The notes under the pieces: generated by a model
What the model was told of the DNA's origin: nothing
Database searches by the model: none
Seen by the model: the letters and a program-made list of their open reading frames with translations, nothing else
Part shown: positions 1 through 64,000 of the stretch, piece after piece
How the letters are laid out: the number at the start of each line of letters is the position of its first letter
Position numbering within the stretch: the stretch's first letter is position 1
Program-made: the position numbers and the translations under genes
DNA from: Eledone cirrhosa
Lineage: Eukaryota
DNA: 64,000 bases
Direction of reading: 5' to 3'
Assembly: GCA_964016885.1 (NCBI GenBank)
Contig: OZ024745.1
Location: 86,428,001-86,492,000 of the forward strand

Positions 1-53
1 ATGGTGTGTGTGTTTCTTGCTATTGGCACATTTGGCAACATACTACTTTGACG

Positions 54-400
54 CTAAACTCTGCCAGTTGCAGACTGCGCATCAACATGAGATATTTTTC
101 TCCACAAAGTTCGATCACCAACAGCAGAGTTTAAAAAGCAAAGATCAAGTCTAGTCCATAGGTTGACATTATCAAGCCATCGTTTTGGCTGCTGGCCTCT
201 GCTTCTCTTACCAGCCAACCTTCCTTCCAGGCATAACCGACTCACACCATGAGTTGATCTTTTTATATGGCCGTATAGTTTGAGTACTCTTGATTTGACA
301 ACTGATGTAACTGTTCTGAGTCTGGTAATGTTGAGCAACTCACTGATACAGATATGGTCACTGAGCCGCTTGCCAGTCATAAGTCTCATGATGTGGTTCT
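54..400 (-). mobile_element. 3' fragment of an RTE-type non-LTR retrotransposon ORF (intronic)
   Basis: Translation RVLKLYGHIKRS...LEGRLAGKRSRGQQPKRWLDNV...DRTLWRKI resembles the C-terminal tail of RTE-clade ORFs. Confidence 0.75.
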
Positions 401-955
401 GGAATGTAGAGGGCTTCTGAAGTGTATATCCTGTAGCTCCTAAATCTGTTTTGATATATATTGGCAACATAACCATCCCCAAATATAACAATTACATTAG
501 TTTTTATTTAAGGTGATAGCTTGGCCAGCACTAACTCTTACAAATATACCACTATTTAGTCAAGCAAATACGACTTAGTGCTGTGTACATATTAGAATAT
601 AATATGCAGTCATACATTTGGTAAATACCCTTGTAAAAACATTTTTCATTTAGATATTTAATAATTTCTAATCTAGTCACAGTCTACAATTGGTGGGGAA
701 GGGGATGTAGATTATATTGACCCCCAGTATTTGACTGGTTCTATCTTATAGACCCTTGAACGACAAAAGGTAGAGTTAACCGTAGTAGAATTTGTAAGAA
801 ATGGGCAATTTTTGTAAAGCATTCTGTCCAGTGCTCTGATTCTGCCAATTCTCTACTCTTATAAATTATCTTATAATGAATTATGTTTTAAAATTTCATA
901 ATCTTTTTGATAAGGAAACCGTTGACCCATTTTATTTATCTTTAAAAAAAATTAG

Positions 956-1219
<264 letters not shown>

Positions 1220-2196
1220 TGAAGAGTTTATTTTTACCTTCCATCATATCAGTTTATATGCAAAGGACAAATTTGAACTCGGCATAAATTATTTTGTATA
1301 TATTACTAAAATGGACAGCTCAGTCATTAAGTATTGTATTGTATTAATTTATTTTATATCCTAGATATTGTGAATAGCATCATCATTTCCAATAAGCCAA
1401 TTACTAGTTCATTGCATTACCAATGGTGAGAGTGACTCTGGTGTGTCTGTTCCTCTTGGCTGGATGGAATATATGCTGCAAGAAATTGTACAAAAAATTG
1501 TAACCAACACGAGCTAAAGACACTTAAAGAAAACGACTTCCAGTATTGCTACGATTATTGGGGAAAACGGAACCACTGTGTGGTTTTCCAAGGGTCGTAT
1601 TTTTAAGGAGATAACTTGAATTTCATGTACGTCTACTATGCATTTAAATAAAACATCAGTACCCTTACTTCTGGGACAAACCTCATGTTTATTTATCTTG
1701 ACTTTTGACTAGATTTAGGAGTACAATCATTTTTATCAATCTTATGAATAAAAGCTGTTTGTATTCTAAAATATTCACTTTTTATTGTAGAGAAAGGAAA
1801 TTTAAAATTAATACAAGAAAGCAACTTTTAAAAAAAAAATCAAAATCTTATATTTCCAAGAAGGTAATTATAATTCTCTGTCTACAAAACTGGTACTTGG
1901 CTCTAGTTTTATGGCAGTAGTATTCCAGAATATACCTACCTTTTCCTGATAATTTGAAGAGCTAAGCTGTGTGAAACCAAGTATACTTCTCAAATACAGT
2001 TACATTTACAATAGATTTCACCTGGAGTCCCACAAATACTAGATTTCTTCCTTCCCTATATAGTATCATATTTAATAATGGGAATAAATCCAGCATTGTG
2101 ATTTATGCTTCAATTTCAATAGTATTTTTTTATGAAAATAAATAATCTACATGTAGACAAGATAATAAGTGTTATATATTTCATGGAAATATATAA

Positions 2197-2688
<492 letters not shown>

Positions 2689-5600
2689 TAGCATGGAGAT
2701 AGCCTGTTGAGCACTTAGGAGTCTTTATTATACTTCAGTCTGTTCTGGGACCACATTACATATTTTACCATGCAGTGATGAGTTGTATGGGATGCAGTGT
2801 GGTTATTGTGGTCAGGGCAAGTAGTTGTCATTTTATTTGGTTTGTTCTAATAGAGTATCTTTGATGGTCACTGTTGGGGGAGACAGGCAAGTTAAGACTT
2901 GATCAGTGGGCACCAATTTCAATTCCCTCTGGACAACATATCACTAAATTTTGCCTAGTTTGGCAAGTAATGCTGCCCTTTTAAAAAAAAAAAAGAAAAA
3001 CAAACAAACATTTTTTTGTTACATACGTATTTTGTTTTTGTCTGGAACAGATGAGAAATAGTAATTCTTTCAGTGTTGCTATTGTGAGCTAACCTGGGAT
3101 ATTACTGATGTTTGAGGCTGGTTGAATATCTCATTCCAGAAGTAATGCAGATTGGAGCTGACTGTAGTCATGAGCAATACACTGGCTGTATGTTCAATAG
3201 TCTTTCAGTGTTAATGTTTTTATTTATCTTTCTAGGTATTTTGTGGATTTGCAGCCTTATGATGTGGAAAACATTTTTTTTTTCTATAACTATTGTATTA
3301 TATAAATAATTCCTTATATGAATGTTTTTAAGTTTGTAGGTTGTAGATTTAGTAGTTGTAGATTGCTTATTCTAAAATATTCGATATATTTTAGTTTGAT
3401 TAATGTATAGCAGATCCATCCAAACTATTTAGAAATTGGATGTTTAAATTAATTGGTTAACATTAAATTTTTGTTGATTTTGGACTTAGCATAATTTACT
3501 ATTTTCTTTCCAAGTAAATACCAATATTCAAAAGGTGTTCAGTGTGGTCTAATTTTATCTTGTTTGAACTCCCTAAAACACACACATACTGTCTTTCCTT
3601 TTTATGACCCCTAAACAACTGCTATTTTGGTCTTTTCATTATTTTTATTGAAATTGATCTCATAAGGAATATTAAAATCTAGCAGTGGTTTACTTTTCTC
3701 CAGTGGAGACAGTTTGAGTTAACTGCCATTCTAAAGGATCTTGGTAGTGTAATGGTTGTGATTAAGATAGTAGTTACTGACTTAATATACTAAATGTTAT
3801 ATATATATATGTATATACACCTTACCATCAGGCCTATTTATTTCAGTGCAGTTATATCAGATTGAAAATAATAATTAACTAATAATTGATCTTTGAATAA
3901 CTCTAGTAAAATTCATCACCAATATTGTTTTTAGTATTTTCTTCAGTTTTGTCCATTTATCTTTTACTTTAGAAAGTATATGAAAGGGTTTTAAATTTTC
4001 CCCTAAACTTGTTAACAATCTATAAATAATGTAGTTTTCTCTCTCTCCTCCTCTTTTTTTTTTTTTGCTTCAGAACTAACTTTTTATTAAAATTGTATTT
4101 TTTTTTTTTATTTGACTGGTTATTCTGGTCGTTATTGTTTTAATTATTAATGGGAATTAAAAGATGGTTTAGTTTTCTTTTTCTTGTTTGACCAGTTATT
4201 GTAGTTTTTTTCCTTAAATGGAAATTGAAATATGCCTGGTTTCTTTATTCTTTTCGCTCTTTTCCCTTGTTCTCTATATTTCTATGTAGAAATATTAAAA
4301 CTGTGTCATTATACAATAACTGACTATAAGATACAACACACTCGTCTATGAACCAGACATTTCTTATCTATTTTTTTTCCATTGATTTCTTACTCCTGTC
4401 TATTCCTTTTCTTTTTACTCTCTCTTTCTCTCTATCTCCTCACACGCACCTTCACAGCAATTGTATACACCTAATTGGAAGTTACTGTGAGCTCATTACT
4501 ATAAATTTACACACATGAACACGAAGCAAATACAACGTGCATTTTCAACCACTGTATACACATACATGTTGTAAATTCACAATGGTAAAATATATTTCAA
4601 CATACATACACACTACAAATGTAGTTGTAAATTCACAATGGTAACATAAACTTCTACACGCACAGACATACGGACACACACTTGTATGAAATGATTTCCA
4701 TTTTTTCTTTTCCAGTGCCTGTTTAGTAGCACAGCTGTAACGTTTCTAAATATATTGAACTGGTTGAGCCTTAATTGCCTCATTAGCTACAAGCTCTCCT
4801 ATTTTCTGTAGGAAACATCTCCAGTTATAATCACTATCACTGAAAGGACTAGCTAGCTAAGTTTTTTTTTTCTCCCCTTATTTGTAGATATTTTAGTTGT
4901 TACTTTATTTTTCTGTTGATGTAAAATATACTGTAATAACACTATAATGACCTCAATATTCCTTCTTAAAAGTGAGCTCATCTATAATCTGCTATCATAG
5001 ATGATTATTGTTCTTTTTGATTAATGAAAATTACTAAACATTTTTTTTCTGAGGCAAGAATTAGTGGGGTTGGTTTACGATCAAATCTTTTGTTCTCTCA
5101 TGGTTGTGATTTCTATGTAAATTATATCATTAATACACTTCTGAGAGAATAACATAGACTAGAGTTTAATAATAAAAAAAAAAGAAACCAATATTTGAAA
5201 TGGAAAATATATCTAATATGTATTAGTGTTACAATTGCTTAAACAAAAAGGAAACCGCCAGTTAAGATTAGCTGATTTTGAATACTTGCTTAAAAAAAAT
5301 AATTAACTTTATTTAAGCTGCATGTATCTTTGAGAAAAGTATGAATGTTACTACACTTTCCTAATTTCCTTGCCTACAGATTTGTGACTTCCTACTAAGA
5401 AACCACTTAATGAAAACTCTACAAATAGTTCCTTAACTTGAATTTTTTGTTTGAAATTTCAAACAAAATTGTTTATAAACTAAATTTTGAGTGATAATGG
5501 TTGAAAATGAACAAAGAAAAAGGGGTTGGGGGGTGCTTTAGGCAGTAATTCATTACAAATTGAAAAGCAAAATGGAATTTCAATTTGAGATCAACAAACA

Positions 5601-5835
5601 AAAATTTAGTTTTATTTCAATTCAAATATAGATTTCAGTATCAATTAAACATAGTTTCCCTCAATTTGACCTTCCAACCTTAATTTTATTTATATAAAAT
5701 GTTTACCTACTTGAACTTTCAAATAGGTGGTGGAGTGTTGAAGAAGATGCTATTAAGATATTCAGTTTCATATTTTTTTCATTTTGGCACCACCTCAAAT
5801 GTGACCAGCAGTGGCAGCAGCCATTGATGTTATTT

Positions 5836-5887
<52 letters not shown>

Positions 5888-6230
5888 TTCTAACATTTTT
5901 TTTTTTTATTGACTTATAATTTAAATGAATCAACCTATTTTTTTAAATGGTCCTTATTAACTCCTGAAATTCCAAATTAATAAGATAGGTGGCAGATATG
6001 TCAAAACATATCCATACACATTCTGCTCTTGTACTATTCACAGTTGGAAGGTTCCCTATATTTTTATCCTTCCAGGGTCAATAAAAGTATTACTAATTAC
6101 ATACTGGGATCAGTTCAGTTTGAACCCATGCCCTTCTATCCCCAAAAAAGAAGACAATTGTGGCCCTTGGTTAGAAATCAGTATTGATAAGAAGCATTAC
6201 TAAATACCTGACAATATTTAGTTTTGTTAA

Positions 6231-6428
6231 CCCATTAACATTTAAACCAGTCATATCTGGCCAAAATTCTCTCACCTCTTACTGTTCAAACTGGCTGTTC
6301 ATACTTATGTTAAGGTATTGCTCTCAAAATAAACAATATCAAAATCTCATAGATTTGATATTATGTGAAATAAAGCCTTTACCGTGAAAATACAATAGTG
6401 AATATAGAATAATTTAAATGTTAAAGGG
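6231..6428. mobile_element. Short TTAA-targeting (piggyBac-type) MITE
   Basis: TTAA|CCCATTAACATTTAAA...AAATGTTAAAGGG|TTGA; internal sequence homologous to 9613-9782. Confidence 0.7.
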
Positions 6429-7303
6429 TTGAGAGACAGTAGATTGGAAGAATTGTTAGAGCATTGGACACCATGCTTTACAGCGTTTAGTTATGGCCCT
6501 TTGTGTTCTGAGTGTAAATCTCACTTAGGTCAACTACGCCTCTCAACCTTCTGGGTTTGATAAAATAAAGTACCAGTCAAATACTGCAATTTATTTATTC
6601 AACTTTGCCTTTCCTCTTCCAAGTTTTCTTGACTTCAGTCTAAATTAGAAATCAATATTTAGATTTGTTTTATATTTTTTTATGTTGAGCTCTTGTTGAG
6701 GCCAATGAAATACTTATATACTATGTGCAGGGAGGGTTCAATTATCTATGTCTCTAGACAAAAAGCAGTATAATTATAAGTAAAAACCAGCTGTTAAAAC
6801 ACAATTTATATTACTATTAATGTTTAAGAAATTGATATTACTATTACTATTAATGTTTAAGAAAAAAGGATAATTAGTATTTTTTCTATTATAATAACAA
6901 CAAAATATTTAAAAAAGAAAATGTTAACTTTGTCTGTCTTTCAGAGAAATACATGCATTCTTTAAGCTTGTCCCGACTCTTAATTTACAATTCTACTTAC
7001 TGACCTGTTGTGGTTTAAGTAGGAGAGGAAATATATACATGTTTCAAGTAGAGTTAGCTAATATCAGTTTTGTTATTAAATATATATTGAGAACCCTATA
7101 GCTGTGCTACTACATCTTTTGTGGACTTTCTTTGGCTGTGCACCCTCTCATTGTCTTAGATCTTTTTTTTTTTTTTTTCTAAAACTTCTTAAAATGAGAC
7201 AATATTAATTGTCACAATTGTGAACTAATTACCATCCATGCAAATTAAGATAATTAGGAAATAAAGAGCTTTAGTGAGTTTATTTATTAATTGAAGTTTA
7301 ATT

Positions 7304-7420
<117 letters not shown>

Positions 7421-8155
7421 TATATAATTCAGGTTTTGTCAATTCATTGTTGCTGTATTCACTTCTGCTGTCACAGTTCCACCAGGCTTCAAGAAAATCA
7501 CACTGTATTGGAGGAAACTGGTCCTTGTGAAATTCTAACATTGATCATGGTTAGATAAAGTGTGCATAATCTAAAGCTGATTTGATTATGTGACTAATTT
7601 AGATTGTTTAGACAATATATGTTAGAAGACTAAAATATATTGATTGAATCTGATTATTGCTATGCATATTTTTGTTTTTAAATTGTAAGCTTCAGATTAA
7701 GGCAGTGGCAACAATAATAATGATAATAATACAAATAATTGTAGAGGTAAATTGCATAAAGTATTTTTATAGTTGATGGTTTGACTGAGTCGTTAGGCAC
7801 TGGAGAAACAGTAAAAGATCTCTTGAAATAAAGCTATGCTGTAAAAGTTCCAAAAGCAACAGGATGAAAGATTAATGACCACAGTAACTAGCTAATGAGT
7901 TTAAAATGGGTATTTTGATGCAACTGTCTACCACCGATTTCTTCATGTAAAGAGGATCCAAAGAAAATTGTTTTATCAAATTCCGTAAACAAGTCACAAC
8001 CTCTATGGATGTTTTCCTCCTCATAAATTTTCCTGTCGTTCTTTGTGTTATTGTTGCTACTCCACATTCTAACTGCTATTATTGTTGTTGTAACTTGAGT
8101 CGGGTGCACTGCCTAATTCTGTGGCTTCCTTTTAGTCGCCCATCATGTTGTCTGA

Positions 8156-8368
<213 letters not shown>

Positions 8369-8499
8369 TAATGAAAGCATCTCTAACCAGAGTTTCTTAT
8401 TACTTTATGTAAATTATTTCATTCAATGGCTTATTAAAAAAAGTATAGTATAATTTGATTTGGGCCTGCTCTTTTCACATTCTGAATGGTCTTAATTAA

Positions 8500-9782
8500 T
8501 CCTTTAGCATTTAACCCTTTAGTGTTCAAATCAGCCGCAATTATTTCTCCTTCATTTGTTCAATCCGCCAGAAACTGGTCGATAACACCCACACTAAAAT
8601 ATTGTTCTAAAAATAAACAATACCGTCATCAAAAATCTCGCCAATTCGAGATTACTGCGAGATTAGGCCCTTACCGCGAAAATTAACACTTAATATAGTG
8701 AAACAACTTAAAACAACACGTTTTTTTAACGTTAAAAGTAGAACAGATTTTTTCTGTATCAACATAGCTTGTGAAAGTAGTGGTACCTACTTTGAAGGTT
8801 TTACACACGACGACATTCACAATGAACAAGAAACAAAAGATAATATTAGTGATCTATCTTCAAATGAATCAGATGTTTACATTTCTAAAATTTCATCTGA
8901 CGATGATTGTTTTGAAAGTGAAAACGAAGGAGATCTCCAGGACACCATTGAAAATATTACAGCAACGTGGTTGAAAAATACCACATCAATATATGTTCCC
9001 GATTTTATTCAAAATACTGGTCCACAACACACATTAGCTCCCGATGCTAAAGCACTGGATTATTTCTTTTTGTTTTTACCACAAACTTTCTTTGAAGTTG
9101 TGGCAGAAGAGACTAATCGATATGCCCAACAACAAATTTCAAATCGAGGAAAACCCGATCTGTTTGGTGCCCGACAGATGCTGCAGAAATGCAAGCATTT
9201 TTTACCGTAAATATTATGTTCGGTATGAAACAATTTCCAAGACTCTGGAATTACTGGACCACTGATATAAGGTTTCGTGATCCTTATATATCAAATATTA
9301 TGCCAAAAACAACATATTTAAAATTAAACCAGTATTTGCACCTGGTTGATACTTCAAATGCCCCTTATTAAATTAATTTCACCTGCCCATAAAAGTCAAA
9401 TTTAACCAAAAAAATCAAGTAAAATTATATAATTGTAAATTATTGATATTTAAACATCTACTGACAAAATTTCAAGCCTGCACATAGAAAATTAAGAAAG
9501 TTAGAAACAAATAAAATTGATAACCCTCTTGAGTACGATTAACTGAAAATAATGTGAATAGATAAACATGACATTTGACAAGAAACAATTAATGTGAATA
9601 CTAAAGGGTTAAACCGGCCAAATTTGGCCCGAATTCTCTTACATCTTTCTGTTCAAACTGGCTGTAACCAGCCACTCATACTGATATTAAGGTATTGTTC
9701 TCAAAATAAATATTATCAAAATCTCATAGATTCGATATTAGCCTTTACCATGTAAATATAGAATAATGCAAATGCTAAAGGG
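8500..9782. mobile_element. TTAA MITE (same family as 6231-6428) interrupted by a piggyBac derivative
   Basis: TTAA|TCCTTTAGCAT...AATGCTAAAGGG|TTAA; insertion sits at the internal TTAA at 8511-8514. Confidence 0.7.
8515..9608 (+). mobile_element. Internally deleted piggyBac element (N-terminal transposase remnant)
   Basis: TTAA TSDs; TIRs CCCTTTAG/CTAAAGGG; peptides ALDYFFLFLPQTFFEVVAEETNRYAQQ and RLWNYWTTD...ISNIMPKTTYLKLNQYLH are typical of PGBD-like transposases; frameshifted and truncated. Confidence 0.88.
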
Positions 9783-9919
9783 TTAATACTCTAAATTTCG
9801 ATTTAATTGTACTTCATTGTTAAATTCTTGCCTTTTTGTTTGATAATTTGAATTTTATTAGTAATGCTAGATAAATGAAATTAAATACAATAAATTTGTT
9901 CCACAAATCATCATTATTA

Positions 9920-10391
<472 letters not shown>

Positions 10392-13300
10392 TGACTGCCT
10401 GCCTTCCTGTTTGTCTGCAAACATATATCAAATAGATTGGTTTTGTGATTGTGAAACCCGGCTGCTTTGCTTCAGTTGGAAAGGATACTGCTGTGTAACT
10501 ATATGGAGCAAATATGGTAGCTTTGGAAAACATCACACGCACACATATTTGGGTACAGGGATTCTTTTTGTTTTGAATGACCATGACCACATTTATAATG
10601 AAATACACTCTATTTCAATAAGTTAATGAATTTTGAGGGATTTACAAAACTTGTCAATTATTTCATTACTAATATAGTAATTTAATCTATGGTTCTTATA
10701 TAAAATTATGTTGGAAGATTTTAATTTAAATTGGAAACCTTTAAAATGGGTGGTTTTTATTTCATAGAAACAGAACTGGTTTTGGCTAGGTTGGAAACAA
10801 GGGTTAAGTAGATAGAAAATTAAACAATAGATTTCTAGGCATACAGAAAACCAAGAAAGGATAAAGAAAAATAAGAAGCATCTCACTTGGAGGTTATATT
10901 TTTTTTCATATATAACTTATTAATAATTAAAGCAGTTTGAATATACTTTCAATAATATTTTTTAAAATGGCTTTTAGCTTTACAAGTTTGAAAATATTTA
11001 TAAAACCTATTCTTTCAAAATAGTTATTTATTTCTATCAAATAGGTATTTATTTCTATCAAATGATATGGGGGAACTGAAGAAAATAAAATTAAATGGCC
11101 TTAAAAACAATGCAGTGCAATGTGAATCTATAACACATTATTTTATACTTTAACCAATTGTTTTAGTATCCAAGACTATGGATCTGCACCTAGTGATGTT
11201 TCAGTTTGTTGGTAAAGTGAAGTGAAGTGAAGTAATATTGGAATGTCCTCTCATATAATAGAACAACAGTTACCAATACAATAGGCATCCCTTCTCCATG
11301 TTACCTGTGTTGTTCAAAAGAAGGGCAAGGACCAATACAGTGTCATTGTAGGAGTTGCCACATTCAGCTCATGCTCTTCTGCTGATATTCAGACATTTAG
11401 CAGTTGGAGATTTTGTTGACCTCATACAAAATACTCAGTTATTTATCCATATAAATAGAGGCACACACCTTTGGATAATGCTACTAGTTTTCTTTGCAAT
11501 TAATTGCCTATCGAGTAAGGCCTCTGTAGTTCAAATCATACTTATATTCTATGAGTCAACCACAAGCTATATTGAATATTATGTTCCAAGTATTGGCCTT
11601 ACAAAAAGCGGTGTAAAGACTAAATAGTTTAACTATTTTAGAAGCCAATTGATCTATTGATAACTAGTTATATAAGGGAAATAACTCATCCTATTACTAT
11701 TTGACTTTGAAATGATAGGAAATGATTAGGCTTTTCGTTTTGTTTTGTTTATATCACAGTATCATATTCATCAATTGATAGTCTTTTTTTACTGAATCTT
11801 CTCAATATTCTCATTCTGATATATTCTTACTTTGACATCGTTAGTCTCACTTTGAAGTGACATGTGGTCACTTAGAATTACTTGATCTTTTGAAAAAAAA
11901 AAAGATTTCTCTTTAGATATAGAACAGGTGCAAAGGGTAGAGATTTGGGTGAACTCTCTGCTTTGATGCATGGCATTTCTGTTATCAAATTTATGTTAGC
12001 TTTGCTATTTATCTCTTATGTTCAAAACAGTTGGAATCAATCCAAATATATCCTTTTCCTAACAAATAATTTGTGTTGAATCAAAGGTGGGGATTAAAAG
12101 TGAAAATATTTTTTGTCTCTGAGCAAGTAGGTTTTTTTTTTCTGTACAAAAAAAAAAAAAAAAAAAAATCAATCTGTTTACCCAGGGAATTTCAGTTGTG
12201 TGTGTAAAGCTGTCTCACAGCTTCTCTTTACTAGGCTACGTTGCTACCATCTGTAGTTATCTCCCTTCTTTAACTGAGCACTGTTGACATCAAAGCAGTA
12301 TTTGTGTGTGTATAAATATGTGTGTACATGCATGTGTACTGTAAAAGGTGAAGTAATTGTAGATAAAGTATGTGTGTTCTGTAATGAATGGGAGTAGTAG
12401 CTATGCGGGTGACGTCAACCATGCTTTCATCTTCTTTAAAATTGTTTTTTTCAGGTATTCCAGTCTCGGCATCAGGTTTGGCTCACCGTACCTGCAGAGC
12501 TGAATATTAAGACAGTGTCTTCAGTTGTTCTCATTATTATTTGGTGTTTTTAAAATAGAGATCAATTAAGTTTAAGTTGGCGATCACTTATGTTAGTTCT
12601 AGGTTTATTTCTTGTGGATTATGAAGTTTTTGTAGGGCAGTAGAAATCGTTGACCACAATCAAATTAAAAAACAATTAACTATAACTCAGCATTTGATTA
12701 AATATTTCAAAATTCACCAGGAAAAAAGCAGGGAAATATTCCCATTATGTATTCATGAAGCTTTTGCTTATCATCTTTGTCACCAAACTGTGGAGCTTAT
12801 GACATGAAGTTTTCCTAGAGAAGTCACTTAGAATAAAGATTGCAGCTGAAACTATAAAGATTGCAGCTTTATAGTTTGTCTACTTACCTTATACCTCTTA
12901 TATGTCTTAGAAGAGCTGTTAGAAAAAGTGCAAATGGAAGAGACAAACCTAGATTGATTTCATTACTAATCACTAATGTAAACAAACTGGCTAAAGCTTT
13001 AATATCTTCCTCTACAATATACATAGTTTCAGCTGAGTTAGTTGTATCACAAAACTGAAGTTCAATGGTAAAAACGAAAGCTGTGGTACTGTGTAGTGTT
13101 AATATATTTAATGGCTAGACCTTTAAAAGGAGTTCCAGAATGCACAACAGATGTTGATATAACTGCAATGAATATTGCTGCTAATAAATACCAGATGTGA
13201 TTCAACTGCTTCAATATTTGAGATCTAAATATTTTACACTTTTAGTGTTCAGACAAACCTATAGTTAACTATTCCACTATATTTCTAATTTTATGGATGA

Positions 13301-14989
13301 AAAGATAAATTTTTAGATTATTTCATCTAATCTTTGTTTCTTTGATCTGACATTTAGCATTCTTGAAGATTAGTAGAATATATCATTTTTATCGAATGCT
13401 TTTTTCAGGACAACATGCTTTTAAAAATAAATCAGTTTAAAATATGAGCTCATGCACAGTATTTCATTCGGAAAGGAAAAAAAGAAACCTGCTTGCCTGT
13501 TGCTAATATTATCTTTAGTAAAGACATTCCCTCAAATTATCCGATTCTATTAAGTGAGCAAAAGATGGACTGTTGAAGGAATATCAGCTATTGCTATTTT
13601 TACACACACACACACACACACACACTTATGTTCATGTGTTTCTGACTTGTTTATGAAACAGTGTTTAAAAAATGTTTCTTTTGTGTATGTTTAAGGAGAA
13701 TTATTTCATTGTTGAGTGAACCATCATATCTTTTTGAAGCTTATCCTATATCTGGAGTGCTTCTCACAGTGTGTATGTGTATATATATATATACACACAT
13801 ACATACAGAGAGCTTAGTTTTGAAATTTGACCTATATGTCTATATTAATATATGAATGTATGATGTGTTCTTGGTGAATGTATTGTGAAGCATAGTTTCA
13901 ATTTGTACCTGGTAAAGGCTCCACTAATTTCTTAAATCTGAATCAACACAGCTCTACTTTTAAAAAAGCAAAAACAAATTCACACAAACTATAACATTTC
14001 CTTTAGTGGCGCTCTGTCCAGGAGAGGGGGGAGGGTCTTTTACGCTCAGCTACTTCATGCCACAAAACTGGGATAAGCACCTTAGATTTTATATGTAGTA
14101 GCAGTAATATTTTCAATTATGAAGTAAAAATGAGAGGCAGTTACATACTTCATTGTAAATAGTTAGATATGCCAGAGTTTTTTTTTTTAACAAACTTGCT
14201 TGTGTTGAATTAAAGTTCTAGTTTCATGTAGGATCATTGTGAGAGACTTCATGAAGTATATTTAGGAAAAAGTCAACTTGATATAGCCCATCCTTAACTG
14301 AAGCCACACTTAAGAGCTTTGAACTTAGCATCACATCCTACTGAAACAAGCCATTTTAGATTTAAATATACTGACAAACATGTTATGTAATACTGTTGAC
14401 ACTGTACAAATTTCAAACTTTTTGAGCAATGGACTGATTTTGTTATCACGCCGCTATATAAGGATTATACGCCTGTTATTACATAATATATTCCAAACGG
14501 CATTGGTATAAAATTATGAACGTTAGAGCCTTTGTTTAATGTGATGCCTGTGATTGTGTGGTCTGCCACTTTCATCATCATTATTATTACTATTGCTATT
14601 GTTGGTTCTTTTCTACTGTGGTTCCTGTCATACTCTTTTGCTCTCTGTCATTCTGCTTTTGGTCTATTCTGTGAATGTGTTGCAATGATGCTGTTTCTTG
14701 TACATGCAATATTATGATAACTACCTGCAATTTAACTTCCTGGTAGATTAAGTAGCCCCCCCCTCTCTCTCTATGTGTCTACCCACCCTTTCTCTCTCTC
14801 TCTCTATATATATATATACATACACACACACTGTATGTATGTGTGCATATATATATATATCTACCCTCTCTTTCTCTCTCTCTTTGTATATATAATGTGC
14901 TTGTCAATTTGGTTTTAGTTTGAGAGTTCTTTAGGTTTAATCCAAATCAGTACAGCAGAAATAGTGATGAATTGTGTGAAGTATTTGCT

Positions 14990-15022
<33 letters not shown>

Positions 15023-15070
15023 ATTCAATATATTTCTAGGTATTTTTAAATTTTTTATTTCATTGAATAA

Positions 15071-15265
<195 letters not shown>

Positions 15266-15459
15266 TAAGTATCCTTATATCATCACCATCATTATCTTCA
15301 TCACCGTTTAACGTTTATTTTCCACGCTAGCATTGAATACACGGGTTGTCCAGTTTGATTCAAGTCGGGTCTGGTGACTGTATCTTGCTCATACAGAACT
15401 GTTCCTGGCTCGGTTTCTATGGCTGGATGCCCTTTCTAATGCCAACCACATTGACGGTG

Positions 15460-15720
15460 TATGCTGGGTGCTTTTTGTCATGACTCCTACTTCACGAGAA
15501 AAAGCACCCAATCTACACTGTAGAGTGGTCATGCAGGTTTCACGACAAAAAGTGCACTCTGCTTTTTGTTGTGAAACCTACATGACCACTCTACAGTGTA
15601 GATTGGGTGCTTTTTCTCGTGAAACCTACATAGCACTTTACAATGTAGTCTGGGTGCTTTTTGTTGTGACACATAAAATGACCACTTTATAGTGTAGATT
15701 GGGTGCTGTTTGTTGTGGCA
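15460..15720. repeat. ~49-bp repeat units, partly inverted, forming a 62-bp-arm palindrome (15491-15623)
   Basis: Repeated gggtgctttttgttgtg...acatgaccactctacagtgtagatt units; 15491-15552 is the reverse complement of 15562-15623 with 2 differences. Confidence 0.85.
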
Positions 15721-16690
15721 CATAGTTACTGAAGCTCTTGCTAGATATAGTGGACATTTTCCTAACAGGTTTGTTGTTCGACATCATTTATAAAATATAA
15801 TTGGCTCTGGTTTTATTTTCATTGTTTACTCTCAACACAATCAGTAGCCTACTTAAATGGTTTGAATAGTTTAAATGATTTCAAACAAAATGTTTTTTTT
15901 TTCCTACAATACCTACCATAATAGCTGGGCTATAAAATGAAGTTAATTTCATTGAAATTTTAAGAGAGGGTTCACACTATAAGCATGGATCTTCATTAAC
16001 AGTTACCAATAAGGTGATTGTGTATTATTAGTGGTAAGGGTGTTAGACTTAGAATAATAATGCTGTGGGTTGTGCTGGGTTGTGTGTTGTATTGTTGAGC
16101 AAAATATATCATTTCATGTTGCTCCAGTATACTCAGCTGAAAATGAGTATCAACAATAGCCTGGGTTTAACACTGCGATGGACTAGCTGAATCACTCCCA
16201 TTAGAAATAACATACTTTAGTGGGCATAAATTTCGTCAACAGATTTTGGAAGGAAGTTGGTAGCTCTTTTTGTTCTGCATACAAATTGATTTGTTGGTCA
16301 ATCATCTCAATTAGTTGTAAAGGTAATCAGTGGGCTTTACATCACTCCAATGTCTTTTTAGGTTCAGGAATTATTGTGAAAGCTTCTAAATTCTGATTGA
16401 CAATTGAGTTAGATCAGTCCGCATGTAAACACCATTTATCTGTGTCACCTGATTCAAAATTAGACAAGTCGTTAGTGTGCAGAGATGGAATAAAAATATC
16501 ACTATTATAATCAATACAAAATCTGATTTACTTCTTTACTTCTCTGCTACGAAATCATCAAAACTCTGAGCAACCATATTTCAATACAAATCATTTCAAG
16601 TTGCTACACATTGTAACAAAGTAAAGGTTTATCATAGAGGAAGTGAAAACAATTTGCTCTCTTTCAATAGAAAGTTCTTCACTTCCTTAA

Positions 16691-17740
16691 CCCTTTAGCA
16701 TTCGCGTTAATTTTCAAATGTCATGCTTATCTGTTCGCACTATTTTGAGTTAATCATACTCGAGAGGGTTATCAATTTTATTTGTTTGTAATTTTCTTAA
16801 TTTTCTATGTGCAGGCTTGAAATTTTGTCAGTAGATCTTTAAATATCAATAATTTACAATTATATAATTTTACCTAATTTTTTTTGGTTAAATTTGACTT
16901 TTATGGGCAGGTGAAATTAATTAATAGGGGCATTTGAAGTATCAGCCAGGTGCAAATACTGGTTTAATTTTAAATATGTTGTTTTCGGCTAATACTTGAT
17001 ATATAAGGATCACTAAACCTTATATCAGTGCTCCAGTAATTCCAGAGTCTTGGAAATTGTTTTATACCGAACATAATATTTACGGTAAAAAATGCTTGCA
17101 TTTCCGCAGCATCTGTCGGTTACCAAACAGATCGGGTTTTCCTCGATTTGAAATCTGTTGTTGGGCATATCGATTAATCTCTTCTGCCACAACTTCGAAG
17201 AAAGTTTGTGGTAAAAACAAAAAGAAATAATCCAGTACTTTAGCATCGGGAGCTAATGTGTGTTGTGGACCAGTATTTTAAATAAAATCGGGAACATATA
17301 TTGGTGTGGTATTTTTCAACCACGTTGCTGTAATATTTTCAATGGTGTCCTGGAGATCTTCGTTTATGCTTTCAAAACAAACAATCATCGCCGGATGAAA
17401 TTTCAGAAAATATCTTTTGTTTCTTGTTCATTCTGAATGTCATCGTGTGTAAAACCTTCAAAGTCGGTATCGCTACTTTCACAAGCCATGTTGATAAACA
17501 AAAAATCCTGTTCTACTTTCAATGTTAAAAAAACACATGTTGTTTTAAGTTGTTTCACTATATTAAGTGTTAATTTTCGTGGTAAGGGCCTGATCTCACA
17601 GTAATTATGGAATTGACGAGATTTTGATGATGGTTTGTTTACTTTTAGAACAGTATTTTAGTGTGGGTGTTATCGGCCGGTTTCGGGCAGTTTAAACAAA
17701 TGAAGGGGAAATAATTTCGGGCGGTTTGAACACTAAAGGG
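16691..17740 (-). mobile_element. Second copy of the same deleted piggyBac element, inverted
   Basis: TTAA TSDs at 16687-16690 and 17741-17744; reverse complement aligns end to end with 8515-9608. Confidence 0.88.
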
Positions 17741-17989
17741 TTAAATATCATTGTAAACATCAACAGCCGATCATGCATGGTTTCATATGGTATAACATTT
17801 GGGTGACTATTTGTTTTTTGTCATGCGAAGTACAGTACACCTAGAGTTTAAAGATATTAAGTCAGTGAGATTAATGTAACTAGTTCATGGTTGAAGCTTT
17901 TTTATAACAATTCATCATCGTTTTTACGACTGCTTTTTCATGCTTGCATTGGTTGAACTTGTCTGTTTTGATGTAAGCTATTTTGTTGA

Positions 17990-18169
<180 letters not shown>

Positions 18170-18641
18170 TTTCAATAGCAGAGAGACATGGCAGTCCATA
18201 CTGCAGTCATCAAACTTTAGCTAATAATAATAATTATAATAATAATAATGATTCTGTGTCAGAAAGGGAAGTATGAAGAAATGCAGCCAGTTCCAAGGAC
18301 TGTGGCCATGTCTCTCCTGCATTGGTATTACTAAATGATAGCGTATATACTATGAAAAAATGGATATTGCGTCCCTTGATCTATTGTCACCATCACAACC
18401 ACCAATGATAATTTAGATTTTTTTTCTTCTCACCACAAAATTAATTTTCCTATTTGATCGAGCGCATGTCTACAAAACACTTTTTTTCCTAGTATAATCC
18501 TCACGCTGCAGTTCTTTACTCTGGTCTGTTTGATGATGAGAGCCAACTCTACACCTGTCTGATGATGAGAGCCAATTCTACTCATCACTTCATATTAACA
18601 CCTTTTAGTTTCAATTCATGATTTGAGAAAACAAAAACTAT

Positions 18642-18647
18642 AATAAA
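18642..18647 (+). promoter_or_regulatory. Candidate polyadenylation signal of DHX15
   Basis: AATAAA ~470 nt after the stop, followed by a GT/T-rich tract (tttgtgttttattttt). Confidence 0.45.
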
Positions 18648-20799
18648 AAAAAAATAGCATTTGTGTTTTATTTTTCTTTCTTTTTCCATCTCTCCTCATT
18701 TTCTCCTCACATCTCTATATATTTCTTTTCTCTATTTCCTTTTGCATATCTCCACTTCAATTTCTAACTTATGTCACTGCCTGTCTTGAGTGCCCCTCCC
18801 TCTCATTTCCATCCTCCCCTCATCTTTTTTTTTCATATCCTCTCTATTTCACGTTAGATCTTTCTCTCTTTTCTTTAAATTTTCTTTTATTTCTCTCTTT
18901 TATTCCCACTTCCCTCTTTCTTGCTCTTGTGTCTAATCTGTTAACATTGGAAATATTAAAACAACAAAAGAAACCAGTATCAATCTTTTATCTAAACCAT
19001 GTCTGTTTTATTCTTTTCTGTTATTCTCTTATATGTATTCTAACAGAAGTATTTTTGTATGTAAATTTTGACTTTATTGATCTAATGTAGAAATAGTTTT
19101 TATAGATGGGTGCAGTTTCTATCACTAACCACCCAATTAATGATATATATAGGTAAAAATAACTAAGCTTTGTGTTGAAGTTGATTATGGGTTATAGTAT
19201 ATATTGAGAGCATTTAGGATGTTAAGTCTAAGACTAACTTCATCCTATATATATATAATATATATATATATAGGATGAAGTATAACAATATCGGTTTCAA
19301 CACACGTTTTCAGATAAAGAATCTTGCTAAACAAATTCAGAAACGAAATATATATATATATATAGTTTCTACTTTTGGCAAACACCAGCAATTACATTAC
19401 TGGAACTTTATTTTATCGATCCCGTAAGGATGAAAGGAAAAGTTAATCTTGATGGGATTTTAACTTAGTAAAAGAATAAGAGTCAGTGTTGCGTCATAAC
19501 ATATTTAATTACATATGTTTCACTGTTGATCAGCTTGAGGAACGATCTATCATTAATTGAACCTGACTCTGGAATCGAAAGATCCTCAGATATGCCTCAG
19601 TAAATATAAATATTTATAAATCAGCATATAGAGATATGTGTTCAATCATAGGAGATCTAAAACCGCCAGTGTGAAGAACATATTAACACACGGAAAGAAT
19701 GGTGAATACAAATCAAATTATAATATATTAAAGTGTACTAACCATCCAATTATGACTCCAGACACGCTCAAATTAGTTTCACTATTTTAAGTGGAGTATA
19801 GCTCATTGGTGGATGTCCTTGCAATATGGACTCCATTTCTAAAAGTCTATTAGATAACTAAAAATACGCACGTGTACGTTTTACAACCCATGGCAGTGTG
19901 AATAAGCCATAAGACTGCTAAAAACAGCAGCTCAGAACCATTCAACTTAAGCTCTACTTACATATACAAATGAAATGAACCATTAATATATATATATATT
20001 TTTTCATTTCATTTTACGTCCGCTTTTTCCCTGCTTGCAAGGTGGGACGGGAACTGATTCTGGCTTGATTTCTACAGCTGGATGCCCTTCCTAACACCAA
20101 CCTCATTTACAGTGAGTGCTGGGTGCTTTTTTTTGCAGTGGAATGATATGGACCCCAGTCCCTATCTCATTTCTACAGCTGAGTAAACTGGAGCAATGTG
20201 AAATAAAGTGTCTTGCTCAACGAAACAACACATATATTAATGGTTCGTATATATATATGTGTGTGTGTGTGTGTAATAATAAATGTGAAGACTAAAACCA
20301 GTAGAGCAAGTATTTATTTTAAGTACAGATTAAAGTTTAAGCAAAGAAACGCTGCTTTCCCCTTTTACTGGCGTGTGTGTAAACAGCAAATTCTGGGTTT
20401 TAAAAATTCAAGGGAGACAACCTAGAAAAATTATCGATTTTCCAACTATTTGGAACCCGAGAGTATATAAAGAGCTGGGCAATTTAAGTGGAAGAGGGAC
20501 ACCAAGAAAGTGGCGAAGAATGGTTGCTGAAAAGCTGAGACTCACGACGGAGACATGCTGTGATGGAGATCTACTCAGTAGTACAGACACGGTGACATGT
20601 TAAAATTAAATGTGACGATGTTAATCGAGGTTATGGTTTATTTGCAACCTTTTGTATGACTGCTAGGATAGCCATTACATAATGCTGTTGGAATGATCTT
20701 ATAATCTTTATTTAGTATGTATTGCAATTATTGAGAGAGATATATTAAATTACTTAGGCATCCTTAAGTAAGGAACGGCTTTTATTCAGATGCGAAATT

Positions 20800-21282
20800 C
20801 TTGTCATTGCTGGCGGCTCGACTTACCGAGGTGTCAGGTAATGCTCGTGAGGGTGCCTGGTTAAGCGCCTTACTGAGGTATCAGGTGATGCCGATGAGGG
20901 TGTTGGTTGTTTCAGCGCCTTGGAAAGGCCGGGTGATGAAGATGAGGTATCGGGTAATGCCTGTGAATGTGCTTGGTTGTTTCGGTGCTTTAGTCTCGCC
21001 ATTACCTGGCCTTACCGAGGTGTGAGGGTGCCTGGTTGTTTCAGCGCCTTACTGAAATGTGAAGGGTGCTTGGTTGTTTCAGCACCTTAGCTTCACCATC
21101 ACCTAGTCTTACCTAGGTGTCAGGTTATTCGTGTGAGGGTGCCTGGTTGTTTCAGCACATTAGTCTCACTATCACCCGGCCATACAGCGGTGTCAGGCGA
21201 TGCCCATAAGGGTGCTTGGTTGTTTCAGCGCCTTCGCCTCGCCATCACCCATCATAATGCTGCGAGCGTATTGGCTTGCCTC
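20800..21282 (+). repeat. Tandem ~78-bp repeats derived from the 3' coding end of a CRE-like (RLE) non-LTR element
   Basis: Units encode LTEVSGDAREGAWLFQRLSLAIT and end in NAASVLACL; unamplified copy on the minus strand at 30742-30850. Confidence 0.7.
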
Positions 21283-22846
21283 AATATATTCCGTTGACCC
21301 TTAAGATGTGATGTGCGACCGATTGTCGCACTTGATGGTTGGTTTCGTTTTTCTTTTGGCTTCCCCCCTATTTTTTCTTCTTTCTCTCACTCTGGTCATA
21401 TATTTTGGTGCTTTGTTTTCGTGAGGTTCTTAACATTAGTTAATTGTGTTTATCAATGACATTATATTTGTAATGTTATTTATACAACTGAATAAAAATT
21501 GTTATACCTGTGGAAGGTTAAATTTGGGATAAACCCAATAAATGAACTTTAAAAGAAACTGCTCTAAAGGCCGATTATATAGTTCTTGTCACAAACATTA
21601 CGGTAGTAAACATAATTCGTAGCTGCTGGAAAAAATTCCACGAACATCTGCTAAATATTCAATGGTAACTAGCAAAAGTAACAAACTACTTGCGTTGAAT
21701 GTTTAATCTTAGGTCAGCCTTGAATAAAGTAAAGACTTTAACTATCATGTCTTTTTTTTTTTCTTTTCTTTTTGAGATAAAATATTTCTGGGTTCGGGAT
21801 GACACTGTAGTTAAACAATTATGCGGTTGTGGTTTTAGTTTCGATTCTATAGAATGATATCTTAGGCAAGTGTTTTCTACCATAGCTACGTCTCCATTAA
21901 ATCCTTAGTGAAATTTGGTAGACATAAACTAGAAGCTCATTCAAAGCACTATTCCCATTCTTACTTAATCTGTCGCCCTGTTTAATATCAGTCTGGTTTT
22001 TAGGTACCTCTAACAGAATCCGCTCTTAAAAACATTCAGAGCAGGTTTCTTCTCCGATAACAACTTCCATCAATGACAGGGTCCCTGAAAAGGGCCATGA
22101 GCCCTGCTCTTCCCTATCATTAATTAGTCTACCTTCCCTTTTTAAAGATGGTAGATTATGATTTTGATAGGGATATGGTCGTTAATTTTAGCAACTCGAC
22201 TGATCTCACACCGTCCTTTGCGGTGGCTCGGCTTTTAAATGATACTTGTGAAAACTAGTAGAGTTGAATATGTTTAGAAAACTTGGATTTTTAAAACGTT
22301 AGAATTTAGAGATAAGTGGTTAATAGATTCTTACAAACTTGGAGAGAAGACTTTGGATGTGGTTAATGGATTCTTAAAATTTAGAAATAAGATAAACTGA
22401 ATGTCTCTTGGCAGCATGCAGAAATGGATGTTGAATCATAATCTACTTTCATGTGTATTGCGATTTTAAGGTATCGTTTCTTATTCATGCAGAATGTTGA
22501 AGTTCGGAAAGCTTTTAATAAATTAGTGTTCTGGTTTATTAAAAAATATAACCATGGTAGGCGCTGATATCTTCACAAATGTAGATATCAGATAGATTAC
22601 TCGGAATTTTGTGAAGTTGGCGAGCATTGTAATTAGTAGCTGCTCAGCCATCATTACTCGGTCGTGTAAAACCCATGGCACAGAGAAGGTCAGATAGAAA
22701 CATGAATATATCCCATTGCATGGGATATATTTCTACCATATAGAAAACCTTTCTTACAAGCACCGAGACCTTTTTTATGGTGATGGAAAGAATTCTGTTA
22801 AGTAATTAACGGATTGTATCCTGGTAAATCAAACTTTGTATTAGAT

Positions 22847-23165
22847 CAGGGGTGTGCAACATATTCCATTCGTGGGCCACTTTTGAACAATAGAACAACT
22901 ATTAGGACCATTACTATTTGTTAAGCACTATTACAAAGATTCACCACAACTTCTTTCCATAACATGTAACTGTGAAATTATAACACACATAACCCTATCA
23001 GTGAAGCCCTTTAGCATAGGTCAACTAACAGAAAATTGTATTACGGTTACGAAAAAAATTCTAAATAAGCCTACAAGGTAAAAATTAAAAACGGTCATCG
23101 CGGGCCACTCTGACTGGTCTGGTGGGTTGGATCGTGGCCGGCGGGCCACCTGTTGCACGCCCCTG
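22847..23165. mobile_element. hAT-type MITE
   Basis: TIRs CAGGGGTGTGCAACA / TGTTGCACGCCCCTG; 8-bp TSD tattagat / tattaaat. Confidence 0.8.
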
Positions 23166-24147
23166 TATTAAATGTTCATGACGTCCAAAAAAGTAAGAGT
23201 GAGCATTCTTATGGTGATGGAAAGAATTCGGTTAAGTAATTAATGTATAGAAGCTTGATGAATCAAACCTTGTATTGTTCAAGACCAGTTTCACGACGCC
23301 AAAATGTAAGAGTCTGCTTTCTTTAGCAATGTTTCAATTTCAGAAGAATTGCTACATGGGCACAAGTTAGTGTGTAAGACATGACTACATTTGATCAGCT
23401 TTTGTTCTGAATTGAGATTAATATTGTGAAATATAGATGTTGTTACAACATTTTAGAGGTTGGTTGGGGTGAAAAGAGTAATAATCTGGTGCTGTCTGTA
23501 AGGATAACATATTCGAAATATCAGGAACAATCTGAAAAGATCAATGAAATGGCAAAGTAATTCAATATACCACCTAGAGGCCCCATTGGAAACAACTGTA
23601 GGGTCGTTGTATCTATTTACGAAATGGCACTACAATAAGCCCAATCTTATATACCTGCTTAAAGGATTACCGGTTTATCCATTACACAAGTGTTCGGATC
23701 CCTATACTATCGTCTCATTTCATCTACCGTAAAAAAAACCCCTTCCAATTGATACAACTGTTTCATTAGAGATAAAACATTTAATATTTGCATAAACATG
23801 TCGATGTCTAATAGAAAATACAGAACGCCGGACGAAACGAGTTGCTATATTCAGTCACGTTGTTGTTGCTGCTTAGTACTAGATCATCCCTGATTGAGAA
23901 GTGTGTGCATGGCATGCATTGTCCCGTAACTCCTGAGGGAATCGTAGGAACGACGTTTCTAGAACATTTAAAAACCTGTCAGAGCCTCTCAGGTCTGAAT
24001 ACAGCAGATTTCTTCCAGAGACAGATAGAGAAAGAGAGGAAGAATTGACCACCCTCGGAACGAATATCGCAAAACATTCTATCTGACGTTCTAACGACAC
24101 AACCAATTCGCCGCCTACGATTGAGAAGTATTACGTTCAAAAAGGGC

Positions 24148-25007
24148 ACTGGATTGGCAGTATCGGTAGAGGGTCGGACGCCATGCTTTGCAGCATAGAG
24201 TTACGGCCCTTTATGGTTAACCATAGGTTAACTTTACCTTTTATCCTTACGGGGTCGATAAAATAATACACCAGTAATGCACTGGGATAATTGCTGGCCT
24301 TGTGCCCAAAATAGAAACAATTATGCTCAAAAGCGTTCCATACATGACTTTTCCAATAATATTTTCTCAAACATAGTATATCTAAAACTACATTGTTCAA
24401 TGTGCCTTTCTTATTTTAAGCAGTTGAGTGTAATTTGAAAAATTCTACCTTATTATTTTCTGCTCTCATTTGTTCGGATTCAGTTACGACTTTTCACGCC
24501 CTGAGTTTAAATCCGGCCAGAGTCAAATTTGTTTTTCCTCCCTTAGCCAATGAAAACCCAACTGACGCATGTATAAGGAAATGTTTAAAAATAAACATTC
24601 TTTTTTGATAATTGTTTCTACTTTTGGCACAAGGCCAGCAATTACCCAGTGCATTACTGGTACTTTATTTTATCGACCCCGTAAGGGTGAAAGGCAAAGT
24701 TAACCTCGACGGGAATTGAAAAGGGACGTAACTATGATGGAAAGCATGGCGTCCGACCCACTACCGATACTGCCAATTCACCATAGAATGTTATAGTTTG
24801 CGTGAAGCATTGTGCATGGAATATAATGTAGAAAATGATCTGTTTAATGTGAAATGGATGTAAAACGAATACAACGAAAATGTTTGTCATTTGGTGTGTA
24901 TTGAGTTCAAATCGGGGTCGATAAAATAAAGTACCAGTCACGCACTGAGGTTGATTTAATCGACTTCCCCTCCCCCAAAATTACTGGCCTTGTGGCTATA
25001 TAAGAAA

Positions 25008-25010
<3 letters not shown>
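24148..25010. mobile_element. Cluster of three SINE family 1 copies (~24148-24320 +, ~24610-24785 -, ~24895-25010 +)
   Basis: Same head (ggattggcagtatcggtagagggtcggacgccatgc) and core as the other copies. Confidence 0.8.
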
Positions 25011-25058
<48 letters not shown>

Positions 25059-25167
25059 TTAATATTTCAGGACTTAAAAATTCCTTCTTTTCGGTTTTTT
25101 CGCTTTGAAATTTCTTTTTGGTTAGAAAACAAGTTTGTAGTTCGACTATACCCTGGAACTACGTATA

Positions 25168-25380
25168 TCCCTTGTTATGACAATCACATCGCCGCTCTCT
25201 AGACAGGAAGTAGCTGGAGTTACTTCCCGTTGGGGTGGCAGAACCCTTTTTGTCACTTCCGTCCTGGGACCCTATAAAAGGGATAGGTCAGGGCGATCTC
25301 ACTCTCTTCTAACCTGCCTGGCCCTTCGGCCAGGTGCGTTCGCCTGGCAACCATAACATGGTCTCTTGCGAGCTCACTTC
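25168..25380 (+). mobile_element. Partial LTR of Gypsy family A
   Basis: Aligns with the first ~220 bp of the LTRs at 25993 and 27898. Confidence 0.85.
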
Positions 25381-25800
25381 CAGACCCTAGAAAATATGTG
25401 CACCGTTTACGGTCATCGATGTCGCATCTGTCTCCTTCAGCCCCTAAACAACAGCACGTTACTTCACACATCCCAAAAGACATCGATACATGGACGCATG
25501 TTTTCGTTAGAAATGACGGTATTCCATTGCAACTTCGTCCGCCGTATTCCGGGCCCTATAAGGTGATACGGAAATGCCCTAAGTATTTCGTCCTCGACTT
25601 GAACGGGAAATGAAATACCGTCTCCATTGATCGTTTAAAAAAAGCGTTCACAGAACAAGAATTGCCACCAGTACCCACCGTTTCTCCAGCAGACTCACCA
25701 ACAACTTTGTCCGACACAAACATGACAAATTCTGCACAACCCCGACACACCATATCTGGAAGAACAGTCCGATGGCCCACACGATACGTACAAGTTTATC
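25381..25800 (+). pseudogene. Gypsy integrase C-terminus (family B element)
   Basis: THVFVRNDGIPLQLRPPYSGPYKVIRKCPKYFVLDLNGK*NTVSIDRLKKAF: GPY/F motif with an in-frame stop. Confidence 0.85.
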
Positions 25801-25992
25801 GGGTAAGTACAAATTATGCATCTGGTCGACATTTCGGCTAATTTGTACATTTCAACGAATCGGCAATTTCTGTGGTGATGAACTATTGCTACACACAAAT
25901 CAATTAACTCTGTGCATCACCCACATCAAAAGAACATTTTTCCGTTTCTATGAAATGAACGAACTTTTAATCAACAAATTTTCGTACGAACA

Positions 25993-28280
25993 TGTAGCAA
26001 GAGTTGCCTCCCTTGTTATGACAATCACATCACCGCTCTCTAGACAGGAAATAGCTGGAGTTACTTCCCGTTGGGGTGGCAGAACCCTTTTTGTCACTTC
26101 CGTCTTGGACCCTATAAAAGGGATACTCAGAGCGATCTCTCTATCATTTGCTCTCTTCTAACTTGCCTGGCGTCTTCGGCCAGGCGCGTTCGCCTGGCAA
26201 CCCTAACATGGTCTCTTGTGAGCTCACTTCAAAACGGTAACAAATAACTTTACGTCATTCTTTCACCTACTCTTGACTTGTCAACCATTCTGTACTACAT
26301 AACTTCAACTTGTTAATTAAACTTTATACACACAACTGAGTCTCCTGTTATATTCATACACACCAGTATTTTGTTATAAGTGGTGACCCCGAAAAAAATG
26401 ACAGGATCTGGTGTTGTGTGAATATATATAAACAAATTAATTAGCAGTACCCCATTTTCGTTGGAAGGTGTCGACCAACATTTCGAATACGCAGCAAACT
26501 TTATTAACAAATTAGGAAAAATACGCAGACACAGAAACGAACACACGCACATGTGAAATTATCTTTCAGACAGACTCTTTTATCTCACCTAACGTGATTT
26601 TTTTTTTTCGGACTAAGAAATCCCTCCGACCTCCTTAAACATGGATTTCTCTCCGCATATACTGTCTTATAACGAACACATCAAAAAAGAAAAAAAAAAG
26701 AAATTTTTTCTCAGCAAGCAAAATAAACAGAAAATTTTGCCTTTCACGCACGTTTCGTACATCAACTATGTGTCGCATTTCACTGGATGTATATATATGT
26801 TTTTCGTTTCTTCTTACAACGAACACTTTAAAAAAAAAAAGAAATTTGATTTTTTTTTTTTACACATTTCAACATGAACATTTATTTTCGCTGAATCTTA
26901 ACTATTGCTTATTTTTTCCGCCAAGCATTTTTCATCGTTCACAAAAAAGTTGAACTCGCCATATTTGTTATACCAAGTGAAGCCTTTCTTTCTTTTTCAT
27001 CATATTATCACGTTCACACACAAATATTTCAAAATGGCTGCCAACGACCTGTTGCACTATCATTTTCGCGCAATAGAAATATTTTTTTTCAACTTGACTT
27101 TAACCTTGTTTCGGCACGTGTAGGGAGCACACATCTCGACTCACTGAGATAACACACGCCATAGATAATGTTTCTTGCCAAGGATTCTCCAGCCTTAAGC
27201 TATATTCTCCTATTTGCCAGTTTAAAAATTTACCTCGTAAATTTGCTGTTGAAAACTGCGCATTTATTCAGAATGCTTATTTCTTTGGTCGCTGGCCTCT
27301 TGACCCTTCCAGGTCAACGTATTCTCAACATCGACTACCAACTGTGGCTGTTATTTCTAGCACTTTGCGCAACTCATTTTTTCTGGAAAAGATTTCACTG
27401 TGAACGGAAACAACATCGAATACGCTTACTCCGCGAGACAACAACATCAACAACCAAAACCAGCAGAACAAAACAGAATTTATTTTTGCAGCACTCTTCC
27501 TGTGAGAAAATCCCACCGATTTTCACGTTGTACCACAGTCTACAGACCACCTGCATACATTCTCAGGATGACACACTTTCTTTCCTGCTGTCATGTGATT
27601 GCACACCTGTGAACTGTATTTTGAACATTTGAACTTTGACCTCTTCTTTTACTTTGATTACATTGTATCTTTGAGTGATGGATAGATAGATGTCCAGTCG
27701 TTCTCTGGCCAAGAGCGGTTGGCTACCTTGATATCTATCATTGATTTTTGCATGCATATATTTTGCTGTTTTCCTTTTATTGCAATAATTATTTTTTTCG
27801 TAATTTTCATGCCTGGACTTTGGTGTTACATGCTCGCCATCTTACTCCATACATGGTTCATTCGATTTTTATATTTAAAAAATCTGGCGGGGGATAATGT
27901 AGCAAGAGTTGCCTCCCTTGTTATGACAATCACATCACCGCTCTCTAGACAGGAAGTAGCTGGAGTTACTTCCCGTTGGGGTGGCAGAACCCTTTTTGTC
28001 ACTTCCGTCTTGGACCCTTTAAAAGGGATACTCAGAGCGATCTTTCTCTCATTTGCCCTCTTCTAACCTGCCTGGCCCTTCGGCCAGGCGCGTTCGCCTG
28101 GCAACCCTAACATGGTCTCTTGTGAGCTCACTTCAAAACGGTAACAAATAACTTTACTTCATTCTTTCATCTACTCTTGACTTGTCAACCATTCTGTACT
28201 ACATAACTTCAACTTGTTAATTAAACTTTATACACATATATAACTCCTGTTATATTCATACACACCAGTATTTTGTTATA
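25993..28280 (+). mobile_element. Complete non-autonomous LTR element (family A): LTRs 25993-26378 and 27898-28280, non-coding interior
   Basis: Two highly similar ~385-bp direct repeats; PBS TGGTGACCCCGA at 26381 (complementary to a tRNA-Trp 3' end); PPT ggcgggggataa before the 3' LTR; 4-bp TSD AACA. Confidence 0.9.
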
Positions 28281-28494
28281 AACATTTTCAATTTTATGTA
28301 ACATCACAGTACATTTTCCTGCATGTAAATTTCTTTTGCTTTGCATATTTTCTTTAATTTCTCCTGTTTGTAAATGACTTTCATGTGTTTTTTATTTTTA
28401 CTGATTTTCTTCAACAACCCACCTAGTCATACCTATCTTCATTTCACATGCACCTAGATCGTTCAATCTTAGCTTTCTCACTGGAAGGGGGTAC

Positions 28495-29161
28495 TATAAC
28501 GGCGGCGAAGATTCGAAACCGAATCTGAGCTTTCCCGCCTCTGGGACAAGCCGTGGTAACTTGTTTACGCTCAAGAGACTAACCCCTTGGGAGAGGCTAA
28601 ACACAGATCAGAGGTGTTTACGCCTGACAGAAAATAGGTCAGAGGATATATCCATCTTTCTGACTTGTTTACGCTTGGCAAACTAATCCCTTGGGAGACT
28701 CTAACCAAAATTCAGAGGATATATCTATCCTTCTAACTTCAACTCTTATAAATACAGGGGTTGTTTACGCCCCGACAGAAAAGAAGTGATATACAGACAA
28801 GACAAGTCGCATTTACAAGCTCTCGTCACGAAAAACGAGTCTGCCACTTATTTTCACCTTCATGGCTGATCGCTGACTCCTGCAATACAAATAAGTAAAT
28901 ATACTGATACGCACACGCGCATTCATAGTGAGTTCAGTATTTTTACACGCACCATTTCTGTTTACACATATTGTACCTTTCTGGTACAGTATAAATTATA
29001 TTATAATCGTATTCTGTGATACTTGAATTTACGTGGCTCGAAGAGTCACCAAATTATTGTATGAATATTTTGTGTTATTGATTTTATCATTCAATATTCA
29101 AATTGAATATTGTTATAATAAAATAAACTTTGTAACAACACAATCCTGGTATTTTTCTTTA
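28495..29161 (+). mobile_element. Gypsy family B LTR (U3-R part) preceded by a PPT
   Basis: PPT ggaaggggg at 28483-28491; starts TATAACGG; internal repeats, TATA-like tataaa and AATAAA; its U5 end (CCGTTACA) is on the minus strand at 30112-30201. Confidence 0.75.
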
Positions 29162-29185
29162 TTCGGGGTCACCACTTATAACAAA

Positions 29186-30201
29186 GATGCTCGGTTGTGG
29201 AAAATCAATGATGGATTTGACTTTCTTCTTAAGTGGGCGAATACCATCTTTGTTAATGATGTGTCCCAGAAAATGAAGGGACGCAACTCCGAACTCACAT
29301 TTGCTAGGGTTGATAACAATTCCGTATTCACGCAAACGTGTGAATAGGAGATCCATGTGTTTCTCATGTTCTTCATCGGAGCTGCTGGCCACCAGTACGT
29401 CGTCAATGTATGCGTATACAAAAGGTAGACCTCTGGTGACTGTATCGATGAATCGCTGGAATGTCTGCGCTGCATTTCGCAAACCGAAAGGCATACGCAG
29501 AAATTCGAACATTCCAAAGGGTGTTGTGACGGCGGTCTTTGGAATATCTGCGGGCTCAACGGGTATCTGATTGTAATCTCGCACAAGACCGATCTTCGAA
29601 AATATGCGAGCCCCGTGCAGCGAGCTAGAGAAGTCCTGTAGATGAGGCACTGGATAAGAGTCAAGAACGGTGCAGTTGTTCAGTGCACGGTAGTCGCCAC
29701 AGATTCGCCAGTCGTTCGACGACTTCTTGGGTACACAGTGTATGGGTGAGGACCAGTTGCTGCTGGACGGACGTATGATGCCGAGATCCAGCATGTGCTG
29801 AAATTCTTGTTTGACGGACTTCAGCCGGTCTGGTGGTAAAATGAGGTCTCGAACCTCATTCATAATCTCCGGAGACATCGAACCGATGACATGTGTGAGA
29901 CGGGATGCCTCGCTAACGATCCGGTTCGATGCGAACTGCGCTTCGATGTGCGCGAACCACAGTGTTGGATCGTGCACCCAGAATGGTGGAATCCTTGATG
30001 TAAATGCCGCCCTGACTGCCATTTCTGCCGTAGATGAATCGTCGTGTGCTAGAGACATCGTTTGTAGTGGATGATCAGAAGCTTGTGTGTCTGTTTTACG
30101 GGGTCACCAGTTGTAACGGAATATTATGTGTGGTTGTAACGATAAGTGGATGGATGGATGTAACTGTTAGTATGGTGGTTTCGATGTAAAGAAAAATACC
30201 A
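29186..30201 (-). mobile_element. Inverted Gypsy segment: U5 end, PBS and in-frame gag-RT deletion fusion (ORF 29159-30058)
   Basis: Minus strand CCGTTACA-ac-TGGTGACCCCG; gag [20 protein letters not shown] joined directly to [23 protein letters not shown]...[14 protein letters not shown]...YIDDVLV. Confidence 0.9.
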
Positions 30202-30203
30202 TA

Positions 30204-30444
30204 CAGGGCGGCATTTACATTAAGGATTCCACCATTCTGGGTGCACGATCCAACACTGTGGTTCGCGCACATCGAAGCGCATTTCGCATCGACCCAGATC
30301 GTTAGCGAGGCAACCCGTCTCACACATGTCATCGGTTCGATGTCTCCGGAGATTATGAATGAGGTTCGAGACCTCATTTTACCACCAGACCGGCTGAAGT
30401 CCGTCAAACAAGAATTTCAGCACATGCTGGATCTCGGCATCATA
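30204..30444 (+). repeat. 241-bp inverted duplicate of 29774-30014 (gag-RT junction)
   Basis: Reverse-complement match with about 5 substitutions, including the same deletion junction. Confidence 0.9.
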
Positions 30445-30741
30445 AGAGACTTGATATCGATTAGAGTACCAGTGCCAATGAAATTTTTATTTTTAAATAA
30501 CATTATAGATATATAATTTTATTTGTCAACATAACCGTCATCATAATATTACAAATAAAACGAGAAAAGGGAAAGGAAAAAAGAAAAAGAAAAAGACACA
30601 CACACAAGCAGGTAATACACACTTCCTGGACCACATACAACAAAAGGCAGGCGAAAGGGGTGGAGAAACGAACTACTACCTGAATAAAAGATAACAATAT
30701 CGCGAGGAGCACTGGAAAACCTCTCTAATAATTTTTTATGC

Positions 30742-30850
30742 AAGCCAGCACGCTCGCAGCGTTACCTCGAGTGATGGCGAGGCTGATGCGCTGGAACAGC
30801 CAAGCGCCTACACGAGCATCACTAGTTACCTCGGCTAGGCAAGCCGCCAG
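30742..30850 (-). mobile_element. 3' fragment of a CRE-like non-LTR element
   Basis: Minus strand reads LAACLAEVTSDARVGAWLFQRISLAITRGNAASVLACI, like the QRGNA C-terminus of CRE-type RLE domains. Confidence 0.7.
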
Positions 30851-31009
30851 TGGAATATTGAAACCGATTTAATCAACTGACACATTTCCACATAAGCGTT
30901 GTGACTTTATGTCAAAGTTAGAAATCAATATTTGATTAAGAATAACAAGAGTGATGTCTCGTTTAGTTTAAATATTTTCATTGTTTTTAGGGTGATGTAT
31001 TAACAGAAT

Positions 31010-34000
31010 CTTTGGCGGCAAATTGTTAGGATGTCAGTTAGAATGCTTTGGGTATTAGTTCCAGCTCTCAGCTCTCTGAGTTCAACTTTGTCTTTCGTCC
31101 ATTCGAGGTAGCTGAAAAAATGTACCAGTCCAATACTGAAGTCAATTCTTCCTCTATATCTCTTTCTCACTTCTATTCTTTCACTCTCTCTATCCTTCTC
31201 TGGAAGAAATCTACTATATTCAAACCTGAAGAAGAGATGGGCTCCACCAGGTTTAAAAAAAAACGCCCCAGAAACGCTGTATATCAACACGGAACCCCTA
31301 CAACTCCATCAGGAGTCACGGAACTATGACCTGCGTTTACAGAATCATTTCAGTTTTTTTCATTTTGAGAAAAACCCCGCTGAGGCAAACTTTGCATTTC
31401 ATCGCTTCGGAGTTGATTCAATAAAATACCATATCTAATGGCATTTAAGAGCTTCTCCCCGCCCTATCAAACAAAAAGAGCTAAAGAATATTACTCTGGT
31501 TTTATCTGCTGGGCTAATATTTACCCAGACGCTGCAGCCAGTCTGTAATTGTATCGAGCTTAACTCCATTATACTCTAATATCATTCAATCAATTATTGT
31601 TGTTATTACTATCTGGCAAAATCGGTAGATCGTCGGACACCATGTTTCGTGGTATAGAGTTACCACCCTCTGCGTTCTGAGTTCAAATCCAGCCGAGGTT
31701 AGCTTTGCCTTTCATCCATACGGGGTCGATAAAATAAAGTACCAGTCACGCACTGGGGTCGATTTAATCGACTTTCCTATCCTCCCAAATTGCTGGCCTT
31801 GTGCCTATATAAGAAGCCATTATTATTTATAGTACCAGTCACACACCGGGGTTGATTTAATCGTCTTTCCCCCTCCTCCAAAATTGCTTGCTTCGTGCCT
31901 AAATCAGAAGCCATTATTGTTGTCGATAAAATAAAGTACCAGTAATGAACTGGGTAATTGCTGGCCTTCTGCCAAAAGTAGAAACAATTATTGTTATTAT
32001 CGATCTTGTTTACATTGAACGTCTACGTGTCGGCTGCTGTAAGTTTGTTGTTTCTACCTGTTATAAAAACCAATTTTGCTTGAATTTTTGAATATTTCTG
32101 GTGTCTCAGGCGACTAACTTCCGAGGGTATTGGTCATTTTCCCCTTCACCTTTGACCCCTAAAGGGCTAAAGCTGCATTTATTTTGTGGCTTTGCACCAC
32201 AGTTTGAAAAAAAACATGGCGGATATTGAAGTTTCTTCTCCTTGGAAGAACCTCAAAATGCACGAGAAAAAAACGAGAACAGTTACCACCAACGTCATCA
32301 CTAAAGAGTGAAAGCTACATTTTTTTTATGACCACACCTTCAAGTAGGATGGTTATTTCGGCTCATGTGTTTTGCCGCTAAATTAATCTGGGTGCTTGTA
32401 TTAAATGGTTTTTTTTTTTTGCGTTGGTGGGGATGAAGGTGTAGGTGTAGGTTTTGGCTGTGACCCCAATTTTTAAGAAAAAAAAAAATAAACATGACAA
32501 ACACCGACATTTCTTCCCCTTTTACACGTTTTATTTAAAACCCCAGTTTCCTTGTTTTGGTATCTTCCTTTATGTTCCGGCCTTAGTGGCCAATAAAGAA
32601 ATAATTGTTTCTACTTTTGGCATAAGGCCAGCAATTACCCAGTACATTGCTGGTACTTTATTTTATCGACCCCGTAAGGATGAAAGGCAAAGTTAACCTC
32701 GGCGGGATTTGAACTCAGAACGTAAAGGGACGTAACTGTGCTGCAAAGCATGGCGTCCGACCCTCTACCGATACTGCCAAAAAGAAATAATAACATTAAT
32801 GATTATTATATTTTCTAAGATTTACGCCATGCTTTGACGTATAGAGTTACGGCCCTTGCCATTCTGAGTTCAAATCCCGCCAAGGTTAACTTTGCCTTTC
32901 ATCCTTACGGGGTCGATAAAATAAAGTACCAGTAATGCAATTATATTTTCTAAGATTTACAAAAAGCCACGTATTTAGGGTTAGGTGTTATGAAAGGCGC
33001 TCCCGCTCGAGTTAGAAGAAAACTATTGACCTTCAGGCAAGGACCTTGTTCCAGGGAGGTAGCAGGGGACAAGCCCCCCCCCCCCCCTTCAGGAATGGGG
33101 AACAAACCATCTTTTGTTTTTTGTTTATTTGATATAATAAATTGTTTTAAAGCTTGTTTTTTTTATATCTGCACTTCATTTGAATACATAAAATTTAATT
33201 AGCATAACATTTTACTTATGTGATAGGGTCCGGGAAAGGCGTCATAAGCAATTTATATTCCTTTAAAAATCAACAAATATTTATTTGTCTCCTCCACATT
33301 TTTAAGGCAAACGAGGCCCCTGCTCTTCAGGAGAAGCAGCGATCCCTGATTGTATTCAGCAACCGATACAAATATGAAGTACATCAAATCAAATGCTCTT
33401 AGGGGCGGCTCTGGTTCTTCTTATTTGCAAGTGTAAACTCGTCCATATTAGATTAGATTGTAATTGACTAAATCAACCCAGTGTTTAAGTGATATTTATT
33501 TTACCGGGCCTTTGAAGCAGAGCGTGACGTGACTTAACTAAAATATAGCAAGGCATTTGATCTGTCCTTTTATCTAGTTTGTAATTGAAGAACAGCAGCA
33601 ATAACAATAATATTTCTACTTTTGGCACAAGGCCAGCAATTACCCCCAGTGCATTACTGGTGCTATATTTTATCGACACCGTAAGGATGAAAGGTAAAAC
33701 TAACTTCCGCTGATTTGAATTCAGAACGTAAAGGGCCATAGCTCCATGCTGCAAAGTATGGTGTCTGACGCTCTACTGATACTGCCAAACCACCGTTCAA
33801 ACAGCAATAATAATTGTTTCTACGGTTGGCACAAGGCCAGAAATTACCCAGAACATTACTGGTACTTTATTTTATCGACCTCGTAAGGATGAAAGGCAAA
33901 GTTAACCTCGGCGAGATTTGAACTCAGAATGGCAAGGGCCGTAACTCTATACGTCAAAGCATAGCGTCCGACCCTCTACCGATACTGCCAATAATAATAA

Positions 34001-35795
34001 TGATTTCTAGTATAGGCACAAGACCAGTAATATGGGGGAGGGGAAAGTCGATTAAATCGACGCCAGTATGTTACTGATGCTTTATTTTATCGACCCGGTA
34101 AGGATGAAAGGCAAAGTTAACCTCGTCAGGATTTGAACTCAGAACGTAAAGGGCTATAGCTCTATGTTGCAAAGTATGGTGTCTGACGCTCTACTGATAC
34201 TGCCAAACCACCGCTCAAACAGCAATAACAATAATAAGAACAACAATAATATTTGAACTCAGAAATATTTTTTGGGGGTTGGTTGGCAAAGCCTGAAATT
34301 CTATCAATGTTCATGTATTTAATGTTTCTGCTGTTTTATTGACTTCGACATGCCAAATATCATTAAGCATTTATCATCTTCTCTGGTCGTTTGATATAAG
34401 CCTATGAAAATGGTACCTGCATGGCCCACATGACTCTCTACATTACTATAATGCATGATAGATGTAAATTAAAGCATTTATCTGGCATCTGATCTTTAAA
34501 ATGATAAAAGAATCGCAAATATTCTACATTCTTTAATTATTTTTCATTCTGATTCTATATGTCAAAAGTAAATACAGTTTAGAAATACCTGTTGTTGACT
34601 TCAAGCATCATGTGGATTTACTGCAGCTAATGCTATCACTGTTTTGATATCAAATATTTAAAAATGATATACAAAGAAATACCAAGCTGACACTGGATAA
34701 AGAGTTATTCTGTTTTTGCTTTTTTGTTTTTAAGGTTTTGATTTTGTCTCTATAAATGTTTTTGAACCTCTTTACTTTATCTCTTTCTCTGAAAGATTTT
34801 ACTTTCCAAAAACCATTTTAAAAGCCAATTCAGTCTTATTCTTCCAAAGCCGATCATCTATTTTTCATTAATGACTTCAGAGGTATTTGCTTTTGCCCCA
34901 AACTGATTTCGTTGAAAAACGTTCCCCAATTTATTAATTAACCGTAAATGTTGATTATAGGCGGCTATTTGGCAGAGTCGTTAGAACGTCAGATAGAATA
35001 CTTTATAGTATTTGTTCCGACTCTCTGCTCTCTGAGTTCAAATCCCGCTGAGGTCAACTTTGCCTTTTATCCTTTCGAGGTCGATAAAAAAAAGTACCAG
35101 TCTAGTACTGGGTCGATTCTTCCTCTATATCTCTTTCTCGTTTTTCTCTCATTCACTTTCTATGTTTCTCCGGAAGAAATCTGCTGTACTCAGACCTGGA
35201 GAGGGATGGGCTCTGACAGGAATGTCCTAGAAACGTCGTATGTCAATATGACTCCCTCAAGAGTTACGGGACCATATCAGACGATATGATTAGTCATATT
35301 GGGAACATTAAAACATTTTTTGTTCATTGGTGCGTTGACTCAGTTGAATTCTGGTAGATGGTATATGATTATCAGAACTGACTTTTTCAAATGAATTATA
35401 TGCACCTCAGATTAACGCACTGTTTTTCCAGTTTCAGTTTATGAATATGTAGTCGAACTGGGCCATAACATTTTTGGGACAGATATGCACTCATAGCTTA
35501 GATTTTGAAATTAAGTATTTAGGCATAGGGTTGTTTTCGTTGATGGAATCTAGCATGCACTGACTATTTTATATGCTGGAATAGGGGAAAGCACACTTCT
35601 GGCTATTATTACAGGGCGGCGGATTGGCAGTATCAGTAGAGGGTCGGACGCCGTGCTTTGCAGCATAGAGTTATGGTCCTTTATGGTCTGAGTTCAAATC
35701 CCGCCGAGGTTAACTTTGCCTTTCATCCTTAAAATAAAGCACCTGTAATGCACTGGGGTAATTGCTGGCCTTGTGCCAAAAGTAGAAGCAATTAT
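31010..35795. mobile_element. Dense SINE family 1 cluster (~10 full or partial copies on both strands)
   Basis: Copies at about 31010, 31610, 31830, 32600(-), 32825, 33610(-), 33810(-), 34000(-), 34960 and 35615. Confidence 0.8.
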
Positions 35796-36157
35796 TTAGG
35801 CCAATCTTTAAATTCAAGTCTCCATCAATGATTTGGACATAGTGGAATGGAACTTGGTAAAGAAGAAAGCAGAGCTAAACAAATCTGAATGTTGAAATAA
35901 TTATTCTTGGAAGAATCTTCTTCATTCTATTTAAAGATTTTTAGATTTTTAGATCTCAGAGAGCATAGTCGGAATAAACACCGCAAAGCTTTCTGTCCTG
36001 CGATTTAATGACTCTGTCAATTCGTCGTCTACAAAATCTGACTGACATTGTCAAATTATTTTTATCACGAATACAGTAAGGCAGAAACACAACGAAATTA
36101 TTTCCAAGGAATCGAACTAATAAATGGATTATTTTTCTAATAATTTCCACACTATCA

Positions 36158-36341
36158 TCTCTTCTTCTTCTTCTTCTTCTTCTTCTTCTTCTTCTTCTTC
36201 TTCTTCTTCTTCTTCTTCTTCTTCTTCTTCTTCTTCTTCTTCTTCTTCTTCTTCTTCTTCTTCTTCTTCTTCTTCTTCTTCTTCTTCTTCTTCTTCTTCT
36301 TCTTCTTCTTCTTCTTCTTCTTCTTCTTCTTCTTCTTCTTT
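36158..36341. repeat. (CTT)n trinucleotide microsatellite, probably the 3' tail of the adjacent RTE fragment
   Basis: About 60 pure CTT units abutting the 3' side of the minus-strand RTE piece. Confidence 0.95.
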
Positions 36342-36725
36342 CTGGGAGGATCCCCAAGTTTGAGCAGCGAAGCTCATGGATGTTATCCAACCATCTTGCT
36401 CGGGATCTAACACTGGGTCTCCTACCTGTAGGTTTTGCCTGTAAAATCTGTCCAGCGATTTTTCCCCGTGACATTCTAACCACATGTCTGTAGTATCGGA
36501 GCTGCGATCTATCAATTCCGAGAAGTAGCGGCTCTACCTCGAGTCACTCTCTGATCTCCAAGCCACGCACTCTATCGAGTAACGTTACTCCAAAGACCAT
36601 TCGGAGGAATCCCATTTTGGCTGCTTGTATTCGCGAACGTATTCTTTCGGTCATAACCAAAGATTCATGGCCATATGTAAGAGTTAGCCCGAAAACCGAA
36701 TTAAAGACAGCGAGTTTGGCTTTTT
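36342..36725 (-). mobile_element. RTE LINE 3' fragment; a related fragment lies at ~38750-39050(-)
   Basis: ...GFLRKVFGVTLLDKVRSSEFRESLQVEPLLLRIETSQLRYYGH..RM...QILQAKPTGRRP..R.R.RWLD motifs in the two copies. Confidence 0.8.
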
Positions 36726-37688
36726 GAGGTCAATAAATAAAATATATGCCTAGCACTACAGTTGATTCTTCCTCTATATTTCCCCCTTCCCTTCTCTATC
36801 TTTCTCTAGAGGTAATCTTCTGTGCTAGACCTGGAAAGGAAAGGGACCCTACGTATCCATCAGGAGTTAAGTACCATATCATTGTATGACTCTGTCAATT
36901 CGCTGCCTTCAAAATCTGATTGGCATTAACAAATTATCTTTATCTAGAATACAGTAAAACAGAAACACAACGAAATTACTTCCAAGGAATTGAACTCATT
37001 ATAATATTTCTAATAATTTTCACACTCTATCACCTCGTCTTCGCAATAATATCATTACCTAGCTAATTGTTTTAGATCCTTTAATCTCGCTCCACTCTGT
37101 TCTGTAAGGAGGAACGTTAAAATCAATATTCTTACTCTCATTAGAAGTTATAAACAGTATATCTCCCATGGCAATTATTTGCAATTAGCATGGAAATGTT
37201 AAGTGGTTGAGTTATGAAAACTACGAAGTATTGATGATAAAAGAACTATCGATCTTTCGGCTGGAAGACCAATACCTCATTGAATCTGTCATTTGCGATG
37301 CTACTAAAAATATTCTAAATGGCAATAAATGCAATTTCTATGGGAATTTTCGAATTGTATTTCAGTTTATTTTAAAAAGTATTTAATATAATTTGTTCAA
37401 ATTCTGCTACATAGATTAGATTTTTCTCATTTATATGCTTTATGGGTTATTTTACACCACAGTCAAACATAGATACTGAATAGAATTTAAAAGTATTCTG
37501 AAATATAATCTATATTTGTTACAGCCAGTCATAATATTTTTAGCTATTTAATTCTGTTCATTTATTATCTCGAAATTCAATAATATTAGTAACTCAACGT
37601 TGTGATTTCTGTAAAATAAGAGATAATTTCTCGATTAGCAGAAGACGTGACGTCGTTTTAATTTTAATATATCGTTCAAGTTTTTCAC

Positions 37689-38058
37689 CAGAGGTTCTCA
37701 AAATGTGCGCTACCGAAGCCGGGTGGGGGGTGGGGGTGGGTGGTGGTGGTGGTGGTGGTGTTGAGAAGGTCTAGGGGGCACTGGGATCCTTAGGGGACGA
37801 TGGGTAGTGGGGGTAGAGATGATATAATAGAATATTAAATATAAAAAGATACATATGTATAAAAAATAAAAATATATAATATTATTTATACATAGTATAT
37901 ATTATATTGTTTATTATATATAAATTAAGGATTTTATTTATTACATATTATTTACAATTTGCATGTAGCCAGGTCTCTCTGGAAATAGGGATGTGGGGGC
38001 GCTGAGGGTATTACGTGGCCGTGAGTGGGCGGTAGCCCACACAGTTTGCGAACCTCTG
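37689..38058. mobile_element. hAT-type MITE
   Basis: TIRs CAGAGGTTCTCAAA / TTTGCGAACCTCTG with subterminal gctaccg/cggtagc; TSD not clear. Confidence 0.65.
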
Positions 38059-38174
38059 ATCTAGACAGTTAATACTCTCGATAAAAATGTAATAAAAGTA
38101 CTTACGTCCCTTTCTCTAAACTGTACGTATTCTGTATTTATATTAAAATAAAGCAATATTATTATTAATACTAG

Positions 38175-38380
38175 ATTTGCAGTATCGGTAGAGCGTCAGA
38201 AATCATGCTTTGTGGCATAGCCTTACGGCCCTATACGTTCTGCGTTCAAATCCCGCCGAGATTAGCTTTGCCTTTCATCCTTACGGGGTCGATAAAATAA
38301 AGTACCAGTAATGCACTGGGTCGATTTAATCGACTTCCCCTCCCCCAAAATTGCTGGCCTTGGGCCTAAATCAGAAACCA
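38175..38380 (+). mobile_element. SINE family 1 full copy (others at ~46890-47080 - and ~47930-48140 +)
   Basis: Complete head-core-tail match to the family. Confidence 0.8.
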
Positions 38381-39093
38381 TTATTAATACCATAATGTGC
38401 CGAGCGTCGTTAGATCCCAGACAAGCTATTAATGAGCAGAAATCTACGATTTAGTTTCGTTCTTGTCTCATGACAATTAAATTCACTTATATCATACCCC
38501 CCCCCCCACACACACCTTCCATCACATATTATATACTCACAACTACTACATAGTTTACTAATCACTTCTGATTAATTGTTAATTAATCACATTACAGCCG
38601 CTTATATGGAAAAGTGCTTTGCTCTCAGAAATGATGTTTAGTTTTTCAAGTTATTTGTTTCTTATTTTTTTAATATGTTCCTATCAATACGATAGAAACA
38701 GTGACATTCTCAAATCTAACATCAACAATTCACACTTCTTCTTCGCCCACCCATTCCTGCGGTCCGGCTAGATCCCCAAGCGTGACCAGCCAAGCTCATG
38801 GATGTAATCCAACTATCTTGCACGAGGTCTACCACTAGGTCTTCTTCCAGTTGGTTTTGCCTGTAAAATCTATCCAGCGATTTTTTCCTGAGACATTCTA
38901 ACCCCATGCCCATAGTATCGGAGCTGTGATGTCTCAATTCGGAGAAGTAGCGGCTCTACTTGGAGTGACTCTCTGAACTCCGAGCTACGCACTTTATCGA
39001 GTAACGTTACTCCAAAGACCTTTCGGAGGAATCCCATTTCGCCACTTGTATTGACACAATAGTCACAATTAAAACGAAGTACTATTGAAACTA

Positions 39094-39345
39094 GGTGTGG
39101 CCCTATGGTAAGGGTGTTCGACTTACGATCATAATGTCGTGGGTTCGATTCCTGGGCTGGGTTGTGTGTTGTGTTCTTGAGCAAAACACTTCATTTAACG
39201 TTGCTCCAGTATACTCAGCTGAAAACGAGTACCAGCAGCAATAGCTGGGGGTTTAACTCGGTGATGGACTGGCGTCCTGTCCAGGGGTGAGTTTTGTACT
39301 CTCAGTCGCTTCACGCCACGAAACCAGGATAAGCACTGGCCTGAC
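39094..39345 (+). mobile_element. tRNA-derived SINE family 2 (Meta/V-like core); related copies at ~16030-16190(+), ~14010-14080(+) and ~20150-20230(-)
   Basis: A-box tggccctatggta, B-box ggttcgattcc, core cttgagcaaaacacttcattt...ttgctccagtatactcagctg...gatggactggcgtcctgtccagggg. Confidence 0.7.
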
Positions 39346-39821
39346 TTAGAGACAGTCTACAGAATTCAAGAAACACTATTCAACAACGAGTATTCTAACA
39401 CACTAATTGACTACAAAGCGGTAGATAGAATGTTTTGTCGTATTTGTTCAGACTTTCTGAGCTTTGAGTTCAAAACCTCCATAGATCACCCTTTAGAGGT
39501 GATCTATGGAGGTTTTCGCCAAGCTATGGGAGCGATTTTCTCAATATATATTTTTCTAATTTCCTCTCTATCCCTTTCCCCTTCACTGAAAGAAATCGAT
39601 TGTTTTAAGATCTGGAAATGTGATGGGGTCCTTCATGTTACTACAGTGCCTTACGACTTCACTAGGAGTTATGGGTCCAAGCATACATATATAGGCCATG
39701 CTAAAAATGAAAAAAACAAACAAACAAAAAACATCACATATAAACACACCCAGCACTAAAAACGCACACTACATATAACGTTAGTTGCATGAAACAAACG
39801 GGATATTAGCTATAATAGCTA

Positions 39822-42800
39822 TTAGCAGTAAAGACCGGCGTTGCTCAGGGCCACTCAGTAGCTGTGTTAAAGTTACAATTTTAAGTTCCTTTCTTGGTTT
39901 AAAAACTGTAGAGTCTACAGTGTAGACTTTCATGTGGTACTTTTGATTAATATTCCTTCAACCAACAGTATGCTTTATGAAGTTAAGAAAACATAACCAT
40001 AACCCGAATGTTAAAACAAAAGAGGATGCTGGGGATAAAAACTGCACTGGTAATCTATTAACAAAAATCGAAAGTGTAAACACTGCAACACTTGTGTCAG
40101 AGAAAAACATCAGCGTAACCAAACTATCAGTTATTTTGAAACAAAGAAATTGGATGGACATGAAAAACAAAAGAAAAATGCGTTATCCGAAGTCGAGGGG
40201 GCAGGCAGCATCAAAGAGGTTTCGCACCCTGTGATAAAAAATATTGACAATGTAATAGCGTAGATGTTTAAGTATAAACTATGAAGAGCTCATAATATAT
40301 GGTGAGTTTGATGGGCAGATTATAGACAGCCACAGCATGCGAAATGGACAGCTGCAGCAAAAGCCATATTCACCAAAAGAAATCGCTGAAATCAACAAAA
40401 CAGAAATGCTGCTTCCATTGCATCTTCACATGCAATTGAGAATGATGACGAAAGTTTACTTCGACGCACCAGAAATGCTGTTGCGTGTTGTCTAGGTCGG
40501 AATGCCTATTGAAACAATGAAAGAAATGACGGGAACAATCTTTGTATGTATGCGCCAAGTTGTGTGTGTCTATGTACTAAACGCCGGACTTGTCAGCGAC
40601 TGGAGGGGAGGGCGTCCTTAACAATCGAAAGCATCGATTTCAGAGTCCGCTTTGATTTGCGAGCAATGCTGGTCCTTAGAGGCCTAGGTGTCAATAGAAT
40701 GCACTGCATCGATGTTGAATACAGGTTTCGTAGACGCTATATATTTAAGGCAGTCGGTGTAACATTGCCGTTTTGAACCAAAAAAGACCTATAAAACCTC
40801 ACGGTAAACAATATTCTTTGTTTTCCGTTTGGAGCAAAAGCAAAGTGGTTGTTCCGGCTGCCAACTCGAGAACATCCAACGTAGAATTGTCCATGTGAAA
40901 AACATGGCTCCTTCAGGTGAAGTCCTGCCACAAATAAAATCTGACCCTGGGACTTGTTGGTGGACATAGCAAAGGCAGTACGAAGGGGAAATTGGGTTCT
41001 TTTAAAAGAATAGGGTGCATCCACCCCTGATGTAGTAAGAGTTACCGTAGGTATTAAAACATCTCCTTTTCCACACCCCGACATAATCGTAGCATAAATA
41101 ATGTGCTGTAACATCCTATTGACAACAAGGCGTGTACCATTGCAAAGCTTGGGAGGGGTTATATTTCTGAGAAGTATAACTGGACATCCTTCCTTGAGAG
41201 ACAAAATATGTTGAGGCAGACCGGGAATATCAAATGAATAGAGGAATTCAATGGGATAATTGACTGCATCATGTGCATCAATATTGGTATCAATAGACTT
41301 AAAAGTCTTATCATTTCCAGGAAGACTTTCAAGCATTTGGCGATTAATGGCGGAGACAGTGACATTTGTAGGAGCTAATATAGCCATCTCACACAGCCAT
41401 GTATGATTGCGGTAATTATCTGCCAAGTTGGGAAAAACGGTTGCCTTGAGATATTCGACAGTATTAACCAGACAGCATATATTGTCGAGTGCAATGTCTC
41501 GATGCACACCTGAAGGTACTTTGCCGTCGCCAAGAATGAGAAGGTCTTCAGCAAATTTTTCAGACACAGTATCGCCAAGCAGTTGAACACGCATATTAGT
41601 GGTCAGACGAAGTGTTGTTACCTGTTGCCACAATGGAGAAGACTTCAGGCAGGCCCGAACTTGACCCGCTCTGGTGCCCTTTGGAATAACCGGCAAAGGT
41701 TGTCGAAAGTTCCCTGAAAGCAAAAGAGTTACACCCCCATGGTCTCCTGACGGTCTCTAATGTCTTTCAGTGTTCTATCTAATGCCTCAATAGATCCTTT
41801 GTGAGCCATGGTGCATTCATCCCACACAATCAGTTGGCACCGTCGTAGCAGTTCTGCTCTCGGACTATCCATGGTGATGTCACAGAGCGGTGTTTCAGCT
41901 GATACCAAGTTAAGCGGAAGCTTAAAGGTAGAGTGTGCTGTCCTGCCGCCAGGAAGTAGTGTTGCTGCAATACCGGATGATGCAACGGCTATTGCAATAA
42001 CTTCATTCTGTCTAACTTTGGCAAGAAGAAGTTTAGTAACAAAGGTTTTTCCAGTGCCTCAAGAAAGAAGGTACCACCCCATCGATGAAATACATAGTCG
42101 TGATAGTGTTGTATGCAAATTGCTGATCGGGAAGTAGTTTTGGTTCCATTTCAAACACATAGCTAGCTAGAGTGTCGATATCATAAGATGTTTCTTGGAT
42201 GATGAGAGTTGGAATTTTATTAGAATCAGTGTGGTGGGTTTGTGGCAGACCGTATGCTGGCAAGGCATTCCCACCCATAAGGAAAATTCTGTCCTCTATG
42301 TTTATAAGCCCTTTATTGTATAAATCATCACTGAAATCTACTTCTATGTCAGGAAGTAGTAGTTGAGCCTGGTGCAGGAAGTCCTCAGACAGTTGGTTCC
42401 GAAACTTCAACCATAATGTGTAGGGATCACAAATGTTACATAAGTGAAGAAGCTTTGCAAAGAGCTCTCGTAGGCTTCCAGCTGAGTGTGATGAAGCGAT
42501 CTCCGCCAAGGTTGCATCCCATCGTGAGTCATCTTCAAGCATTCCACGAGCCAAACAGGTATCTCTGTATGTAGACCAAACACGTAAGTCCTGAGGTCCT
42601 GAAAACTGGTCGGTCCTTTGACCTCATGCAGTAGCATTCGAAGATAGAAGCTCTCGTGTTGATTTGGAGGAATCGTATACACTCGCCCCAAGCAATTAGT
42701 GAATTTGATTCCGGGAACTCCAATAACTGGTTGGCCAGTCTTTCTGCGACTCCATGTTTTTTTTTATTCCATGTGTAGTATGATGGCACCTGAGGATACA

Positions 42801-45800
42801 GCAATGATTTTGCGAAGTCATCGTATTCGCACAGTTTGAAAAATCCAGTTAAAGTTGTTTCCCTTGGGGTCTGTGCCAATTCAGAGGCATTTTTGTTGGT
42901 ATAGTACATCCGTTACAATTGAAGGGTGCCTATCATGTATTGGAAAACCGAAGATTCGCCAAAAGGCCTCGCTACTACTTATGTAGCGCCCTACTTGGAA
43001 TTGCGTTACTTCGTCTCTATTGTTTTCGTTGAGTATACCGAACGAAGCAGCGTCAGAACCATTATTAACATACTTACATATGTATTTGATGCACTTGACG
43101 GAGCTGCAGAATTCAACATTAATGTGTGCGTTGAAAGTACTGAGCAGGAGTAAGCAATAGGGAATGATCCATCGTTTGTCAATCTCGCCATTCTTAACCC
43201 TTGCCGTAAAACCTCCCTCTTCACGTCTCCTACGTCTATATAATGGGTAGCCATCATTGCCAGTCTGAGTATCGCGAATAAATTGACGGGGAAATTTTTA
43301 GTGCATCTTTTATTGCCTGTAACGCAATTCTAAAGCCAGACCCACATGGACCATGCACCATATGTGCCCTAACTTTCATGTACAGGTCCTTGTCAGTGGA
43401 AGGATCGGGTAATTCTGCAGAGATGATCCTGTCAATGTCGTTAGGACTAAAGTTTTTTGTCAGCCAAATAAGAATATGAGCATGAGAGAGGCCCCTTTTT
43501 TGTCATTCGATTGTGTACATGTCACATTGAACTGGTCCGAAAACCTCATTTAATTTGATAAGATCCATAAGCTTAAGTAACTTAAGACGGAATACTCTAG
43601 CCGCGAGATTATGTCGGCGTGTGGCGTTCTGACCAGGAAGGAGTTCGCCCTCAATCTCCTTCCAATTGGGGTTACAAGTAAAAGTTATAAATAAGTCTGG
43701 CCTGCCGTAATGTCGTACAATGGTCATGGCGTCCTGAGTCCTTTCATGCATATATCGAGGGCTTCCCGTGAAGGTAGATGGCAGAATGCATACTTTTCCA
43801 AGACTCTCAGGATCCGCATCATTGTTCATTCCACCACGAAGGTGTATGTAACTGTCACAACGCAACTTTTGTTGATTGAGTTTGATAAAACACAATCTCT
43901 CAGATTCCATTTTTGCACACATGTCAGTTGCATACTGGTTGAAAAGGTCTTTAGAGCGATGGAGGTGAAACTGTTTTGGTAGAATGAACCTCTGAATTGG
44001 TAGATTTACATTGTGGAATGCCAAAATGGTATCCGTCCTCTCCATATACAAAAAGCAGCGGGTATTGGAGTGCGTCGTATGATCTGTGTGTTTCACTGAT
44101 CCGTTGAAGTCCATGGTCGAGATGCTTGATAACAATGTCACGTTTGTTGTGCTGATCACCAGCGAGAAGTATTGCAACCTCATTGAAAGAAAGTGAATTA
44201 TAGCGGCCTGCATGTTCTCCAGATGACCGCTTGTCAGCATCAATGACGACATAGTAATTGTCCACAGGAGCTGCTTCTAACGCGTATTTGAAGCTCTGAA
44301 CGTAGCTGTTATGACTATGAAGCATGTCCCGAGGTTCAAAAAGGAGCTCCAGTCTAGTGTTAGAAGCAATTGAGTATTTCCTTGTTGCTTGTGGACAGTC
44401 AATTGAGTTTTGAGTTTTTTCTTTTGGGAAGGCAAATGTATTTCGCCTTGTAGCTTGTTCAAGACAGTTGGGCATGAAGTAGGTCTGAAGAAATTGGGGC
44501 TCTTTATTATCTACAGGCTCCAGCGATGCGATAAGATGATAAACCTGACCTTGGACTTTGAAAGTGGGCATAAATCCACCTTCATACTCATAACTCGATC
44601 TAAAAGATGTCATTTGGAAGGAACAATTGTAATGTCGAATATCTTGAAGGAAATCTCTTGAGAGTGAATGGGTGCCTGTAAGAAGAAGCCTCAATGGCTG
44701 TGGTGGATCCCTAGGAGGGAGCAAGTTGACCTTACCATTAGAGCAGCACATTCCGGCTGGTTCACTCGGCCACTTTTTGGCTTTGCAAAAGTGGCAAATT
44801 TCAAACAGGCCGCCGATTTGAATATGAGGGTGTGTAGCATAATTATTAGCGGGACATAATTGAAAGCCTTCAATGACCATTGTGATTTGGCAGCCCTCGA
44901 AATACCCCGCTTATTGGGTTATACTGCCCCCCCCCCCCCCCCCCGTCGAATAGTTCGGATAGCTGCTGTCTTCGATTCTTGCGCAGTTGCAGTAGCTGCC
45001 GCGTCTCTGCTCTGACGAAGATCACGTTCAACATCATTCTCTGCAGTTCGCGCAGCTGCCGTAGCAGCCGCGTCTCTGCTTTGACGAAGATCACGTTCAA
45101 CATCATTCTCTGCAGCTCGTGCCGCTGCCGTAGCAGCCGCTTCTCTGCTCTGACGAAGTTTACGTTGAACATCGTTCTCTGCAGTTCGCGCAATGCTTTT
45201 GCCTTTGCATTTCTTGCAAGCCGAGTTTGACGTTCCTGGTTATTCACTGCAGCATGTGAGGATGCAGTTGAAGAAGCATTTCTGGTGCGTCGAAGTAAAC
45301 ACTCGTCATCATTCTCAGTTGCATGTGAAGATACAAGCAATGCTCATCGATAGACAGAGCTGTCGCATTCACTGAACACCCCACAATTTGAGGTTGTCTA
45401 ATGCTCGACGACGCCTCAGTCAGTCTCCTTCTTTTCGTTATCTGAGACCGCGTCAGTCGTAATAAGGGCATCTTCTTTTTAGGCATCAAGGTGGCGAGCA
45501 CGATATGACAAAGGAATCTGACAAATGTATCTTAAATATAAAACAATGCGAAAAAATAAATTTTGCGAATCATTCAATTTTGCAAATCAATTAGTCTAAT
45601 GAGAAATGCACCCCAAATCCTAGAAAATGTCATAGTTGCATTATTTACAAAGTCATCTTTACATGAACATGCAGTGTAACCAATAATGTTGGCACTGCCG
45701 TTCTTTAACTTTGTTATAATTCAGTGATAACAGTGATTCAAAGGAAATTTAAACTTTTTAGAGAAATCAAAATTGCACATAAGGCATAACATCTATCACA

Positions 45801-46886
45801 TAAGGCATAACATATATCAATAAAATCAGTTATGGTAATCAGGAGTTACTTGAAGCCGAACATTAAAAACATGGCAGCTTAAAAAATTGCTCGATTTCTT
45901 TTTATGTAACTTTTTATCAGATTTTGAGTGCATTTCTTAACCGATTATAATTTTACTGAAGAAATGGATGCGAAATAGTTACGGCTACGGTAAAAAATGT
46001 CTAAGTGTGAAAATCACTTGCATGGATACTGAGCTGATTAAAGAGCCAGTAAGGGTTTTTAGGTCGCCCTGTATGTCGAGCCGAAATGCACAAAAATGGG
46101 GCATGGTGGAAATAATCTGACTCCTTATTTGGATTGAAATTACTCAGATTGACTTGAATTTGCTATTTTAGTTTGAGCAAAACTTTTGTGCTGGCTAATA
46201 GTAATTAACTGCATACCTAATTTTGTCCCCCCCCCACTATATAGATGAATCCTAAAACAAACAATCCGTCCATATTTCCTTCAAAATTAATTTAAGTAGA
46301 AGGCGCCAACGCCAGAGCAAAATCAAACAACAATTGAAAATTGAAAATAATCCAAACGTTTAATAGGGAAGGTTTAACTTACCAATTAATGAGGTCGCTG
46401 GCTTTTTAACGCTTTGTAGCATACAAAGGTAGTACAGTGCAAATGAAGCTATTAAACAAATCGAACCAACAATTGAAATTCAATTTGAATGACATCTACT
46501 TATACTAACAAGAATCGAAATGTCTAATCGTCTGCAAGTTGTGAAAATTTGTTATCGTCTGCGCGTTCCATAGAAGGGATATAAAATAACTCGTCTCTCA
46601 TCTCTATTTATACATTTGAACTGAAAAATCAATACATTACAAATTCGATTTTTGCATTTGGCGAGGGTCGATTTGAACATTTTTTGACCGATGTCTCCGC
46701 CGGACCTTCATCTATAAGTGTAGCAATTTCACCGAAATTGGAACGTACGGTTTAGGAGGAGATGTGTGCCGACCGTTTTAGTAGAGACAGACAGGCAGAC
46801 ATACATACATACAGACAGACAGACAGACATACAGACAGACAGACAGACATAAGACAGACAGACAGACTCAGTTTTATATATATAGA
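39822..46886 (-). mobile_element. Full-length, decayed Helitron (Rep/Pif1 helicase pseudogene ~40790-45490)
   Basis: 5' A|TCTATATATATAAAA...(CTGT)n at 46886; 3' gagcaacgccgg...CTAA|T at 39822; fragments CCSNGKV, YGRPDLFITFTCNPNW, RGLSHAHILIWL, GGRTAHSTFKL, QFPLRTAFAMSTNKSQGQ; many frameshifts. Confidence 0.92.
44980..45335 (-). repeat. 69-bp coding tandem repeat in the Helitron N-terminal region
   Basis: ctctgctytgacgaagatcacgttcaacatcattctctgcag recurs every 69 bp (3 clear units plus degenerate ones). Confidence 0.8.
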
Positions 46887-48249
46887 TAATTGTTTCTACT
46901 TTTGGCACAAAGCCAGCAATTATCTCAGTGTATTACTGGTACTTTATTTTATCGACCCCGTAAGGATGAAAGGCAAAGTTAACCTCGGCGGGATTTGAAC
47001 TCAGACCATAAAGGGTGGTAACTCTTAACTGCAAAGCATGTCGTCAGACCCTCTACCGATACTGCCAATCTACCGCCCTCCATGATAGTTATAATGACGG
47101 GATACTAGCTATAGAATAGCTAAACATAAACAAACACTTCATAAAACAACGAACAAAATGTATTACGTACTTGGACTTGTAACAACTTCCTAAACCAACA
47201 CTAACAATATACTATAAAAAACACTGAAATTAGACAATTCAAATCATGCAAACCCGTGGACAAGCAAATAATTTCCAGTGTGATATATTAATTCGTTTGT
47301 AAACTTGAAAGATGTAGACTTCGTGGCTCCAACTCTAATATTTGGCATTAAAGTTGCATTATCTCGCTCCCTGGTTTACTATGTGCTACAAAGACAGAGC
47401 AATTGTAATGCGTCAAAGAACATTCAAGACACAAATCAAAACGAGAAGGAAAGGATTAGAGGAAATAACCAATACTTTACAGAATTTCCCACAAAACGTA
47501 GGCAATTAAAGACTGAAGAAATACTTACAGCAATATAATATTAAAATAAATATATACATATATAAATAACAAACACTAGTTGCAAACAAAAATAGACACG
47601 TGACTCAGGATGTATAAATCTGACGGTGATAAATTCCCATTTCGGAGGTAATACCCAATAACATTTAGTCGATAGTAATTAAGATCAACATCACAACATC
47701 CATCATAAGAGAGACTGAATGTCTAGTAATGTTGAGGAGGGATTTATATTGGTACAAACATAAAATGTAAACAGATAGACTCATAATCCACCTTCCCACC
47801 TACGACACATTGTTGTTTATTCGTCACTGAATATTTTATCCGAAATATTAGAAACTATTAAATATTTCCCAAGTAACATTCCAATTTCGTTGTTCTTTTT
47901 TACTTTTCATTATTTCCTTCTTTATTATGGTGGTGGATTGGCAGTAATCAGTAGAGCGTCGGATAACATGCTTTGCAGCATAGAGTTCCACTCCTTTACG
48001 TTCTGCGTTCAAATCCCGCCAAGATCAACTTTGCCTTTCATCATTACGAGGTAGATAAAATAAAGTACCAGTAATGGACTGGGCTTGATTTAATCGACTT
48101 TCCCCTCCCTCAAATTGCTGGCTTTGTGCCTATAAAGAAATCATTTTCTTCTTTATTCCAGTATTGTTACAATAATATTTATAAGTCTATTTACATTGTA
48201 ACAACTGCCGCAAATGAACTAATTTTTTATATATCAAGCAAATTTACAT

Positions 48250-48630
<381 letters not shown>

Positions 48631-49078
48631 TATATATTGTTATACTTTGGGAGGGTCATGCTGCCAAAATATAACAATATCTGTTTCAACATACGTTTTT
48701 GGTATGTTGAAACAATTATTGTTATATTTGGGGAGTGTCATATTGTTATAATATTGCCAGAAATAATAATAAAACACACTCACTGTTTGGTTTGGATTAG
48801 CTTTCGCTTCAGTGTATTTTATATCTCTATAGTTAATTTAGCTAGCAATCAACGTTTATCATTGATTAACCAACGGTTAAAATGTAGATAGAAATATATA
48901 TATATATATACTCTAACAAAGTTATTTCATCACACACCTGTGACATCATCAGTGGTATTATTATGTAGTCTTATTATGTTGTGATATAAAATACACAGAA
49001 GCGAAATCCAGTCCAAAGCAAACAGTGAGTGTGTTTTATTATTTCTGGCAATATAAAAATGTGACCCTCTCCAAATAT

Positions 49079-49142
<64 letters not shown>

Positions 49143-49148
<6 letters not shown>

Positions 49149-50209
49149 GATATTAAATAAATGGAAACTATATTTATTTCATTATACATATTTCTGGGAT
49201 ACCAAATTAAAATATGGTATGCCTTCATCAGACAAAATACAATATATAAACAGTTTTATAAATAATTTTGACGTACCCTATTAAATGCAACCATTATTTT
49301 TGGAAGCTGTCTGGATAGTGAGATGTTTATAATTATTTTATTAGTTATAGTGTTAAGCACAGTTAGAAAAAGACGGAGAGAAAGAAAAAACGGAGAGAGA
49401 GAAGGAGAAAGAAAGAGAAGGAGAGAGAGAAAAAGAAAACCTGGAGAAATATCGGAGAGAGAGAGAAATGTATGTAGAAAAGAAAGATATAAATAGATAG
49501 AGGAAATAAAAAAGAAAGAAAAATAACTCAGATTTTGGTATATTAACCTCAAGTTTTTAAACTAAACATATGGTCATTATTGAACAATGTTATTTTCTCA
49601 TATTATATATCTATGTCCCATTCATGAATATTGATATTTATATTTTTATTATTCATTTCATATAAATTGTTAACTCAACTTAATATGACATGACGTAAAG
49701 TTGTCGCTATATCCCCCTCTCTCTATATAGTATTTCCTCTCTCTTAAGTTTTTCTATCTGTATGATGAATTATTATATCTCTGTTGCTTTCTTTTGTTTT
49801 TCTTATTTCTTCCTTTTTTTTTCTTTCTTTTTTATTTCCTCCTATCTATTTATATCTTTCTTTTCTACATACATTTCTCTCTCCGATATTTCTCCAGGTT
49901 TTCTTTTTCTCTCTCTCCTTCTCTTTCTTTCTCCTTCTCTCTCTCCGTTTTTTCTTTCTCTCCGTCTTTTTCTAACTGTGCTTAACACTATAACTAATAA
50001 AATAATTATAAACATCTCACTATCCAGACAGCTTCCAAAAATAATGGTTGCATTTAATAGGGTACGTCAAAATTATTTATAAAACTGTTTATATATTGTA
50101 TTTTGTCTGATGAAGGCATATCATATTTTAATTTGGTATAGCTGAAATATGTGTAATGAAATAAATATGGTTTTATAAATATAGTTTCCATTTATTTAAT
50201 ATCGTATAT
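49143..50209. repeat. Inverted duplication (49143-49523 vs 49818-50209), probable Penelope-type pLTR pair with degenerate hammerhead cores
   Basis: ~380-bp arms nearly identical in reverse complement; each has CTGATGA-stem-GAAA (50107-50147 +, 49191-49231 -). Confidence 0.7.
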
Positions 50210-50305
50210 CTACTCCAAAAACTTGTCGAGTGCTTTATATCGGTTATAAAATATTTACTTGTTGTATCCCAACAATTTTAAATAGAACTTTTGCAGATAT
50301 ATATA

Positions 50306-50385
<80 letters not shown>

Positions 50386-51097
50386 TACATAAAAGTATGT
50401 ATACGTACATACATATATGTATACAGACGTACAGTAGTATGCATATATATATACATATATACATACATGCACACATATATATATATGTACGTATGGATTC
50501 ACCGAATATTTATTATAATGCTCTGTGTGTTTGTAAACAAACATCCCGAATTAAGCCGTACAGTGTCTAGCAACCATCGTTGCTCATTTGTTCAACACTG
50601 ACAAAGGAACGCTGTACTAGTTTCAAGCTTATTAGGTATCGTCAGCAACGTATACCTTCCTGCCAGATGGTTGAACGTCTGAAAGTATATATTTTCCTTG
50701 TGCATATTAACGGCTGAGCAGCCTAATTTGCATATCAAGTGAGTTAATCGGCCGGGTTACCGAAAACGATAAACGGAAAAAATGAAACGAAATTTCATTT
50801 CTCACTCTTAGTACGGCTGACAAAGGAACGCTGTACTAGTTTCAAGCTTATTAGCTATCATCAGCAACGTATACCTTCCTGCAAGTTGGTTGAACGTATG
50901 AAAGTATATACTTTCCTTATGCATATTAACGGCTAGGCAGCCTAATTTGCAAATCGAGTGAGTTAATCGACCTCAGTACCGAAAACGATAAACGGAAAAA
51001 ATGAAACGAAATTTCATTTCTCACTCTTAGTACGGCTGTTATTTAAATATAAGTATGTATACGTACATACATATATGTATAAAGACGTACAGTAGTA

Positions 51098-51253
<156 letters not shown>

Positions 51254-51676
51254 CATATATACATACATGCACACATATATATATGTACGTATGTATTCAC
51301 CGAACATTTATTATAATGCTCGGTGTGTTTGTAAATAAACATCCCGAAATAAGCCGTACAGTGTCTTGCAACCATCGTTGCTCATTTGTTCAACACTGAC
51401 AAAGGAACGCTGTAATAGTTTCAAGCTTATTAGCTATCGTCAGCAACGTATGCCTTCCTGCAAGTTGGTTGAACGTCTGAAAGTATATACTTTCCTTATG
51501 CATATTAACGGCTAAGCAGCCTAATTTGCAAATCGAGTGAGTTAATCGACCTCAGTACCGAAAACGATAAACGGAAAAAATGAAACGAAATTTCATTTCT
51601 CACTCTTAGTACGGCTGTTATTTAAATATAAGTATGTATACGTACATACATATATGTATAAAGACGTACAGTAGTA

Positions 51677-51712
<36 letters not shown>

Positions 51713-52123
51713 CATGCACACATATATATATGTACGTATGTATTCACCGAACATTAATTATAATACTCGGTGTGTTTGTAAATAAACATCCCGCATTAAG
51801 CCGTACAGTGTCTTGCAACCATCGTTGCTCATTTGTTCAACACTGACAAAGGAACGCTGTAATAGTTTCAAGCTTATTAGCTATCGTCAGCAACGTATAC
51901 CTTCCTGCCAGATGGTTGAACGTCTGAAAGTATATACTTTCCTTATGCATATTTACGGCTGAGCAGCCTAATTTGCATATCGAGTGACTTGATCGGCAGG
52001 GGTAGCGAAATCGATGAACGGAAAAAGTGAAACGAAATTACATTTCTCATTCTTAGTAATGCTGTTATTTAAATATAAGTATGTATACGTACTTACATAT
52101 TTGTATACAGACGTACAATCGTA

Positions 52124-52232
<109 letters not shown>

Positions 52233-54196
52233 TTATATATATACATATATACATACATGCACACATATATATCTCTACGTATGGATTCACCAAACATTTA
52301 TTATAATGCTCGATGTGTTTGTAAACAAACTTGCCAAATTAAGCCGTACAGAGTCTAGCAACCATCGTTGCTCATTTGTTCAACACTGACAAAGGAACGC
52401 TGTACTAGTTTCAAGCTATCGTCAGTAACGTATACCTTATTGCCAGATGGTTGAACGTCTGAAAGTATGTATTTTCTTTATGTATATTAAGGGCTGAGCA
52501 GCCTTATTGGGCATATCGAGTGAGTACATATATATATATGTACGTATGGATTCACCGAACATTTATTATAATGCTCGTTGTGTTTGTAAACAAACATGCC
52601 AAATTAAGCTGTACATTGTCTAGCAACCATCGTTGCTCATTTGTTCAACACTGACAAAGGAACGCTGTACTAGTTTCAAGCTTGTTAGCTATCGTCATCA
52701 ACGTATACCTTCCTGCCAGATAGTTAAACGTCTGAAAGTATGTACTTTCTTTATGCATATTAAGGGCTGAGCAGCCTTATTGGGTATATCGAGTGAGTTA
52801 ATCAGCCGGGGTACCGAAAACGATAAAAGGAAAAAGGAAATGAAATTTGATTTCTCACTCTTAGTACGGCTGTTACTTAAACATGTATACATACATAGAT
52901 ATATGTATACAGACGTACTGTAGTATGCATATATATATATATATATGCATATATATATGTTCCTGTGTCAGTGTTGAACAAAAAGGTGACGTGGTTGCCT
53001 TAACACCGTATGGCATAAATTCAGGCTGTTCAGTTTGTTTACAAACGAACAAAGCGACGTTATAATAAGCGCCGCTAAACTGATACGTGCATATATGTAT
53101 GTGTACCTGTATGCATATGTATGTATATATGTATATATATATATATATGTGCATGCTACTGTACGTCTGTATACATATATGTATGTACGTATACATGCAT
53201 ACTTACATTTAAGTAAGTGCCATACTAAGAGTGAGAAATGAAATTTCGTTTTCATTTTTTTCAATTTATCTTTTTCGGTATGCCTGACCGATTTAACTCA
53301 CTCAATATGCAAATTAGGCTGCTCAGCCGTTAATTTTCATAAGGAAAGTATATACTTTCGAACGTTCAACTATCTGGCAGATGGGTAAACGGTGCTGATG
53401 ATAGCTAACAAGCTTGAAACTAGTACATCGTTCCTGTGTCAGTGTTGAACAAAAAGGTGACGTGGTTGCCTTAACACCGTATGGCATAAATTCAGGCTGT
53501 TCAGTTTGTTTACAAACGAACAAAGCGACGTTATAATAAGCGCCGCTAAACTGATACGTGCATATATGTATGTGTACCTGTATGCATATGTATGTATGTA
53601 TGTATGTATGTATATATATATATATATATGTGCATGCTACTGTACGTCTGTATACATATATGTATGTACGTATACATGCATACTTACATTTAAGTAAGTG
53701 CCATACTAAGAGTGAGAAATGAAATTTCGTTTTCATTTTGTTTCAATTTATATATATATATATATATACATATATACATACATGCACACATATATATATA
53801 TGTACGTCTGGATTCACCGAACATTTATTATAATGCTCGTTGTGTTTGTCAACAAACATGCCAAATTAAGCCGTATTGTGTCTAGCAACCATCGTTGCTC
53901 ATTTGTTCAAAACTGACAAAGGAACTCTGTACTAGTTTCAAGCTTATTAGCTATCGTCAGCAACGTATACCTTCCTGCCAGATGGTTGAACGTATGAACG
54001 TATATACTTTCCTTACGCATATTAACGGCTGAGCAGCCTAATTTGCATATCGAGTGAGTTAATCGGCCGGGATACCGAAAACGATAAACGGTATAAATGA
54101 AACGAAATATCATTTCTCACCCTTAATACGGCTGTAACTTAAATATAAGTATTTATACGTACATACATATATGTATACGGACGTACAGTATTATGC

Positions 54197-54289
<93 letters not shown>

Positions 54290-54704
54290 TACATACATGC
54301 ACACATATATATATGTACGTATGGATTCACCGAACATTTATTATAATGGTCAGTGTGTTTGTAAACAAACATCCCGAATTAAGCCGTACAGTGTCTAGCA
54401 ACCATCGTTGCTCATTTGTTCAACACTGACAAAGGTACGCTGTACTAGTTTCAAGCTTGTTAGCCATCGTAAGCAACGTATACCTTCCTGCCAGATGGTT
54501 GAAAGTCTGAAAGTATATACTTTCCTTATGCATATTAAGGGCTGAGCAGCCTTATTGGGCATATCGAATGAGTTAATTGGCCGAGGTACCGAAAACGATA
54601 AAAGGAAGATGAATGAAATTTGATTTCTCACTCTTAGTACGGCTGTTACTTAAATATAAGTATGTATACATACATACATATATGTATACAGACGTACTGT
54701 AGTA

Positions 54705-54779
<75 letters not shown>

Positions 54780-55196
54780 TTATACATACATGCACACATA
54801 TATATGTACGTATGGATTCACCGAACATTTATTATAATGCTCGGTGTGTTTGTAAACAAACATCCCGAATTAAGCAGTACAGTGTCTAGCAACCATCGTT
54901 GTTCATTTGTACAACACTGACAAAGGAACGCTGTACTAGTTCAGGCTTAATAGCTATCGTCAGCAACGTATACCTTCCTGCCAGATGGTTGAACGTCTGA
55001 AAGTATATACTTTCCTTATGCATATTAACGGCTGAGCAGCCTAATTTGCATGTCGAGTGAGTTAATGGGCCGGGTTACCGAAAACGATAAACGGAGAAAA
55101 TGAAACGAGATTTCATTTCTCACTCTTAGTAAAGCGATTACTTAAATATAAGTATGTATACGTGAATACATATATGTATACAGACGTACTGTAGTA

Positions 55197-55310
<114 letters not shown>

Positions 55311-55673
55311 TACATATATGCACGCATATATATATATATGTACGTCTGGATTCACCGAACATTTATTATAATGCTCGGTGAATCCATACGTACATTTATA
55401 TATGTGTGCATATATCTATATAAGTATATATATATATATATATGCATACTATTGTAAGTCTGTATACATATATGTATGTACGTATACATACTTATATTTA
55501 AGTAACAGCCGTACTAAGAGTGAGAAATGAAATTTCGTTTGATTTTTTCCGTTTATCGTTTTCGGTACCCCGGCCGATTAACTCACTCGATATGCAAATT
55601 AGGCTGCTCAGCCGTTAATATGCATAAGGAAAGTATATACTTTCAGACGTTCAACCAGCTAGCAGTAATGTAT

Positions 55674-55716
55674 ACGTTGCTGACGATAGCTAATAAGCTT
55701 GAAACTAGTACAGCGT
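55674..55716 (+). ncRNA. Type I hammerhead ribozyme, family A (representative intact copy)
   Basis: acgttg-CTGACGA-tagct-aata-agctt-GAAA-cta-GTA-cagcgt: stem I acguug/cagcgu, stem II AGCU/AGCU, palindromic stem III ACUAGU, GUA cleavage triplet. Confidence 0.8.
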
Positions 55717-55872
55717 TCTTTGTCAGTGTTGAACAAATGAGCAACGATGGTTGCTAGACATTGTACGGCTTAATTCGGGATGTTTGTTTACAAACACACC
55801 GAGTATTATAATAAAATTTCGGTGAATCCATACGTATATATATATAAGTGTGCATGTATGTATATATATATG

Positions 55873-55954
<82 letters not shown>

Positions 55955-55964
55955 ATATATATAC

Positions 55965-57464
55965 ATTATGAAGAGAGAAGAAACATTTAGATATAATTAG
56001 TAATAAAATGTATCATACCTAAACTGTTCCTAAATTCCTCGACTACGTAGTTTCGTGGCATAAACAAAAACAATATATCAAAGATATAGAGTCCTTGCGA
56101 GGTCTGCCGACTTATCAAGAGGATACCTCATTTTACTAGTCTCAAGAACGCGTCTACACGACGTGAGAAAGAATCCCAAAAGGCGGAGGGGGAGATAGTC
56201 ACGCGATATAACGGTCGAGAAACAGAGCTAAGCCTCTTATAACCACGAAGAAAATACCACGGAGGCGGAGGGGGTATTCATATCGAGGCCGTAGAAGAGG
56301 TAGTGAAGAAGGCGAGAAGTATGAGTAATGGAAGCTTTCCAGTTGTCCCCACACTTCAAAGATTGCTCGACCAGAGGGAGTTATTAATATATTAAGAAAC
56401 ACACAGATACATGCGGACACACACATATATACATGAATGCATCCGCACCCAACTGTGAGTTAAGGGTGCCAACTTCACCGATGTTGCTCAATGAATGACT
56501 GGGATTCTTTCTCACGTCGTGTAGACGCGTTCTTGAGACTAGTAAAATGAGGTATCCTCTTGATAAGTCGGCAGACCTCGCAAGGACTCTATATCTTTGA
56601 TATATTGTTTTTGTTTATGCCACGAAACTACGTAGTCGAAGAATTTAGGAACAGTTTAGGTATGATACATTTTATTACTAATTATATCTAAATGTTTCTT
56701 CTCTCATCATAATGTATTTTTAACTCTGATACTGGTTCAGTCTGGTTCAAACTGAATTGGTCTGTCCCAGTCATTCAGTGAGCAACATCGGTGAAGTTGG
56801 CACCCTTAACTCACAGTTGGGTGCGGATGTATTCATGTATATATGTGTGTGTCCGCATGTATCTGTGTGTTTCTTAATATATTAATAACTCCCTCTGGTC
56901 GAGCAATCTTTGAAGTGTGGGGACAATTGGAAAGCTTCCATTACTCATACTTCTCGCCTTCTTCACTACCTCTTCTACGGCCTCGATATGAATACCCCTT
57001 CCGCCTCCGTGGTATTTTCTTCGTGGTTATAAGAGGCTTAGCTCTGTTTCTCGACCGTTATATCGCGTGACTATCTCCCCCTCCGCCTTTTGGGATTCTT
57101 TCTCACGTCGTGTAGACGCGTTCTTGAGACTAGTAAAATGAGGTATCCCCTTGATAAGTCGGCAGACCTCGCAAGGACTCTATATCTTTGATATATTGTT
57201 TTTGTTTATGCCACGAAACTACGTAGTCGAGGAATTTAGGAACAGTTTAGGTATGATACATTTTATTACTAATTATATCTAAATGTTTCTTCTCTCTTCA
57301 TAATGTATTTTTAACTCTGATACTGGTTCAGTCTGGTTCAAACTGAATTGGTCTGTCCCAGTTATTCATTGAGCAACATCGGTGAAGTTGGCACCCTTAA
57401 CTCACAGTTGGGTGCGGATGCATTCATGTATATATGTGTGTGTCCGCATGTATCTGGGTGTTTC

Positions 57465-64000: not shown

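Follow-up and report, generated by a model that had tools for sequence, protein, structure and literature searches.

The stretch at 52959..53751 is a young subfamily of a tandem repeat that carries a hammerhead, a non-LTR retrozyme, in the Eledone cirrhosa genome. The predicted multi-helix RNA fold of such units is conserved across subfamilies, and we consider it probable that this is so because only RNAs that fold well are reinserted at (TA)n sites, by a Penelope-type reverse transcriptase with two likely fixed internal start sites. In the literature, Penelope elements have been named as candidates for the copying of animal retrozymes because the two co-occur and resemble each other in terminal repeats. 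The retrozyme ends described here bear the Penelope two-start-site signature, with a covarying fold around both sites; covariation alone is an expected property of this known element class.

Retrozyme units and their genomic setting

The window (the whole stretch of 64,000 nucleotides that was analysed) holds at 50381-59378 an array of a 420-470 bp repeat, subfamily A, to which the inserted subfamily B is about 80% identical (Table 1). The B insertion begins 5 nt past the cleavage site and stops at a site that we call Y, and the host array runs on past the window, beyond a Penelope element. No open reading frame of at least 150 aa is found in 50381-59378, and the array repeats have a GC content of 0.29-0.38. 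All bases quoted in the preliminary description of this DNA were found where it had placed them. On the minus strand, an internal 219-bp duplication at window 50598-51038 has brought two hammerheads close to each other.

Table 1. Positions of the retrozyme units, their predicted structural parts and the neighbouring element in the window
Feature	Position	Strand	Basis or remark
Subfamily A units, minus arm of host array	50381..55380	-	interrupted by B; outer end at site X
Subfamily B retrozyme insertion, ~1.6 units	52959..53751	+	within (TA)n tract of minus-strand A unit
Small hairpin just before P1, with 3'-end site X	53200..53215; second copy 53681-53696	+	fold, end mapping
P1 5' arm, long-range helix	53218..53225	+	fold
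P2 domain, GAGTGAG/CTCACTC closing AU-rich hairpin	53229..53303	+	fold
U-rich linker with site Y in P2 domain	about 53262-53269	+	
Hairpin of P2 domain	53275-53291	+	
ATGCAAAT octamer within a stem	53307..53314	+	kept in A, B, C
Hairpin AAAGTATATACTTT	53345..53358	+	fold; partly deleted in sub-lineage A1
Extended stem I carrying hammerhead	53364..53450	+	fold
Type I hammerhead	53389..53431	+	motif against PMC4209133 definition
Hammerhead stem I	53389-94/53426-31	+	
Hammerhead core CUGAUGA	53395-401	+	
Hammerhead stem-loop II	53402-15	+	
Hammerhead GAAA	53416-19	+	
Palindromic stem III, then predicted cleavage	after 53425	+	
Hairpin after stem I	53456..53470	+	A-U to G-U to G-C path
P1 3' arm	53479..53486	+	
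Last hairpin, with UUAUAAUAA loop	53524..53547	+	one A-C mismatch in copy at 52959..53751
3' end of B insertion at site Y	53744..53751	+	joined to (TA)n
Subfamily A units, plus arm	55381..59378	+	interrupted by family E
5'-truncated Penelope-like reverse transcriptase and GIY-YIG open frame	59613..61607	+	Hydra-like motifs; inserted in array

Every A and B unit carries a type I hammerhead motif, with a 6-bp stem I, CUGAYGA, a 3-bp stem II on a U-U mismatch and GAAA, and with a palindromic stem III preceding GUA. Set beside the canonical definition (PMC4209133), it has the CUGANGA and GAAA core, a UH cleavage site, a helix I of about 6 bp and, as that definition asks, a short helix III with a palindromic loop. 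Helix II has 3 bp, stacked on a U-U mismatch, where about 4 bp are canonical, and is in this respect like that of axolotl Amex2. By its sequence the A/B hammerhead is a canonical type I motif, and self-cleavage is predicted. A search of the whole window with Rfam gave no match at the gathering threshold, and at E up to 5 no hammerhead was seen among the 150 of 177 matches listed, most of which belong to AT-repeat microRNA models.

Exact A/B ribozyme cores occur 24,746 times in the 3.0-Gb genome (reversed-pattern control, 0). Subfamily B is spread over the whole genome; the best 40 of 348 candidates for it, when scored, gave 41 matches at 95-100% identity. A pattern demanding other stems found family C (5,332 matches, 468-bp period), which is 68% identical to A and B, and family D has about 10,154 matches with a 310-bp period, nearly all of the 100 listed being D. 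Units are about 420-490 bp long, with periods of 422-487 in the measured monomers. The window and 148 loci yielded 156 distinct full units (57 A, 80 B, 12 C and 7 D); this sample is biased, since a locus was included either because it resembled B or because its core was intact. A/B variants also occur in four contig sets of unknown kind. Three other loci (L124, at G000:C1:30.83 Mb, L158 and L090) hold long head-to-head arrays of C (468 bp) and D (310 bp) that are near-perfect.

The units have no LTR, no protein-coding frame and a GC content under 50%, and their predicted circle is highly self-paired, with circular MFE z values of -7.8 (A1), -8.7 (B) and -9.0 (C) against 25 shuffles each, to which the (TA)n hairpin contributes. 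They are non-LTR retrozymes as defined in PMC7229834, with the RNA form predicted. The animal non-LTR retrozymes described there from coral, mussel and axolotl (Cervera and de la Pena 2020) share with them the tandem repeats, one type I hammerhead per unit, low GC, absence of LTR and open reading frame, a highly paired predicted circle, several families per genome and coexisting Penelope-like elements (PLEs). However, the unit here is 420-490 nt instead of 170-400 and has its own variable (TA)n tract; moreover, in the accessible text of PMC7229834 folds are derived from energy alone, with no test of covariation, and PLEs are put forward as candidates without support from insertion ends.

Other hammerhead repeats are also comparable in part. 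The Dolichopoda satellite pDo500 (PMC2837043) likewise shows compensatory mutations in a genomic hammerhead repeat, but as far as that account can be followed they lie in the ribozyme stems and the rest is less conserved, whereas here they extend to the non-ribozyme part. Newt satellite 2, which is cited in PMC2220036 as having an snRNA-type promoter, is also a hammerhead tandem repeat with a weak palindromic stem III, and is presumably unrelated to the present units in sequence. In the literature that we searched, thin on subscription papers, neither whole-unit covariation nor a tail signature was found for retrozymes; the supplements of PMC7229834 and of the preprint 10.64898/2026.07.22.740005 lay outside this search and could list the A/B family.

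Predicted fold and compensatory changes

Independent folds of A, B and C give one common multibranch layout, in which the arms of the long-range helix P1 lie 260 nt apart. In all six representatives taken from A, B and C, the ribozyme strand folds better than its antisense by 9-24 kcal/mol; the antisense, too, has a fold (z -3.8), and family D folds better in antisense. In its shorter unit, D appears by eye to retain a P1-like helix and the same loop layout. The octamer ATGCAAAT, which we take to be the snRNA-promoter octamer, is present in 39 of 57 A, 80 of 80 B, 11 of 12 C and none of the 7 D units. It is kept even where its partner strand mismatches, and is absent from one long C array; that it might be a promoter element is a speculative suggestion from its sequence.

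The preliminary description had proposed that B keeps the pairings of A while changing their sequence. For P1, the step from AGCCGTAC/GTACGGCT (57566-73/57824-31) to TGCCATAC/GTATGGCA indeed alters both partners of two pairs, as 58 B copies at 28 loci show, and the U-G to G-U exchange in hammerhead stem I is fixed in 72 B copies from 37 loci. The form acgcug/cagcgu at 58704, listed with it, is a private change of a single copy that does not recur in at least two loci and is therefore no evidence. The hairpin said to pass from caccgagca to agcgacg/gcgccgcu is present, but in the sub-lineage found here (9 loci) it holds an A-C mismatch; other B sub-lineages pair at that position and carry a bulged C. 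In the change from gcaac/guugc to ggugac/guugcc one pair is compensated, while the other two only went from Watson-Crick to wobble.

Some changes can be followed through intermediates. The first pair of P1 went from A-U through U-G (3 loci) to U-A, and in the hairpin after stem I there are genome-wide 1,583 G-U copies against 244 A-C copies (one site, one event); these counts support the passage of one change through an amplified G-U intermediate on the ribozyme strand. The P2 domain shows an A-U to G-C change in sub-lineage A1 (14 loci). Independent compensatory events are few, about ten in three or four lineages.

For a quantitative comparison, the structure was taken from one natural copy and scored on the other lineage through a structure-blind alignment, with the expectation given by the same substitutions shuffled among paired sites. 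Six A-B comparisons gave 5 compensated pairs where about 1.2 were expected (p 0.001-0.005) and 12-16 broken pairs where 19-24 were expected (p 0.0002-0.002). For instance, from A0 to B8 the 103 pairs comprise 78 unchanged, 5 compensated (1.2 expected; p 0.004), 6 wobble-kept and 14 broken (21.8 expected; p 0.0003). With the hammerhead left out, four comparisons still gave p 0.0009-0.025 for compensated and 0.0003-0.003 for broken pairs. The antisense control was weaker, yet partly significant (p 0.008-0.09), because Watson-Crick swaps are strand-symmetric.

Refolding points in the same direction. B retains 83% of the pairs of A, and A 91% of those of B, against 19-21% in neutral mutants (0/200 reach these values), while C retains 60% and 87% against 7-8% (0/200 and 0/150). 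With the hammerhead held as in the real sequences, retention was 80%, 89% and, for C, 85%, against neutral values of 19%, 21% and 10% (0/150 each). A sequence-only alignment misplaces C at P1 and two hairpins and was left out of the pair counts. An RNAalifold consensus from 53 A copies was weak, because of decayed copies, and partly wrong, and was set aside. These comparisons of sequences and modelled folds support conservation of the fold outside the ribozyme across subfamilies, beyond what neutral change would leave.

The preliminary description is thus borne out in part, the fold beyond the ribozyme being conserved far past neutral in B and, out of sample, in family C. Its extension to the entire unit is slightly too strong, since amplified sub-lineages have lost a hairpin or the inner P1 pair, or carry mismatches. 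U-U, G-G and A-C mismatches are found in amplified lineages, A1 is without one hairpin and the inner P1 pair, and the UUAUAAUAA loop is mostly missing from some B copies. The same description, which did not name a retrozyme and missed the insertion-end signature, spoke of a structured functional RNA; the predicted structure holds, but near-neutral private mutations point to a retrotransposition intermediate instead of function in the host copies.

Private changes, defined as those seen in one unit only, were counted in 115 copies and fall on 81 of 22,496 paired, 67 of 14,899 unpaired and 5 of 1,494 core positions. Stems thus hold 81 against 97 expected (p 0.055), a rate of 0.36% against 0.45% that is significant for A/T sites only (p 0.024), and the core holds 5 against 6.7. 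In stems, 64 of the 81 break a pair, and the 17 that keep pairing compare with an expected fraction of about 0.18 (p 0.47). Among variants common to at least three loci, pairing is kept in 13 of 28, against 52 of 173 single-locus variants (p 0.13; the alignment is noisy). Because private mutations are near neutral, inserted copies seem to decay almost neutrally, with the constraint on the lineage that is being copied. What is constrained is most likely the RNA in its role as retrotransposition intermediate, not the host copies.

Insertion ends

Of 120 array 3' ends, 99 map to one of two homologous positions: X, within the hairpin that directly precedes P1, and Y, within the U-rich linker of P2. 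The windows around X and Y were defined once the data were known and together span about 5-7% of a unit. In 87 of these 99 cases the end is followed by (TA)n. The positions of X and Y relative to P1 and P2 hold in A, B, C and, by eye, D, where X falls in a short TA run and is less certain. X and Y are separated by about 58 nt in A and B, by 70 in C and by 28 in D. Eleven apparent array ends at the cleavage site turned out to be query-end artefacts and were dropped before this count.

The 5' ends are scattered: of the 90 at junctions, 2 come as close as 10 nt to the cleavage site. All 45 inverted junctions are head-to-head. Both outer ends are at X or Y in 24 of these, and all 24 have one of each; the other 21 could not be scored as an X/Y pair, 11 being cut by the locus edge and 10 having another end. 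Two fixed 3' ends, scattered 5' ends and a head-to-head inverted copy are the marks of mobilisation by PLEs, in which an inverted truncated copy and a tail on one insertion end are described (bioRxiv 10.1101/2021.04.23.441226), and in vitro the tail corresponds to the segment that separates two internal reverse transcriptase start sites, with uncut RNA as the main template (PMC11167929). The insertion ends here carry this Penelope 'tail' signature, which likely comes from a Penelope-type reverse transcriptase.

As described in these two sources, PLEs share with the present units the two internal 3' ends, the one-arm tail, the head-to-head inverted truncated copies and the microsatellite targets. 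In contrast to PLEs, the units have no open reading frame, and X and Y are 28-70 nt apart, against 30-40 quoted for PLEs and 137 in the neighbouring element. A PLE origin of retrozymes has been argued from co-occurrence and pLTR trees in 10.64898/2026.07.22.740005, where PLE machinery is likewise proposed to mobilise them; the word 'tail' is absent from the accessible part of that preprint, whereas we find an insertion-end signature but no pLTR likeness to the seven PLE flanks compared.

A Penelope-like element beside the array

Open frames of about 830 aa, of the same family as the one at 59613-61607, are present at many loci (98-100% identical among the best 150 of 38,194 candidates). A natural 813-aa frame has DKT at 115, CNCRNKANC at 673 and YIG at 707. 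The Hydra clade is characterised by DKT, CxCx5C and (TA)n targets (bioRxiv 10.1101/2021.04.23.441226), and the neighbouring family shows a C-terminal GIY-YIG, DKT, the CxCx5C linker, a hammerhead and (TA)n insertion. A Pfam scan of the frame gave no match; the protein clusters closest to it have RVT_1, GIY-YIG and HTH_animal on 20-100% of their members. For the hammerhead that belongs to the Penelope-like element, 4,850 occurrences were counted. Measured from this hammerhead, the end lies at +72/75 or +209/210 in 29 of 32 arms, and the two ends are found one per arm in six of seven two-armed loci. No obvious fold like that around X and Y is seen at these two end sites. The 6.67-kb unit of this Penelope element contains about 2.5 kb of TA/TG microsatellite-like sequence as a part of its own (L179 4000-6740; window 62069-64000).

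Families A-D show no sequence likeness to seven Penelope flanks at E 1e-3 and no match to full units of the neighbouring Penelope family, and other PLE families in the genome have 29-65% protein identity. Together, this indicates the class of the helper but not the exact partner. Judged from its sequence, the frame at 59613..61607 is a candidate for the helper class and not a part of the retrozyme unit. The same genome holds near-identical intact copies of the Penelope enzyme, so that the published in vitro Penelope assay could test the link directly.

How the units may be copied

From these observations we infer a cycle of the following kind. The array would be transcribed, and the hammerhead would cut multimers to monomers, perhaps as a dimer because stem III is palindromic, after which monomers would be ligated into circles. 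A Penelope reverse transcriptase-endonuclease may then nick both strands of a (TA)n tract, one strand being primed at X and the other at Y, with copying round the circle or along the uncut multimer. That P1 and P2, which flank X and Y, form a docking scaffold for the enzyme in this process seems to us about evenly balanced. The (TA)n tract that every unit brings with it would account for the nesting of A, B, E and the Penelope element in this array. The fuller proposal, that P1 and P2 act as a transferable, sequence-unrelated docking scaffold on which a Penelope reverse transcriptase dimer primes both nicked (TA)n strands from two set points of a ribozyme-made circle, is tentative and leans towards doubt. 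If true, the module would be a structure-encoded signal by which a parasite addresses Penelope enzymes, and the genome would bear direct evidence of the way in which animal retrozymes move.

The main rival to docking, which we hold with the same reserve as that proposal, assumes the same retrozyme and Penelope mobilisation but lets the outer fold serve circle stability, ligation or the foldability of the hammerhead. All retrozyme circles are described as highly self-paired (PMC7229834), helices distant from X and Y are conserved too, and the neighbouring Penelope element lacks a matching fold at its ends. Against such a role stand the recurrent placement of X before the P1 arm and of Y in the P2 linker throughout A, B, C and, by eye, D, and also the in vitro finding that a Penelope protein attaches to a particular region of the RNA and initiates within a stem-loop (PMC11167929). 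Stability and docking are compatible with each other. It is unlikely that the units are instead solo or amplified pLTRs of an autonomous Penelope family not yet found, in which the fold would have been selected. Xenopus retrozymes do resemble PLE pLTRs, with a Repbase match in 24 of 57 families (10.64898/2026.07.22.740005), and the several PLE families in the genome would leave room for such a source; but the arrays are long, homogeneous and without open reading frame, the turnover from A to B took place among such copies, hammerheads near PLE frames have a long stem II unlike those of A-D, and none of the seven PLE flanks, all from fetched loci, is similar.

Two further accounts have a low probability. 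Selection on the genomic copies for a non-coding RNA that serves the host would agree with the slight deficit of private changes in stems and with the abundance of retrozyme RNAs in other animals, where they are expressed as circles (PMC7229834), yet private changes mostly break pairs at a random rate and also strike the catalytic core, and the insertions are truncated, inverted and nested like mobile DNA. We regard this as very improbable; for the copies in bulk a host role is already unlikely, while a few loci may have been co-opted. Least probable of all, and hardly to be expected, is a mutational artefact of DNA or cDNA hairpins, in which template switching corrected imperfect palindromes. 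The many short inverted repeats, the folding of the antisense strand and its partial significance could be so read, but the changes went in two steps through amplified wobble intermediates, the P1 arms are far apart, G-U pairs were retained and not perfected, and the ribozyme strand is the better folded in each representative.

Other repeats and genes in the window

Family E (window 55964-57467 and 59392-59686) is a 591-bp tandem repeat whose hammerhead has a long stem II and the core UUGAUAA, the U3-A8 covariant noted in PMC4209133. Its 3' ends lie at +80 or +245-247 in 20 of 21 cases, joined to (TA)n. At least six further hammerhead families with a long stem II and a palindromic stem III are present in the fetched loci (L179 7340-7490; L107 2060-2400; L080, L094, L041, L020; window 50101), two of them upstream of PLE frames. 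Elsewhere in the window, broken frames at 40737-44910 are presumably of a Helitron Rep/PIF1 helicase, a fragment at 29159-30103 looks to us like a Gypsy-type reverse transcriptase, and 2197-2691 and 8617-9210 we take to be a DEAH-box helicase-like exon and a piggyBac-like fragment.

Follow-up and report, generated by a model that had tools for sequence, protein, structure and literature searches.

Non-LTR retrozymes of metazoans are protein-free tandem repeats, typically with units of about 300 bp, each of which carries one type I hammerhead (PMC7229834; this and the other sources are cited from the portions of their text that were available). Retrozymes form circRNAs; Penelope-like elements (PLEs) are the partner proposed for their mobilisation. 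A 591-bp repeat in the window, the whole 64,000-nucleotide stretch of Eledone cirrhosa DNA analysed here, resembles them in its protein-free tandems, in the single type I hammerhead-like motif of each unit, and in the circRNA intermediate and PLE mobilisation proposed for it. It differs from the retrozymes of PMC7229834 in its longer unit, its U3-A8 core, its long stem II and a predicted pseudoknot which takes the place of loop-loop contacts. It also forms head-to-head arms with two fixed ends, an arrangement for which no counterpart was found in the available portions of that source.

The minimal hammerheads of the Schistosoma mansoni PLE Cercyon (PMC4209133), with about 1,300 matches, also combine a U3-A8 core and a PLE context, and share with the motif described here the G10.1-C11.1 pair, a palindromic stem III region and a 5-bp stem I. 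However, Cercyon hammerheads have a stem II of 7–8 bp and an extra base after A9, and are mostly single, whereas the present motif has a stem II domain of 57 nt and a 10-nt palindrome, and lies in tandem arrays. For about 40% of hammerheads, a pseudoknot that joins stem I to stem II has been predicted (Perreault et al. 2011, PMC3088659); here, in contrast, the repeat is eukaryotic and the predicted partner is an internal loop within a stem II that is extended.

PLE insertion has been studied with the Poseidon element of Anolis (PAc; PMC11167929), whose protein starts at two internal sites, one on either side of a tail, and extends both strands from them. The resulting layouts (see also PMC8557442) include inverted, 5'-truncated copies, often with the tail at one end only, and the insertions described below are alike in these respects. 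The tail is 30–40 bp in Poseidon but 165 bp in the present repeat and 137 bp in a neighbouring PLE, and while no difference in start site from strand to strand was seen in the anole study, the arms here are strictly one long and one short. The neighbouring PLE resembles the Hydra clade (PMC8557442) in its DKT motif, its CxCX5C linker, the CxxC and CxH around E and N, its C-terminal nuclease and its (TA)n target. It departs from that clade in its length (about 6.6 kb, against less than 3 kb), in having RWR for RWK, and in its non-canonical hammerhead-like motif.

U3-A8 cores in PLE hammerheads, pseudoknots and non-LTR retrozymes are thus already in print, each ribozyme feature being known singly. 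A literature search, with subscription journals and supplements mostly outside its coverage, found neither this family nor the strict arm rule nor a retrozyme-PLE chimera described.

The hammerhead-like motif and its predicted fold

Scanned with a descriptor, the window contains the hammerhead-like motif at 56123–56036 on the minus strand and at 56555–56642 and 57146–57233 on the plus strand (Table 1). The three copies follow the pattern UUGAUAA...GAAA-CUACGUAG-UC and have in common the UUGAUAA core, a G10.1-C11.1 pair closing stem II, GAAA, the stem III 10-mer ACUACGUAGU and a GUC site. An earlier note on this DNA had described three copies of one motif in a 591-bp repeat, with a 10-nt palindrome as stem III. 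The period is correct and the 10-mer is a perfect palindrome; all three copies are present, but stem I is perfect in copy 1 only (UCCUC/GAGGA), the other two having private mismatches (GAAGA in copy 2, UCCCC in copy 3).

The core reads U3 U G A U A8 A, with GAAA and GUC. Three helices surround it, with the fold open at stem I, and pairing amounts to 98.8% for stem I, 97.9% for stem II and 100% for stem III; these statistics come from 32 hand-picked copies, the same sequences from which the structure was drawn. The sequence supports a type I hammerhead-like fold, for which cleavage is predicted, with U3-A8 as a swap of the 3-8 pair. That U3-A8 is a compensatory variant at this position, as the earlier note proposed, agrees with the natural U3-A8 cores described in PMC3088659 and with those of S. 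mansoni. The same note had named loss of the pair and the stems in other genomic copies as evidence against the motif, and the reverse is seen: the Watson-Crick 3-8 pair is U3-A8 in 32 of 32 aligned copies, and the stems are at least 97.9% paired. An Rfam search of the window motif gives no match to any hammerhead family. Of 2000 shuffled versions of the unit, with dinucleotide content approximately kept, none gives a type I hammerhead match on either strand.

Stem II had been taken to be large and branched, with sub-hairpins in its loop. One of these, 'ccucgcaagg', is paired in only 54% of cells across the 32 aligned copies and fails in older subfamilies, whereas a continuation of stem II past an internal loop into a single 15-pair hairpin is 90% paired. 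Nine pairs of this extension have exchanges of the G-U/A-U style, and the core of the continuous hairpin is predicted independently by RNAalifold. The branched form therefore gives way to a model in which stem II is one long, unbranched hairpin with an internal loop.

The ACCUCR sequence of the internal loop is complementary to UGAGGU in the 5' flank, with 97.9% of cells paired in the 32 copies. The outer pair of this helix is U-A in 23, U-G in eight and C-G in one, from a single lineage of change; C at this position marks a subfamily of 177 copies, and among the 100 listed the opposite base is G in 96, A in three and T in one. A rival local hairpin, GAGG/CCUC, is broken in 10 of the 32 copies. 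The 6-bp pseudoknot in which the stem II internal loop is predicted to pair with the 5' flank probably replaces the usual contact between loop 1 and loop 2. Stem I–stem II pseudoknots are common and are required for fast cleavage (PMC3088659), and the fragment proposed in the earlier note for a cleavage test, 56036–56123, omits the 5' strand of the pseudoknot (56130–56125).

The stem III palindrome has a duplex energy of -12.9 kcal/mol and forms no hairpin within a monomer. This energy is in line with the dimer cleavage described for PLE hammerheads (PMC6765202), and neighbouring units may well cleave as dimers through the palindrome. Single-sequence folding prefers misfolds to the catalytic core, and z-scores range from -1.1 to -3.0. 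Single folds also contain a downstream hairpin that would lock stem I; the alignment backs its inner 10 pairs only, with no double changes, and such a lock after transcription is unproven.

Table 1. Retrozyme, junction and PLE features in the window (unit positions are counted from 56500)
Feature	Positions	Strand	Remarks
Short-ended arm of two-armed insertion	55961..56504	-	unit 266-591 then 1-218, ends in (TA)n at fixed short end
Hammerhead-like motif, copy 1, intact	56036..56123	-	stem I UCCUC/GAGGA, U3...A8, G10.1-C11.1, palindromic stem III
Predicted cut of copy 1	after C at 56041	-	predicted from sequence
Pseudoknot 3' strand ACCUCG, predicted	56098..56103	-	internal loop of stem II
Pseudoknot 5' strand UGAGGU, predicted	56125..56130	-	shortly 5' of stem I, outside the interval of the earlier note
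Long-ended arm	56500..57473	+	full 591-bp unit plus positions 1-383, ends in (TA)n at fixed long end
Hammerhead-like motif, copy 2, with pseudoknot strand	56548..56642	+	stem I mismatch GAAGA
Hammerhead-like motif, copy 3, with pseudoknot strand	57139..57233	+	stem I mismatch UCCCC
165-bp 'tail'	57309..57473	+	between short (218) and long (383) end sites
Retrozyme fragment, left arm of chimera	59392..59686	-	unit 83-383, long end, without 5' half of ribozyme
5'-to-5' junction	59687..59771	.	short inverted pieces of retrozyme (unit 251-278) and PLE
5'-truncated Hydra-type PLE, right arm of chimeric insertion	59772..64000	+	ORF ends 61607

The retrozyme family and its insertions

In the 3.0-Gb animal assembly to which the window belongs, the 591-bp unit is a dispersed tandem repeat; of 270 candidates 40 were scored, and these gave 181 matches reaching 99%. 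The exact pattern of the motif's 5' half occurs 5,775 times genome-wide and that of its 3' half 7,966 times, against 0 for controls with the pattern reversed, and the family has about 6,000–8,000 motif copies. A8 is present in 99 of the 100 listed 5' halves, and a C3-G8 sister form of the family has no match. Two older subfamilies, about 73–85% identical to the window's unit, were retrieved, the three subfamilies lying about 20–25% apart. Columns that differ among the three make up 3 of 56 in the core, stems and pseudoknot against 92 of 288 elsewhere (Fisher P 1.3e-5; 31 natural copies). One stem I pair is U-A in 20, C-G in nine and U-G in three of the 32 aligned copies, a compensatory change. 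There are two double changes, at this pair and at a pseudoknot pair, and each arose once; 174 of 500 shuffles reach the same count, and the 3-8 pair does not covary within the family. Support for the fold thus comes from conservation and two covariation events, not from broad covariation.

Tandems of the 591-bp unit occur genome-wide, each unit with a type I hammerhead-like motif and with stops in all six frames, and their insertions have fixed 3' ends and variable 5' truncation. The unit is a non-LTR retrozyme of the non-autonomous kind, and its insertions lie in (TA)n. An autonomous parent bearing the unit was not found by tblastn of 100 retrozyme loci, which returned only unrelated neighbours, and contigs aligned to the unit contain the tandem joint only. 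The earlier note had considered the family unrelated to family A, with which it is interleaved; this holds, as the two have no match beyond simple repeats.

In the ribozyme sense, the 3' ends lie at unit positions 217–221 or 375–392 and run into (TA)n. Among 98 loci with matches (102 examined, second copies in L078 and L061 being left out), 54 are two-armed; 50 of these pair a short end with a long end, and the other four have an odd end. The same arrangement is seen in 13 of 16 two-armed insertions at fresh loci (38 used of 40 fetched, L237 and L248 being left out). Pooled, 63 of 70 have a short and a long end, and none has two ends of the same type. The older subfamilies use the same two end sites. 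A rare third end, near unit position 565, occurs at three loci (L091, L136, L153).

Sequence variants were compared between the units of single insertions at 75 young loci, older loci, L078 and L061 being dropped. At the 188 variant sites covered by at least three units, the variant is present in all units at 86, in one unit at 97 and in some units at only five; for sites that span both inverted arms the counts are 56, 72 and three. For a variant to be in every unit of one insertion, copying must have passed through a single unit; a circle that is copied again and again, as PMC7229834 proposes, is the simplest such route. The all-or-one pattern suggests that the template was an RNA of one unit, likely a circular one. 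Insertion-wide haplotypes may also arise by homogenisation after insertion (bioRxiv 10.64898/2026.07.22.740005).

Insertion-wide variants lean towards A>G on the ribozyme strand (33 A>G against 13 T>C, P 6e-6; 15 against 2 for recurrent variants), whereas unit-private variants do not (22 against 22). In the small sample of 40 fresh loci the counts are six against three (P 0.10), and one against one at new sites. Some of the sites are mis-polarised, and T>C changes have the same context avoidance. A-to-I editing and reverse-transcriptase bias are both possible sources of the lean, editing being a lead. A>G accounts for seven of the 10 variants common to all units at locus L085 and for four of four at L189.

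Several other repeats lie in the window. Family A (50381–59400) has 14 copies of a minimal C3-G8 hammerhead in units of 445–540 bp that contain (TA)n, and by eye its two arms seem to end each at its own fixed site, the two sites lying about 55 nt from one another. A further hammerhead-like motif, with a CUGAUGA core, lies at 50102–50160 inside an inverted repeat (49165–50173), and dispersed SINE-like repeat families, D14–D16, are found at 6442–48108.

The neighbouring PLE and the chimeric insertion

A 664-codon frame begins by chance inside an antisense piece of the retrozyme, the PLE sequence itself starting at 59772. DKT, the CxCX5C linker and CxxC/CxH in the nuclease are found by eye in an intact 828-aa copy, and the element inserts into (TA)n. 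By its motifs, compared with the available text of section 11 of PMC8557442, the adjacent ORF fits a Hydra-type PLE. Domain order and motifs speak for the Hydra type rather than for a Naiad. No family is assigned to the ORF by a Pfam search, and a protein search finds relatives at 34–47% identity. The window's ORF lacks six codons in frame (about 61005–61015) that other copies have. The 3' region, about 3.7 kb after the stop, contains degenerate ORF-end repeats and microsatellites (61554–62017, and on to 64000) common to other copies. A second abundant PLE family (L288–L317) has about 33% protein identity to the window's, and a motif similar to that at 50102–50160 occurs at loci of this second Hydra-like family, which suggests that the motif at 50102–50160 belongs to a third family.

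The adjacent PLE family is young and abundant, and its 3' ends, where found, consist of the PLE's own repeat. In this repeat lies a hammerhead-like motif of another kind, with C3-G8, counted 18 times in loci that overlap in part. At two loci (L262, about 6140–6290, beyond the window end; L033, 4376–4534) stem I of the motif is 10 bp long, the core is C3-G8 and stem III is a 10-nt palindrome; the stem II domain is about 115 nt and closed by a C-A mismatch, and the repeat ends 73 and 210 nt downstream of the predicted cut. The rule of one short and one long end holds in eight of eight two-armed PLE copies, four of them predicted before the sequences were retrieved. The tail measures 165 nt in the retrozyme and 137 nt in the PLE. 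The two have no common sequence beyond simple repeats, and their 3' regions are matched as well in 16 of 300 shuffles.

The sequence from 59392 to about 65361 in window-equivalent numbering, past the window end, reads as one insertion in a family A spacer, with family A continuing in phase to either side of it. The retrozyme arm has the long end; the PLE arm runs on to the short end and (TA)n; and the two are joined 5' to 5' without (TA)n. This junction is unique among 40 scored of 898 candidates, and none of 80 one-armed retrozyme loci has this PLE at its 5' junction. The chimera is a single case, known from the assembly alone; contigs of four runs do not bridge the retrozyme-PLE junction, a gap which carries no weight. 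Within the limits of this one case, the abutting fragment is an arm of a chimeric insertion and evidence for the mobilising partner.

Proposed mechanism and alternatives

The family is best explained, with good though incomplete confidence, as a high-copy non-LTR retrozyme that probably borrows the enzyme of a Hydra-type PLE. The predicted U3-A8 type I hammerhead would cut multimeric transcripts into single units, and these, likely circularised, would be copied back into (TA)n DNA. Probably each of the two nicked target strands primes reverse transcription at its own site, the sites being separated by 165 nt, and copying round the single-unit template would then give the head-to-head tandem arms. 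The adjacent Hydra-type family is, by a narrower preference, the candidate for the mobilising partner. More speculatively, a dimeric Hydra-type enzyme might prime one nicked (TA)n strand at the short site and the other at the long site, and roll round self-cleaved circles. Arrays would then arise in one step, a different RNA could be used on each side, as in the chimera, and A-to-I edits would be written back.

In the earlier note the unit was instead read as possibly the pLTR of the adjacent PLE ORF, because a piece of it abuts that ORF. The piece is real, but it is antisense to the ORF, truncated, and without the 5' half of the motif. The ORF's other copies, 19 in all, lack the unit within 1.5 kb; the terminal repeat of the PLE is its own and carries a different motif; and the junction is unique among those scored. 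The unit is thus not the pLTR of the PLE, a reading that now has next to no probability. It is scarcely more probable that the motif is a chance look-alike in a repeat, with no ribozyme. The lack of an Rfam match and the z-scores would fit a look-alike, but all core positions are present, shuffled units give no type I match, and the core and stems are selectively conserved, with a compensatory change in stem I.

A more serious competitor, though still a doubtful one, is that the retrozyme has a working hammerhead but is mobilised by another PLE family, perhaps that of an unfound parent, and that its join to the Hydra-type element came about incidentally or through misassembly. There are several PLE families, the retrozyme and the adjacent PLE have no common sequence and different tail lengths, and there is one chimera only. 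The junction, however, lacks (TA)n and is built of templated inversions of both partners, the long and short ends and the in-phase family A flanks fit one event, and the second Hydra-like family has no unit upstream in 29 of 30 loci, the thirtieth being the query locus. It is unlikely that the arrays derive from linear multimeric transcripts or from later unequal crossover instead of RNA circles, with the ribozyme weakly active or kept for another step. The authors of bioRxiv 10.64898/2026.07.22.740005 explain local amplification by unequal crossover, anole PLE hammerhead mutants are not impaired in insertion in vitro (PMC11167929), and PLE hammerheads cleave slowly (PMC6765202). The haplotypes, however, span both inverted arms and are rarely shared by only some units, and crossover between direct repeats does not account for haplotypes across inverted arms.

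In the preferred scheme of circles copied by a Hydra-type PLE enzyme, the family bears on two questions left open in the available text of PMC7229834 and of the bioRxiv study: which enzyme mobilises retrozymes, and whether their arrays arise by rolling-circle reverse transcription or by crossover. It offers a candidate for the enzyme, of which intact ORFs exist, along with two start sites placed to the base and a strict rule for the arms. Its combination of features would escape CUGANGA searches, short-stem-II descriptors and Rfam, so counts of retrozymes in invertebrates may be too low.
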